Below are positions 1 through 61,728 of a DNA stretch of 61,728 nt, one piece after another. Position 1 is the stretch's first letter. Each line of letters opens with the position of its first letter. Below the pieces are notes generated by a model. That model saw only the letters and a list, made by a program, of their open reading frames with translations. It did not search any database and was not told where the DNA came from. The position numbers and the translations under genes were made by a program. The stretch comes from an uncultured Alphaproteobacteria bacterium. Its GTDB lineage: Bacteria > Pseudomonadota > Alphaproteobacteria > HIMB59. The DNA is taken from assembly GCA_902527525.1 (NCBI GenBank), contig CABZOW010000001.1, positions 1 to 61,728 of the forward strand, read 5' to 3'.

Positions 1-386
1 AAATTTTCAATAAAGCCATATTGAAACTGACTCTGAGTATTAACATCAAAATTAGATTTATAATATTTATTATAATCCTCATGATTAGAAATTCTAAAAT
101 CAGAACTAAGATCTATAATTTTAACTTTTGATATTAATTCTTTGACATATCTATGAGCTGAGCCGTGAGGTAATGCTAAAAAAACACAATCTAAATTTTT
201 AAAATCATCTAGATTATCTGTTTGTATGTCTTTTAAATTTAATGATTGTAAATGAGGAAACTCCTCATCAATCGATAATTCTCTTTGAAATATTTTTGAT
301 AGCCTTACATTTGGATGCATAGAGAGAATTCGTATTAATTCTATACCTAAATAACCATTAGCTCCTATTATACCTACTTTAATCAT
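1..386 (-). CDS. argC: N-acetyl-gamma-glutamyl-phosphate reductase, 5' part (runs off window start; absent from ORF track)
   Basis: Manual translation from ATG at 386 gives MIKVGIIGANGYLGIELIRILSMHPNV...CVFLALPHG...IIDLSSDFR...YGFIE, open to the window edge. It has the GxxGY, ALPHG and DLSxDFR motifs of type-1 ArgC. Confidence 0.93.
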   Translation of the reverse strand, partial: MIKVGIIGANGYLGIELIRILSMHPNVRLSKIFQRELSIDEEFPHLQSLNLKDIQTDNLDDFKNLDCVFLALPHGSAHRYVKELISKVKIIDLSSDFRISNHEDYNKYYKSNFDVNTQSQFQYGFIEN

Positions 387-1425
387 TATTAATCCTATTG
401 ATTATCTTAGCAAAAACATTGACATGGTTAGTTGAATTATAAATATTTAAAAAGTCTGAATTAGGTATAGAAAATTTATCGATAGATTGTTTGTAAGCAG
501 AGACATTATTTGTAACAGGTCCACTTATGATCAACAGTTTATCATCTAGATTATTAGATTTTAGGTTCTCAATTATATTAACTGCCCCTGATACATCATA
601 AGCACAAATAATAATTACATCGATTGACTCCGTAATTTCAGTATTTTGAATGATTTCCTTCGTTCCATAATCTCCGTGATAGCCGTCCCCTAATTCCATT
701 AAAATTATTTCTGCATCTTCTGACATATCACTAATAATAGAGGCTGAGCAATTTTGTATAGTTTCTTTATCATTCATACAGGTGCTAGGCAGACCATAAT
801 CTACAAAATCTGATGTTTTATAAGCTCCATTATCTTCGTAAGAGTATAAATCTTTCTGGGAAGCAGTACCTGCTAACTTACAGGCATTAATTCTTTTATA
901 ATAATTACTAAGTGTTTTAATTATAAAAGAAGTTACTGTCGTTTTTCCTGAGTCTATACCAGTGCCTATGACAGCAATAGATGGAACTTTGTTTTTTATC
1001 GTCTTTTCTTTAATTTTTGAATAATTAACTAAATTCAATTGTTTATTACTATTATTTATAATAGATCCAAGCACCTCGCACTCTGTTGCAGGACCTAAGA
1101 GAATATTGAAATCTTTACAAATACCAATGACCCCTCCTAAGTTTAAAATATGGATTTTATCGTGTTTATTTAATTCAGATGGCACAGATCCTGTCATTCC
1201 TGAGGATGCAATCCGATTACCTAAAGCACCAAAGATAATATCTCCTTCAGTTAGTTCAGTAATTCTTCCAGAAATTAACTCTAGCTTATTGTAATTAGGA
1301 TTAACTGAAATTACTTTTACTGCAATTAGTTGCCCTTGATTACAATCAATCAAATCAGAGATACTCAATTCATCAATATTATTGATGTTTTTAAGTACAG
1401 AGCCTATTTTTTTAGTATAAATCAT
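379..1425 (-). CDS. DUF1611-like P-loop NTPase-fold protein, function unknown
   Basis: 348 aa with N-terminal GALGNR...LNLGGVIG motifs, Walker-A-like GTGIDSGKTT, KLAGTA..KD, DFVDYGLPST and ELGDG. Overlaps the argC start by 8 nt. Confidence 0.65.
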   Translation of the reverse strand: MIYTKKIGSVLKNINNIDELSISDLIDCNQGQLIAVKVISVNPNYNKLELISGRITELTEGDIIFGALGNRIASSGMTGSVPSELNKHDKIHILNLGGVIGICKDFNILLGPATECEVLGSIINNSNKQLNLVNYSKIKEKTIKNKVPSIAVIGTGIDSGKTTVTSFIIKTLSNYYKRINACKLAGTASQKDLYSYEDNGAYKTSDFVDYGLPSTCMNDKETIQNCSASIISDMSEDAEIILMELGDGYHGDYGTKEIIQNTEITESIDVIIICAYDVSGAVNIIENLKSNNLDDKLLIISGPVTNNVSAYKQSIDKFSIPNSDFLNIYNSTNHVNVFAKIINRINND

Positions 1426-1501
1426 CTTAAGGTTGGTTTTATATAATTATCAAGAATATAAGCAATATTTTATTTAACAGATAATATATAAGAAAATTAG
1501 A

Positions 1502-2689
1502 CTAAAGCTTTAAATTTCGCACATTTTTAGCCGCTTGGCGAATTCTTTGCTCATTTTCTACTAGCCCTATTCTCACAAAACCCTCACCATATTCACCAAA
1601 AGCAATACCTGGTGAAACAGCTACATCAGCCTTTGTCATTAAATCCTTAGCAAATTTTAAAGATCCCTTATTTTGATACTTTTTGGGTATAGGTGCCCAT
1701 GCGAACATACTAGCTTTAGGACTAGGGATGTTCCAACCTGATCGTGACATAGACTCAACTAAGACATTTCTTCTACTTTCATAAATTGACCTAATTTCAG
1801 AAACACAAGATTGAGATCCATTAAGAGCTGTGGCTGCAGCAACTTGGACGGGAGTAAATGCTCCATAATCTAAATAAGATTTAATTTTAGTTAAAGCCTC
1901 AATTAGTTTTTTATTTCCAACAGCAAATCCAATTCTCCAACCAGCCATAGCATAAGTTTTTGACATTGATGTAAACTCAACAGCAATATCTTTGGCTCGA
2001 TTAACTTGTAAAATTGAAGGTGGTGGTTTCTTATCAAAGTATATTTCTGCATAAGCAAGGTCTGATAAAACATAAACATTATATTTTAATGCCATCTGAA
2101 TAATTTCCTTATAAAAATCTAAGTCGACTACTTGCGCTGTTGGATTAGATGGGAAAGAAACTATCAATGCCACAGGTGAAGGTGAACTATTTCTAATAGA
2201 GCGATCTAGTCTTTCTAAGTATGTTTCAGGATCAAAAATACCATCTTTCATTGTTTGTAGATGTCTTAGTGAAGCACCCGCTATTATAAAACCATATGGA
2301 TGTATCGGATATGAAGGATTAGGCGAAATAATAATATCTCCGGGTGTTGAAATTGCTTGGGCTAAGTTAGCCAAACCCTCTTTAGAACCCAAGGTTACTA
2401 TAACTTCACTATCAGGATTTAATTTAACACCAAATCTTTTTTGATAATATTTAGCTTGAGCTTTTCTTAAACCAGGTACGCCCTTACTAATTGAGTACCT
2501 ACCTGTTCCTGGTTTATCTGTCACTTCTTTTAATTTATCTCTTATATGTTTAGGTGTTGGCATATCTGGATTACCCATGCCAAAATCTATAATGTCTTTG
2601 CCGTTTTTTCTAAGTTTTGCTTTAAGTTTATTTATCTCTCCAAATATATAGGGAGGCAAACGATCAATTCTGTTAAAATCATGTTTCAC
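1502..2689 (-). CDS. alaC: PLP-dependent class I/II aminotransferase (AlaC/YfdZ-like; often annotated LL-DAP aminotransferase)
   Basis: RLPPYIF, DFGMGNPD, GSKEGLA, FPSNPT, SDLAY and SMSKTYAMAGWRIG (PLP lysine). GTG start. Confidence 0.75.
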   Translation of the reverse strand: MKHDFNRIDRLPPYIFGEINKLKAKLRKNGKDIIDFGMGNPDMPTPKHIRDKLKEVTDKPGTGRYSISKGVPGLRKAQAKYYQKRFGVKLNPDSEVIVTLGSKEGLANLAQAISTPGDIIISPNPSYPIHPYGFIIAGASLRHLQTMKDGIFDPETYLERLDRSIRNSSPSPVALIVSFPSNPTAQVVDLDFYKEIIQMALKYNVYVLSDLAYAEIYFDKKPPPSILQVNRAKDIAVEFTSMSKTYAMAGWRIGFAVGNKKLIEALTKIKSYLDYGAFTPVQVAAATALNGSQSCVSEIRSIYESRRNVLVESMSRSGWNIPSPKASMFAWAPIPKKYQNKGSLKFAKDLMTKADVAVSPGIAFGEYGEGFVRIGLVENEQRIRQAAKNVRNLKL

Positions 2690-2765
2690 AATAATTAAAA
2701 TAGATTTTTTTAAAAATATCTAAAGTATTAAATTGTTACCATAGCCTTTAATTTAAAAAATTTGA

Positions 2766-3071
2766 TTAGGTTATTATTTTATTTTTTTCATTATCCACTA
2801 TTACTGGGCTTTCATAATATGTGATTTCTGGTTCCGAGTAACGTTCTGTAATCCACTTAATTCTATCTTCACTAAACCATGTTTTAGCATTTTCTATTGT
2901 TAAAAAAGTGTAGACTCCCCCAGCAAATCCATTTTCAATATCTGCTATATAATTTTTTCTCAGAAGCCCCTTTACATCTATATATATTTCAGAAGTTTCA
3001 ATAAATTTTTCTTTAAGAGTTTTTAAATTAAGATCATCAGATATCTTAAATTTAACTAGAACTGTAATCAT
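2766..3071 (-). CDS. YdhR-family putative monooxygenase (dimeric alpha/beta barrel)
   Basis: 101 aa with the GLLRKNY...AGGVYTF pattern typical of YdhR-like proteins. Confidence 0.65.
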   Translation of the reverse strand: MITVLVKFKISDDLNLKTLKEKFIETSEIYIDVKGLLRKNYIADIENGFAGGVYTFLTIENAKTWFSEDRIKWITERYSEPEITYYESPVIVDNEKNKIIT

Positions 3072-3121
3072 AAGTTTTAATAATACTAAAAATTAAATAT
3101 TTGATTACAATGTTTATTTTT

Positions 3122-6144
<3,023 letters not shown>

Positions 6145-6167
6145 TTATATTAAAATCAAGGACTGAA

Positions 6168-6512
6168 CTAAGAGAGTTTTCTTCCGTCATTAAGACCAGC
6201 TTCGTAATCTAAAGGATCGACATCATCTAAACATCCTAAATTTATACCCATACCATTTGGATCTGTTCTTCGATTATGATGAGTATAAATACCGCAATGT
6301 TTACAAAAAAAATGTTCAGCTAAGTTTAAGTTGAACTTATAAAGTGATAAATCGCTCTCTCCTTTTAAAAGTTTAAAGTTATCCTTAGATACCATGATCA
6401 TCTTTGCATTTTTTCTTATGCATATTGAGCAGTTACATTGCATAATTTTATCGAGATCTGACTCAATTTCAAATTCAATTGCCTTACAATGACAAGAACC
6501 CTTATGATGCAC
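6168..6512 (-). CDS. GFA (glutathione-dependent formaldehyde-activating / CENP-V) family protein
   Basis: Zn-ligand pattern GSCHC...CNCSIC...HFFCKHCG. Confidence 0.88.
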   Translation of the reverse strand: MHHKGSCHCKAIEFEIESDLDKIMQCNCSICIRKNAKMIMVSKDNFKLLKGESDLSLYKFNLNLAEHFFCKHCGIYTHHNRRTDPNGMGINLGCLDDVDPLDYEAGLNDGRKLS

Positions 6513-7311
6513 TTCTATGTTCCCTAAAAAAGTTTTTTAATAAATTTTTTGTTTCACTTGCTGTTTCTAAAATTGCCATATGTCCAGACTCTTCAAGAAC
6601 GATAGTCTTTGAGTCTTTTATTTTAGACGCTAATTCTAATCCAACTTTTTTAGGTGTCATTTTATCGTGTTTACCAACAATACATAAAGTAGGATGCTTT
6701 ACACTTTCTGCAGCTTTCAATCCATTTGTGTAAATATCACATGCATTAAAATCTGTGCCTAATGTTCCATTATTATTAGATGACACTAATTGACCGCCCA
6801 TTCCTAAATGGCTTAAACCTGGAACAGGATGGCCACCTTTATGTCCTAAAGGTCCGTGTACCCAATCCATCATTAAATCGACAGCTTTTTGGTCTTTATT
6901 TAATGCTAAATCTAAAAGCTCTGTATTCATTTTCATTGACATAGATCCATTTATTAAAGCCAGAAGTTCTAATTTATCTGGGTGTCTTTGAGCGAATTCT
7001 AAACCTACTAAACATCCTTGAGAATGACCAACATAAGAAGTCTTCTCTATTCCTAAAGAAGTTATCAAATCAGCAATCCAATCAGCCATTTCCTCAATTG
7101 TTTTTAAAGCAGGACCCTCTGACTCACCATGACCTGGTAAATCAACAGCTATCGTATTGTATCCATGAAAAGCAAAATACCGAGTTTGAAGAACCCAAGT
7201 AACATGTGTCAATCCACTACCATGAACAAATACAATAGTTGGTTGTTTTTTATCTATTTCTCTTCCACTGGAGGTATAATAAGCATCTTTACCATTTATC
7301 TTTATCTTCAT
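6502..7311 (-). CDS. Alpha/beta fold hydrolase
   Basis: VFVHGSG, DLPGHGES, nucleophile elbow GHSQG, GKHDKMTP and SGH triad elements. Confidence 0.9.
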   Translation of the reverse strand: MKIKINGKDAYYTSSGREIDKKQPTIVFVHGSGLTHVTWVLQTRYFAFHGYNTIAVDLPGHGESEGPALKTIEEMADWIADLITSLGIEKTSYVGHSQGCLVGLEFAQRHPDKLELLALINGSMSMKMNTELLDLALNKDQKAVDLMMDWVHGPLGHKGGHPVPGLSHLGMGGQLVSSNNNGTLGTDFNACDIYTNGLKAAESVKHPTLCIVGKHDKMTPKKVGLELASKIKDSKTIVLEESGHMAILETASETKNLLKNFFREHRSAS

Positions 7312-8621
7312 TTAGAAGCAACAAGTCTTGGTCTTTGAGATGCTTTAAAACCCATATCGAAGTCAGTCATAATATCTTCCATGTCTTCTAGTCCCACTGA
7401 AAATCTTATCATATCTTCAGTTAAACCAGCTAACTCTAGAGATTTCTTATCCATTTGAGAGTGTGTTGCGGATGCAGGATGAATAACCAAAGATTTTGCA
7501 TCACCAACATTGGCGAGGTGAGAGGTAAGCTTCAAGGCATTTATAAATGCATGACCTGCCTCTTTTCCACCCTTAATACCAAATGCTATCATTGAACCAG
7601 CACCTTTTGGCATTAACTTAGAAGCTACTTTGTGATCTGGATGATCAGGTAAACTTGGATGATTAACCCATGATACGCTCTCATTGTTTGTTAAGTAATC
7701 AAGCATAATTTGAGTATTAGATAGATGCTTTTCCATTCTGACTGATAAAGTTTCAATACCTATTAAAATGTTAAAAGCATTTGTTGGACTCATACATGGC
7801 CCAAAATCTCTCATACCTTCAGCTCTGGCTCTCATCGTAAAAGCAGCGGGTCCAAATTCTTCTGCAAAAGATAAACCGTGATAACCTTCATATGGCTCAG
7901 TCATTGTTGGAAATTTATTTCCTTTAGTCCAGTCAAAATCACCTTTTTCAACAATAATACCACCCATTGAAGTTCCATGACCAGCCATCCACTTAGTAAG
8001 AGAGTGTGTAATTATATCTGCTCCTAAATCAAATAAATTACATAGGTATGGGGTGTTAAAAGTTCCGTCAACCATAAGAGGTATATTTGCTTCCTTTGCG
8101 ATTTTAGAAATTTCAGGTAAGTCCATAATTTCAATACCGGGGTTTCCTATAAGTTCGCCCCAAATACATTTAGTGTTTGGTTGAATTGCATTTTTAAAAC
8201 CTTCAGTATCTCTTGGTTTTACAAATGTCGTATCTATTCCAAATCTTTTTAAGGTTAATCTTAATAAATTAAATGATCCTCCATAAAGCTGTGAAGAGGA
8301 AACTATATGATCACCTGCACTACAAATATTTAAAATAGCAAGAGTCATTGCACTCATTCCTGAAGCAGTAGCTAAAGCAGCTGAACCACCTTCAAGAGCA
8401 GCAACTCTTTCTTCAAGAACTGAGATAGTAGGATTTGATATTCTACTATAAATATGTCCACCCTCTTCAAGATTGAACAATGCAGCGGCATGATCCGCGT
8501 CTTGAAATAGATAAGAGGTTGTTTGATAAATTGGAACAGCACGTGAGCCAAAATTTTTATCTGGCTGATGCCCACTATGTAATGTCTTAGTGTTAAATTT
8601 GTATGTTTTAGGATCTGTCAT
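7308..8621 (-). CDS. metY: O-acetylhomoserine aminocarboxypropyltransferase / sulfhydrylase (MetY family)
   Basis: AVPIYQTTSY, IYSRISNPT, HSLTKW (PLP lysine), HLANVGDAKSLVIHPAS.TH and IRFSVGLE. Confidence 0.88.
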   Translation of the reverse strand: MTDPKTYKFNTKTLHSGHQPDKNFGSRAVPIYQTTSYLFQDADHAAALFNLEEGGHIYSRISNPTISVLEERVAALEGGSAALATASGMSAMTLAILNICSAGDHIVSSSQLYGGSFNLLRLTLKRFGIDTTFVKPRDTEGFKNAIQPNTKCIWGELIGNPGIEIMDLPEISKIAKEANIPLMVDGTFNTPYLCNLFDLGADIITHSLTKWMAGHGTSMGGIIVEKGDFDWTKGNKFPTMTEPYEGYHGLSFAEEFGPAAFTMRARAEGMRDFGPCMSPTNAFNILIGIETLSVRMEKHLSNTQIMLDYLTNNESVSWVNHPSLPDHPDHKVASKLMPKGAGSMIAFGIKGGKEAGHAFINALKLTSHLANVGDAKSLVIHPASATHSQMDKKSLELAGLTEDMIRFSVGLEDMEDIMTDFDMGFKASQRPRLVASK

Positions 8622-8662
8622 GGTAATTTAAATATATCATATATTTATATGTGAAAGTAATG

Positions 8663-8693
8663 GAAAAAAAGTCTCATATAACTTAATTATGAG
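8663..8693 (-). terminator. Possible weak intrinsic terminator after the glucosylglycerate cluster
   Basis: CTCATA-N9-TATGAG stem (8673-8693) followed on the minus strand by AC and a T7 run. Confidence 0.35.
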
Positions 8694-8710
8694 TAAATTA
8701 CATGTCTTAA

Positions 8711-10438
8711 TTAATAGTTTGTAATCCACATAGTTTGGTAAGCTTTAAGAGTTATTGTAGATTTAATATCAATAATAATTTCATTAGAAATTAAATCCCA
8801 CCACTCATTAGAGGAAATTAAATTTAATTCTGATAAATCTAAATATTGAAAAACATTAGTAACATTACTAACACAAAAAATAGATTGCCTTTTATCGTGA
8901 CTTTGTCTCCAAAAGCCAAAAAAGTTTTTTCCTAAATTAAATGTAAATTGAGTGGCGTTTGGATGAAAAGCTGGTTGATCTTTTCTAATATCGATTAATT
9001 TTGATAACTCACTGTAGATCTGATTATTTAAGGAGTCTTTGTCACTAAGTAATTTATCAATTTCATCAAACTTCCATGATCTTCTATTGATAGATCTCTT
9101 GTTATTTGTTTTCTCAACTTGTTTATAGTCATTAGTAGATCCAACGAGACTGTGTATATAAATAGCTGGTATTCCCTCAATACCTAACATCATTGAATGA
9201 CAACATATAAATCTTTCTAACTGCATGTGATCAGTTCCAAAAAAAGTACCTTTAAGAGCATCGAGTAGAGAAATATTTATTTCATAGACAGACTCTGTGT
9301 TATCAACTTTTTTTCTTTTAGTGGTCTGACCGCCAAAGTCAGTCATGATATCTACTAATGTGTCTCTTTCTTTATCAGTTAAAATACCCTCTGTAGGTCT
9401 AAGACCAATTCCATCATGAGAAGCTATAAAATTAAAATAAGAGGTATTATCTTTTGCAGGGGGCATGCCCATTGACCACTTTCTAATAGCTGTGCTGTCA
9501 CCCATTACCAAAGTCCATAGCAACAAAGGAGGTAAAGCAAAGTTATATATTGCATTAGCCTCATCATTTTCTCCAAAATAACTAAGATTTTCTAAATTTG
9601 GTAAATTCGTTTCAGTGATAAGAAGAGTATTTTTACTATATGCATTTAAAAGAGTCCTAATGAGTTTAACAACTTCATGTGTTTGAGGTAAGTTTAAACA
9701 ATTAGTTCCATATTCTTTCCACAGAAAAGCAATAGCATCTAATCGAAATACTCTTATACCATTTTTTAAATATAAATGGATTAATTTGATAAAGAAGAAA
9801 AGAACCCTAGGGTTTTTGAAATTAAAATCTACCTGGTCATGGCTAAATGTGCACCACAAATAAAAAGTCTCATCATTGATTGAATACTTTTTAAAAAGAT
9901 CTGAGCTTCTTGGACGTACAACACTCTCATATCCCTCTTGTACATTTTTCAGTTTGATAAAAAAATTTTGTGTATCTTCTTTATTTTCAATAAAGTTTTT
10001 GAAATATTTACTTTTTATAGAGGCATGATTTATAACTATATCGCTCATAACTCTAAAATCTTTTGACAATAATTTCATATCTTGCCAGTTACCTAAATCA
10101 GGTCTTACAATTTCATAATCTGTAATAGAAAATCCGTCATCAGAGCTATATGGGAAAAAAGGCAAAATGTGAACATTATTGAAATGGTCCTTACAATATT
10201 TATTTAAAAATTTAGATAGTGCTTTTAATTTATTATCAGAGGTTTCAACTATAGAGTCACCATATGATATTAAAAAAATATCTTTTTGTGACCAATTTGG
10301 TTCAGTAATACCCTGATCTTTGTTTTCAAATAAATCTAAAACCTTATTAATTAATTTTAAAATCTCATTCTGATCTAAGATATCTTTATAAATAATTTGA
10401 AAGTGGATATTTAAATTATTTTTTAATTCTTCTCTCAA
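8711..10438 (-). CDS. GH13_18 sucrose-phosphorylase family enzyme, probably glucosylglycerate phosphorylase
   Basis: HILPFFP.SSDDGF, TFSHDQ.D, RLDAIAFLWK, TETN, ASHDGIG and YEIN. The ETN/YEIN signature matches the glucosylglycerate phosphorylase (YcjM-like) branch. Confidence 0.82.
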   Translation of the reverse strand: MREELKNNLNIHFQIIYKDILDQNEILKLINKVLDLFENKDQGITEPNWSQKDIFLISYGDSIVETSDNKLKALSKFLNKYCKDHFNNVHILPFFPYSSDDGFSITDYEIVRPDLGNWQDMKLLSKDFRVMSDIVINHASIKSKYFKNFIENKEDTQNFFIKLKNVQEGYESVVRPRSSDLFKKYSINDETFYLWCTFSHDQVDFNFKNPRVLFFFIKLIHLYLKNGIRVFRLDAIAFLWKEYGTNCLNLPQTHEVVKLIRTLLNAYSKNTLLITETNLPNLENLSYFGENDEANAIYNFALPPLLLWTLVMGDSTAIRKWSMGMPPAKDNTSYFNFIASHDGIGLRPTEGILTDKERDTLVDIMTDFGGQTTKRKKVDNTESVYEINISLLDALKGTFFGTDHMQLERFICCHSMMLGIEGIPAIYIHSLVGSTNDYKQVEKTNNKRSINRRSWKFDEIDKLLSDKDSLNNQIYSELSKLIDIRKDQPAFHPNATQFTFNLGKNFFGFWRQSHDKRQSIFCVSNVTNVFQYLDLSELNLISSNEWWDLISNEIIIDIKSTITLKAYQTMWITNY

Positions 10439-10439
10439 C

Positions 10440-11651
10440 TTATGCGTTATCTTCTTTTACAGCTTTATTAAAGCTATCTAAAATTGTTGGATCTGCACTG
10501 TCAATTCTTCTCCATGTTGGAATGTTGGGATTTTCACTTGGAGACTCTAAAAAAATCTTACCTGCTTCAATAATATTTTGTGCAAACAATTCAACCATTT
10601 CCTCTTCTTTATGTACGTCAAAGTCCAAGCCATTCATTTCAGCGTCTGTTTTGTATATTTGAACCATATCAAGAGCCATACGAAAATATGTAGCTTTTAA
10701 TGAACGAAATTTTTCATGAGAAAATACCTGACCTTGTGTCGCCAATTTTCTAAAAATAGCTTTGGAAATGTCAATAGTCATTTTAGATAAACCTTTTTGT
10801 CTATTATTTTTTGAAACTTCCTGGTGTTTATGCTCATAGGTCTCTGCTAAATCAACTTGACAAATACGATTATTAGCAAAATTTCTATACATTTCAGACA
10901 GTATACCAACCTCCAAACCCCAATCGTGAGGAACTCTGATATCATTTAATAAATCATACCTAAATGAGAATTCACCAGCTAAAGGATATTTAAATATATC
11001 CAGAAAATTAAGATATTCGTTATAACCAACCATTTTTTGTAAAGATTTCACTAAAGGTGTTACTAGTAATCTTGTAACCCTTCCATTCATTTTTCCTTGA
11101 GCTACTCGGGGGTAAAAACCTTTGCAAAAATCAAAAGAAAACTTTGGATTTGCAACAGGGTAAAATAACTTTGCTAATAAATTTTTATCGTAAGTTACAA
11201 TGTCACAATCGTGCATAGCTACTGTTCCGGAATCTTTTAAAGAAATTACAAAACCCATGCAGTACCATATGTTTCTACCCTTACCTTTTTGTAATGGAGA
11301 TAAATCTAAACTAGATAAGACTTGATCTATTTTTTTTAATCTAGGACCATCGTTCCAAAGGATAAAAGTTTTTTGTGGCAGAACTGAAAAAAACTTTTTA
11401 GCTTTTAAAAATTCATTTTTATTTGCTTGATCAAGGCCAATAACTACATTTTTGATATATTTTACTTTTTTTAAAGTATTAACAATATAAGTTAGGGCTG
11501 GTTTTTCTAATTCAGAATAAAGAGAGGGTAAAATTAAAGTCATAGGAGATGTTTTTGAAAAAGATAAAAGATCTTTTTCAATCTGTTCAATTTTTTTTGT
11601 ATTAAAATTATGTAGCGTTGCTATGACACCGTTTTGATGAAAATCAGGCAT
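10440..11651 (-). CDS. gpgS: Glucosyl-3-phosphoglycerate synthase (GT-A, marine/cyanobacterial type)
   Basis: DFHQNG..TLH, PSLYSEL, GKGRN.W, HDCDI, KG.Y.R, GRVTRLLV, YPLAGEF, DWGLEVG and YEHKHQ. Confidence 0.85.
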   Translation of the reverse strand: MPDFHQNGVIATLHNFNTKKIEQIEKDLLSFSKTSPMTLILPSLYSELEKPALTYIVNTLKKVKYIKNVVIGLDQANKNEFLKAKKFFSVLPQKTFILWNDGPRLKKIDQVLSSLDLSPLQKGKGRNIWYCMGFVISLKDSGTVAMHDCDIVTYDKNLLAKLFYPVANPKFSFDFCKGFYPRVAQGKMNGRVTRLLVTPLVKSLQKMVGYNEYLNFLDIFKYPLAGEFSFRYDLLNDIRVPHDWGLEVGILSEMYRNFANNRICQVDLAETYEHKHQEVSKNNRQKGLSKMTIDISKAIFRKLATQGQVFSHEKFRSLKATYFRMALDMVQIYKTDAEMNGLDFDVHKEEEMVELFAQNIIEAGKIFLESPSENPNIPTWRRIDSADPTILDSFNKAVKEDNA

Positions 11652-11653
11652 GT

Positions 11654-12487
11654 CTAAAAAATTTTGTTCTCCAATGTTTGATTTAATTTATAAAGGACTT
11701 GAGTCCAACCGTCAGGTGCAAACTTTGATGACTTCAATATATTTTTTTTATTTGAACGCAACTTAGGGAAAGATCCAGATGGATTATTTATAAGACATGG
11801 GTAACTAGCAGAATTTAACATATCAATATCATTTTTACTGTCGCCAAGAGCTATAGTATTTTTAGAGTATGTACCATAAAATTGATTATCATATATATGA
11901 GATATTAACTTTTTAGCTATTCTTTTGTTGCATACAGATGAAACTTGCATGAATCTACTACCTTGTATTAACACTCCCTGTTTTTCAGATCTAAGCTCAT
12001 TTTTAAATTTTCTTAAATATGACAAGCTATCTTCCCAGAGAATAATTTGACTAGCCTCTCTATTTAGCATCTTACTAGTATTATCTAAGTTTGTGTATTT
12101 TTTTAAAATCTTAGAGGGAAGATCTTGGGCTATTAGAAATTTAAATTTTTTTTGTTTTTTTAATAAAAATTGATGCCAATTCTTAGAGGATAATTTTGCA
12201 ATTCTAATTTTCCAAAATTTTCCGTAATCAAATGAGTTCTTAATTTTCTTGAAACGATTTTTTGGAAAATATAAAAGTGCCCCATTCTCTGTGCTAAAAG
12301 GCATATTTGTTAAATTTAATTTTTTTAATAAATTTATAGACTCAATAAATGTCTTACTTGTATTAAAAATAACATCATTTTCATTATTGATAATACTAGT
12401 AATAGTTTTTTTATTATTACCGTAGGAGTAATTTTCATGATCTAATAAAGTTCCATCGAGATCAGTGAAGATTAGATATTTTTTCAT
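11654..12487 (-). CDS. gpgP: HAD-IIB glucosyl/mannosyl-3-phosphoglycerate phosphatase
   Basis: TDLDGTLLD, TSKT, ENGA and ALGDSKND; adjacent to gpgS. Confidence 0.8.
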   Translation of the reverse strand: MKKYLIFTDLDGTLLDHENYSYGNNKKTITSIINNENDVIFNTSKTFIESINLLKKLNLTNMPFSTENGALLYFPKNRFKKIKNSFDYGKFWKIRIAKLSSKNWHQFLLKKQKKFKFLIAQDLPSKILKKYTNLDNTSKMLNREASQIILWEDSLSYLRKFKNELRSEKQGVLIQGSRFMQVSSVCNKRIAKKLISHIYDNQFYGTYSKNTIALGDSKNDIDMLNSASYPCLINNPSGSFPKLRSNKKNILKSSKFAPDGWTQVLYKLNQTLENKIF

Positions 12488-13335
12488 TTATATAAGATCT
12501 TTTTAGTTTTTTGATTTTTGTCTAATTTAATTAAAGCATTACATATATCAGGAGAAGTGAGAGACATCCATTTTGACAATTTTTCATAATATTGAATAAA
12601 TAGAAAGAGTTTCTTTTTAAGATTATTGTCACTTCTCAATGAACGAAGACCTAATTCTTGTTTATATTTCCAGTTAATAACATATTGCCAGTTGGGTAAT
12701 TTGATAAAAATATAATAGTTAAACTTATTAAAAAGTTTTTGGTATTCAATTAAGGCTTGATTGTAAGCTGTTCTCCATATCATATTGGGATCATTTATTT
12801 TTTCTAAGTCATTGATATTTTTTTTTAAATATTCGGGATTTATTGGTTTTGAGCCAACGCACCACCCTTCTAAAATTATTAAATCTGCTTTATTAATTTT
12901 TCTATTATATTTTTTTTTATTATCAGTTACCTTGTCAAAGATCGGAATATATACTGGAAAATTATTTCTTTTTAATTTATCAACTGTCTCAATAAGTAAT
13001 TTTAAATTATGTGTATAAGGAACACCTCTGGTATCAAATAAATTAGTTTTCAATTTTTTTGCCAACTGTTTTCTTTGATAAGATGATAAATAAAAGTCAT
13101 CAATGCTAAGAATTACAACACTCTTAAAATAAAATTTTTTAAAAAATTTTTTAATTTGTATTGATAATGTTGATTTACCAGAACCTTGTGATCCAGCTAT
13201 CATTAATGTTTTTTCATTTTTTATTTGATTGAATAAGTCTACGTATAGTTTAGCTATTTTATTAGATAGATCAGATCCAGTAAGCTCTTTGTGAGATTTA
13301 AATAAGAAGTCTAACTTATTTTTAATATCAGACAT
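12484..13335 (-). CDS. D-glycerate 3-kinase-like P-loop kinase (GLYK type)
   Basis: AGSQGSGKST, LSIDDFYL, TRGVP.TH, P.FDK..D, ILEGWCVG and F.QYYE. Confidence 0.8.
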   Translation of the reverse strand: MSDIKNKLDFLFKSHKELTGSDLSNKIAKLYVDLFNQIKNEKTLMIAGSQGSGKSTLSIQIKKFFKKFYFKSVVILSIDDFYLSSYQRKQLAKKLKTNLFDTRGVPYTHNLKLLIETVDKLKRNNFPVYIPIFDKVTDNKKKYNRKINKADLIILEGWCVGSKPINPEYLKKNINDLEKINDPNMIWRTAYNQALIEYQKLFNKFNYYIFIKLPNWQYVINWKYKQELGLRSLRSDNNLKKKLFLFIQYYEKLSKWMSLTSPDICNALIKLDKNQKTKKILYK

Positions 13336-13345
13336 GATTATGTAT

Positions 13346-13422
13346 TGGCGCGCTCTGCAGGATTCGAACCTGCGACCCTCTGCTTAGAAGGCAGATGCTC
13401 TATCCAGCTGAGCTAAGAGCGC
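13346..13422 (-). tRNA. tRNA-Arg (anticodon TCT)
   Basis: Reverse complement GCGCTCTTAGCTCAGCTGGATAGAGCATCTGCCTTCTAAGCAGAGGGTCGCAGGTTCGAATCCTGCAGAGCGCGCCA forms a cloverleaf with TTC T-loop and encoded CCA. Confidence 0.97.
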
Positions 13423-13485
13423 ATTTATTGGAATATTTACCACTTCAACTTTATATTTTCTACTTTAATATGCATTAATTTTTAA

Positions 13486-14262
13486 ATGAACAACACATTA
13501 ATAAAAGTCGAAAATTTAGTAAAAACTTTTGGTGGTTTAGTAGCGCTTAATGACTGCTCCTTAGAAATAAAAGATAAAGCTATTACTGGTATTATTGGGC
13601 CTAATGGCTCAGGCAAAACGACATTATTTAACGTCATAACTGGTAATCTTAAACCAGATACAGGGAAAGTTTTCTATAATGGTGTTGAAATCACAAATGA
13701 AGAGTCACACGAATTGTTTCATTTAGGAGTATTAAGAACATTTCAAATTGCACATGAATTTTCAAATATGACAGTTATTGAAAATTTAATGGTAGTTCCA
13801 GGTAATCAAAAGGGTGAAAAACTTCTCTACTCCCTTATGAATAATCGACAAATAAAAAAAGAGGATGAAATTATCAAAGATAAGGCTATGGATGTTCTAA
13901 AATTTCTTAAGATAGAACACTTAAAAAATGAAAAAGCAGGAAATCTCTCTGGAGGACAAAAGAAATTATTAGAGTTGGCGAGAACTATGATGGTTGATGC
14001 AAAAATAGTTTTCTTAGATGAAGTTGGAGCAGGTGTTAATAAAACTCTTTTAAAAGATATCAGTGAGTCGATTTTAAAACTTAATCAGGATAAAGGTTAC
14101 ACATTTTGTATGATTGAGCATGATTTTAATTTTATAAGTGAGTTATGTGACCCAGTTATTGTTTTAGCAGAAGGATCAGTCCTCTTTAAAGGTTCTGCTG
14201 AAGAAGTTAAGTCAAATGAACAGGTTATTGAGTCCTATTTGGGTAAGGGATTTAAAAAGTAA
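13486..14262 (+). CDS. livG: Liv-type (HAAT) ABC transporter ATP-binding protein (LivG-like)
   Basis: GPNGSGKTT, RTFQ, LSGGQKK, LDE and IEHD. Confidence 0.85.
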   Translation: MNNTLIKVENLVKTFGGLVALNDCSLEIKDKAITGIIGPNGSGKTTLFNVITGNLKPDTGKVFYNGVEITNEESHELFHLGVLRTFQIAHEFSNMTVIENLMVVPGNQKGEKLLYSLMNNRQIKKEDEIIKDKAMDVLKFLKIEHLKNEKAGNLSGGQKKLLELARTMMVDAKIVFLDEVGAGVNKTLLKDISESILKLNQDKGYTFCMIEHDFNFISELCDPVIVLAEGSVLFKGSAEEVKSNEQVIESYLGKGFKK

Positions 14263-14963
14263 TGTTTTTTTCAGCGACAAAGTTAACTGGAGGGTACGGT
14301 GGAGTTAACATTATTGAAGATTGCTCTTTCAATGTAGATCGTGGAGAGATTGTGTCTATTCTGGGCCCCAATGGTGCTGGAAAATCAACGGCAATGAGAG
14401 CCATGCTTGGTATATTAGACTTAAAAGATGGTAATGTAATGCTAGATGGTAAAGATATTACAAATCTAAAAACACAAGACCGAATAAAGCTAGGCTTATC
14501 GTTCGTACCTCAAATTAAAAATATCTTTACAGAGTTAACAGTAAAAGAAAATTTAGAGATGGGAGCGTTTATCAATGACGATAATTTATCCTCTAGAATA
14601 GAGGAAATGTATGATCTATTCCCTATAATTAAAGAAAAGAAGGATCAGTTTGCTGGTGAGTTATCTGGCGGTCAAAGGCAACAAGTTGCAATAGCAAGGG
14701 CATTAATGACTAATCCTGATGTTTTAATGCTCGATGAGCCCACAGCAGGTGTCTCACCTGTAATTATGACTGAATTATTTCAACACATCCTGAATATTAA
14801 AAAACAAAATATTGCTATCCTGATGGTTGAGCAAAATGCACGACAAGCGTTAGAAGTATCTGACCTGGGTTATATATTGGTGACAGGAAGGAATGCATAC
14901 GAAGGTAAAGGTGACTACCTATTAAATGATAAAGAGATCAGAAAAGCTTTTTTGGGAGGATAA
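14262..14963 (+). CDS. livF: Liv-type ABC transporter ATP-binding protein (LivF-like)
   Basis: GPNGAGKST, LSGGQRQ, LDEP and VEQNA. Confidence 0.85.
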   Translation: MFFSATKLTGGYGGVNIIEDCSFNVDRGEIVSILGPNGAGKSTAMRAMLGILDLKDGNVMLDGKDITNLKTQDRIKLGLSFVPQIKNIFTELTVKENLEMGAFINDDNLSSRIEEMYDLFPIIKEKKDQFAGELSGGQRQQVAIARALMTNPDVLMLDEPTAGVSPVIMTELFQHILNIKKQNIAILMVEQNARQALEVSDLGYILVTGRNAYEGKGDYLLNDKEIRKAFLGG

Positions 14964-15974
14964 ATGGATTTTTTAAACTCTATCATACTTCTAACTAACT
15001 TTATTATTGTACCTGGTATCACTTATGGATCTCAATTGGCGCTTGGTGCTATTGGGGTAACTTTAATTTATGGAGTGTTAAGATTTGCTAACTTTGCCTA
15101 TGGAGACTTAATGGCTTTTGGAACTATGGTTGTAATTCTTATGACATGGTATTTACAGTCAAAGGGAATTTCATTTGGATTACTTCCAACGGCTCTTCTG
15201 GCTTTACCCATTGGAATCTTATTAACAATTGCTGTGAGCTTATTCTTTGACAAGACAGTTTTTGAATATTACAGAAATAAAAAAAGTAATCCTGTAACTT
15301 TTATAGTTGTGAGTCTTGGTATTATGTTTGTTTTAAATGCAGTGGTGAGAATTATCATTGGGCCAAATGATATAAATTTTATGGATGGACATAAATTCAT
15401 AATGAAAGCGAGAGAATTTAAACAATTAACAGGTTTAAATGAAGGTCTAGCAATAAAGTCTACACAAGTAATCACATTGGTAACAACTATAATCACCTGC
15501 TCAATACTGTTTTATTTTTTAAATAAAACAAAGACTGGAAAATCGATGAGGGCATATTCAAATAATGAAGACCTTGCCCTACTCTCAGGCATTGACCCAA
15601 AAAAAATAGTTTTAATAACATGGGTAATAGTTTCTATTTTAGCAAGTGTTGCAGGAACATTATATGGATTAGACAAAAGCTTTAAGCCCTTTACCTATTT
15701 TAATAATCTTCTTCCTATCTTTGCAGCAACAATAGTCGGAGGGATAGGTAATCCTTTAGGGGCGTTCTATGGGGGTTTTTTAATAGCATTCTCTGAAATA
15801 GGTCTTACCTATGCATATAAAAAATTCTTTAAATATATTATGCCAGAGAGTTTAGAGCCGAGTACGCTTATACAATTTATCTCAACTGATTATAAATTTG
15901 CTATCTCTTTTGCAATATTGATAGTTGTTCTCATATTTAGGCCAAATGGAATTTTTAAAGGGAAAGTCATATGA
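14964..15974 (+). CDS. livH: Liv-type ABC transporter permease (LivH-like)
   Basis: Hydrophobic, with G.TLIYGVLRFANFA.GD, GKSMRA, GGIGNP.GA and RPNGIF. Confidence 0.85.
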   Translation: MDFLNSIILLTNFIIVPGITYGSQLALGAIGVTLIYGVLRFANFAYGDLMAFGTMVVILMTWYLQSKGISFGLLPTALLALPIGILLTIAVSLFFDKTVFEYYRNKKSNPVTFIVVSLGIMFVLNAVVRIIIGPNDINFMDGHKFIMKAREFKQLTGLNEGLAIKSTQVITLVTTIITCSILFYFLNKTKTGKSMRAYSNNEDLALLSGIDPKKIVLITWVIVSILASVAGTLYGLDKSFKPFTYFNNLLPIFAATIVGGIGNPLGAFYGGFLIAFSEIGLTYAYKKFFKYIMPESLEPSTLIQFISTDYKFAISFAILIVVLIFRPNGIFKGKVI

Positions 15975-17341
15975 TCAAAAATATAGACTTTAGAATTTGT
16001 TTTTCTGTGATGACTATATTAACATTTTTAGTTGGCATGTTTCAGTCCTGGGGCATAGCTCTATCAATGTTAAATCTTTGTTTGATCTCTGCAGTTATGG
16101 CAATGGGGGTAAATATACAATGGGGATTTGCGGGGTTAATAAACTTTGGTGTAATGGGTTTTTTAGCCATAGGAGGACTTGCTACTGTTTTAGTTTCTGT
16201 ACCACCTGTGCATGAAGCTTGGAGTGCTGGAGGTATAGGTATTTTAATATCAGGACTATTTTTAGCAGCAGTTGTAATTAGCATATTTATAATTAATAAA
16301 AAATTATCGAAACATAAATATAAAAACTATTTTGTATTCTTAATTATAATTTTAACTATCCCTTTACTTAAATTCATAGCAGGACCATCAATCAGTAAAA
16401 TTGAGTCTATAAATGCTGCTACTTCTGGCTTCCTTGGGGGTGCGAATTTACCAATTATTTTCTCTTGGTTTGTAGGAGCAATTTTATCTGCCTTAGTGGC
16501 TTTTGTTGTAGGCAAAGTATGTTTAGGATTAAGATCAGACTATTTAGCTATTTCTACTCTGTTGGTATCAGGAATTATAATTACGATTGTAAAACATGAA
16601 GAGTGGCTATCAAGAGGTGTTAAGAATGTTATTGGTCTTAAGAGACCCGTTCCTTATGAAGTGAATTTACAAGAGTCAGAATGGTTTATTAATTTAGTTC
16701 AGTTTTTTAACTCATCAAAGTTATCAAATGTTTTAGACCCTGAAGTAAAAATTTCTTTACTTAATCAATTAGTAATCTCCTCTTCAAGTGTTTTTGTGAA
16801 ACTTTGTTTTAGTTTGATTTTTTTAGTCGTTGTATTTGTAATTCTATATTTCTCAGAAAAGGCTTTAAATTCTCCCTGGGGTAGGATGATGAGAGCTATA
16901 AGAGATAATGAAGAAGCGGCTAGGGCCATGGGTAAGAATGTTGTCAAACAACATTTGTTTATTTTTATGCTAGGGTCAGCGATTATCGGATTTGCAGGTG
17001 CAATGCTCGTTACTTATGATGGTCTTTTTACCCCATCAAGCTATCAACCACTAAGATATACCTTTTTGATATGGGTGATGGTCCTCTTGGGGGGTACAGG
17101 AAATAATTATGGGGCAGTTCTTGGAGGATTTGTAGTCTGGTTTATTTGGATACAATCAGCTCCATTTGCAATGGTTGTAATTAATATATTCACTAGCCAT
17201 TTAGATGAAACTAGTTACATCAAAGATCATCTTCAAAATAGTGTTCCATACTTTCGATATTTAATGATGGGGTTAGGACTACTATTAGTTATGAGATATA
17301 GACCAAAAGGATTACTTCCAGAAAAAGTTATTAAAAATTAA
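15971..17341 (+). CDS. livM: Liv-type ABC transporter permease (LivM-like)
   Basis: GLINFG, LRSDYLAI, SPWGR..RAIRDNE.AA, GG.GNN.G and RPKGLL. Confidence 0.85.
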   Translation: MIKNIDFRICFSVMTILTFLVGMFQSWGIALSMLNLCLISAVMAMGVNIQWGFAGLINFGVMGFLAIGGLATVLVSVPPVHEAWSAGGIGILISGLFLAAVVISIFIINKKLSKHKYKNYFVFLIIILTIPLLKFIAGPSISKIESINAATSGFLGGANLPIIFSWFVGAILSALVAFVVGKVCLGLRSDYLAISTLLVSGIIITIVKHEEWLSRGVKNVIGLKRPVPYEVNLQESEWFINLVQFFNSSKLSNVLDPEVKISLLNQLVISSSSVFVKLCFSLIFLVVVFVILYFSEKALNSPWGRMMRAIRDNEEAARAMGKNVVKQHLFIFMLGSAIIGFAGAMLVTYDGLFTPSSYQPLRYTFLIWVMVLLGGTGNNYGAVLGGFVVWFIWIQSAPFAMVVINIFTSHLDETSYIKDHLQNSVPYFRYLMMGLGLLLVMRYRPKGLLPEKVIKN

Positions 17342-17349
17342 AGAAATTA

Positions 17350-17384
17350 TTTAGCCCCACCTCTAAAAGGTGAGGCTAAATTTT
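17350..17384. terminator. Intrinsic, likely bidirectional terminator between convergent livM and the substrate-binding gene
   Basis: TTTAGCCCCACCT-CTAAA-AGGTGAGGCTAAA: 13-bp stem with one mismatch (a G-U pair on the minus-strand RNA), flanked by T-rich tracts. Confidence 0.8.
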
Positions 17385-17389
17385 AATGA

Positions 17390-18565
17390 TTATCTCTGAG
17401 CTACGTCTGTGAATTGACCGCCTTCAATTCCTTTTTCAAGGAATGCTCCAAATGCTTCACCAACTTCTGTGAAATTAACATCTGTTGCTCCGTCATAGTC
17501 TACTGCAAAACCAGCACATGCAAGTTCAAGACCTTTAGCTAATTCACCAGCATAAATCTTCGTACCAGGACCGTTAGCTACACTCATAATATTTGCAGCT
17601 ACAGTTGCACTGTCATCAGAGCCACCTTTACACATAGCTAACATTATTAATGCTGCGGCGTCGTATGACTCGCCAACATAAACTGAAGGGTCAACACCGT
17701 TAGCTTCGGCGTATGCTTTAAACTTCATAGCACCAGCGCCTAATGAACCAGGCATAGAACCAAAAGATCCATCAAGATCAGAACCAAAAGTATCTGTTAA
17801 TGAAGCACCAATCATTCCATCAGAAAGCACAAATGTATCAAAAGCACCACTATCAAGTGATCCCTGTATAATCTGATTTCCACCTTGATCTAAATAACCA
17901 ATAACAACTAAAGCATCGCCACCAGCAGATGAAAGAACACCTACCTCAGCACTGTAGTCAGCTTTATCACCTTCGTGAGCAGTTTTTGCTGTAACTTCGA
18001 TACCTCTAGCATTAGCGGCAGCTTCATATACATCAGCTAAACCGACACCATAGTCAGTGTTAACATACGTAATTGCAACACTTGTAATACCTCTGTCATT
18101 GGTAATGTCTGCTAATACTTCTCCGCCTCTAGCATCAGAAGGAGCTGTTCTAAAAAAAAGACCATTATCCTCTGCTGTTGTTAAAGCAGGTGAAGTCGCA
18201 GATGGTGAAATCATGGGTACACCATTTGGAACAGCTACGTTTGAAAGAACTGCACCTGTAACACCAGAACAGTCTGCTCCCATGATAGCTGTAACGCCTT
18301 GTGATATTAAAAATTCAGCCGCAGATGCTGCTGCAGCTGAGTCAATACATGTTGAGTCAGCTCTAATTGAGCTAACTGTAGAACCACCTAGAAGTGCACC
18401 AGAGTCTGAAGCTTCGTTAAAAGCTAACTCAGCGCCTGCAGCCATACCTGGCGTTAATGATTCAATAGGTCCTGTAAAACCTAAAATAATGCCAACTTTA
18501 ACTTCTTTAGCGTATGACGTGCTAAACATAAATAAAGCAAGCAGAGTTGTAATGAACTTAATCAT
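17390..18565 (-). CDS. Liv-type (LivJ/K family) ABC substrate-binding protein
   Basis: Signal peptide, G..LGFTGPIESL, GADCSG, MISPSATSPAL, FFRTAPSD and YDAA. Purine-rich RBS upstream. Confidence 0.88.
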   Translation of the reverse strand: MIKFITTLLALFMFSTSYAKEVKVGIILGFTGPIESLTPGMAAGAELAFNEASDSGALLGGSTVSSIRADSTCIDSAAAASAAEFLISQGVTAIMGADCSGVTGAVLSNVAVPNGVPMISPSATSPALTTAEDNGLFFRTAPSDARGGEVLADITNDRGITSVAITYVNTDYGVGLADVYEAAANARGIEVTAKTAHEGDKADYSAEVGVLSSAGGDALVVIGYLDQGGNQIIQGSLDSGAFDTFVLSDGMIGASLTDTFGSDLDGSFGSMPGSLGAGAMKFKAYAEANGVDPSVYVGESYDAAALIMLAMCKGGSDDSATVAANIMSVANGPGTKIYAGELAKGLELACAGFAVDYDGATDVNFTEVGEAFGAFLEKGIEGGQFTDVAQR

Positions 18566-18638
18566 TTCTTTCCCCCTTATTAATTAATAATTATGCAGTG
18601 ATAATAGTATTATATTTTGAAAAATGAATATTTAATTA

Positions 18639-18950
18639 TTAATGGGTCCAGGAAGTTTTTCTATTATTTGAGAAATTACTCGCATAACTCTTTGGTTTTA
18701 CTTGTTTATAAGTTTGATCCACAACCTTGTATTCATATGAGTTCTTTTGACACCATAAGATAGCATCATCCAGAGAATCAAAATTGAGTTTTAGTTGTTT
18801 GGTTGTATTTTTGGAACTATTCCATCCCATTAAAACATCTTTTTGAAGACTAGGATCAAATTCAAATTCAATAATCCATAATTTAGTTTTTTTTAGACCC
18901 GATTGCATATTAGTTTTTGAAGGTCTTTTGATTGTAACTTTTTTCATCAT
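18639..18950 (-). CDS. ETC complex I subunit (NDUFS4-like)
   Basis: P.KT.MQSG, W..EF, LMGW.SS, L.F.S...A and KPKSYA.NF. Confidence 0.88.
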   Translation of the reverse strand: MMKKVTIKRPSKTNMQSGLKKTKLWIIEFEFDPSLQKDVLMGWNSSKNTTKQLKLNFDSLDDAILWCQKNSYEYKVVDQTYKQVKPKSYASNFSNNRKTSWTH

Positions 18951-18958
18951 TTATTTCT

Positions 18959-19035
<77 letters not shown>

Positions 19036-19087
19036 AGTATTGAATATATATACTTTTGTCTTATAAATAGTCAAACAGTTAAATTAC

Positions 19088-19660
19088 ATGCAAAAAGTAA
19101 GTAAAATAAAAAAAACCCTTTTATCAAAAAGTTTTTTTAGCTTTTGGAAATACCAGTTTTTAATCAAGAGTAATAAAAAAATAAAACCCTATAAAATTAA
19201 TAGAGAAATTTTGAATATTGGTGATGTTGTATTTGCATTATGTTTTAACAAAGAGGAAAAAAAATTTTACTTAATAAAACAATTTAGGCCATTTTACTTT
19301 GTAAGAGGTAAAAATTTAAAATATGAAATTGTTGGTGGTCTGGTTGATAAGGGTGAAAATTTAACAACAGCCTTAAAAAGAGAAATTAAAGAAGAGATTG
19401 GAGTTAAAACAAAAAAAATAGTTAAACTAACTACATATTGCCCAGTTCCAGGTTACTCTGATGAAATTGTTCATGTTTACTATGCCGAGGTAGAAAAAAT
19501 TAAATTTAAATCGCTCTACAATAAGAATGAAAATGAAGAAATAAAAATTTTTAAACTAACACTTACTCAATTAAAAAAAATTAATGAAAGTAAATCAATT
19601 CAAAACGTGCTCACAAAAATTTCGATATATGAATATTTAAAAAAATTTAAAAAGAGTTAA
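19088..19660 (+). CDS. NUDIX hydrolase (ADP-ribose pyrophosphatase-like)
   Basis: Nudix box GGLVDKGENLTTALKREIKEEIG, plus LIKQFR and PG.SDE. Confidence 0.85.
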   Translation: MQKVSKIKKTLLSKSFFSFWKYQFLIKSNKKIKPYKINREILNIGDVVFALCFNKEEKKFYLIKQFRPFYFVRGKNLKYEIVGGLVDKGENLTTALKREIKEEIGVKTKKIVKLTTYCPVPGYSDEIVHVYYAEVEKIKFKSLYNKNENEEIKIFKLTLTQLKKINESKSIQNVLTKISIYEYLKKFKKS

Positions 19661-20588
19661 CGTTATTGACTATTTTATTATCTTTTAAGAAATCAGCAAC
19701 TTGGTTTGCTACGTCAATGGCAACATTAGATTGAGCTTCCTTTGAAGAGGCACCTAAATGTGGTGTTAAAAGTAAATTTTTAGCTCCAAACATAACGTTA
19801 TCTGTTGCAGGTTCATTTTCATAAACGTCGATAGCTGCCCCTGCTATGACTCCATTGTTTAAAGCGTCTTTTAAATCTGCTTCATTGATTAAACCACCCC
19901 TTGCACAATTTATAATAACTGATGTAGGTTTCATGGTAGAAAGGGTTTCCTTATTAAACATATATTTAGTTTCATCATTTAATTTTGTATGAATTGAAAC
20001 AATATCAGCTTCTTTTATTAACTGCTCAGTTGAAACTTTTTTTGCTTTAAATCTAGATAGATCTTCATCGCTAGCTGATTTAGAGTTAGTAATAATGTTC
20101 ATTCCAATTGTTGAGCAAATTTCAGCAACTCTTTGTCCAATATTACCATAACCAACTATTCCAAGTGTTTTTCCTTTTAATTCAGTCCCAATAAACTTAG
20201 GTTTTTCCCATTTTCCTTGATGAGTCGAGTCATTAGCTAAATGTATATTTCTCATTAGTGAAAACATTAACCCCACACTTAACTCTGCAGTTGCCTCAAG
20301 ATTTCCTAAGGGAGTGTTCATTACTAAAATTTTATTTTTTGTTGCTTGATCAAGGTCAACATTATCAACACCTACCCCTGCTCTTCCTATAACTTTAAGG
20401 TTTTTACAGTCTACAAGTATATTCGACGTTAGTTTAGTAGCAGATCTAATTAAAATGCCATCATATTGATCAATTACTTCTTTGAGTTCCTCTGGGGACA
20501 TTCCAGTCTTGATATCGTAATCAATTTGTTTAGATTTAAGAACGTCTTCTACTTTATTACTCATTTTATCAGAAATTAAAATCTTCAT
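19647..20588 (-). CDS. serA: D-3-phosphoglycerate dehydrogenase, short form without ACT domain
   Basis: IRSATK, GRAGVGVDNVD, GYGNIG, NCARGG, DV...EP and TPHLGAS. Directly follows serC. Confidence 0.85.
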   Translation of the reverse strand: MKILISDKMSNKVEDVLKSKQIDYDIKTGMSPEELKEVIDQYDGILIRSATKLTSNILVDCKNLKVIGRAGVGVDNVDLDQATKNKILVMNTPLGNLEATAELSVGLMFSLMRNIHLANDSTHQGKWEKPKFIGTELKGKTLGIVGYGNIGQRVAEICSTIGMNIITNSKSASDEDLSRFKAKKVSTEQLIKEADIVSIHTKLNDETKYMFNKETLSTMKPTSVIINCARGGLINEADLKDALNNGVIAGAAIDVYENEPATDNVMFGAKNLLLTPHLGASSKEAQSNVAIDVANQVADFLKDNKIVNNVNSF

Positions 20589-21748
20589 TATTTATACCTT
20601 TCCATTGTTTCAAAAAAGGACCACTCAATCCATGGTAAAACTTTTTCAATATCAGAAGCTTCTACGGTTGCGCCTCCCCAAATCCTTATACCAGCTGGTG
20701 CATCTTTATAAGCATTAATATCATAACCAGCATCCTCCCTCTCTAATGTAGAACAAACCTCTTTTACTAATTTTTTTTGGTTATCATTGTCTAACGCTAC
20801 AAAATCAGGATGTATAAACTTAAAGCATATGCTAGTTGAAGAATAGGTATTTGGATCCACAGCCAAAAACTCTACCCAATCCCTTTGTTCAATCCAATCT
20901 CTTATGACTTGAAGATTTTTTTTTGATCTTGATATTAGCTCTTTTAGACCACCTATTTCAATACACCAATTCAAAGCATCTAAAGCATCCTCAGCGGCAA
21001 GTAAAGATGGTGTATTAATTGTAGCACCCTCAAAGATATCTTTAGCAAATTTTTTATTTTTAGCTAATTGAAAAATTTTTGGCATTGGCCAGGAAGGTTC
21101 ATAAGTCTCTAACCTTTCAACAGCTTTTGGAGATAAAGCAATCATTCCATGTGCAGCCTCTCCACCTAAAACTTTCTGCCAAGACCAAGTAACAACATCT
21201 AGTTTTTTAAAATCCATATTCATTGCAAATACAGCAGATGTTGCATCACAAATGGACAGACCTTCTCTGTCGTCTGGGATCCAGTCGGCATTAGGTATAC
21301 AGACACCTGAGGTTGTACCATTCCAAGTAAAAACAACATCGTTATTAAAATTAACTTTAGTTAAATCTGGAAGCTCACCATAGTTATCAGTTTTATGAAC
21401 ATTGACATTCTCTAGTTTTAACTGTTTTGTAATATCTTTTACCCAAGTCAATCCAAAGGTTTCCCAACCACAAACCTCAACACCTTTTAATCCTAAAAGA
21501 CTCCACATAGCCATTTCTATAGCCCCAGTATCTGATGCAGGGACAATACCTACTAAATAATCATCAGGTAATTCGAGTACCTCTTTTGATTTAACTATAA
21601 CTTCGTTTAATTTTGCTTTACCACTTTTCGCTCTATGGGATCTTCCTAATACCGCATCACTTAATGCATCTAATTTCCAACCAGGTCTTTTAGAGCAAGG
21701 TCCTGATGAAAAAAATGGATGATTTGGTTTAATAGTGGGTTTTTGCAT
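20588..21748 (-). CDS. serC: Phosphoserine aminotransferase (alphaproteobacterial/Methanosarcina type)
   Basis: [35 protein letters not shown] and TINTPS. GAGGAG RBS. Confidence 0.93.
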
Positions 21749-21777
21749 TGTTTATATTACTCCTCAGTTTTTAAGAT

Positions 21778-22920
21778 TTATTCAATAATTTTATAAAAAA
21801 ATAGCCCATCAAGAGGCTTTGGTTCAAACCAAGTAGCTTTGGGTGGCATAAATTTCAAATTTTTTGAATAATCTATAACTAAATCCATACTAACTGGTCT
21901 CATCAATGTTGATAGATCTGTTATACCTGTATCAACTTGATTAATCAAATAATCAGTCCCTAGTGTGGGTGGGACGAATTCTACCCTTTCATCATTCGTC
22001 TCATCGTAAATATTTAATATTTCTTTTAGGACAAACTCTCCAAAATCAATGCAATCTGCACCATTTGTAGAATAGTCATCTTTCAAATCGATTTTAAAAA
22101 ATTTACCTTCGAAGTAGATTACAAAAAAACGATCTATCTTCTCATGATAATTTAGCTCCTTGATATGAAAAAATTTTTTTAAATCAGTCAAAAACGAATC
22201 TTTTTTATAATCTTTAGGAAACTTAATGCTTCTATTATAAGACAAGTTTAAGCACTTAGATTTTGGGAAAACTATTGATAAAAACTTGGTATCTTTATCA
22301 ACATCTAATTGTGCAAAACCTTCAATCCTATGATGACCATCTGCAACAAAAAGTTCCTTAAAATTTATTCCACTAAAATCAGTGTTAGTTTTATATATAG
22401 AGTGAGTATACTTACCTGATTTAAATTTTATAATTGGTTTTTTATCATGGTGAATATCAAGGTTTAAATCAATATTTTCATCGTCATAAAAAAGATAAAT
22501 AGGACTTAATTGGAATTTAACCTTAGATAATTGATCAGCTCTTTCTTTTCCTTTACTAACTAAAATCTTTTCGTGAGGCTTAATATTTCTATTAATATAA
22601 TCTTGTATATTTAATAATGAAATTAACCCCGTCTGAGAATGATTTTCTGAGTCAATCCTATATAAAAAATATACTTTTTCTGATTTGTAAATAATTTCTT
22701 CATCAATAAGTTTTTGATAGTATTTCTTTGATAGGTCAAAAAATTCTTCATCAGAAAGATTTTTGTTAAAATAAATATCAGGTCTTAATATTTGTAAAAG
22801 ATTAAGTTTATGTACTTGTTCAGAGGTAAAATTGTAATCAATTATATCTGTACTTGGAGATATAATAGATTGTAGATATTTATTGTTTAGTACATAAGTA
22901 TTTGGTAATAATGGCTTCAT
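21778..22920 (-). CDS. DUF1015 family protein (ParB/Srx-like fold)
   Basis: IKPHE, ADGHHR and MPPKATWFEPK..DG, characteristic of DUF1015. Confidence 0.85.
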   Translation of the reverse strand: MKPLLPNTYVLNNKYLQSIISPSTDIIDYNFTSEQVHKLNLLQILRPDIYFNKNLSDEEFFDLSKKYYQKLIDEEIIYKSEKVYFLYRIDSENHSQTGLISLLNIQDYINRNIKPHEKILVSKGKERADQLSKVKFQLSPIYLFYDDENIDLNLDIHHDKKPIIKFKSGKYTHSIYKTNTDFSGINFKELFVADGHHRIEGFAQLDVDKDTKFLSIVFPKSKCLNLSYNRSIKFPKDYKKDSFLTDLKKFFHIKELNYHEKIDRFFVIYFEGKFFKIDLKDDYSTNGADCIDFGEFVLKEILNIYDETNDERVEFVPPTLGTDYLINQVDTGITDLSTLMRPVSMDLVIDYSKNLKFMPPKATWFEPKPLDGLFFYKIIE

Positions 22921-22922
22921 TT

Positions 22923-23012
22923 ATGAATAAGAAAAAAATACCTTACTATTTTGCTTTAATGATTGCGTTGATATTCATTTTTTATGGAATATTTTCAGTT
23001 TTAATACACTAA
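22923..23012 (+). CDS. Putative 29-aa single-pass membrane microprotein
   Basis: MNKKKIPYYFALMIALIFIFYGIFSVLIH: basic N-terminus plus hydrophobic helix. Fills the intergenic gap almost exactly. Confidence 0.4.
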   Translation: MNKKKIPYYFALMIALIFIFYGIFSVLIH

Positions 23013-23311
23013 TCTTCTTGATTTGTTGAATTAGGGAGGCTCTTCTCTTCATACCAAATTGATTTATCAGGAATGTTTCCATCCCATAAATAACTTTCAT
23101 AATCAAATTTAGGCATGCCCTTATCAGACCTTTCATAATAAAGTCCAAACTCTCTACAGTACTCTGATAGCTGGTCAGCTTCGATTTCTAATATATTTAA
23201 TTTTTCCCATTTTTTTGATGATGCTACCCATTTAAAGCCTTTTGATTTAAGCCAATCTTTGTGGTAGTAAGTCTCAGAACCAGATACTGAGAATGTAATA
23301 TTTTCACTCAT
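23009..23311 (-). CDS. Hypothetical protein with KDxLKxxGFKW...KKW (DUF5710-like) motif
   Basis: ATG at 23311 overlaps the upstream stop and is preferred to the 23368 track start. 100 aa, Trp-rich. Confidence 0.6.
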   Translation of the reverse strand: MSENITFSVSGSETYYHKDWLKSKGFKWVASSKKWEKLNILEIEADQLSEYCREFGLYYERSDKGMPKFDYESYLWDGNIPDKSIWYEEKSLPNSTNQED

Positions 23312-24134
23312 AAAGAACCTCTTTGAATAATTTGTACGGATAATATGTAAAAATAGATAAGTTTTCAAAAGAATTCTTTGAATTTACAAAAGAATTTAGA
23401 TCTTCAGAGTTATAAAGAGTTTTAATTGTATCAAATAACCCCTCTTTTGATTTAATTGCTAAGTCAGTATTAAAAACATTGCTTTTTAAGATAATTTTTA
23501 TTTTTAATTGTTCATTTATTTCAATCTCACATTTTAAACTGTTTATTTTGTTTGTTATTTTATCGATACTTTTATCTTTAATAAAAATTGTAATTTTTTC
23601 ATTACGATACCTATAAATTAAATAAAAGAGATCTGGGCAAAGATCAAACAAAACATCTTTAGTATCTAAACTATTTTTAAAATCATTAGAATACTGGAAA
23701 TTTTTTACATAAGTAATTACATTTTGATTGCTAGAATCTTCATAAAGCTTTTTGAAATTAAATTCATTTATTAAAAAAAGATTATTTATTAATTTAGACT
23801 TGACTAATTCATTGAAATGCTCCAATTCATTTGAACTACTAATAATTGGGTAATCAGTTATAACTTTGATATTATTTTTCAAACAAAGATAAATATACTC
23901 GAACTTAATACCCGAAGGTAAAAAATTTAAAATAAAATCTACTTCTTCGTCGTAAATTAGATCTTCATACGAACCATAATATTTATTAAAATTGTTAGAC
24001 TTACAAAATGCTTGAGCGGCCTCAGTGTTTCTTGAACTATTTGCATAAAGGTTAAGCATGTTAGATAGTTTATTTTTTTTTATAAAGTCAATTGATTTTT
24101 GATCTGAACTTAGTATAGCTAAATTGCTTTTCAT
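23304..24134 (-). CDS. Degenerate Gfo/Idh/MocA-family oxidoreductase-like protein
   Basis: SSRN...A.AF....YGSYEDLI.D.EVD....LP is the N-terminal pattern, but the Gly-rich loop and EKP motif are missing. Confidence 0.55.
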   Translation of the reverse strand: MKSNLAILSSDQKSIDFIKKNKLSNMLNLYANSSRNTEAAQAFCKSNNFNKYYGSYEDLIYDEEVDFILNFLPSGIKFEYIYLCLKNNIKVITDYPIISSSNELEHFNELVKSKLINNLFLINEFNFKKLYEDSSNQNVITYVKNFQYSNDFKNSLDTKDVLFDLCPDLFYLIYRYRNEKITIFIKDKSIDKITNKINSLKCEIEINEQLKIKIILKSNVFNTDLAIKSKEGLFDTIKTLYNSEDLNSFVNSKNSFENLSIFTYYPYKLFKEVLYE

Positions 24135-24157
24135 TTATTTTTTATTATAATCCTTGG

Positions 24158-24583
24158 ATGAAACAGGTTTTTTTAAGCTATCACGATATACACACAGATT
24201 GTATAAAATTAGCAAAACTAATAAAAAAAAAATATAAACCCCAAAAACTTATTTTGATTTCTAGAGGTGGACTTATACCGGGCTCTATAATAGCTAATTA
24301 TTTAGGTATACAGGATATTGATGTAATTGCTCTTAAAACCTATGCAGATAGAAAAAAAAATCCAGATATAAAAATTTTTAAAAGAATAAAATCAGAAAAA
24401 AAATTAGTTGTTATTGACGACTTAGTAGATAGCGGCGATACAGCTAAAATAGTAAAGGAAATGATGCCTAATTCAAAGTTTGTAGTATTATATGCAAAAA
24501 CCTCGGGAAAAAAGCAAGCCGATCTTCATCTGTATAATTTTAGGGATAAAGACTGGCTTGTTTTTCCTTGGGAACAGGATTAA
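24158..24583 (+). CDS. gpt: Xanthine/guanine phosphoribosyltransferase
   Basis: SRGGLIP, PRPP motif VIDDLVDSGDT and W.VFPWE. Confidence 0.88.
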   Translation: MKQVFLSYHDIHTDCIKLAKLIKKKYKPQKLILISRGGLIPGSIIANYLGIQDIDVIALKTYADRKKNPDIKIFKRIKSEKKLVVIDDLVDSGDTAKIVKEMMPNSKFVVLYAKTSGKKQADLHLYNFRDKDWLVFPWEQD

Positions 24584-24602
24584 TTAAATATTTCTTTTGA
24601 AC

Positions 24603-25673
24603 TTATTGAGGTACCTCTCCGTCTATACCCTGAACATAGAACATCATTCCAGCGAGCATCCCATCATCAGCAACTTCGCCTTCTTTAACAACTAATTCTC
24701 CGGCTTGGTTGTATATTGGGCCTTCAAATGAATGAAGAGTTCCATTCTCAATAGCAGTCTCCATATTTTTTGCTTCTAAAATTAAATCTAAAGGTAAAAG
24801 TTTAGTGTTATATGGTGACATTTCTACCATGCCATCCTTAAAACCTTGCCATGTGTCCTCTGAACCCCAAGTACCATCTACAACAGCTTGAGCCTTTGCA
24901 GCATAATAAGGACCCCAAATATCTTCAATTGAAGTCATGTGGGCATTTGGACAGAATGCTTCTTGATTTGAAGCTTGACCGAAAGCAAGCACTCCAGCCT
25001 TTTCAGCAGCTTGGCAAGGAGCGTACGAGTCAGTATGTTGAACAATTATATCTGCTCCCTGATTGATTAATGTATTGGCAGCATCTGCTTCCTTTCCTGG
25101 ATCATACCAGGAGTAATTCCATATAATTTTAATTTTAACGTCTGGATTTACTTTTGCAGCAGCTAGGTAAAAGGCATTAATACCTCTTATTACTTCTGGT
25201 ATAGGAAATGACACTATGTAACCTATTGTATTTGTCTTTGTCATTTTACCTGCGATATGACCAATAATAGTTCTACCCTCATAAAATCTTGCAGAATATG
25301 TTGAGACATTATCCATTCTCTTAAACCCTGTAGCATGCTCAAATTTTACGTCTGGAAATTCTTTAGCTACCTCAAGAGTTTGGTCCATGTAGTTAAATGA
25401 TGTAGTAAAAATCAAGTCATGACCAGAAGCAGCTAGCTTTCTAATAGCTCTTACAGCATCAGCATTTTCTGGAACATTTTCTATATAAGTTGTTGAAATA
25501 GAGTCTCCTAGAGCATTTTCCATATAAATTCTGCCTTGATCATGCATATAAGTCCATCCATGATCTCCTGGAGGGCCTATGTATATAAAACCAATTTTCT
25601 TTTGATCAGCGTGAAGAGCAGATACAAAAATTATGGTAAAAAATGAGAGAGTCGTTAGTATTTTTCTTATCAT
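24603..25673 (-). CDS. BMP family ABC substrate-binding protein (purine/nucleoside)
   Basis: GFIYIGP.GDHGWTY.H, FTTSF.YM, RFYEGR, FPIPEV and W.DPGKE. Confidence 0.9.
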   Translation of the reverse strand: MIRKILTTLSFFTIIFVSALHADQKKIGFIYIGPPGDHGWTYMHDQGRIYMENALGDSISTTYIENVPENADAVRAIRKLAASGHDLIFTTSFNYMDQTLEVAKEFPDVKFEHATGFKRMDNVSTYSARFYEGRTIIGHIAGKMTKTNTIGYIVSFPIPEVIRGINAFYLAAAKVNPDVKIKIIWNYSWYDPGKEADAANTLINQGADIIVQHTDSYAPCQAAEKAGVLAFGQASNQEAFCPNAHMTSIEDIWGPYYAAKAQAVVDGTWGSEDTWQGFKDGMVEMSPYNTKLLPLDLILEAKNMETAIENGTLHSFEGPIYNQAGELVVKEGEVADDGMLAGMMFYVQGIDGEVPQ

Positions 25674-25824
25674 ATTTAAAATCCTATCTTTTTAAAATTT
25701 AATGATTTTATTATAAAACTATTTTCAGTAATAAATAATGAATCTAGTTAATAATAAATATGTAATAAATTTATAACAAAAAAGAAATAGATGCCCTTAA
25801 TATGAAAAAAAATTAGTGGATAAC

Positions 25825-26694
25825 CTATTGATCTTTTTCAAAAGGTATATTTAAAGAAGCTGGGGCACTCAACCTAAGTCTTAATTTATTGGATGAGATA
25901 AAAACTAATACTATAATTGTAGCTAAATATGGCATCATATTAAAAAATTGTCCCGGTAATTTGACACCAATAGCTTGAAGGTTCATTTGCATTATAGCTA
26001 CTCCACCAAAAATATAGGCACCAACTAAAAGCCTCCAGGGTTTCCAGGTAGCAAAAACTACTAGCGCTAAAGCTATCCATCCCCTTCCAGCTGTCATTCC
26101 CTCTTGCCACATAGGTGCGTAACAAATAGAAATATAGAAGCCTGCAAGAGAGCTCATTACTCCTCCAAATATTATAGTCATGTATCTAGTTTTTATTACG
26201 TTATAACCAAGAGCATAAGCAGAATTATGGTCTTCTCCAACCGCTCTGACAATCAGACCCGATTTTGTATTAGATAAAAAATAACTCACCATAAATACCA
26301 ATAAGAAAGAAATAACTATAAAATAATATGGGTTTAATCCTTCAATAGGAGTTCCACTAAATTTTTTTCCAAGCATTGCACTTAAACCGATACCAAAAAT
26401 TGTTAAGGCTAGACCAGTTGCTATTTGATTAGTAATCAAATTTAGAACTAGAAAGGCAAACATACCTGAAAGAATAACTCCAGAAATAATAGAAAAAAAT
26501 AAAGAATAAAAATAATTACCCGTTAAAACTAAAGTTATAAAACCTGTAACAGCACCTACTAACATTAAGCCTTCAAGTCCGAGATTAAGAACTCCACTTT
26601 TTTCAGTGACTAATTCTCCAATACCAGCAAATACTAGAGGTGTAGTTGATATTAAAACTATATTCAAAATACCAATAACAAGATCTATATTCAT
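25825..26694 (-). CDS. Nucleoside/purine ABC transporter permease
   Basis: EKSGVLNLGLEG, RAVGE, AGRGWIALALV, PYLAT and AP.SL..P. Confidence 0.9.
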   Translation of the reverse strand: MNIDLVIGILNIVLISTTPLVFAGIGELVTEKSGVLNLGLEGLMLVGAVTGFITLVLTGNYFYSLFFSIISGVILSGMFAFLVLNLITNQIATGLALTIFGIGLSAMLGKKFSGTPIEGLNPYYFIVISFLLVFMVSYFLSNTKSGLIVRAVGEDHNSAYALGYNVIKTRYMTIIFGGVMSSLAGFYISICYAPMWQEGMTAGRGWIALALVVFATWKPWRLLVGAYIFGGVAIMQMNLQAIGVKLPGQFFNMMPYLATIIVLVFISSNKLRLRLSAPASLNIPFEKDQ

Positions 26695-27752
26695 GATATA
26701 GAAACTTTATATTTGTTAAGAAAGTCTGTGCCTAATAAAAAAAATAAAACTAAGCCCTGAAAAACAAATCCCACGGCTGAGGGTATTTTTAAAAATAGTT
26801 GGGCATCTTCAGCACCCAAATAAGTTAAAGCGATCAATAATGATGATAAAATTATTCCAAGAGGATTTAATCTTCCCAAAAAAGCAACAATAATTGCAGT
26901 AAAACCATAGTTTGGAGAAATATCTCTGTATAACAATCCTATTGGTCCAGAGACTTCAAATAACCCAGCTAATCCTGCACAGGCACCACTAATTATGAAA
27001 GTATAAAAAATTAAATTTTTATATTTAAAACCTGCATATTGAGATGCTTTTGAACTAAAGCCAGAGACTTTTAATTTAAAGCCAAATAAAGTTTTGTTAT
27101 AAACAATATAAGAGATTAAACAAATTATTATAGCAAAATACACACCAATGTGAATTCGAAGACCATCAATTAACACTGGTAGTCTTCCAGCATCTGGGAA
27201 AGGCATTGATTTTGGGAGACCATATCCAGCTGGGTCTTTCCAAGGACCTACAACAAGATAATCGAGTATAAATAGTGCAACATAAGTCAGCATCAAACTA
27301 GTTAAAATCTCATTAGTATTGAATTTTGTTTTTAAAAGAGCTGGTATCGTAGCCCAAAAGGCACCTCCGATAGCTCCAAATAAAATCATCAAAGGAAGTA
27401 AGAGAATACTTGTAGAGTCATTAAATAAGAGACCTATACCTCCTCCAAAGATAGCACCCATAGTTAATTGTCCTTCAGCTCCAATATTGTATATATTATT
27501 TTTAAAGCAATATGATAAACCAAGTGCGATAATAGCTAAGGGAGTAGCTTTAACAAATAATTCTGAGATACCGTAAGAATTTGAAATGGGGCTAATAAAA
27601 AAGATTTTAAAAGACTCGATTGGACTTAAATCTAATATTAAAAAAATAAATGAGCCAAAAAATAGTGTTAGAAAAACTGCTACTATTGGGGATAAATAAA
27701 ATATTAGATTAGAATAATCCTCTCTTAATTTAATGTTAATCAAATAGACCAC
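26691..27752 (-). CDS. Nucleoside/purine ABC transporter permease
   Basis: NIGAEGQ, NEILTSLML and YGFTAIIVAFLGRL.P. Confidence 0.9.
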   Translation of the reverse strand: MVYLINIKLREDYSNLIFYLSPIVAVFLTLFFGSFIFLILDLSPIESFKIFFISPISNSYGISELFVKATPLAIIALGLSYCFKNNIYNIGAEGQLTMGAIFGGGIGLLFNDSTSILLLPLMILFGAIGGAFWATIPALLKTKFNTNEILTSLMLTYVALFILDYLVVGPWKDPAGYGLPKSMPFPDAGRLPVLIDGLRIHIGVYFAIIICLISYIVYNKTLFGFKLKVSGFSSKASQYAGFKYKNLIFYTFIISGACAGLAGLFEVSGPIGLLYRDISPNYGFTAIIVAFLGRLNPLGIILSSLLIALTYLGAEDAQLFLKIPSAVGFVFQGLVLFFLLGTDFLNKYKVSIS

Positions 27753-29238
27753 CCATATACTTTCCTAAAGTAGTAATATCTATGTTCTCAACATTTAAAG
27801 ATTTTGATAATGAACCCTCATATAAAACAGAAATATTATGACAAACTTCAAGAAGTTCATCCAAATCATGGGAAATAATGATTATTGAAACTCCTCTCTG
27901 TGATAATTCTATTAAAGATTTTTTAATAAAAGCCTCAGAACCTGCATCTATACCCCATGTTGGTTGAGATAAGATTAACAATTCAGGATCAGACATGATT
28001 TCTCTTCCAATTATAAATTTTTGAAGATTGCCACCTGACAGCTTACCAGCTTTGACATTAAATGACGGAGTATCAACATTGAAATTTTTGATGACATTAT
28101 TAGCGTAGGAATTAATTCTATCAAAATTAATAAAATCACCTTTTTTAAAATAACTTTTATGATTCATACTTAGTAAAATATTTTCGCTTAAAGACATTTC
28201 AGGAACTGCGCTATGCCCTAACCTCTGTTCAGTCACATAAGAAATAGATAAAGATTTTCTTTGAAATGTAGATAATTTATTGATGTTAATATTTTTAAAA
28301 ATAATATCTCCATTAAATTCAAAATCGTTCTCATTTAGTAAAATTTCCATTAACTCTTTTTGGCCATTACCTGCAACTCCAGCAATACCTAAAATTTGTC
28401 CCTTTTTTAAATTGAAATTAATTTTATTTAAATTAGTTATGAATGGATCTTGAGAATATGAAGATAAATTACTTAAACTTAATACATTCTCTGAGTAATT
28501 AATATTATTTATCTGTTCAGTTTTAGTTACTTTATAACCTAGCATTTTATAACCCAAACTTTCAGGATCTTCATTCTTAGTAGTTAAATTACTTATTACT
28601 TTTCCATTTCTCATAATTGTTACATAATCTGATAAATTAATAATCTCATCTAATTTATGAGATATAAAAATTACTGTTAAACCATCGGCTACTAATTTTT
28701 TAATTATTTTAAATAATTTATTAATCTCCTCTGGAGTTAAGACAGAGGTAGGTTCGTCCATTATTAAAATTTTTGGATTATTTAAAAGAGATCTAACAAT
28801 TTCTACAGATTGTCTTTGACCCACTGAAAGTGAACTTATAGGTGAATTTAGATTTAAATTAAAACCATACTTATTGCATATAGTTTCAGATTTTGATTTT
28901 AGTTTACTTAACGATATTTTTTCACTCATACCTAGTATTAGATTTTCTGCAACTGTCAGTGACTCAAATAAACTAAAATGTTGAAACACCATATTTATAC
29001 CTAAGCTTTGTGCCATAGTTGGTGAATTAATTGTTGCTAAGTCAGAATTCAGTATGATTTGACCATTATCTGGTTTAACGTGACCGTACAAAATTTTTAC
29101 TAAAGTTGACTTACCAGCACCATTTTCACCTAAAATTGCATGTATAGATTGTCTTATAATTTTAAAAGAGACATTATTGTTCGCAACTACTCCTGGATAC
29201 TCTTTATAAATGTTCTGAAATTCGATTATTGGTTGCAT
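27736..29238 (-). CDS. CUT2-type ABC transporter ATP-binding protein (two NBDs)
   Basis: GENGAGKST, MVFQHF, DEPT, GIAGVAGNGQ, LSGGNLQK and QPTWGID. Confidence 0.92.
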   Translation of the reverse strand: MQPIIEFQNIYKEYPGVVANNNVSFKIIRQSIHAILGENGAGKSTLVKILYGHVKPDNGQIILNSDLATINSPTMAQSLGINMVFQHFSLFESLTVAENLILGMSEKISLSKLKSKSETICNKYGFNLNLNSPISSLSVGQRQSVEIVRSLLNNPKILIMDEPTSVLTPEEINKLFKIIKKLVADGLTVIFISHKLDEIINLSDYVTIMRNGKVISNLTTKNEDPESLGYKMLGYKVTKTEQINNINYSENVLSLSNLSSYSQDPFITNLNKINFNLKKGQILGIAGVAGNGQKELMEILLNENDFEFNGDIIFKNININKLSTFQRKSLSISYVTEQRLGHSAVPEMSLSENILLSMNHKSYFKKGDFINFDRINSYANNVIKNFNVDTPSFNVKAGKLSGGNLQKFIIGREIMSDPELLILSQPTWGIDAGSEAFIKKSLIELSQRGVSIIIISHDLDELLEVCHNISVLYEGSLSKSLNVENIDITTLGKYMGGLFD

Positions 29239-29302
29239 AAATATTAATAGATTCTTTTTTTTAAAGATTAAATTGTTTTTTTTTCATTAGGCTAAAATTT
29301 AT

Positions 29303-29890
29303 TTATAGATAAATAGGTTCTGAGTCATAAGAAGACCAAAGATACCAAGTAACAATTGTCGAATAATTCCCCCATTTTTTTGAATTATTTGAAAATTTTT
29401 TTAAATTTATATCATTGTAATATTTCTTATAAGCGTTTATAAAGCCAAGATCACCTAAGGGCATAATATTTGGTAATCCTAAATAAAAAATAGAAAACAT
29501 TTCAGCGGTCCATCTACCTATTCCAAAGATTTGTGTGAGATCTTTATTTACCTTATCAAAAGAATTTTTATCTAATTTAATTTTTGATACTAAATGGTAA
29601 TTCTCTAAAAGAGAAATTAAACACTTTTTTTTATTATTACTTAAAGGTAGCTCTTTTATCTTATTTTTATTATTTCGAAAATTAGTAAAATTTACTGGAC
29701 CAATAATATGCTTAGAATTTTTATAGATTGACATGGCTGCAGAAACAGATATTTGTTGGGAACAAATAGACTTAAATAAAACATCAAATTTATTTTTATT
29801 TGTTTTTAATTGATGCTTTGGATTATAATATTTTTTAAATACCGGATCGCATTTCAGTAAATGGTTGCAACCTTTTTCCCAGTAATTCAT
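29303..29890 (-). CDS. alkA: DNA-3-methyladenine glycosylase II-like (HhH-GPD), short form
   Basis: SQQIS..AA, HhH FGIGRWTAEM, P.GDLG and W.LW. Confidence 0.78.
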   Translation of the reverse strand: MNYWEKGCNHLLKCDPVFKKYYNPKHQLKTNKNKFDVLFKSICSQQISVSAAMSIYKNSKHIIGPVNFTNFRNNKNKIKELPLSNNKKKCLISLLENYHLVSKIKLDKNSFDKVNKDLTQIFGIGRWTAEMFSIFYLGLPNIMPLGDLGFINAYKKYYNDINLKKFSNNSKKWGNYSTIVTWYLWSSYDSEPIYL

Positions 29891-30756
29891 TTATCAATAA
29901 AAGATTTAACTAAACTAGAGGTATCATATTTTTTATATACTGTACTTTGTAATTTTTTATATTTTTCATAAACACTCTTAGTAAGTTTAAGATTTAAGTC
30001 TAATTTTTTTGCGTGTTGTAGAACATATTTTAAGTCTTTTGTCATAAGTTCTGTTGAAAAACCAAAGTCGAATTTATTTATAACTATTGTAGGATACCTA
30101 TTTGTAAATTGCCATGAACTTGCTGCTCCGTTTTTCAATGCATTGAATAATTTATTTTGATTAAGTTTATTCTTACTACTAAATTGAAATGCTTCTGATA
30201 TTGAGTAAAGAATACCACAAATTAAAATTTGGTTTGTAAATTTAGCCAATTGTCCTGATCCAAGTTTTCCCATATATGTGCAATTATTTGAGTAAGCAGA
30301 TATTATTTTTTTTGATTTATTAAAATTAAATTTATCACCACCAACCATTACTGATAGAGAGCCTTTTTTTGCTCCCTCCTCTCCACCAGTTATTGGAGCA
30401 TCAATGAATTTTAATTTTGGTTTGGATAATAATTTAGTAAGTAATTCTATTTGATTTAAAGATATTGTAGAATGTTCAATAATAGCTGTATTTCTCTTAT
30501 AATTATTAGTTTTTATGAATTTCTTATAAAATGAGTTAACAGCGTTGTCATCTTTTAAACAGCTGATTACAAAATCAAATTCAATATTATTAGTAAAATT
30601 ATATTGAATACCAGAAAATTTTTTTTTCCATTTAGTCTCAATGGCACTAGTTCTATTATAAATATATAAATTTATATTTTTTTGTTTAGATAAAAAACCA
30701 GCCATATGGAAGCCCATTTTACCGAGGCCTACAAATAGAACACTATAAGTTGGCAT
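29887..30756 (-). CDS. NAD(P)-dependent beta-hydroxyacid dehydrogenase (MmsB/GlxR family)
   Basis: GLGKMG..MA, YNRT, DAP.TGG, GSGQ.AK..NQ and KDL. Confidence 0.88.
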   Translation of the reverse strand: MPTYSVLFVGLGKMGFHMAGFLSKQKNINLYIYNRTSAIETKWKKKFSGIQYNFTNNIEFDFVISCLKDDNAVNSFYKKFIKTNNYKRNTAIIEHSTISLNQIELLTKLLSKPKLKFIDAPITGGEEGAKKGSLSVMVGGDKFNFNKSKKIISAYSNNCTYMGKLGSGQLAKFTNQILICGILYSISEAFQFSSKNKLNQNKLFNALKNGAASSWQFTNRYPTIVINKFDFGFSTELMTKDLKYVLQHAKKLDLNLKLTKSVYEKYKKLQSTVYKKYDTSSLVKSFIDK

Positions 30757-31459
30757 AGAAAATAATCTTTTTTTCTAACTTGGAATAATCAAATTCCATA
30801 TCAGGTAAGTTAGTGTCAAAATTTAATAACTTTAAAAAACTCATTGCTGGAAATAAGTCCCATATTTTAGATCCATAGACTGTCAAAAAAGATCTTTTAC
30901 CCTCTATGGCCTCAATTACATCATAGCCTATTGATCTTGATCTAATTTTTTCTGTGTAGGAAGTAATAATATCTTTAAAGTAAACTTTAGCATGATCGCC
31001 CAAAAAGCCAATTTGATTAGTATAAATTTGCGGTTTTATTTGCTTATGGTTTTTAAATATTGTCTGATTAAAAGTGTGGTAAAAAATATCAGCTATTGGA
31101 TCATAAATGATTGCAAATTCACACTTAGTATTTTTTATGAAAGATACCATTATTGCTACTTTATTAATTCCATTAATAAAGTTTCTAGTTCCATCTATTG
31201 GGTCAACAGTTAAATATTCATCATCTTTAATTAATTCTGAATTACCTTCTTCGGATATTATATTATTGAAACCTATTTTTTTAAAATATTCAATTAATTC
31301 ATTTTCTATAATAACATCATAACTAGTAACTTTAGAATTATCAATTTTAGTTGATACTTCATCTTCATTTAATTTACCTATCTTAGGAATAATTATATCA
31401 CTTGCTATTTTCTTAAGATATGAGTGTGTATCTAAAAAAAAAATATTATTAATAATCAT
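30743..31459 (-). CDS. Inositol monophosphatase family protein
   Basis: SEE, DPIDGT.NF and WD motifs. Confidence 0.85.
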   Translation of the reverse strand: MIINNIFFLDTHSYLKKIASDIIIPKIGKLNEDEVSTKIDNSKVTSYDVIIENELIEYFKKIGFNNIISEEGNSELIKDDEYLTVDPIDGTRNFINGINKVAIMVSFIKNTKCEFAIIYDPIADIFYHTFNQTIFKNHKQIKPQIYTNQIGFLGDHAKVYFKDIITSYTEKIRSRSIGYDVIEAIEGKRSFLTVYGSKIWDLFPAMSFLKLLNFDTNLPDMEFDYSKLEKKIIFYANL

Positions 31460-32777
31460 TAATAATTTTTTCTAAAACATGAGAGTCTTTTTGTGAAACA
31501 CTTAAGATTAAAATATCATTATTTAAAGGAATATGATCGTTATTTTTTAATTCTAATGCTTCATTAGTTAAAGTACACACATGCTTAATTACTTTTGACT
31601 TTTTAATATTTTCATAAATTTCATTTTTATATTTAATTTCATATATTACATATTCATCTTTCAAGATGGAATGATATGATAAAAGAGATCCTTTTGAAAT
31701 TTTTTCAATAATTCTTGACGTTGTTAACTCTCGGGGATTTATTATAACATCAATTCCTAAATCATTCGCAAAAGAAGAGTAAGACTCATTATTAATAACT
31801 GAAATAACAGACTTTGAACCTCTTTTTTTTGCTATAATTGACAATATAGTATTGATTTGATCATTATCTGTAACAGTTATAACAAGATCAGAATTATTTA
31901 ATTTAATCTCTTCGTAAAGTGTTTGATCAAGTGCATCACCATGGAAAATTGTAGTATTTTTAAGAAGACCTGCTAAGAAATTACATCGTTCTTTATCTAA
32001 TTCTAATATTTTTAAATTAATTTCTTGTTCATCCTGTTCTATTAAAGTTGCTAAATTTTGACCAATATTACCGCCACCAACTATTAGAACATCTAAAACA
32101 TAATCTTTAAAACCAAAAAACTTTATTAGTTTATTCAAATATTTTTTCTTTATAAGTAAATAAAGTTGGTCTGATATAGATATATTCTTAAATTCAAAAT
32201 TTATTTTATCCTCTTTGCTATGACCTAAATAACACAAGTTATTAGTTTTAAAGAAAACTTTAATTTCCTCAAAAGTATGATTTTTAAATAAGTCAGAGGA
32301 TTGCATTCCAATTAATAGATAGTCTTGTGTAATAAGAGACTCGCTAAAAAAAGCACCAGGTAAATGAATCTTTTCAAAAATATTATTAGAAACTTCCCAC
32401 TCAGGTGAAATTATATGATCAAGAAAACTATTGGTCTCAATTAATAATGATTTATTCTCATCTAGTATCAAATTTTGGTTTCTAACCCTTGCTATAGATT
32501 TATCAACATTTAAAAATTCTTTAGCAAATTTACTTGTAATAATATTTTTCTCATCACTTCGTGTTACAGCAATAAAATAATCAATTTTAGAGTCAAAGTT
32601 TTTATAAAAGGAAGGATTTAAAGGATCATCATATATTGTTTTAATATCAAATCTTTCAGATAAATTTTTTAATTCATTGGCATCATCATCTAAAAGGAAT
32701 ACATTTTTTCCTTGTTCGGATAATTTTTTTGCAAGATTTGCACCAACTATTCCTGAACCCAATATAAGTATATTCAT
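31449..32777 (-). CDS. trkA: Trk system potassium uptake protein TrkA
   Basis: Two RCK Rossmann units (GSGIVG and GGGNIG), AVT.SDE.N and GDA.D. Follows ntrX. Confidence 0.88.
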   Translation of the reverse strand: MNILILGSGIVGANLAKKLSEQGKNVFLLDDDANELKNLSERFDIKTIYDDPLNPSFYKNFDSKIDYFIAVTRSDEKNIITSKFAKEFLNVDKSIARVRNQNLILDENKSLLIETNSFLDHIISPEWEVSNNIFEKIHLPGAFFSESLITQDYLLIGMQSSDLFKNHTFEEIKVFFKTNNLCYLGHSKEDKINFEFKNISISDQLYLLIKKKYLNKLIKFFGFKDYVLDVLIVGGGNIGQNLATLIEQDEQEINLKILELDKERCNFLAGLLKNTTIFHGDALDQTLYEEIKLNNSDLVITVTDNDQINTILSIIAKKRGSKSVISVINNESYSSFANDLGIDVIINPRELTTSRIIEKISKGSLLSYHSILKDEYVIYEIKYKNEIYENIKKSKVIKHVCTLTNEALELKNNDHIPLNNDILILSVSQKDSHVLEKIINDY

Positions 32778-34024
32778 TAATCTATTTTAATGTTGAGTGA
32801 TTTAACTTTACGATACAAAGATACTCTGTCTAATTTAAGCATTTTTGCAGTTAAAGTCATATTAAAATTATTTATTTTTAATTTTTGAATTAAATAATCT
32901 TTTTCAAATTTATCCTTTGCCTCTTTAAAATTAAGGTCATATAAATCAGCATTGTTAGTTGAATTTTTCATTAAATCCTCAATTAATACTTTAGAAACAA
33001 ATAAATTATTGTCAGTCAATAGAGTAATTACATTTTCAGATAAATTCATTATCTCAAATATATTTCCAGGCCAGGTATGGTTTAATAATAATTGTTGGAC
33101 ATTATCATCTATATCAATTCTATTTTCAAACTTCTTTAATGAAAAAATATTTAAATAATGTTTAAAAAGTGGGAAGATTTCATCTTTTCTAGATATTAAA
33201 GGGTTTAATAAAACTTTATAGTCAATGTTATTTACAAATGGGTCTTTCAAATCAATTTTTTTACTGTCAAAAATAATTGATGCATTAATTTTTTTACTTT
33301 TTACTAAATTTAAATAATTCAATAATTCAATTTGATTAAAGTTTTCATAATCATTTAAGTATATAGTAAAATAATTATGTAAAGAGCTTAACTTTAAAAG
33401 ATCAGTCTCATTCATTAGATTTTCATTTAGATTGATAAAAGTATCAGGATTATTTGATGATAAACGCATATGGATAGTATTAGCAAGAAAGTTTTTACCA
33501 ATACCATGTGGACCTGATATTAAAATTGAAGAATTATTTCTAATCTTATTTAGTGTTTTAAAAATATTCTCTATGTATTGTCCGTGTCCAATGCTATCAA
33601 TTTTTGAATGAAATGAAATTTTATTTCTATAATTATTGATTGTAACACGTTGTTTTAACTCAAGAAGATTTTTCTGAATTATGTGAATAAGTTTTTTTGT
33701 CTCAAATGGTTTTTCAATGAAATCATTTGCTCCTGCCTTAACAGACTCAATTGCATTATCTATATTTGCATGTCCGCTAAATGATACAATTACAAGATTT
33801 TTATATTTATTTTCTAAGTATTCGATAATATCTATGCCTTGATTGGTGCTATTTTTTAACCATAGATCAACTAAAACTACATCATAGTCAAAGCTTCTTT
33901 GTTCTAATTCAGCAAATTCTTTATGAGAGTTAGCATATGTAACTTCATAGCCTTGTTTTGATAGTATAAGAGAAATTTGTTTACAAATTTCTAATTCATC
34001 GTCAATTACTAATATTTTTGTCAT
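32777..34024 (-). CDS. ntrX: Response regulator NtrX (REC, degenerate AAA+, Fis HTH)
   Basis: IDDE, DLWL, SGHANI, DFIEKP, WPGN, FEK.YL and SLYRK. Confidence 0.85.
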   Translation of the reverse strand: MTKILVIDDELEICKQISLILSKQGYEVTYANSHKEFAELEQRSFDYDVVLVDLWLKNSTNQGIDIIEYLENKYKNLVIVSFSGHANIDNAIESVKAGANDFIEKPFETKKLIHIIQKNLLELKQRVTINNYRNKISFHSKIDSIGHGQYIENIFKTLNKIRNNSSILISGPHGIGKNFLANTIHMRLSSNNPDTFINLNENLMNETDLLKLSSLHNYFTIYLNDYENFNQIELLNYLNLVKSKKINASIIFDSKKIDLKDPFVNNIDYKVLLNPLISRKDEIFPLFKHYLNIFSLKKFENRIDIDDNVQQLLLNHTWPGNIFEIMNLSENVITLLTDNNLFVSKVLIEDLMKNSTNNADLYDLNFKEAKDKFEKDYLIQKLKINNFNMTLTAKMLKLDRVSLYRKVKSLNIKID

Positions 34025-36038
34025 TAAAAATTATTTCAATTTTAAATCCGGAATAACTGTTGGTTGTTATATTCATCTTATGAGAGTTGTCAGTAATTAT
34101 TTTATCGATTAAAGATAAACCCAAACCAGTAGATTTTTTAGTTGAAAAATATGGTTTTTTTAAGTCATCAATATTACCATCATAACCTGGACCATTATCA
34201 AAAAAAGTTAAAATTAAGTTATTATTAATTAATTTCAGTGTAATTTCGATTGAAGGATTATTTGTTGAATTAAGTGCTTCAATAGAATTTTTAAAAAGAT
34301 TGTTAAAAATTATGTCTAAATATGAATGGTCAAAATGAACATATAAGTTTTTTTCAATTTTATGATTTATATTTATTTGATCATAGTTTCTTTTATATTC
34401 ATCAATATAAACCAAACAAATTTCAGATAAATTTAATTTAGTAATATTTGCCTTTGGCAATCTGGCATATGTAGAGAATTCATTAACTAAATTTTGAATT
34501 AAAAAAATTTGTCTTTTAATCGAAGTAATTGAATTAATTAATTCTTCGTCTTTGAGTTGACTTTCAATAAATTCAGTAGATAAGAGCATAGGTGTTAAAG
34601 GATTTTTAATTTCGTGAGAGATTTTTCTTGCTAAATCAGCTATTGCATTATTTTTTTCTGCAAATATTAAGTCAGTATAATCATTGAAAATAATTATCTG
34701 ATCAAATAAAGAATTATTATCAATGAATATAGATTTAACAAAAAAATACTTTTGAATATTTTCTAATTTTACCTGTAAGTTTATTTCATATGATTTTCTA
34801 TAAAAATTTTGATTTTTAAAATGATTTGATAATAAATTAATAAAATTTTGAAATGAGGTATTTTTTTCTGTCCTAAATATAAAAGATGCAGAATTTTCAA
34901 AAATCATAGATTTATCATTTAAAACAAATATTCCATAAGGTGAATTTTCAATGATATTATTTATAAAACTTAATTGGTCATTAATGGTAGAGTTTACTTT
35001 TTCTAAATTATTTTTTTGACTAATTATAGTTTTACTCATTTCATGAAACGAGTTCGTTAAAACAGAAATGTCGTCTTTATTATCTAATTTTTCAAAATTT
35101 AATTGCTGATATTTTCCTTTACGGAGGTCTATGATAGAATTGTTAAGATCCCTTATAGGTTTAGCTAATCTGAAGCTAAAATTTGTTCCAATAATTATAA
35201 ATATAAATATTAAACTCGTTGAAAGAATTATGTAGATAGTAAAAAATGTAATTTGAATATCTCTTTTGTTATTATCAAATGAATTGATAGCTTCATAAGA
35301 CTTTATAATGTTTTGATAGTAATTTAATGTTTCTAAATCAATATTCTTTAGTAATAACAAGTAATTTGTGCTATTTAGATTTACTTTAGAAAAAAGTTGA
35401 TCGTTAGAAAAAAAAATAGTTATATCATTTTCAATATTTGTACTAGCATTTCTTAAATTGTCATCAGAAAGAAATATTTTTTCGTCAGATATATGCTCTA
35501 TAAATTGATTACCATTATTATAATTGTAAACAGTAGTTATATTAAATCTTTGTATTATATCTCTATCTATTAGTCTTTCAGCCAATACATAATTTCTTAT
35601 AAATTTTGAGTCTGTGATAAGGTCTCTCTCAGTTTGATCAATATATTTTTGAGCTAATTGGTAAGAATTATTTACTGTAGATTTAAAAGCTGGACCCAAC
35701 CAAGTACTCACTTCTATATTAAAGAATATTGCGGATGCCATTAATATTATTCCACTCGGAATAACAGAAAAAAGACCAAAAAAAAGGAAAAACTTATTAA
35801 AAAGTCTAAGCCCTACTACTTCTCTATTTTTATATTTTAAATAATTTATTAAAAATAAAGATAGATACAAAAGAAGGATTAAAAGAAAAACAAAATCTGC
35901 GATCAAAACATATTGAATTAGTTCTGCGTTACGAACTATCTCATTTGATGAAATAAGTGAATATACAGTTAGAGCAAAAAGAGTTATAAAAATAGTCAAT
36001 AATATAAAAGCAGAAAATTTATTAAAATAATTTGACAT
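34002..36038 (-). CDS. ntrY: Sensor histidine kinase NtrY
   Basis: TM helices, HAMP, H-box ARKISHEIKNPLTP, EFS.YARLP, N box, DNGPG and GLGL. Confidence 0.87.
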   Translation of the reverse strand: MSNYFNKFSAFILLTIFITLFALTVYSLISSNEIVRNAELIQYVLIADFVFLLILLLYLSLFLINYLKYKNREVVGLRLFNKFFLFFGLFSVIPSGIILMASAIFFNIEVSTWLGPAFKSTVNNSYQLAQKYIDQTERDLITDSKFIRNYVLAERLIDRDIIQRFNITTVYNYNNGNQFIEHISDEKIFLSDDNLRNASTNIENDITIFFSNDQLFSKVNLNSTNYLLLLKNIDLETLNYYQNIIKSYEAINSFDNNKRDIQITFFTIYIILSTSLIFIFIIIGTNFSFRLAKPIRDLNNSIIDLRKGKYQQLNFEKLDNKDDISVLTNSFHEMSKTIISQKNNLEKVNSTINDQLSFINNIIENSPYGIFVLNDKSMIFENSASFIFRTEKNTSFQNFINLLSNHFKNQNFYRKSYEINLQVKLENIQKYFFVKSIFIDNNSLFDQIIIFNDYTDLIFAEKNNAIADLARKISHEIKNPLTPMLLSTEFIESQLKDEELINSITSIKRQIFLIQNLVNEFSTYARLPKANITKLNLSEICLVYIDEYKRNYDQININHKIEKNLYVHFDHSYLDIIFNNLFKNSIEALNSTNNPSIEITLKLINNNLILTFFDNGPGYDGNIDDLKKPYFSTKKSTGLGLSLIDKIITDNSHKMNITTNSYSGFKIEIIFNDKNISN

Positions 36039-37165
36039 TAATTAACTCTAAAATACATTTCATTCTTCTAGCTGGTGGTAATAGTTTACGGTTCTCATCC
36101 AATACTAATAAGCTTTTAGCAAAATTTAAAAACAAAAATTTACTTACTCATAATATTGATTTTCTTAAAGAACTTAAATTTAAAAAAATAACCGTGGTCA
36201 TTAATACTATAAAAAAGGCTAATATTAGTAATTTTGATGATTTAGAAATAATAAAAGGAGGAAAAACTAGATCAGAAAGTGTTAAAAATGCTTTAAACAA
36301 ATCTAAATTTAAATCTAAATATGTTTTAATACATGATGCAGCTAGACCTTTAAATTCTCAAAAAATTATTAATAATATAATTAAAAATCTAATTGAAAAA
36401 CAATATGACTGCGTAGTTCCATTTAGTAAATGTTCTGATACGGTATTAGTAAATCACGAATACCTTGATAGAGAGAAAATTAAACTTATAAAAACTCCTC
36501 AAGGTTTTGTTAAAAATAAAATTATCTATTTGCACAAAAGAAATAATAAAAATAATTTAACCGATGATAGTCAACTCTTTAGAAAAGAAAAAAATAAGTA
36601 TAAAATAAAATATTTATTGCAAAACGAAATAAATTTAAAAATAACTTATAAAGACGAGTTAAGTTCATTAAATAAATTAATAAAAAATAATTTTTTAGTT
36701 GGGATTGGTTATGATATTCATAAAACAAAAAAAACTTTAAAAAATAATTTTGTCAAACTAGGAGGAGTTAAAATAAAATCAAAAATTAAAGTCATTTCAC
36801 ACTCTGATGGAGATGTGGTACTCCATGCAATAACAGACTCAATACTGGGTGCGCTTTCTCAACGAGACATAGGTACTTATTTTCCAAATTCCAAAAGAAA
36901 TTTGAATAGAAATTCAATAGATTTTTTGAATTATGCTCTAAAAAAAATGACTTTTAAGAAAATGCTAATTAATAATATTGATATAATGATAGTTTCAGAG
37001 GAACCTAAAATTAATCCTCATTTTGAGATAATTATAAGTAGTTTATCAAAATTACTTAAAACTGATAAAATTAATATTACCATTAAAGCTACAACAAATG
37101 AAAAGTCTGGACTAATTGGTAGTGGAGATTTTATTGCTTGTTGGTCTAATGTATCTCTTAAATAA
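36032..37165 (+). CDS. ispDF: Bifunctional IspD/IspF
   Basis: IspD: LLAGG.S.RF, GGKTR.ESV, IHDAARP, TPQGF, TDD. IspF: GIGYDIH, HSDGDV.LHA, KATTNE. TTG start. Confidence 0.92.
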   Translation: MTLINSKIHFILLAGGNSLRFSSNTNKLLAKFKNKNLLTHNIDFLKELKFKKITVVINTIKKANISNFDDLEIIKGGKTRSESVKNALNKSKFKSKYVLIHDAARPLNSQKIINNIIKNLIEKQYDCVVPFSKCSDTVLVNHEYLDREKIKLIKTPQGFVKNKIIYLHKRNNKNNLTDDSQLFRKEKNKYKIKYLLQNEINLKITYKDELSSLNKLIKNNFLVGIGYDIHKTKKTLKNNFVKLGGVKIKSKIKVISHSDGDVVLHAITDSILGALSQRDIGTYFPNSKRNLNRNSIDFLNYALKKMTFKKMLINNIDIMIVSEEPKINPHFEIIISSLSKLLKTDKINITIKATTNEKSGLIGSGDFIACWSNVSLK

Positions 37166-37166
37166 A

Positions 37167-38075
37167 CTAAATAGCTTTTTTGAGTTTTTCAAAATCTTCA
37201 TCTGCATGATAACTCGATCTAGTCATTGGTGAGGATGAAATCATTTTAAAACCGATATTTAAACAGTAATTATAGAGACTTTTGAATTCATCTGGAGAGT
37301 AAAACTTGTGTACTTTTTCATGATGGATAGAGGGCTGAAGATACTGTCCAATGGTAACAAAATCTATATTAGAATTTTTCATATCCTTTAACACCTCAAT
37401 TATTTCTGAGTAATCTTCTCCCAATCCAATCATTATACCAGACTTAGTAAAAATAGTTTTATCAAATTCTTTTACCTCTCTTAATAATTTTAAACTCTCT
37501 AAGTAATTAGACCCAGGTCTGATTTTTTTATAAATTCTAGGAACAGTTTCTAAATTATGGTTAAAAACATCAGGTTTCACTTTTGCTATATCAATATAAT
37601 TTCTATTTTTTCTTAAAAAATCTGGTGTGAGTATTTCTATAGTTGTAGTATTTGAAAGTTCCCTTATGTATCTAATTGTATCAATAAAATGTTGAGCTCC
37701 ACCGTCTGGTAAATCATCTCTATCAACGCTCGTAACCACTACATGCTTTAATCCTAATTTCAGAACAGATTTGGCAACATTTAATGGTTCCATTGGGTCA
37801 GGCGGCTCAGAGGGCTTACCTGTTTTTACATTACAAAACGCACAAGCTCTTGTACAAGTATCGCCTAATATCATAAATGTTGCATGCTTTTTTTCCCAGC
37901 ATTCTCCTATATTTGGACATGCAGCTTCTTGACATACGGTAACCAAATTATGAGAATTAACTATATCGAGTGTTTCAAAATATTTTTTTGAAGTTGGGGC
38001 TTTAACTTTAAGCCAATTTGGTTTCTTAAGTGTGGTTGGATTAAATTTTTTGATTTTTTCTGGATGTCTAATCAT
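37167..38075 (-). CDS. lipA: Lipoyl synthase
   Basis: [33 protein letters not shown] and RSSYHA. Confidence 0.97.
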
Positions 38076-38077
38076 GA

Positions 38078-39451
38078 TTAAAAATGAAGAGGTTTTTCAA
38101 ATGCAGACAGTACACTTTCATGAATAGACTCTGATAAAGTAGGATGGGCAAATACAGTGTTAATAAATTCATCTTCGGTTGATTCTGATGAAATTGCTAA
38201 ACCAAATGTGGCTATCAATTCTGTAACATCTGGGCCGATAAGATGGGCACCCAAAACTTCTCCTGTCTCAGAATTAAAAAGTGTTTTAACAAAACCATAA
38301 GAATTAGACATTGTTTGAGATTTACCATTCGCTAAAAAAGGAAAGTTACCTGTTTTGTATGGTGTATTATTGTCTTTAAGTTGTTGCTCCGTAAAACCAA
38401 CTGTGGCTATTTGAGGTAGGCTATAAATACAGCCAGGTATATGATTTTCTTTTGGCTTATGTGTGTCTTTTCCAGATGAAATATAACTAACACAGTTTAT
38501 GGCATCATGCATAGCCTTATGAGCTAACCAAGGAGCGCCGATAATATCACCAATTGCAAACAAACCATCTACATTGGTTTCATAGTTATGGTTAGTACCA
38601 ATATAACCTGTATCTGTTAAATTCAAATCAAGGTTGCTTATAAAATCTTTATCTAAATTAGGTAAGACACCTACAGAGAGTATCAGAGCATCACAAACTA
38701 TATTTTTATTATTATTTTTGAATGAGATAGTTTTTTTTTCTTCGACTATATTCTCAATCTTTGCGTTTAATTCAAATTTAATACCCTTTTTCTCAAAAAT
38801 TTTTTTTGCTTCATTAGAAATATCATTATCAAATTGAGGTAAAATTTTACCTTGAGATTCAAAGACTATAACCTCTGATCCCAAAGCATTATAAATACTT
38901 GCAAACTCTATACCAATAGCACCTGATCCTATTATACATAGTTTTTTTGGAATAAATTTAGGTATCATTGCTTCTTTAGAACTCCATATTAAGTCGGAAA
39001 ATTTAATATCACCTATTGTTCTAGGTTTACAGCCTGTAGCAATAATCATATTTTTTGAAATGATTTCATCAGAGGATGTTTTAACACAAAATTTATTATC
39101 TAATTTTTTTGGATAAGCGCGATGCTTATATATATCTATTTTATTTTTTTTCATTAATGAACTAACACCTTTAGATAAATTTTCTGATGCGGTTCTTGAC
39201 ATCTCAACGACTTTATTCAGGGCTATTTTGGTGAGGTCTTTTTTATCTAGTCCGAAGTGATTAGCCTCTTCCATGAATTCTGCAGAGTGAAGAAGAGATT
39301 TTGTTGGAATACATCCCCAATTAAGGCACACCCCTCCTAACTTATCTTCTTCAAACAAAGCTACCTTCATTCCAAGTTGAGCAGCTTTTATAGCTGCGAC
39401 GTATCCACCGGGGCCACCACCAACGATTGATAAATCATATTTATTTGTCAT
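38078..39451 (-). CDS. lpdA: Dihydrolipoamide dehydrogenase (E3)
   Basis: [26 protein letters not shown] and HPTLSE. Confidence 0.96.
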
Positions 39452-40724
39452 CTGATATAATTTCCATATTTTGTACTATACTTGATAAAAATTGAGAAGC
39501 TAAGACACCATCTACTGCTCTATGATCGCAAGATAATGTCAAATTTATAAAACTTCCAATTTCTATCTTTCCTTTATCAACAAAAACATCCTCGAATATT
39601 TGTCCTACTGCAAGTATATATGTTTGACCAGGCAGAATAATAGCATCAAAACTTCGGATATTAAATGATCCTAAATTAGATATACTTATTACACCATCCG
39701 ACAGATCAGAAGGAGAAAGTTTGTTATCTCTAGTTAAATTTATTTTATCATTAAGATTGGAATTAATTTGTTTTAATGAAAGGTCATTAATTTTTTTAAT
39801 TACAGGCATTTTTAAACCAAATTTTGAGTCAACTGCTATGCCTATATTATGATGATCGTTAATAAAAAATTCACCATTATCTTTGTATGTACAATTAGAG
39901 TCTGGGAATGCTTTGAATGCTTTAGATATAGCCTGCATTAAGATTGCATTTAGAGAATACTTATTACCTTTTAATTTTTGATCTTTTCTAAATTTTAATA
40001 AATTAGACATATTTACTTTAGTATTTAAATAGAAATGGGGAATATTATTTTTAGAATGAAGCGTTGCTTTTGCTATAGCCTGCCTTAATTTATTTATATT
40101 TGAATTATCTGACAACTGATTAGCGTCTATTACATCTCTTAGAATAATTCTATTATTTGGTCCTGAACCATTTATATTTGATAAATTCATTGATTTATCA
40201 GTAGATATTTTTTTTGCAAGTGGAGATATAAATAATCTTAAAATACCATTGTCCTGATCTTCAGTAATATCAAGATCTTCAGTATGTATTCTCCTTGAGT
40301 TAGGTTTTATTTTAGTAATATCTATATTATTTTTTAAAACTAATTTTTTAGCAAGAGGGGTAATTAAAATATTATCAGGTGATAAGTTTTGATCATTTTC
40401 AAGGACTGGTATTTTTGGAGTTTGTATTTTATTATTTGTATCTCTGCTTTTTAAAAAATTATTTATATCCTCTTGAGTAAAAGATAAATCATCTGAAATT
40501 ATAGCAACTAACTGATTAACATCCGCTGTCTCACCCTCCTTAGATATTATTTTAGCAACATATCCGTCTTCTGGTGACTCGTACTCCATGGTGGCTTTAT
40601 CTGTTTCTACTTCAAACAAAACTTCTCCACTTAATATTGGATCATTTTCCTTTTTTATCCATTTAACAATTTTTCCATCCTCCATCGTTGGAGACAAGGA
40701 GGGTAAATTAACTTCAAATAACAT
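39441..40724 (-). CDS. pdhC: Pyruvate dehydrogenase E2 acetyltransferase
   Basis: LSPTM..G, ETDKA lipoyl site, PSBD, PHFY, SNLG and DHRAVDG. Confidence 0.92.
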   Translation of the reverse strand: MLFEVNLPSLSPTMEDGKIVKWIKKENDPILSGEVLFEVETDKATMEYESPEDGYVAKIISKEGETADVNQLVAIISDDLSFTQEDINNFLKSRDTNNKIQTPKIPVLENDQNLSPDNILITPLAKKLVLKNNIDITKIKPNSRRIHTEDLDITEDQDNGILRLFISPLAKKISTDKSMNLSNINGSGPNNRIILRDVIDANQLSDNSNINKLRQAIAKATLHSKNNIPHFYLNTKVNMSNLLKFRKDQKLKGNKYSLNAILMQAISKAFKAFPDSNCTYKDNGEFFINDHHNIGIAVDSKFGLKMPVIKKINDLSLKQINSNLNDKINLTRDNKLSPSDLSDGVISISNLGSFNIRSFDAIILPGQTYILAVGQIFEDVFVDKGKIEIGSFINLTLSCDHRAVDGVLASQFLSSIVQNMEIISDDK

Positions 40725-42094
40725 TAATTTGTATAAGAAACTTTTTTTACAGCAGATATAATCTCATCAGTATTAGGTAGTGCCAATTTTTCTAAGTTTT
40801 CAGCGTAAGGCATTGGAACATCTTTTCCACTAACTTTAATTATTTCTGAGTCAAGATAATCAAAGCAATTTGATTGGATAAGGTAAGATAAGTGTGAACC
40901 AAAACTTGTATTGCCCCATCCATCCTCAACTATAACAACTCTATTTGTTTTCTTAACGGATTTATAAACAAGATCTTCATCCAAAGGTTTAATAGATCTA
41001 AGGTCAATAATATCAGGTTTAATTCCTAATTTTTCTATTGATGGAAGAGCATTTAATATTCGTTGAACTGACATTGAAAAACCAATAATAGTTATGTCGC
41101 TACCTTCTTTTATAAGATTTGCTTTACCAATTGGAATTAAGAAATCATTTTCTTCAGGGACATTAGTTTTTTCTTTGTAAAGTAATTCATGCTCTAAGAA
41201 AACAACAGGATTGGGATTTCGAATTGATGATTTTAATAAACCTTTGGCATCCCTTGCATTTGATGGAGTAACAACTAATAAACCTGGTATATGAGAAAAC
41301 CAAGAAATAAAACATTGACTATGTTGAGCACCTACTCTTGCAGCAGCGCCATTTGGCCCACGAAATACTATAGGCACATTAATCTCTCCACCTGACATGT
41401 ACAAAGATTTAGCGGCTGAATTTACAATCTGATCAATTGCCTGCATTGAAAAGTTAAAGGTCATAAACTCACAAATTGGTTTGAGTCCAGACATAGCTGC
41501 ACCTATTGCAAGACCAGTAAAACCGTGCTCAGAAATAGGAGTGTCTAGTACTCTTTTTGATCCAAACTTATCTAAAAGGCCCTGGGTTACTTTGTATGCA
41601 CCATCATACTCAGCTACTTCTTCACCTAAAAGAAAAACATCTTTATCTAAAATCATTTCTTCTTCAATAGCTTGATTCAAAGCCTCTCTCATTGTAATTT
41701 CTTTTTCAGACCAATTCTTTGTTTCCAAGCTATCTGATTGATCTTTTAAAAGAGAACCCATAGAAATATTATTTTCTTTAATTTTCGTATCGTTACCATT
41801 CGGTATCACAGGTGGTAAACTTTCAATAGGTTTTTCTATTTTTTCTTCAATTTCCTCGCCTTCGACCGACAGTAATGCTATTTCTGTGTTGACGCTAATA
41901 TTTTCAGAGCCCTCTTTGACTAATATTTTTTCAATTTTTCCATCATCTGGAGACTCAAGTTCCATAGTTGCTTTATCAGTTTCAATTTCTGCTAAAATAT
42001 CACCAGAAAGTACATCATCTCCCTCTTTAACTAACCATTTTACTAAATTACCTGTTTCCATAGTTGGAGATAATGCTGGAAGTAATATTTTCAT
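40724..42094 (-). CDS. pdhB: Pyruvate dehydrogenase E1 beta with N-terminal lipoyl domain
   Basis: PALSPTM, ETDKA, GEEV, DTPISE, EFMTFNF and AQHSQ. Confidence 0.96.
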   Translation of the reverse strand: MKILLPALSPTMETGNLVKWLVKEGDDVLSGDILAEIETDKATMELESPDDGKIEKILVKEGSENISVNTEIALLSVEGEEIEEKIEKPIESLPPVIPNGNDTKIKENNISMGSLLKDQSDSLETKNWSEKEITMREALNQAIEEEMILDKDVFLLGEEVAEYDGAYKVTQGLLDKFGSKRVLDTPISEHGFTGLAIGAAMSGLKPICEFMTFNFSMQAIDQIVNSAAKSLYMSGGEINVPIVFRGPNGAAARVGAQHSQCFISWFSHIPGLLVVTPSNARDAKGLLKSSIRNPNPVVFLEHELLYKEKTNVPEENDFLIPIGKANLIKEGSDITIIGFSMSVQRILNALPSIEKLGIKPDIIDLRSIKPLDEDLVYKSVKKTNRVVIVEDGWGNTSFGSHLSYLIQSNCFDYLDSEIIKVSGKDVPMPYAENLEKLALPNTDEIISAVKKVSYTN

Positions 42095-43068
42095 AAATAC
42101 ACCTCAGTGAATAATTCTTTAATATCTGGGAGAGGTGAGTCTAATGAAAATTTTTCAACATCTCTAATTTGTTTTTTAATATCACTTTCAATATCTTTAA
42201 TAGTATCTTCTTCAAAATTATACTCTTTTAATAAACTTTCTTTCATCATTAGCACCGGGTCTATTTCTTTCATTTTGTTTACTTCATCTTTTGTCCTATA
42301 AAGACCAGGATCAGACATTGAGTGGCCTCTGAATCTGTAAGTATCCATTTCAATAATATATGGTTTGGAGTTTTTATTAATGTAATCTCTTGCTCTTATG
42401 GCAGCATCACTTACTGTAAAGAAGTTCATTCCATTTACCTTTTCACCTTTAATGCCGAACACAGTAGCTCGTTCAAACAGCTCATTTCCTGCTGCTGATC
42501 TACCTATAGATGTTCCCATTCCATATTTATTATTTTCAATGATAAACAATATAGGTAGCTCCCATAGCGATGCTAAATTAAAAGCTTCAAATACTTGGCC
42601 ATTACTCATTGCTCCGTCACCAAGATAGACCCTAGAAATTTTTTTTTCATTTCTATATTTATGAGCAAAACCAATACCAACACCTAACGGTACTTGAGCA
42701 CCAACAATTCCATGTCCACCATAGAACCTGTTAGCTTTAGAAAACATGTGCATAGAACCACCCTTACCTTTTGAAATCCCATCCTTTCTTCCAGTTAATT
42801 CTGACATAACTGATTTAGGATCTACACCACGAGCTAATATATGCCCATGATCTCTATATGCTGTGATAACAGTGTCTTCTGAATTGATAGAGGAAAGAAT
42901 ACCTATTACAACCGCTTCTTGACCAATATACAGATGACAAAAACCTCCAATTTTTCCAGCACCGTATAATTGTGCTGCCTTTTCTTCAAATTTCCTAATT
43001 AAAAACATTTTTTCATAAAACTTTAATAGCTGGTCATCGGAGAAAGAATTACTTATTTTTTTATTCAT
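42091..43068 (-). CDS. pdhA: Pyruvate dehydrogenase E1 alpha
   Basis: GFCHLYIGQEA, GKGGSMH, GDGA...NN TPP motif and YR..GHSMSDP. Confidence 0.97.
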   Translation of the reverse strand: MNKKISNSFSDDQLLKFYEKMFLIRKFEEKAAQLYGAGKIGGFCHLYIGQEAVVIGILSSINSEDTVITAYRDHGHILARGVDPKSVMSELTGRKDGISKGKGGSMHMFSKANRFYGGHGIVGAQVPLGVGIGFAHKYRNEKKISRVYLGDGAMSNGQVFEAFNLASLWELPILFIIENNKYGMGTSIGRSAAGNELFERATVFGIKGEKVNGMNFFTVSDAAIRARDYINKNSKPYIIEMDTYRFRGHSMSDPGLYRTKDEVNKMKEIDPVLMMKESLLKEYNFEEDTIKDIESDIKKQIRDVEKFSLDSPLPDIKELFTEVYL

Positions 43069-43071
43069 GTT

Positions 43072-43359
43072 TTAATCTAGTTTTAGGATTGTCTCACCAT
43101 CTTGAATATTTGGGTTATTCTGTTTAGTAATTTCATCAATGTAATCATCTTTATTAGAATAGAAAGAGTGTAAATCTATATTAATATCTAACATTTTTTG
43201 ATCGAGATTAGATTGCAATTTTTTGTACATTTTTTCTTCAAATTTATAAATTAAGTAGTTTCCAATATTAAATTTTCCATAAACTGTATGATATATAAGG
43301 TAAATCAATACAAAAACAAAAAAGAAATTAATTAAACTACTAGCTTTTAAAAACTTCAC
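43072..43359 (-). CDS. ftsB: FtsB/DivIC-like septum formation initiator
   Basis: Single TM, G..G motif, coiled coil, DYIDE...GE. Conserved position between eno and pdhA. Confidence 0.65.
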   Translation of the reverse strand: MKFLKASSLINFFFVFVLIYLIYHTVYGKFNIGNYLIYKFEEKMYKKLQSNLDQKMLDINIDLHSFYSNKDDYIDEITKQNNPNIQDGETILKLD

Positions 43360-44611
43360 TTAAATTACCAGCATATCCTTGAATTTTATCATTTTCTGAT
43401 ATTCTAAGTAACTGATTATATTTTGCAACTCTATCCGATCTGGCCAAAGAACCTGTTTTTATTAATGGACAACGTGATGCGACAGCTAAATCTGATATAA
43501 AAGAATCTTCTGTTTCACCTGATCTATGAGACATTATAGAAGCAAAATTATTTTCTGTAGCTAATTTAATAGCCTCTAGAGTTTCTGTTACAGTACCAAT
43601 TTGATTTAATTTTATTAAGATACTATTAGCTTGCTTCTCATCGATTCCTGTTTTTAATTTTTGTATATTTGTGACAAAAAGGTCATCACCAACTAAACGA
43701 ATTTTAGAACCAAGTTTACTTGTAATTTTTACCCAACCTTCATAGTCTTCTTCATTAAGTGCGTCTTCGATTGAAAATATAGGATATTTATCACATATAT
43801 TTTGATAAACACTGATCATTTCATCAGTAGAATAAGAGTTGCCCTCAAAGTTATATTTACCATTTGAATAAAATTCACTAGAGGCTGCATCTAAAGAGAT
43901 TTTAAAGTGATTATTAAGTTTATAACCTGCTTTTAAAATTGAGTCACATATTAGGTCTAATACATCAAGGTGAGATTTTAAATTAGGAGCAAATCCACCT
44001 TCATCACCAAGATTAGTATTAAGATATCGAGATTTTAATTCTCTCTTAATATTTGAGATAACAGAGTGTGTAGCTGATAAAGCTTCAGTTAATGAGTTAA
44101 ATCCTATTGGTAAAATCATAAATTCTTGAAAATCAACATCATTGTCTGCATGTTGACCACCATTAATTACATTTAGCATTGGTACTGGGATAATTAGATT
44201 TTCAGTACCATGTGACAGAAATACAGCACCAAAATTTGAGTAAGTCCATGCCTTATAGTAAGCAAGGCTTAAAGACAAAATAGCATTTGCGCCAAATTTA
44301 GATTTATTTTCTGTCCCGTCTAAATCTATCAAAAATTTATCAAACTCTTTAAAATCATTGAAAGACTTTTCTAAAATTATTGGTTTAATTAATTTATTAA
44401 CATTAGATACAGCTTTAAGTACACCTTTGCCACTCATTCTATTAGAATCTAAATCTCTTAGCTCTAAAGCCTCAAATTTTCCTGTCGATGCTCCTGATGG
44501 AACCATTCCACGAAAAGGATACGGGATATTTTCAAAAATTAATTCACATTCAACAGTTGGGTTTCCCCGACTATCAAAAATCTCTCTTGCTGTTATGTTT
44601 TTAAGTTTCAT
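43340..44611 (-). CDS. eno: Enolase
   Basis: DSRGNPTVE, PSGASTG, GDEGGF, VGDDL, SHRSGETED and KTGS. Confidence 0.97.
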   Translation of the reverse strand: MKLKNITAREIFDSRGNPTVECELIFENIPYPFRGMVPSGASTGKFEALELRDLDSNRMSGKGVLKAVSNVNKLIKPIILEKSFNDFKEFDKFLIDLDGTENKSKFGANAILSLSLAYYKAWTYSNFGAVFLSHGTENLIIPVPMLNVINGGQHADNDVDFQEFMILPIGFNSLTEALSATHSVISNIKRELKSRYLNTNLGDEGGFAPNLKSHLDVLDLICDSILKAGYKLNNHFKISLDAASSEFYSNGKYNFEGNSYSTDEMISVYQNICDKYPIFSIEDALNEEDYEGWVKITSKLGSKIRLVGDDLFVTNIQKLKTGIDEKQANSILIKLNQIGTVTETLEAIKLATENNFASIMSHRSGETEDSFISDLAVASRCPLIKTGSLARSDRVAKYNQLLRISENDKIQGYAGNLSEVFKS

Positions 44612-45436
44612 TTATTTTGCCGCCTTATTTATTTTATTAATAATATTTAAAAGTTTTGGCATTTTATGTAAATAAATCATATTAGGGCCATCACTTAGCG
44701 CTTTTTCTGGGTTTGGGTGTGTCTCAATAAAGAAACCTGCTATTCTCAATGAAGAAGCAGCCTTAGACAGAGGAACCACAGATTCTCTAGCACCTCCACT
44801 TTTTTTCCCCAATCCACCTGGAAGTTGCACGCTATGAGTTGAGTCAAAAATAATTGGATATCCAAATTCTTTCATAAAATGAATACCTTTAAAATCATTT
44901 ATTAAGTAATTGTAACCAAATGAATTTCCTCTTTCAGTAATAAGTATTTTTTTATTATTTTCGTTTTCAATTTTTTTAATGATATTTGAAACTTCTTGGT
45001 GAGATAAGAATTGTCCCTTCTTAACATTTACAATCTTTTTTGTTTGTGCAGCAGATTTTATCAAGTCAGTTTGTCTACATAAAAAAGCTGGGATCTGTAT
45101 TACGTCTAAAAGTTCAGCTAACTTATCTACTTGGGAAGTCTCGTGTACATCTGATGTTATAGAAATTTTTAAATCATTTTTTAGATTTTTTAATATATCT
45201 ATTGATTTATCAAAAGAAATTTTATTTCTAATAGTTTGGTCAGAACTTCTGTTAGCTTTGTCGAAACTACATTTAAATATTAAATTAAACTTTTCTTTTT
45301 TTGAATATCTTATTAATGACTTTGCAACTTGTCTAACTAAATTTTCATTTTCTAATAGGCATGGCCCGGATATTAATGTGAGTCTGTCAGTATCATTTTT
45401 GATTAACTGTTTAGATAAAAAAACTGATCTAGGCAT
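44612..45436 (-). CDS. kdsA: KDO 8-phosphate synthase
   Basis: GPC, FDKANRSS, QIPAFLCRQTDL, KKGQF, ERG and DSTHSVQ.PG. Confidence 0.96.
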   Translation of the reverse strand: MPRSVFLSKQLIKNDTDRLTLISGPCLLENENLVRQVAKSLIRYSKKEKFNLIFKCSFDKANRSSDQTIRNKISFDKSIDILKNLKNDLKISITSDVHETSQVDKLAELLDVIQIPAFLCRQTDLIKSAAQTKKIVNVKKGQFLSHQEVSNIIKKIENENNKKILITERGNSFGYNYLINDFKGIHFMKEFGYPIIFDSTHSVQLPGGLGKKSGGARESVVPLSKAASSLRIAGFFIETHPNPEKALSDGPNMIYLHKMPKLLNIINKINKAAK

Positions 45437-47048
45437 TTTTATTAATTAAACTATTTTTTATAAATGAGAAGAAAATAGGATGAGGTTTAAATGGCTTTGA
45501 TTTAAGCTCTGGATGAAACTGAACACCTAAAAACCATTTATGATTTTTATTTTCGATAATTTCCAGTAATTTTTTATCTTTAGAAAAACCTGAAAAAACC
45601 AAACCTTTTTTTTCAATAGAAGATTTATATTTAGGGTTTACTTCATACCTATGTCTATGTCTTTCGTGAATTAATTTTTTTTTATAAACTTTGGAAGCTA
45701 AGGATTTCTCTTTTATATAACAGGGATATGAACCCAGTCTCATTGTAGCTCCTAAATCATTTTCTTTGGTCCTTTTAACCTTTTGATTTTTTTTACTCCA
45801 TTCTGTCATTAAAGATATGACATTATTTGTATGCTTACCAAATTCGGAACTTCCAGAATTTTTCATTTTTAGTACATTTTTAGTGAATTCAATTATAGAT
45901 AATTGCATACCTAAACAAATACCCAAGAAAGGAATTTGATTTTCTCTAGCATACCTAATAGCTTCTATTTTTCCATTTATACCTCTATTTCCAAAACCTC
46001 CTGGTATCAAAATACCTGCAGCCTTACTCAGTAACTCTCCAACATTTTTTTTATTTATAGTTTCAGAGTCAATCCATTTTATTTTAACATTTGCTTTGTT
46101 ATGAACACCAGCATGATAGATAGCCTCATATAGGGATTTATAACTATCTTTTAAATGAACATATTTTCCAATAATAAATATATTTAATTCCTCTTTTGCC
46201 CTTGACTGTAACACTTCGAAATTTGTCCAATTTGACAGGTCTTTCTTTTTTGTAGATTTTATATTTAAACTTTTGATAACTAGGTCATCTAATTTAGATT
46301 TAGATAATAGTGATGGAACTTGGTAAATACTTCCTACATCATAAGAAGGTATCACAGCATTTGTAGGAACGTTACAAAATAAACTAATTTTTTGAATTTC
46401 TTCATACTTAATTTTTTTATTACTTCTACATACTATTATATCAGGCTGGATACCTGCATTTAATAGCTCTTTTACTGAATGTTGAGTAGGTTTCGTTTTA
46501 ATTTCACCTGATGTTTCTATGTAAGGAAGTAAAGTTAGGTGTATAAGAAGAGTGTCGAGCTGTCTTTCATTTTTAAATTGTCTTATAGCTTCTAAAAAAG
46601 GGAGGCTTTCAATATCACCAACAGTACCCCCTATTTCGCAGATAATTACGTCATCTATATTAGTTGATTTTTTAATTGAATTTTTAATTTCTTCTGTAAC
46701 ATGAGGTATTACTTGAACAGTTGAACCTAAATATTTACCCTTTCTTTCTTTAGATAAAATAGTTGAGTAAATTTTACCTGAGGAAATTGAGTCGTTTTTT
46801 GAACATTTTATATCTGTAAATCTCTCATAGTGACCTAAATCTAAATCAGTCTCGTAGCCATCGTCTGTTACATAAACTTCACCGTGTTGATATGGACTCA
46901 TTGTTCCAGGGTCAACATTTAGATACGGATCTAATTTTCGAATTTTTAATTTGATACCTCTAGCTCTGAGAAGAGAGGCTAATGATGCAGTTACTATTCC
47001 CTTACCAAGCGATGATACAACACCTCCGGTAACGAAAATTAATTTCAC
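45429..47048 (-). CDS. pyrG: CTP synthase
   Basis: TGGVVSSLGKG, DPYLNVDPGTM, GICLGMQ, ERHRHRYE and QFHPE. Confidence 0.97.
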   Translation of the reverse strand: MKLIFVTGGVVSSLGKGIVTASLASLLRARGIKLKIRKLDPYLNVDPGTMSPYQHGEVYVTDDGYETDLDLGHYERFTDIKCSKNDSISSGKIYSTILSKERKGKYLGSTVQVIPHVTEEIKNSIKKSTNIDDVIICEIGGTVGDIESLPFLEAIRQFKNERQLDTLLIHLTLLPYIETSGEIKTKPTQHSVKELLNAGIQPDIIVCRSNKKIKYEEIQKISLFCNVPTNAVIPSYDVGSIYQVPSLLSKSKLDDLVIKSLNIKSTKKKDLSNWTNFEVLQSRAKEELNIFIIGKYVHLKDSYKSLYEAIYHAGVHNKANVKIKWIDSETINKKNVGELLSKAAGILIPGGFGNRGINGKIEAIRYARENQIPFLGICLGMQLSIIEFTKNVLKMKNSGSSEFGKHTNNVISLMTEWSKKNQKVKRTKENDLGATMRLGSYPCYIKEKSLASKVYKKKLIHERHRHRYEVNPKYKSSIEKKGLVFSGFSKDKKLLEIIENKNHKWFLGVQFHPELKSKPFKPHPIFFSFIKNSLINKNA

Positions 47049-47368
47049 TGATTAGGCACTTCTGGAATCATTTCCTCTATGGACTCATCTAAGATAATTT
47101 CTTCCTGAATAGTTTCTAAATCAGTTGAGGAAGAATATTGTTTTGTAATAATTGCACCCATAAATAAACACCAAAACAAAAAACCAAAACCTAAAACATA
47201 AGTAATTTTTGTCATACCTGAAAATGAAGATTTGTTTGCAGTCATACCACCAGTCAGAGAAGTTTGAGTACCCAAACCGAGACTCCCGCCTTCAGTTTTT
47301 TGAAATAATATTATTAAAATTAAAACTACTCCAATAACGGCGCTTATAATTAAAAAAAGGTTTATCAT
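47045..47368 (-). CDS. secG: Preprotein translocase subunit SecG
   Basis: Two TMs with LFQ..EGG.LG linker; lies between tpiA and pyrG. Confidence 0.88.
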   Translation of the reverse strand: MINLFLIISAVIGVVLILIILFQKTEGGSLGLGTQTSLTGGMTANKSSFSGMTKITYVLGFGFLFWCLFMGAIITKQYSSSTDLETIQEEIILDESIEEMIPEVPNQ

Positions 47369-47372
47369 AATG

Positions 47373-48083
47373 TCATTTAAAATGTTTAATAAATGTAGAT
47401 TTTGTAGAAGCCGAGCCTACTAAAACTCCATTTAAATTTTGCAAACATAAAATATCTCTGATATTTGATAAATTTACCGAACCACCATATAAAATATTTA
47501 TTTTTTTAAAAGAATAATTTTCCAATATTTTTGATAAAAATCCCAAAATATCATCAATTTCTGAAAATTTGGGTGTTAATCCAGTGCCAATTGACCATAA
47601 AGGCTCATAAGCTAAGACGACTTCTTCGTAATTATTTGATTTTTTAAATATTTTGTTGATTTGTTTTTTTAAAAAAACTTTCGTTTTTTTTGATTTATAA
47701 ATCTTTAACGGTTCTCCAATGCAAACTATGGGTTTTATTTTATTAATTAAACAAAGATCTGTTTTTTTTTGTACTATCAAATCCGTTTCACCAAAATTGG
47801 ATCTAACTTCAGAATGTCCAAGAATACAATACTTAATCCTGTTATTTACTAAATCTTCAATATCTATAGAGCCAGTACTAGCACCTTTACCATGCAAATC
47901 TATATTTTGCGCGGCATATATATTCTTTGGATATTTAGATTTAAGATAGAGATTATAAAAGTTATTTGGACTACAAATAAGTTTGTACTTTTTTGTAGAC
48001 GGAAGCTTTGACACAATTTTAGATAAGTTCATACTTTCGGCTATATTTAAATATGATTTCCAATTAAATATTATATATTTCAT
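47373..48083 (-). CDS. tpiA: Triosephosphate isomerase
   Basis: NWK, GHSE, AYEP.W.IGTG and LYGGSV. ATG at 48083 preferred to the 48140 track start. Confidence 0.93.
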   Translation of the reverse strand: MKYIIFNWKSYLNIAESMNLSKIVSKLPSTKKYKLICSPNNFYNLYLKSKYPKNIYAAQNIDLHGKGASTGSIDIEDLVNNRIKYCILGHSEVRSNFGETDLIVQKKTDLCLINKIKPIVCIGEPLKIYKSKKTKVFLKKQINKIFKKSNNYEEVVLAYEPLWSIGTGLTPKFSEIDDILGFLSKILENYSFKKINILYGGSVNLSNIRDILCLQNLNGVLVGSASTKSTFIKHFK

Positions 48084-48114
48084 AGGATTAACTGATATCA
48101 AAATACTGAGATAA

Positions 48115-49656
48115 ATGAAAACTAAAAAATTAATTGTCATTATATTTAGTGCTGCACTTGGAATAAGTTTCTTGTTTATTGGATTTGGATCTTATGTTGG
48201 TAAGACATATGTTCTTAAAGTAGGAAATCAAAAGATATCATCTGTTGAATTTTCTAGAGCATATGAGAACTATAAATCTGAAAATAACCTTTCTAACCTA
48301 TCAGAACAAGAGGAGTTATTCTCAAAAGTTCAATTCACAAATCAATATGTAAATGAATTAGTATTTATTAATTACTTAGACGAAAAAATTAGTATTAGTG
48401 ATAATTCAAAAAAAGTAGTTTTAAAAAAATCACTAAATAATGATGAAATGTTCAGAAATTTAGACGAAGCATCCCTTCAAAACTACCTAAAAGAAATTGA
48501 AGGTAACATCTATATAGATTTATTTAATAATAGTCTTGATGCACAGCGCTTAGTAAGTAATGAGATTAATCCAGAACTTCTCATAGAAAAAGAGTTGAAT
48601 ATTTACGAAATTAAAAGAGATAATAGTCTGATTAATTATCAGCTAGAAGAAGAGTTTTACGCTGATAATGAATTATATGAAATCACAATAAACGAAATAA
48701 GTCTGAGAAAATATATACTAGAAGAAATTATAACCGATGCAATTATAGAGAATTATTATAATGAAAATATTACTACTTTTCTTGAGCCTAGAAGTTATAC
48801 ATATGAACAAATAATTTTAGAAAATAAAAGGGATGAAAGTTTTGTAAAACTAAAAAATATTAATAATTCTCAATTTAAATTATTTGAAGAAGTTAATGAG
48901 AAATTAATTTTACCTCAAGTGCTTGATAATTTAAAAAAACTTAATATTGGGGATGAAAGTGAAAGTATTAAGATTGGTGAAAAATTCTTTTATGTAAAAC
49001 TTTTATCATTCAAGGATGAATATCAAGTGAATTTAAATGATGCTTATGAAGATATAATGAACACATTAACAGAATTAGAGATTGAAAATTTTGAAATGAC
49101 TGATGAAATAAAAAATATTGATAGTTATAGTACAAATCAAATTTTTTTCTCTAATTCTTTTAATTTCTTAGAAAATATACCAGATCAATATAATTTTATT
49201 AATTTCAATCAATCATCTGGGGAAATAAAAAAAGATAATTTTTTATTTCAATTTAATGTAAAAAAATTATTTAAAGAAGATTTACCAATAAATATTAAAG
49301 AAAAATTTTTAATTTCATTTAGTAATTATAAAAAAAATATAGATACCTCTCATGGAGATGAATTATTAAATAAAACTGGTACCGTAAAAGTAAATTATTT
49401 TACTGACTCACTCACTATTAAGAATAATTTTATTGAAGCAGTGGACTTGGAGAGAATTGTCATTATTAAGAATGATGAAAAATTAAAAGTGGTATTACCA
49501 AATGAGGTTATATATTTAGATATAAATTCAATAGGCTCTATAGACCCTTTAAATATTAAACAAAATATTGTCAATTTAATTTACTCAAATATCATAAAAC
49601 AGATAAAAAATAACATAGACATAGAAGTAGATAACGAACAACTTATTAAGCTTTAA
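48115..49656 (+). CDS. PpiD/SurA-N-like periplasmic chaperone, highly diverged
   Basis: N-terminal TM, KVG..KIS..EF...Y and YY.EN...F..P. Conserved position between tpiA and trpE. Confidence 0.6.
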   Translation: MKTKKLIVIIFSAALGISFLFIGFGSYVGKTYVLKVGNQKISSVEFSRAYENYKSENNLSNLSEQEELFSKVQFTNQYVNELVFINYLDEKISISDNSKKVVLKKSLNNDEMFRNLDEASLQNYLKEIEGNIYIDLFNNSLDAQRLVSNEINPELLIEKELNIYEIKRDNSLINYQLEEEFYADNELYEITINEISLRKYILEEIITDAIIENYYNENITTFLEPRSYTYEQIILENKRDESFVKLKNINNSQFKLFEEVNEKLILPQVLDNLKKLNIGDESESIKIGEKFFYVKLLSFKDEYQVNLNDAYEDIMNTLTELEIENFEMTDEIKNIDSYSTNQIFFSNSFNFLENIPDQYNFINFNQSSGEIKKDNFLFQFNVKKLFKEDLPINIKEKFLISFSNYKKNIDTSHGDELLNKTGTVKVNYFTDSLTIKNNFIEAVDLERIVIIKNDEKLKVVLPNEVIYLDINSIGSIDPLNIKQNIVNLIYSNIIKQIKNNIDIEVDNEQLIKL

Positions 49657-49657
49657 T

Positions 49658-51061
49658 ATGTACGTACACGGTAAAAAGGTTTTCTTAGATACTGAAAATA
49701 CAATTACAATTTACAACAAGCTTGCTAAGAAATTTACTGACGTCTCTATTTTAGAGTCTGTAATTGGAGGTGATAATAAAGGAAGATATTCAATTATTCT
49801 CTTCAATGTAAATCAAAATATAGAAATTTTTCATAACTATGCGTTAATTAATAATCGAAAGAAAATAATAAAATCACCAGATATTTACATAAAAAATATT
49901 TATAAAAACTTAAAAATCAAAACATTATATGAACAAAATATACCACTCCCTGTCTTTATTGGTAATATTTGTTTTGATTTATGTAAATTTACGCTTCCAA
50001 AATTAAGTTATGACCCAAGTAAAAATGAAATCGGAATTCCACTTGCGCACTTTGTTAAACCAACAAATTTAATAATAATTGATAATGTTCTCAACGAAAC
50101 TCACTTAATTGAGGTCTCAAATAATAAGAAATTTCCAACTAAATCTTTAAAAACTTTAGTGAGTTTACTCAAAACACCTGTTCATAAATTTAACAAATTA
50201 AATTTTAATAAATTAAATTTTAATAAATTAAAGAATTTTAAAAATCATGTAAATATGGAGGATTTTTTAAAAAGAGTAGATGAAATCAAATCAGATATTA
50301 AGGTGGGTGAAATATTTCAGGCTGTTTTATCACAAAGATTTTCTAATGAATATTTAATAGATCCTTTCAATTTTTATAGAGCATTAAGATCAATTAATCC
50401 CTCTCCTTATCTTGTTTTCTTAAACTTAAAAAACTATCAGATTATTTGTTCAAGTCCTGAAACTATGATCAAGGTAAAAAATAAAGAAATTACCTTAAGG
50501 CCTATTGCTGGAACTAGAAGAAGAGGAAAAAATGAAATAGAAGATAATAATTTAAAAAATGAATTACTTAATGATAAAAAAGAGTTAGCAGAGCATTTAA
50601 TGTTAGTAGATTTAGGTAGAAATGATGTAGGTCAAATTTCAAAAAATAATACAGTAAAAGTAACTGAACAAAATATAATAGAGTATTACTCTCATGTTAT
50701 GCATATAGTTAGCAACGTAACAGGGGAATTAAAAAAAAATTTAACACCAATTGATGTTCTTTTTGCCGGTTTACCTGCTGGTACAGTTTCGGGTGCACCT
50801 AAAATAAGAGCTCTAGAAATATTAGAGAAACATGAACTTATAAATAGAGAATTTTACTCTGGGTCAGTTTGTTATATAGATGCTAATGGAGATATGGACA
50901 GTTGTATCAACCTAAGAACAGCAATGATTAAAAATAAAAAGATATATGCTCAAAGTGGTGCAGGTATAGTTTTTGATAGTATAGCTAAAAACGAACACAG
51001 CGAGTGTATTAATAAAGCTAATGCTTTATTTGAAGCTTATAAATTGGCTCATCAAATATAA
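49658..51061 (+). CDS. trpE: Anthranilate synthase component I
   Basis: LES..GG...GRYS, FQAVLSQRF, NPSPY, PIAGTR.RG, EHLMLVDLGRND and GTVSGAPK. Confidence 0.96.
   Translation: MYVHGKKVFLDTENTITIYNKLAKKFTDVSILESVIGGDNKGRYSIILFNVNQNIEIFHNYALINNRKKIIKSPDIYIKNIYKNLKIKTLYEQNIPLPVFIGNICFDLCKFTLPKLSYDPSKNEIGIPLAHFVKPTNLIIIDNVLNETHLIEVSNNKKFPTKSLKTLVSLLKTPVHKFNKLNFNKLNFNKLKNFKNHVNMEDFLKRVDEIKSDIKVGEIFQAVLSQRFSNEYLIDPFNFYRALRSINPSPYLVFLNLKNYQIICSSPETMIKVKNKEITLRPIAGTRRRGKNEIEDNNLKNELLNDKKELAEHLMLVDLGRNDVGQISKNNTVKVTEQNIIEYYSHVMHIVSNVTGELKKNLTPIDVLFAGLPAGTVSGAPKIRALEILEKHELINREFYSGSVCYIDANGDMDSCINLRTAMIKNKKIYAQSGAGIVFDSIAKNEHSECINKANALFEAYKLAHQI
50195..50232 (+). repeat. 15-bp tandem duplication AAATTAAATTTTAAT inside trpE
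   Basis: Two exact copies (50195-50209 and 50210-50224) plus a partial third; encodes KLNFN-KLNFN-KL. Confidence 0.7.
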
Positions 51062-51630
51062 TGATTACATTAATAGATAATTACGATAGTTTTACTTATA
51101 ATCTTTATCACTGTCTGAGTAAGCATGATGATGTTTTAGTTATTAAGAATGACTTAATACTGAAGAATTTTGACAAAATAATTGATAGTAAGGGTGTTGT
51201 GATTTCTCCTGGACCTAGTAATCCATTTAATGCAGGAGAATGTCTAGATTTAGTTCACCAAATTTACTCGTTTATGCCAATATTAGGAGTGTGTTTAGGT
51301 CATCAGATACTGGGTGTCTATTTTGGAGCTAAAATAGATACTTTAAAAATACCCATGCATGGGAAAGTATCTAATATTAAAAAAATTAATGAATGTAAAA
51401 TTTATAAAAATATTAATATGAATTTTCAAGCAACGAGATATCACTCTTTGTATCTAAATAAAGATAATTTTCCTAAAAATTTAAAAATTACTAGTATTTC
51501 TGATGATGATAAAAAAATAATGAGTTTTAGACATGAATTATTTTCAATATTTGGAGTTCAATATCATCCAGAAAGTATTGAAACTGTTATTGGTTCTAAA
51601 ATTGTAGATAATTTTATGGAGTGTGTATGA
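51061..51630 (+). CDS. trpG: Anthranilate synthase component II
   Basis: DNYDSFTYN, SPGP, GVCLGHQ, RYHSL and QYHPES. Confidence 0.95.
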   Translation: MITLIDNYDSFTYNLYHCLSKHDDVLVIKNDLILKNFDKIIDSKGVVISPGPSNPFNAGECLDLVHQIYSFMPILGVCLGHQILGVYFGAKIDTLKIPMHGKVSNIKKINECKIYKNINMNFQATRYHSLYLNKDNFPKNLKITSISDDDKKIMSFRHELFSIFGVQYHPESIETVIGSKIVDNFMECV

Positions 51631-52610
51631 AATATAACATAGGTGATATAGTTACTAAGAAAAATATAAAGTATGTAATTAAATATTTATTCAATACAGA
51701 TAATATAACTCATCAGGCAATAATCATTCATCAACTTAATAAATTAATTAATGATAGTGATATACTTTTGTCATTAAGAGATTACATTTTTAAAAATTCA
51801 AATAAAATTAAGCAATATCCAAATTCTTTAGATACATGTGGAACAGGTGGAGACGGATTAAAAACGCTTAATATATCTACCTCAGTTGCAATCTTATTAT
51901 CTTCTGTTGGTATACCCATAGCAAAACATGGAAATCGGGCCGCTAGTTCATTGAGTGGCTCCTCAGATATTATCTCTGAATTAAAAATACCAAATGAGAG
52001 GCATTCAAAAAATATTATACAAAGAATTTCAAATGATAAATTTGTATATTTAAATGCACCTTTTTTTTATCCTAACTTAAAAAGAGTTGGAGAAGTTAGG
52101 AAAAAAATTGGCATAAAAACAATATTTAATTATATGGGTCCTACACTGAATCCATTAGGCGCAAAATTTCAAATATTAGGCACAATAGATAAAGGTTCTG
52201 CAGAAATTATGTCAAAAATATTGTCAAGAATAAAAAATAAAAAATTTACTATTTTTTTCTCAGAGGATGGTTTAGATGAGATAAGTATATTTGCACCAGC
52301 AATTTTTTATTTTAAAAAAGAAAAAAGTATTACAAAAAGAAAAATTTCACACATGACCTATAAAAAATACCTCACCTCAAAATTAAATTTTAAAGATATC
52401 AGAGGTGGTTTACCCTCTTACAATGCAAATAGATTGATTGAATTATTTCAAGGAAAAAAAGATAGTTACAGAGATATTACAATAATTAACTCTATTTATG
52501 CAATGCAAACCATTAAACCACATTATAAGTTTGATAGTTGCTTTGAAATTTTAAGTAATTCTTTAGATAATTCCATAGCTTTTAATCATTTAAATAAAAT
52601 TAAGAAGTAA
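51627..52610 (+). CDS. trpD: Anthranilate phosphoribosyltransferase
   Basis: DTCGTGGDG, NIST, KHGNR..SS..GS.D, GP..NP and DG.DEIS. ATG at 51627 overlaps the trpG stop. Confidence 0.93.
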   Translation: MKYNIGDIVTKKNIKYVIKYLFNTDNITHQAIIIHQLNKLINDSDILLSLRDYIFKNSNKIKQYPNSLDTCGTGGDGLKTLNISTSVAILLSSVGIPIAKHGNRAASSLSGSSDIISELKIPNERHSKNIIQRISNDKFVYLNAPFFYPNLKRVGEVRKKIGIKTIFNYMGPTLNPLGAKFQILGTIDKGSAEIMSKILSRIKNKKFTIFFSEDGLDEISIFAPAIFYFKKEKSITKRKISHMTYKKYLTSKLNFKDIRGGLPSYNANRLIELFQGKKDSYRDITIINSIYAMQTIKPHYKFDSCFEILSNSLDNSIAFNHLNKIKK

Positions 52611-53380
52611 TGAATATTTTAGATCAAATAGTTTTAGAAAAAAAAAATCACTCAGAATATTTAAGCCAAAAGATAAATAAAAAATATAATTTAAAGCCTA
52701 CTAATTCAAACTCTTTTTTGAAAGCTATAGAAAGTAATTTAAGTAAAAACAAAAATGCACTAATTTCAGAATTTAAGAGATACAGTCCATCTGTTAAAAG
52801 CTTTAATAAAGTTAGATATCTACAAGATGTTATTGAACAATATCATAAATCAAAATGCTGCTGCATATCAATTTTAACAGACAAAAATTTTGGAGGTAGT
52901 TTAAATGATATAAATGTTGCAAAAAAAATATCTAATAAACCAATTATAAGGAAAGATTTTATAATTAATGAAGCACAAGTATTTGAAACTAAAGAATTTG
53001 GCGCTGATGCAATTTTATTGATTGCAAAAATTTTATCAAAATCAGATATTAAAAAGTTGTACAAACTAGCAAACAAAATTGGTTTGGATGTATTGATAGA
53101 AATTGAAAGTATATTTGAGGCTAAAAAGATTAGAGATATTGACGCTAAATTAATTGGAATAAATAATAGAAATTTAAAAGAACAAAAGATTGATATTAAA
53201 AAATCAATTAGATTATCTAAAGTATTGAATAATAAAATAATAATTAGCGAGAGTGGAGTTACGGTTTCAAATATTAAAAAAATAAAAAATAATAGCGGGA
53301 TATCATCTTTTTTAATTGGTGGAAGTATTTTAAATAATGAAAATAAAGTTAAATATATAAATAAATTATATAAAGCCTGA
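52610..53380 (+). CDS. trpC: Indole-3-glycerol phosphate synthase
   Basis: I.EFKR.SPS, SILTD..FGG, RKDFI, GADAILLI, GINNR.L and SESG. Confidence 0.94.
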   Translation: MNILDQIVLEKKNHSEYLSQKINKKYNLKPTNSNSFLKAIESNLSKNKNALISEFKRYSPSVKSFNKVRYLQDVIEQYHKSKCCCISILTDKNFGGSLNDINVAKKISNKPIIRKDFIINEAQVFETKEFGADAILLIAKILSKSDIKKLYKLANKIGLDVLIEIESIFEAKKIRDIDAKLIGINNRNLKEQKIDIKKSIRLSKVLNNKIIISESGVTVSNIKKIKNNSGISSFLIGGSILNNENKVKYINKLYKA

Positions 53381-53844
53381 TGAGTTTATCGCACTTTAAT
53401 AAAAAAAATAAAAGTATTGAAATGGTTGATATTTCAAAAAAAAATAAAACCAAAAGATATGCAGAAGCTAAATCTAAATTAAAAATCGATAGAAAACTTT
53501 TTCTTCTTCTTAAAAATGATAGAGAATTGCAAAATAACTTATATCATACTGCTAAAATAGCAGGTGTTTATGCTGCTAAAAATACATTCCAACAAATTCC
53601 ATTAACGCATAATATACCAATAGACTATGTGTCTTTAACATTTGATTTGAAGGAAAATGAATACATTTTGTTAAAGAGTATAGTTAAATCAAAATATTCT
53701 ACAGGATTAGAAATAGAAGCATTAAATAGTGTTTCTTGTGCATCTATTACAATTTTTGATATGCTCAAATCATATAAAAAAAAAATTACTATTGAAAAAA
53801 TAGAAATTGTAAAAAAAAGGGGAGGTAAAAATAATATTGGATGA
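53380..53844 (+). CDS. moaC: Cyclic pyranopterin monophosphate synthase
   Basis: LSHF, MVDIS.K, A.IAG..AAK, IPL.H, TG.E.EAL, DM.K and K.GGK. Confidence 0.88.
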   Translation: MSLSHFNKKNKSIEMVDISKKNKTKRYAEAKSKLKIDRKLFLLLKNDRELQNNLYHTAKIAGVYAAKNTFQQIPLTHNIPIDYVSLTFDLKENEYILLKSIVKSKYSTGLEIEALNSVSCASITIFDMLKSYKKKITIEKIEIVKKRGGKNNIG

Positions 53845-54955
53845 TATTTTTAAAACAATAAAATTAATATCAAATTATCTTCCAAAAAAAAAATTATTAA
53901 CTATTTATACAAAAAATTTAAAAAAAAATAATTTTATACAATCTGATATAAAAATTAAAAATGATATACCTCCATATAATCAATCATCAATGGACGGTAT
54001 AGCTGTAACAAATATAAGTGAAAAATTTAAAATAGTTGGAAGATCAAAGTTAAATAATTTTAATAATATTAAAGTTAATAAAGATGAGTGTTTGATTGTT
54101 AAAACTGGTTCATTAATACCAAATAATATCAAATATATAATACCTCAAGAACAAATATTTATTAATAAGAGTTATGCTTTTGTAATTAACTTTAACAAAA
54201 AAAATAAATTTATTAGAAAAAGAGGTCATATCTTTAAAAAGGGTGAAAAAATTAACCTTCAAAATAAATATTTATCTTTTAAAGAGTTAAGTAGTTTAAA
54301 AAGTCTTAAAGAAACCAAAATTAAAATATTAAAGCCTTTAAAATTTAAAATATTATCTACTGGTAGTGAATTTACTAAAAAACATTTTATTTTTCCCACT
54401 AATGGTTTTTATTTAAATAATTTTGTATTAATAAATAACCAAATAGTTGAAAAGAATATTCATTTAAGAGATGACCAAAAATTACTAGAGAAAGAAATTA
54501 ATGATTCAAAATCAGATATTACAGTTATTATTGGAGGAACTGGTAAAAGTAAAGATGATATAGATTTTAATAATTTTAATTTAATTGTAGATGGTCTCGA
54601 CTTAAAACCAGGGAGACCATTTAAATTGTTTATAAAACAAAATAGGATTTATTTATTTTTCCCTGGTAACCCCTGCTCATCATTCGTATTAACCAACATA
54701 ATTATAAAATCATTAATAGAAATTTATAACTTTAACAAATCTACTATTAAGCATGAGATAATTAATATTAAAAAAATTAAATTTAATTTCAAAAACTATA
54801 AAAGAAAATCATTTTTATTTGGATTTAGGGATAATAAAAATATTAAAATATTCAATAATCAAGAGAGTTCTAATTTAAAAAATATATTAAAGGCAAATTG
54901 TCTAATTTATTATGATAGAACTAATAAATTAAGATTGTATCAGGTTAATGACTAA
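53837..54955 (+). CDS. moeA: Molybdopterin molybdotransferase, strongly diverged
   Basis: PP...S.MDG.A, TG..IP, STG.E, KPGRP, PGNP.S and QESS. Confidence 0.82.
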   Translation: MDDIFKTIKLISNYLPKKKLLTIYTKNLKKNNFIQSDIKIKNDIPPYNQSSMDGIAVTNISEKFKIVGRSKLNNFNNIKVNKDECLIVKTGSLIPNNIKYIIPQEQIFINKSYAFVINFNKKNKFIRKRGHIFKKGEKINLQNKYLSFKELSSLKSLKETKIKILKPLKFKILSTGSEFTKKHFIFPTNGFYLNNFVLINNQIVEKNIHLRDDQKLLEKEINDSKSDITVIIGGTGKSKDDIDFNNFNLIVDGLDLKPGRPFKLFIKQNRIYLFFPGNPCSSFVLTNIIIKSLIEIYNFNKSTIKHEIINIKKIKFNFKNYKRKSFLFGFRDNKNIKIFNNQESSNLKNILKANCLIYYDRTNKLRLYQVND

Positions 54956-55526
54956 AAACGCAAAAAAGCTATTAGAATTTTTGAGAAAATATATTGAAAA
55001 AAATAAGATATCTCCAAACTATGAAGAAATGAAAGAGCATATGGGTCTTAAATCAAAATCATCTATATTTCAATATTTAGAATATCTTGAGGAATTAGGT
55101 CATATAAAAAAAGACAAATTAAAATCAAGATCTATCGAATTAAATAGTGTAATACCATTCTATAATGAAATCTCTGCTGGTAAGCCAATAGATGTTCTAA
55201 ATGATCAAATAGAGTTTATTGATATTAATAATTTTATAAAATCTGATAAAGCCAACTGTATTGCTTGTAAGGTACATGGAAATTCAATGGAGTCGTATGG
55301 TATTTTTGAAGATGATATAATTATATTAGAAAAAGTTACAAATTATAATTCAAATGATATACACGCTGTTCAAATAGATGATAGTGAGATAACCCTTAAA
55401 AAGATTAAACTAATCAAAGATGAAGTTGAGATATTTGGCGATCATAAAAATTTTTCCTCAGTCAGATATAAGAAAGATAGAGTTAAAATATTAGGCAAAA
55501 TGGTTAATTTAGTCAGAAAATATTAA
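54948..55526 (+). CDS. lexA: SOS repressor LexA
   Basis: N-terminal wHTH, ISAG cleavage site, catalytic Ser (GNSM) and Lys (TLKK). Conserved position after moeA. Confidence 0.9.
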   Translation: MTKNAKKLLEFLRKYIEKNKISPNYEEMKEHMGLKSKSSIFQYLEYLEELGHIKKDKLKSRSIELNSVIPFYNEISAGKPIDVLNDQIEFIDINNFIKSDKANCIACKVHGNSMESYGIFEDDIIILEKVTNYNSNDIHAVQIDDSEITLKKIKLIKDEVEIFGDHKNFSSVRYKKDRVKILGKMVNLVRKY

Positions 55527-56761
55527 TGATAATAACAAGGTTTGCCCCCTCACCTACTGGAAATTTTCATATGGGTAGTTTAAGGACCGCAATTTATAAT
55601 TATTTATTCGCTAAAAAGAATAAAGGGAAATTTTTGTTAAGAATTGAGGACACTGATAAAGAGAGATCAAATAAAATTTATGAAGATGAAATCTTAAAAA
55701 TATTTGATATTTTTAATCTTCAATATGACAATCTAATTTATCAATCAAAGAATTTAAGTGTTCATCAAGAGTATTTAGATGAACTGATATCTACTGATTT
55801 AGCTTATCAGTCAGACGATGGACCTTATAAGTTTAGAGTAAAAAGAGATAATGAATTTTTTAAATATAATGATTTAATTTTAGGAGAGGTAAAAATACCA
55901 TCAAATACAATAGAGGATTTCTCGATAGCTAGATCTGATAAAACTCCCACATTTATATTATCAAATTTAATAGATGATAATTTTGTAAATGTTACCAATG
56001 TAATTAGAGGAAATGATCATACCATTAATACGGTTAAACAAAAAATGTTATCTAATGCTCTGAACCTCAAAGAAATACATTATGCTCACATTCCACTTAT
56101 ACATGATATTCAAGGAAAAAAATTATCTAAAAGAGATAATATAACTAATGTTGAGTATTACTTAAATGATGGTTACTTAGCAGCTTCCATATTTAATTTT
56201 ATTATCAAATTAGGTAATAATTTTAATGATATTGAATACCTAAATATTGATGACGCCATTAAAAATTTTAATTTATCTAAAACAGTTTTATCACCTGCAA
56301 AATTTGATATTGAAAAACTAAACTTTATTAATCAATATTATTTAAAAGATTTATCTTTTTCAGAATTTAATAAATACTTAGAAAAAGATGTAAAAAAACA
56401 AATATCTAGTTTTAAGTTAGAGCCAATATATAAAGATATCTTAGAGAGATGTCATAAATATACAGAAATTAATTTAGAGGTAGTCAAACTTTATGATTTT
56501 TTTAAAAAAAATTCAGTCCTTGAGATTGATAATAATGAAAAAGATTTGATTAAAAAAATTCATACAATTATTAATAATTTGCATGATAATGATAATACTA
56601 TATCAATACTTGAAAAAAATGGCCTACCTTTAAAGAATATTGGCAAAATAATAAGAAAAATTACAGTAAATTTTGAGTCTAAGATACCAATTGAAAAAAT
56701 TTTTATATTCTTTGGTATTGAAAATATAAAAGAAAGACTATTATTATACATAAATGATTGA
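55526..56761 (+). CDS. gltX: Glutamate--tRNA ligase, compact
   Basis: [13 protein letters not shown] (HIGH), LRIEDTD, IRG.DH, KLSKR and FD.EKL. Confidence 0.92.
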
Positions 56762-58109
56762 TGAAAAAAGATTTAAGTTAGTTGATACTAAAACTGGAAA
56801 GGAATATGAATTTGATGGTCTTAATGGCTCTATTGGACCTGATGTAATTAATATATCATCCTTATACAAAAAAACAGGTCTGTTTACTTACGATCCTGGC
56901 TTTACATCAACTGCTGCTTGTAATTCTAAAATTACATATATTGATGGTGAGAAAGGTATCCTCCAATACAGGGGTTACCCAATTGAGGAACTTGCTAATA
57001 ATAGCTCTCATTTAGAAGTTTGTTACTTACTTATGCATGGTGAACTACCCTCAGAGAGTGATAAAAACGAATTTGAAGAAATAATTAAAAATCATACTTT
57101 ACTTAATGAACAAATAATTCAATTTTATAAAGGCTTTAGAAGAGATGCTCATCCAATGGCTATGATGATTGGGATTGTAGGTGCTCTATCATCTTTTTAT
57201 CATGACACACTAAATATTGAAGATCCAGAACACAGAATGATAGCTTCACACAGAATATTGGCAAAAATGCCTACTATTGCTGCTATGGCATATAAATATT
57301 CTGTAGGACAGCCTTTTGTTTATCCAGTAAACAAACTTAATTACGCAGATAATTTTTTACATATGTGCTTTGCAACACCAACCAAAGAATATGAAATAAA
57401 TCCACTTTTTTCAAAAATAATGGATCAAATATTCATTCTTCACGCTGATCATGAACAAAATGCATCGACATCTACTGTGCGAACTGCAGGGTCTTCATTA
57501 GCAAACCCATATGCATGTTTATCAGCGGGTATTTCCTCACTTTGGGGTAAGTCTCATGGTGGAGCTAATGAAGCTGTTATAGATATGCTTGATGAGATTG
57601 TTTCAAATGAATTACAGCCAAAAGATTTCATAGAAGAAGTTAAAAATAAAAAAAATAAAATTAGGTTGATGGGTTTTGGGCATAGGGTATATAAGAGCTA
57701 TGACCCTAGAGCAAAAGTATTAAAGAAAAGCACCGAAGATTTATTTAAAGATTTGAAAATAAAGTCTAAAGATCTTGAAATAGCAAAAGAAATTGAGGAA
57801 TTAGCATTGAATGACTCCTATTTTAAAGAAAAAAATCTTTATCCAAATGTAGATTTCTATTCAGGAATACTCCTAAAAGCTCTAGATATACCCACATCAA
57901 TGTTTACACCTATTTTTGCAGTTGGAAGGACAGTAGGATGGTTATCACAATGGAAAGAAATGATTGAAGATAATGAATTTAAAATTACGAGGCCAAGACA
58001 ACTATTTACAGGTAATAAAAATAGAATCTACAAAAAAGTTCCTGATAGAGAGAAAAAATCAATATTTAATTTACTATGGCTTAAGAAAACTTTTCTAAAT
58101 AATCAATAA
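56754..58109 (+). CDS. gltA: Citrate synthase (type II)
   Basis: [47 protein letters not shown] and RPRQ. Confidence 0.97.
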
Positions 58110-59169
58110 TCATATTTGGACGAAAACTAGTAAGATTACTATTTGCAAGACCACTTAACATATCGTTTCTGTAATTAATTAAAGATTTTTTATTAGATCT
58201 TATATTTTTAAAAAAAAATAATAAGTTTTTTACATTAAAATCACTTTGAATATATTCTTTTATAATTTCTTTTTTATTAAAAATGTTTACTAATGATAAA
58301 AAATTAGATCTAACAAAGAATTTAAAAATAAAATAATTTATGTAATTTGCTTTATAAAAAATTATATGAGGAATATTTGAAAAACATAATTCTAAATGCA
58401 CAGTACCTGAACATGCAAAAGCAAAGTCTAATTTAGAGATTTTTTGATAGTAGGTATCATCATTAATATGAAAAATTAGATTAGAATTCCCTTTTAAAGT
58501 ATTTTTAATAAATTCTTTAAATTCATCTGTAATGAAAAAATTAAAAATAAGGTCTTTTTGATCTTTAAGGCTATTAAGAAGTTTATTAATAATATATATA
58601 TTTTTATGTATTTCTTGACGTCTACTACCTAAAAAAAAACCAATATTTTTTAGAGACATGTCATTACTATTTGAAAAATAAGTTTTGTTCATTAAAGGAT
58701 GTCCAATATATCGATATAGATTTGGTTTATAGTATGATTGTTCAATCTTAAATATTGAAAAAATTCTATCATAATTGTTATTTATAAAATTAGCTTTTTT
58801 AGATTTCCATATAAAAACTGATGGACCTACAATTTGACAATATTTAATTTTATTTGATTTAAATTTTTTTACATAAAATTTTGAGAAATCAAATGAATCA
58901 ATAAAAAAAATGTGTGTAAATGAATGATTTATTATAGCTTCGTTAATTTTGCGTCTCAATTTAAAAAGATATTTTAAATTCAATATTATATTTACAATGC
59001 CCATAATAGAACTTATTTTAATATTAGTGATATCGATAAAATCTTTGTAATTATTATCCATACCAAAAGTATATATTTTGCTTTTATTGATATTAAAAAA
59101 TTTTTCATCAAGTATCGATTTAAGAATTTGTTTACCAGATTGTTAAAGAGTGATAAATAAGACCTTCAT
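58081..59169 (-). pseudogene. lpxB: Lipid-A-disaccharide synthase with an in-frame TAA at codon 9 (pseudogene, sequence error, or truncated form starting at 59061)
   Basis: From ATG 59169 (coupled to the lpxI stop) it reads MKVLFITL*QSGKQILKS...FGMDNN, in frame with the 58081..59061 ORF. That ORF carries S.MG, IDS.DF, PSV..W, GHP, GSR..EI and SGT..LEL. Confidence 0.75.
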
Positions 59170-59993
59170 TACAAGACAATTAGTGAAATTTTATTAGTTT
59201 TAATTTGATTTAAAAATTTTTCTTTTTCTGAGATTAAAATATCATTATTAAATAAACAAATAACTTGAAATTTATACTTAATTAATAAATTTAATGTATG
59301 CGTGCCTATCACAGGAAAATCAATTTCATCTATTTGATCATATTTCTTAGACTTTACAAAAATCAAATTATTGAATTTAGAACTAACTTTACCTATCCTG
59401 GTAATCATATCATTAGTTCCAAAAATATCTTCCATGGCTATTAACCTATCGCCATTAAAAATAAATGATTGTCCAATATTCATTGAATATAATTTTCTAA
59501 TAAAAACTTTTTTTTTTGTTAATTGATTTACAACTTTTTTATTTTCTCTATGAACATATTCATCATTTTTATTGACTAGCATTTCTTTTAATAATTTTTT
59601 TTGTGAAAGTAGAGTTAATTTATTATTCAATAAATATTTCTTCAAAATTTTAGATTGGTCATTAATATTATTAATGAATATATCCTTAGAAATTAGAAGC
59701 TTTGACTTTAATGATAAATTAAATTTCTCTAGAGGTGGAAGATCTACATATCCTATTATAATTATTTTTTGTAAATTTCTAGATTTAATAAATGAAATAA
59801 TTTTTTCTAAATTTTTTATATTAAATTGTTCATAATTATTTTTAAAATTTTTTTTAAGAGATTTATTATTGTTAATGATAATAATTTGACCTAATAAATT
59901 TTTAAAATTTAAATAATTAGCTACTTCATTTACAAATAATCCTGATCCAGCTATTAAGCAAATATCATTTTTGTATATGGCCAAGTTTCTCAT
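59169..59993 (-). CDS. lpxI: UDP-2,3-diacylglucosamine diphosphatase LpxI, diverged
   Basis: LIAGSG, IGQ, A.E...GT..MI, VK.K..Q and D.PVIG..T. Lies between lpxA and lpxB. Confidence 0.75.
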   Translation of the reverse strand: MRNLAIYKNDICLIAGSGLFVNEVANYLNFKNLLGQIIIINNNKSLKKNFKNNYEQFNIKNLEKIISFIKSRNLQKIIIIGYVDLPPLEKFNLSLKSKLLISKDIFINNINDQSKILKKYLLNNKLTLLSQKKLLKEMLVNKNDEYVHRENKKVVNQLTKKKVFIRKLYSMNIGQSFIFNGDRLIAMEDIFGTNDMITRIGKVSSKFNNLIFVKSKKYDQIDEIDFPVIGTHTLNLLIKYKFQVICLFNNDILISEKEKFLNQIKTNKISLIVL

Positions 59994-60723
59994 TCAAGAT
60001 TGATTTATACTCGTAAAATATATTCTCTACTTTATCTTTAGTTGAAAGATTAATATCTTCGCCAATAAAACTTTCATGCAAAGTATTAATTTTATTGATG
60101 TCCTCTTTATTAAAGTTATTTCTTCTTATACCTACTAAATTTAAACCTCTTAGTTTAGCTCGATTGCCAATAGCTAAACTGAAAGGTAATACGTTTTTAT
60201 CTATTCCACTCATTCCACCAATCATAGAATAAGAACCTATTGTTACAAACTGTATAACTGCTGATAAACCACCAATAACAACATTATTTTGAATATTTAC
60301 GTGTCCTCCTAAAGTAACCTGATTTACGAATATATTGTTGTTATTTATTTTACAATCATGTGCTATATGCACTCCGGTCATAAAAAGATTATTATCATTT
60401 ATACTTGTTACCATCCCACCATCTTTAGTTCCTTTGCTAATTGTAACATTTTCTCTAAATGTATTTGAATTTCCAATTTCTAAAAAACTCTCTTCCCCAG
60501 AAAATTTTAGATCTTGTGGATCACATCCTATGTTTGAAAAAGGATAAAAAATATTATTCTTTCCTATTGATGTATTTCCAGTAATTGAAATGTGAGATTT
60601 TAATTCTGTACCGTCACCAATTGTAATATTTCCATCAATATTACAAAAAGGTCCAATTTTTACACCCTTTCCTAATGAAACAGATTTACTGATTGTGCTA
60701 CTTGGATGAATCTGGGATGTCAT
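59965..60723 (-). CDS. lpxA: UDP-N-acetylglucosamine acyltransferase
   Basis: IHP, hexapeptide repeats, PQDLKF, RENVTI..GT, HIAHDC, LGGHV and GLNLVG..R. Confidence 0.95.
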   Translation of the reverse strand: MTSQIHPSSTISKSVSLGKGVKIGPFCNIDGNITIGDGTELKSHISITGNTSIGKNNIFYPFSNIGCDPQDLKFSGEESFLEIGNSNTFRENVTISKGTKDGGMVTSINDNNLFMTGVHIAHDCKINNNNIFVNQVTLGGHVNIQNNVVIGGLSAVIQFVTIGSYSMIGGMSGIDKNVLPFSLAIGNRAKLRGLNLVGIRRNNFNKEDINKINTLHESFIGEDINLSTKDKVENIFYEYKSILNEKLGHIQK

Positions 60724-61144
60724 GTATCATAGCTGAAAATATACATTGAGCATGTATAACATCATTCACAAAGCATTTACCTTCAAATTTGTAAACATTC
60801 TTAACTTTGTTTAAACGATTGACTTTAAGATCTAAAACATCACCTGGTATTATGGGTTTTCTAAACTTACATTTATCAATAGTCATAAAAGACACTCCTG
60901 GATTTTTCATAGAGTCTTTTAGTTTCATGGCCACTGTAAAACATGCCGCTTGAACAATAGCCTCAATTACTAGTACTCCTGGCATTAGTGGCCTACCAGG
61001 AAAATGACCTTGAAAAAATGGTTCATTAATAGTGACGCATTTAACTGCGTGCGCAGATATATCTGGCTCAAAATCTAAAATTTTATCTATTAGTAAAAAA
61101 GGATACCTATGAGGGAGAATTTTTTGTATTTCGTTAATGTCCAT
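60698..61144 (-). CDS. fabZ: 3-hydroxyacyl-ACP dehydratase
   Basis: LPHRYPFLLID, NEPFFQGHFP, MPGVL..EA and KFRKP..PGD. Confidence 0.97.
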   Translation of the reverse strand: MDINEIQKILPHRYPFLLIDKILDFEPDISAHAVKCVTINEPFFQGHFPGRPLMPGVLVIEAIVQAACFTVAMKLKDSMKNPGVSFMTIDKCKFRKPIIPGDVLDLKVNRLNKVKNVYKFEGKCFVNDVIHAQCIFSAMIHDIPDSSK

Positions 61145-61728
61145 ATTTCCTTTGTTTTATAATATTTTTTTTCCACTCATTTATATCAGTGGCGGGGAAA
61201 CCAGCAACAACAGAATTATCATTAATATTTTTAGTTACACCACTTTTAGCAGCTATAACTACATTTTCACCAATATTGATATGTCCAGCAAAACCTACTT
61301 GACCACCAATTGTTACATTTTTTCCAATAATAACACTTCCAGATATACCCGTTTGAGCTGCTATACATGCATTTTTATTGATTACTACATTATGAGCAAT
61401 ATGAACCATGTTATCTATCATTGAGTTTTTTCCAATAAAAGTAAAATCAATTTTACCACGATCAATAGTACAACTAGATCCTATATGAACATTATCATCG
61501 ATAATGACGATACCTATTTGGGGATTCAAAAAAGATGAACCTCTTTTGTTAAAATCAAATCCAAAACCAGTTGAGCCGATTATAGAATTATCACTAATAA
61601 CAACATCTTGCCCAATAATAGAATTTTTGACTATAACATTATTTTTAATAATAGAATTTTTACCAATCTCAACACCTCTTGAGATAACACAATTTTTACC
61701 TATCTCAACACTTTTATCAATTAAAGAA
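61134..61728 (-). CDS. lpxD: UDP-3-O-acylglucosamine N-acyltransferase, 3' part (5' end outside window)
   Basis: The frame stays open from the window edge (SLIDKSVEIGKN...IGSTGFGF...PQIG...IDRG...DNMVHIAHNV...G.PA), so the 61529 track start is artefactual. Confidence 0.94.
   Translation of the reverse strand, partial: SLIDKSVEIGKNCVISRGVEIGKNSIIKNNVIVKNSIIGQDVVISDNSIIGSTGFGFDFNKRGSSFLNPQIGIVIIDDNVHIGSSCTIDRGKIDFTFIGKNSMIDNMVHIAHNVVINKNACIAAQTGISGSVIIGKNVTIGGQVGFAGHINIGENVVIAAKSGVTKNINDNSVVAGFPATDINEWKKNIIKQRKYGH

What the first reader, a model, noticed from the sequence alone, without database searches (positions are those of the whole stretch)
1..1425. DUF1611-like P-loop protein translationally coupled to argC: candidate new arginine-pathway enzyme
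Seen: the 348-aa ORF's stop overlaps the argC ATG by 8 nt, which implies an operon, and it carries GTGIDSGKTT. Established: DUF1611 includes DgcN, a glutamate N-acetyltransferase of D-Glu catabolism. ArgC needs N-acetylglutamate (ArgA/ArgJ) and its phosphate (ArgB). Inference: this diverged subfamily may be a non-orthologous N-acetylglutamate synthase or kinase, or may route D-Glu/N-acetyl-Glu into arginine synthesis. The family assignment is from motif memory, not a search.
Basis: partly seen in the sequence, partly recalled or inferred. Interest (0 to 1): 0.72.

Follow-up and report, generated by a model that had tools for sequence, protein, structure and literature searches.

The report
Succinyl-route stand-in for arginine's first enzyme
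This unnamed gene heads an argC-argB cluster in a small-genome marine bacterium that lacks the usual first enzyme of arginine synthesis; it likely fills that step by attaching a succinyl group to glutamate, a role already predicted but untested for its family, here in an unusual layout that would need the lysine enzyme DapE to remove the tag again.

Summary
In detail: a 348-aa ORF (379-1425, minus strand) with a P-loop overlaps argC by 8 nt. It is not DUF1611 proper. It belongs to the family of Steroidobacter ACG33_RS14135, which GapMind 2026 predicts, untested, to be an alternative N-succinylglutamate synthase. The scan noted this family before on other DNA (e1-5457969).

It heads ORF-argC-argB, so it is not the kinase. 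It never co-occurs with argJ (33 versus 21 of 61 genomes, none both; 0 of 50 distant carriers) or with full-length argA.

New here:
(1) argB and argC resemble foreign operon copies, while argD and argF look native.
(2) All 54 operon ArgBs read have Arg before the substrate-binding Arg, like 3 of 3 Bacteroidota kinases and 0 of 46 controls. This is a candidate succinyl signature.
(3) The genus, a closed genome included, has ordinary ornithine carbamoyltransferase, no ArgE was found, and DapE is the only core deacylase candidate found.

This suggests a hybrid route, succinylated up to ornithine and standard afterwards. No activity was tested. Acetyl, ATP-ligase and ArgJ-like transacylase readings remain open.

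The parts
379..1425 (-). 348-aa predicted alternative ArgA (N-acyl-, likely N-succinyl-glutamate synthase): beta-rich N-terminal domain (about residues 1-140) plus BioD/DgcN-like P-loop domain (140-348)
   Evidence: (pLDDT 93.1)
937..966 (-). Walker A / P-loop GTGIDSGKTT, residues 154-163; G160, K161, T162 are invariant in 256 of 256 core homologues, as are K183, D192, E244, D277 and R71
379..386 (-). 8-nt overlap of the ORF stop with the argC start (translational coupling inferred)
   Evidence: 8 nt in 28 of 30 loci
3..386 (-). [quoted passage not shown]

Best explanation
The ORF heads an ORF-argC-argB module that stands in place of argJ in this genus, and it is likely the first enzyme of arginine synthesis, predicted to transfer succinyl from succinyl-CoA to L-glutamate. 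Inferred route: the co-acquired ArgB and ArgC phosphorylate and reduce N-succinylglutamate; native ArgD transaminates it; the succinyl group is removed from N-succinylornithine, most likely by DapE, the only core deacylase candidate found; ordinary ArgF, ArgG and ArgH finish. Shown: gene order, coupling, family, presence and absence pattern, residue signatures. Inferred: every enzyme activity, the acyl donor and the DapE step.
For: Family: motifs read by eye from the Steroidobacter insert of plasmid map pALF12 match the consensus along the stretches read; GapMind 2026 predicts this protein as N-succinylglutamate synthase. Context: ORF-argC-argB with adjacent argD in 10 of 10 fetched order-level loci and in closed genome G140; at least one arg neighbour in 69 of 69 distant genome loci (argC 62, argR 57, argD 56, argG 48, argF' 38, argB 37, argH 29) and 17 of 22 metagenome loci. 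Gap filling: ORF in 33 of 61 genomes, argJ in 21 of 61, none both, and the one sister-family genome with the ORF (G050) lacks argJ; argJ 0 of 50 and full-length argA 0 of 50 distant carriers; short ArgA 0 of 5. One ORF-AA_kinase fusion, P0257. Succinyl: neighbouring ArgF' has T/S/V/A at position 92 in 45 of 46 and never Glu; ArgB has Arg before the substrate-binding Arg in 56 of 56 operon rows (54 distinct loci) and 3 of 3 Bacteroidota, against 0 of 46 controls; B. fragilis ArgB is reported to be an N-succinylglutamate kinase (PMC7311316 passage); an AstE-type desuccinylase fills the ArgE slot in L191. Co-replacement: genus ArgB and ArgC score higher to distant operon copies (143 and 264 bits) than to sister-family copies (79 and 160), ArgD the reverse (283 native vs 215). 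Hybrid end: ArgF is OTCase-type (296 and 274 bits vs 105 and 100 for ArgF'); no ArgE over cut-off in 37 genus genomes; G140 holds only DapE and an allantoate amidohydrolase among M20s; G022, G448, G021 and G010 show one M20 each; no AstE in 4 of 4; no arginase in 6 of 6.
Against: No activity has been measured for any family member; GapMind lists it as unconfirmed although a plasmid exists. The genus has no ArgF', so the usual succinyl diagnostic cannot be applied here. The ArgB Arg may be an inherited clade trait: operon and Bacteroidota ArgBs lie outside the acetyl clade, the 30 proteobacterial controls were the top TIGR00761 scorers and 10 more are close kin. That this residue lines the acyl pocket is recalled, not found in passages read. 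Two of the three Bacteroidota operons have Gln at ArgF' 92. No paper passage read shows DapE acting on N-succinylornithine. The fold match to DgcN (Z 12.7) is below BioD (15.2) and CTP synthase (14.4), covers one domain only, and DgcN was not among the Foldseek rows shown. One unassigned GNAT exists in G140 and G022. Kin are not independent: the order-level pattern may reflect one or two gains.
Confidence: 0.5

Rival explanations
1. Same step, but an ATP-dependent ligase: it activates free succinate (or acetate) as an acyl-phosphate and joins it to glutamate, as dethiobiotin synthetase and other SIMIBI amide ligases do.
For: G160-K161-T162, K183, D192 and E244 are invariant in 256 of 256 core homologues; the best PDB sequence hits of the profile are BioD, with K183 aligned to the BioD lysine after the P-loop helix (E 0.008); BioD Z 15.2 exceeds DgcN Z 12.7; an outer relative lies among ATP-grasp genes in a biosynthetic cluster.
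Against: DgcN has the same fold and is described as an acetyltransferase; that it uses acetyl-CoA without ATP is recalled, since the paper is not held. The BioD sequence hits are marginal.
Confidence: 0.17
2. Acyl-CoA-dependent N-acetylglutamate synthase: this lineage keeps the acetyl route and a promiscuous hydrolase frees ornithine.
For: ArgD and ArgF are native acetyl-route type; DgcN transfers acetyl; no ArgF' is present to demand succinyl.
Against: ArgB Arg signature; ArgB and ArgC appear replaced together with the ORF, which an acetyl product would not need; relatives' ArgF' are succinyl type in 45 of 46; no ArgE found.
Confidence: 0.15
3. Functional analogue of bifunctional ArgJ: it both primes glutamate and recycles the acyl group from N-acylornithine (or N-acylcitrulline) to glutamate, filling the ArgA and ArgE gaps at once.
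For: Two gaps and one unknown gene in this genus; Steroidobacter also lacks the expected ArgE; only 4 of 32 distant operons read past argB hold an M20 gene; S214/T215 are S or T in 256 of 256 and could be an acyl acceptor.
Against: A separate deacylase directly follows argB in 9 of 49 distant genomes (read together), in 5 metagenome operons, and an AstE-type gene in L191; 48 of 50 distant carriers have some ArgE/DapE-like M20. No ArgJ domain. Donors would differ (citrulline vs ornithine form) between lineages.
Confidence: 0.14
4. Replacement acylglutamate kinase, D-glutamate salvage enzyme, or non-catalytic partner of ArgB/ArgC.
For: P-loop; the cluster ArgB is below the TIGR00761 cut-off (130 vs 151 bits) and scores similarly to the ArgA kinase-like domain; one fusion to ArgB.
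Against: The ArgB keeps K19, G22, R79, N175/D179, D198 and G231-M232-K235, and its best PDB hits are kinases; it is the only ArgB-level match per genome; this reading leaves the first step empty.
Confidence: 0.04

Closest known systems
[quoted passage not shown]
   Same: Same protein family (motifs compared by eye), length about 350 aa, arg-operon location, exclusion with classical ArgA, remote fold match to 7XRJ, missing ArgE.
   Different: Here it replaces ArgJ in a streamlined marine lineage, in a three-gene module without argF', argG, argH or argR; the host has ordinary ArgF. The argJ exclusion and the ArgB residue signature are not in the text I read.
DgcN / DUF1611 (PF07755; PDB 7XRJ, 2OBN), D-glutamate N-acetyltransferase
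   Same: P-loop domain fold (Z 12.7 and 13.4); weak PF07755 hits in 22 of 53 homologues; acylation of a glutamate amine is the inferred shared chemistry.
   Different: 7-12% identity; no PF07755 hit for this ORF; the N-terminal 135 residues did not align to 7XRJ; arg neighbours rather than D-amino-acid catabolism genes.
Dethiobiotin synthetase BioD (PF13500)
   Same: Z 15.2, Walker A and the following lysine aligned.
   Different: Below the Pfam cut-off (20.9 vs 27 bits); extra N-terminal domain; no biotin genes nearby.
Bacteroides-type succinylated arginine pathway (PMC7311316)
   Same: Likely succinyl tag; ArgB with Arg-Arg motif.
   Different: Bacteroidota operons read start with a GNAT gene and use ArgF' plus an M20 gene; this genus has neither and would remove the tag at ornithine.
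Bifunctional ArgJ (PF01960)
   Same: Occupies its place in the order: mutually exclusive in 61 genomes.
   Different: No sequence similarity found; recycling activity untested.

Membership tests
GapMind predicted alternative ArgA (ACG33_RS14135 family) | Sequence homology to ACG33_RS14135 | tested here: met
   By-eye reading of the pALF12 insert gives DKIGS, LELNSGR, GALG, LNIGG, GTCMEAGKT, K-ATG and ELGDG in the order of the consensus; P0080, which shares its FPYLGERIG segment, is 31% identical to the ORF over 336 aa (E 1e-54). No tool alignment or bit-score ratio to the Steroidobacter protein itself was run.
GapMind predicted alternative ArgA (ACG33_RS14135 family) | Located in an arginine synthesis cluster | tested here: met
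   69 of 69 and 17 of 22 distant loci
GapMind predicted alternative ArgA (ACG33_RS14135 family) | Not in genomes with classical ArgA | tested here: met
   No second AAK-domain match of ArgA size in the genus; 0 of 50 distant carriers with full-length TIGR01890; most genomes are incomplete, G140 is closed but was tested for argJ, M20, AstE, GNAT, argF and arginase only
GapMind predicted alternative ArgA (ACG33_RS14135 family) | Neighbouring ArgF' with a succinyl-type residue at position 92 (supporting trait) | tested here: not met
   No ArgF' found in this genus; ArgF is OTCase-type and unlinked. Met in distant relatives, 45 of 46. This is the variant feature.
GapMind predicted alternative ArgA (ACG33_RS14135 family) | N-succinylglutamate synthase activity | not testable with these tools
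   needs assay; unconfirmed in the paper too
DUF1611 / DgcN | PF07755 above gathering score | tested here: not met
   no hit at E<=0.1; weak hits in 22 of 53 homologues, best E 4.7e-5
DUF1611 / DgcN | Shared P-loop domain fold | tested here: met
   7XRJ Z 12.7, rmsd 3.7, 182 aligned; 2OBN Z 13.4; not specific, many SIMIBI proteins score alike
DUF1611 / DgcN | Shared N-terminal domain | tested here: inconclusive
   7XRJ alignment starts at residue 136, 2OBN at 77; the single-domain model failed (pLDDT 30.5)
DUF1611 / DgcN | Linkage to a DgcA-type racemase (feature recalled) | tested here: not met
   no recurrent non-arg enzyme neighbour of that kind; judged from gene lists and clustering, no racemase profile was run
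Dethiobiotin synthetase BioD | PF13500 above cut-off and biotin context | tested here: not met
   20.9 vs 27 bits; arg context
Acylglutamate kinase ArgB | Amino-acid-kinase domain | tested here: not met
   no such hit; separate ArgB in the cluster
ArgJ | PF01960 domain | tested here: not met

The most novel reading that the evidence does not exclude
A streamlined, abundant marine lineage swapped argJ/argB/argC for a foreign three-gene succinyl module and runs an undescribed hybrid arginine pathway: a P-loop-fold enzyme makes N-succinylglutamate (possibly straight from succinate and ATP), an Arg-Arg kinase reads the succinyl tag, and the tag comes off at ornithine through the lysine enzyme DapE or through the ORF itself, so that no ArgE is needed.
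Probability: 0.4. Interest if true: 0.72.

Novelty: new variant of a known kind. Interest (0 to 1): 0.52.

Why it matters
It makes a published but untested prediction easier to test and sharper. A closed 1.4-Mb genome leaves few alternative genes, and the analysis names substrates, a specificity residue in ArgB and a dual role for DapE. If true it adds a new fold to the enzymes that start arginine synthesis and a third pathway layout (succinylated early, unacylated late). It would give a one-residue marker for succinyl routes in genomes without ArgF', and correct false arginine-auxotrophy calls for this lineage and for many Acidobacteriota, Planctomycetota and Gemmatimonadota. It also warns that E. 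coli argA complementation is likely the wrong test.

Tried and rejected
Kinase reading: rejected. DUF1611 membership by profile: not met. Single-sequence PDB search found nothing significant. Foldseek gave only generic SIMIBI GTPases (top HypB, E 3e-6). The N-terminal domain folded alone without alignment failed (pLDDT 30.5), so its fold is untested. ESM Atlas returned only unnamed or weakly DUF1611/MobB/CbiA clusters. Promoter scan 1-2800 was at chance level (17 vs 16.0 expected) with no terminator. PF04768 search rang in no control, so it is uninformative; PF04952 rang in one control only and was repeated with PF24827. RNA runs: all shares were 0.13 or less; contigs of relatives from 4 seawater RNA libraries cover the ORF and two cross the ORF-argC junction, but contigs show no transcript and DNA carry-over was not controlled, so this is not used. 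The upstream aminotransferase (1502-2689) was left out of the module: 76-nt gap, absent in G050 and distant operons. Outer relatives (147-197 bits, 8 of 398 other class genomes) are not counted as family: no arg gene in 7 of 7 neighbourhoods read, argJ present in 3 of 3 tested. A first motif count of ArgB (53 of 55) had two mis-matches and was replaced by an alignment count. A donor lineage was not established: long branches and composition bias. No complex prediction was run. Papers PMC3329491, PMC8220418, PMC11270798 and PMC12363236 (passages) gave nothing on the acyl pocket, on DapE with succinylornithine, or on DgcN chemistry.

Full report
Observation. The window is the start of contig C1 of a 50%-complete genome. 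A 348-aa ORF lies at 379-1425 on the minus strand. Its stop overlaps by 8 nt the start of an argC that runs off the contig. The overlap is 8 nt in 28 of 30 loci where both genes were seen, out of 33 examined. GC is 0.30 against 0.284 for the window. The host is a small-genome marine bacterium: relatives have about 1.4 Mb and a member of a homologue's 90% cluster is labelled Pelagibacteraceae. Alphaproteobacterial placement is inferred.

Family. Pfam and NCBIfam name nothing above cut-off. The first search gave 172 homologues, the profile 1540, and 659 representatives at E<=1e-30. The AlphaFold model from 53 sequences is confident (pLDDT 93.1): a beta-rich N-terminal part and a SIMIBI-type P-loop domain. 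The latter aligns with TM0796 (Z 15.3), BioD (15.2), CTP synthase (14.4), a DUF1611 protein (13.4) and DgcN (12.7), at 7-14% identity. DgcN is therefore a remote relative among several. In 256 core homologues R71, G160-K161-T162, K183, D192, E244 and D277 are invariant.

Prior art. GapMind 2026 (PMC13759103; I saw the abstract, outline, passages, part 1 of 3 of S1 Text, parts 2-3 of 14 of the plasmid maps and supplement searches; preprint passages) predicts Steroidobacter ACG33_RS14135 as an alternative N-succinylglutamate synthase. Its grounds are arg-operon location, exclusion with ArgA, a weak Foldseek match to 7XRJ and ArgF' position 92. It is listed as unconfirmed; a plasmid map exists but I saw no result. 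Figure S2 and the figshare table were not visible and may include this lineage. Read by eye, the plasmid insert carries this family's motifs in order, so the ORF is filed in that family. The scan reached the same assignment earlier on another genome (e1-5457969); I had read the paper before seeing that note. The DgcN paper is not held; its chemistry beyond 'D-glutamate acetyltransferase' is recalled.

Context. In 10 of 10 fetched loci from the order, and in closed genome G140, the layout is ORF-argC-argB with argD adjacent, at most two inserted genes away. The ArgB keeps the kinase motifs, which removes the kinase idea. A scan with one distant homologue gave 69 confirmed loci of 192 candidates, mostly Acidobacteriota with some Planctomycetota and Gemmatimonadota; all 69 have an arg neighbour. 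A second scan gave 22 metagenome loci, 17 with an arg neighbour; the five without are on contigs under 6 kb. One protein fuses the ORF domain to an amino-acid kinase.

Which gap. The ORF is in 32 of 37 genus genomes and 1 of 24 sister-family genomes; argJ is in 0 of 37 and 21 of 24; no genome has both. The five genus genomes without the ORF also lack the argB match, four being 54-74% complete and one 94%. Among 50 of the 69 distant carriers, none has argJ and none a full-length argA. A short ArgA profile found nothing in 5 of 5. argG was found in 3 of 4 and argH in 4 of 4 near-complete genus genomes. These genomes are kin, so the counts are not independent tests.

Which acyl group. ArgF' beside distant homologues has T, S, V or A at position 92 in 45 of 46 (position fixed by the PDB variants), agreeing with GapMind. 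This genus has no ArgF', so I looked at ArgB. The residue before the substrate-binding Arg (Arg66 of E. coli, PMC3236213 passage) is Arg in 56 of 56 operon rows (54 distinct loci; two genomes were counted twice) and in 3 of 3 Bacteroidota kinases. It is Arg in 0 of 46 controls, which have Leu, Met, Asn, Gln or once Lys; solved kinases shown have Leu, His or Phe. B. fragilis ArgB is reported as an N-succinylglutamate kinase (PMC7311316 passage). An Arg there would suit a succinyl carboxylate, but that it faces the acyl pocket is my recall. The trait may be inherited, and the controls lean to canonical enzymes. ArgB and ArgC are closer to distant operon copies than to sister-family copies, while ArgD is closer to native ones. 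This is what a substrate change would require if ArgD accepts both tags (E. coli ArgD's dual role is recalled; only the title was seen).

The odd end of the pathway. ArgF is ordinary ornithine carbamoyltransferase type, just under the curated cut-offs but far above ArgF', so the tag must come off at ornithine. No ArgE passes cut-off in 37 genus genomes; the core match is DapE, beside a dapD-like gene, and an accessory M20 appears in 4. G140 has DapE and an allantoate amidohydrolase only, no AstE and no arginase. Either DapE doubles as N-succinylornithine desuccinylase, or the ORF recycles the acyl group like ArgJ, or an unsearched hydrolase acts. Distant operons sometimes carry their own deacylase (9 of 49 genomes; 5 metagenome operons; AstE-type in L191), which favours a plain synthase role for the ORF. 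Listings from five paper searches showed no title on this hybrid route or on the ArgB residue; that library lacks most subscription journals.

Verdict. I put about 0.95 on a role in making the acylglutamate, and 0.5 on the specific reading of succinyl-CoA transfer with separate tag removal. ATP ligase (0.17), acetyl (0.15), ArgJ-like (0.14) and other (0.04) share the rest. The new content is the argJ displacement, the candidate succinyl signature in ArgB and the inferred hybrid route. Interest 0.52.

Noticed in passing
window 1502-2689 (-): Class I aminotransferase directly upstream in the genus loci read; passes the PRK09148 'LL-diaminopimelate aminotransferase' cut-off (670 vs 648) although the genus has dapD-dapE. 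If it were a true DapL it could free DapE for arginine use; an alanine/aspartate transaminase role is as likely.
   Followed up: partly
window 8711-12487 (-): Alpha-amylase-family protein, a 403-aa protein with no Pfam hit and a HAD-like phosphatase in a row; looks like a glucosylglycerate or mannosylglycerate compatible-solute cluster (label recalled; one search tested the first two).
   Followed up: no
G050, L035:9484-13562: Sister-family genome (92% complete) with ORF-argC-argB-argD co-oriented, no argJ, and no argF, argG or argH match: ornithine-only use or assembly gap.
   Followed up: partly
G021 (whole genome): 94% complete genus member without ORF, argB or argJ match but with argF: possible loss of ornithine synthesis or gap.
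   Followed up: no
L191:5718-16567: Operon argG-argF'-ORF-argC-argD-argB-AstE-like-argH followed by an AstA-like gene: synthesis and succinyl catabolism genes side by side.
   Followed up: partly
L186:6542-9026: Homologue named for Candidatus Gracilibacteria (P0052) with only a divergent argH-like gene nearby.
   Followed up: no
L188:1865-3529 and L189:471-2135: 554-aa form with a C-terminal extension of no Pfam family and no arg neighbour on short contigs.
   Followed up: partly
L234:2730-11418: Outer relative on a Priestia plasmid inside a phosphonate-peptide-like cluster (two ATP-grasp genes, carbamoyltransferase, M20, PEP mutase family).
   Followed up: no
L270-L276, L235: Outer subfamily in other alphaproteobacteria sits before ABC exporters, a beta-aspartyl peptidase or an M20 gene, and coexists with argJ; an uncharacterised sister function.
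   Followed up: partly
L178:1285-2448: Genus DapE differs from sister-family DapE at conserved-looking motifs (ATES for VGEP; K before the NVIP motif); any link to a wider substrate range is untested.
   Followed up: partly
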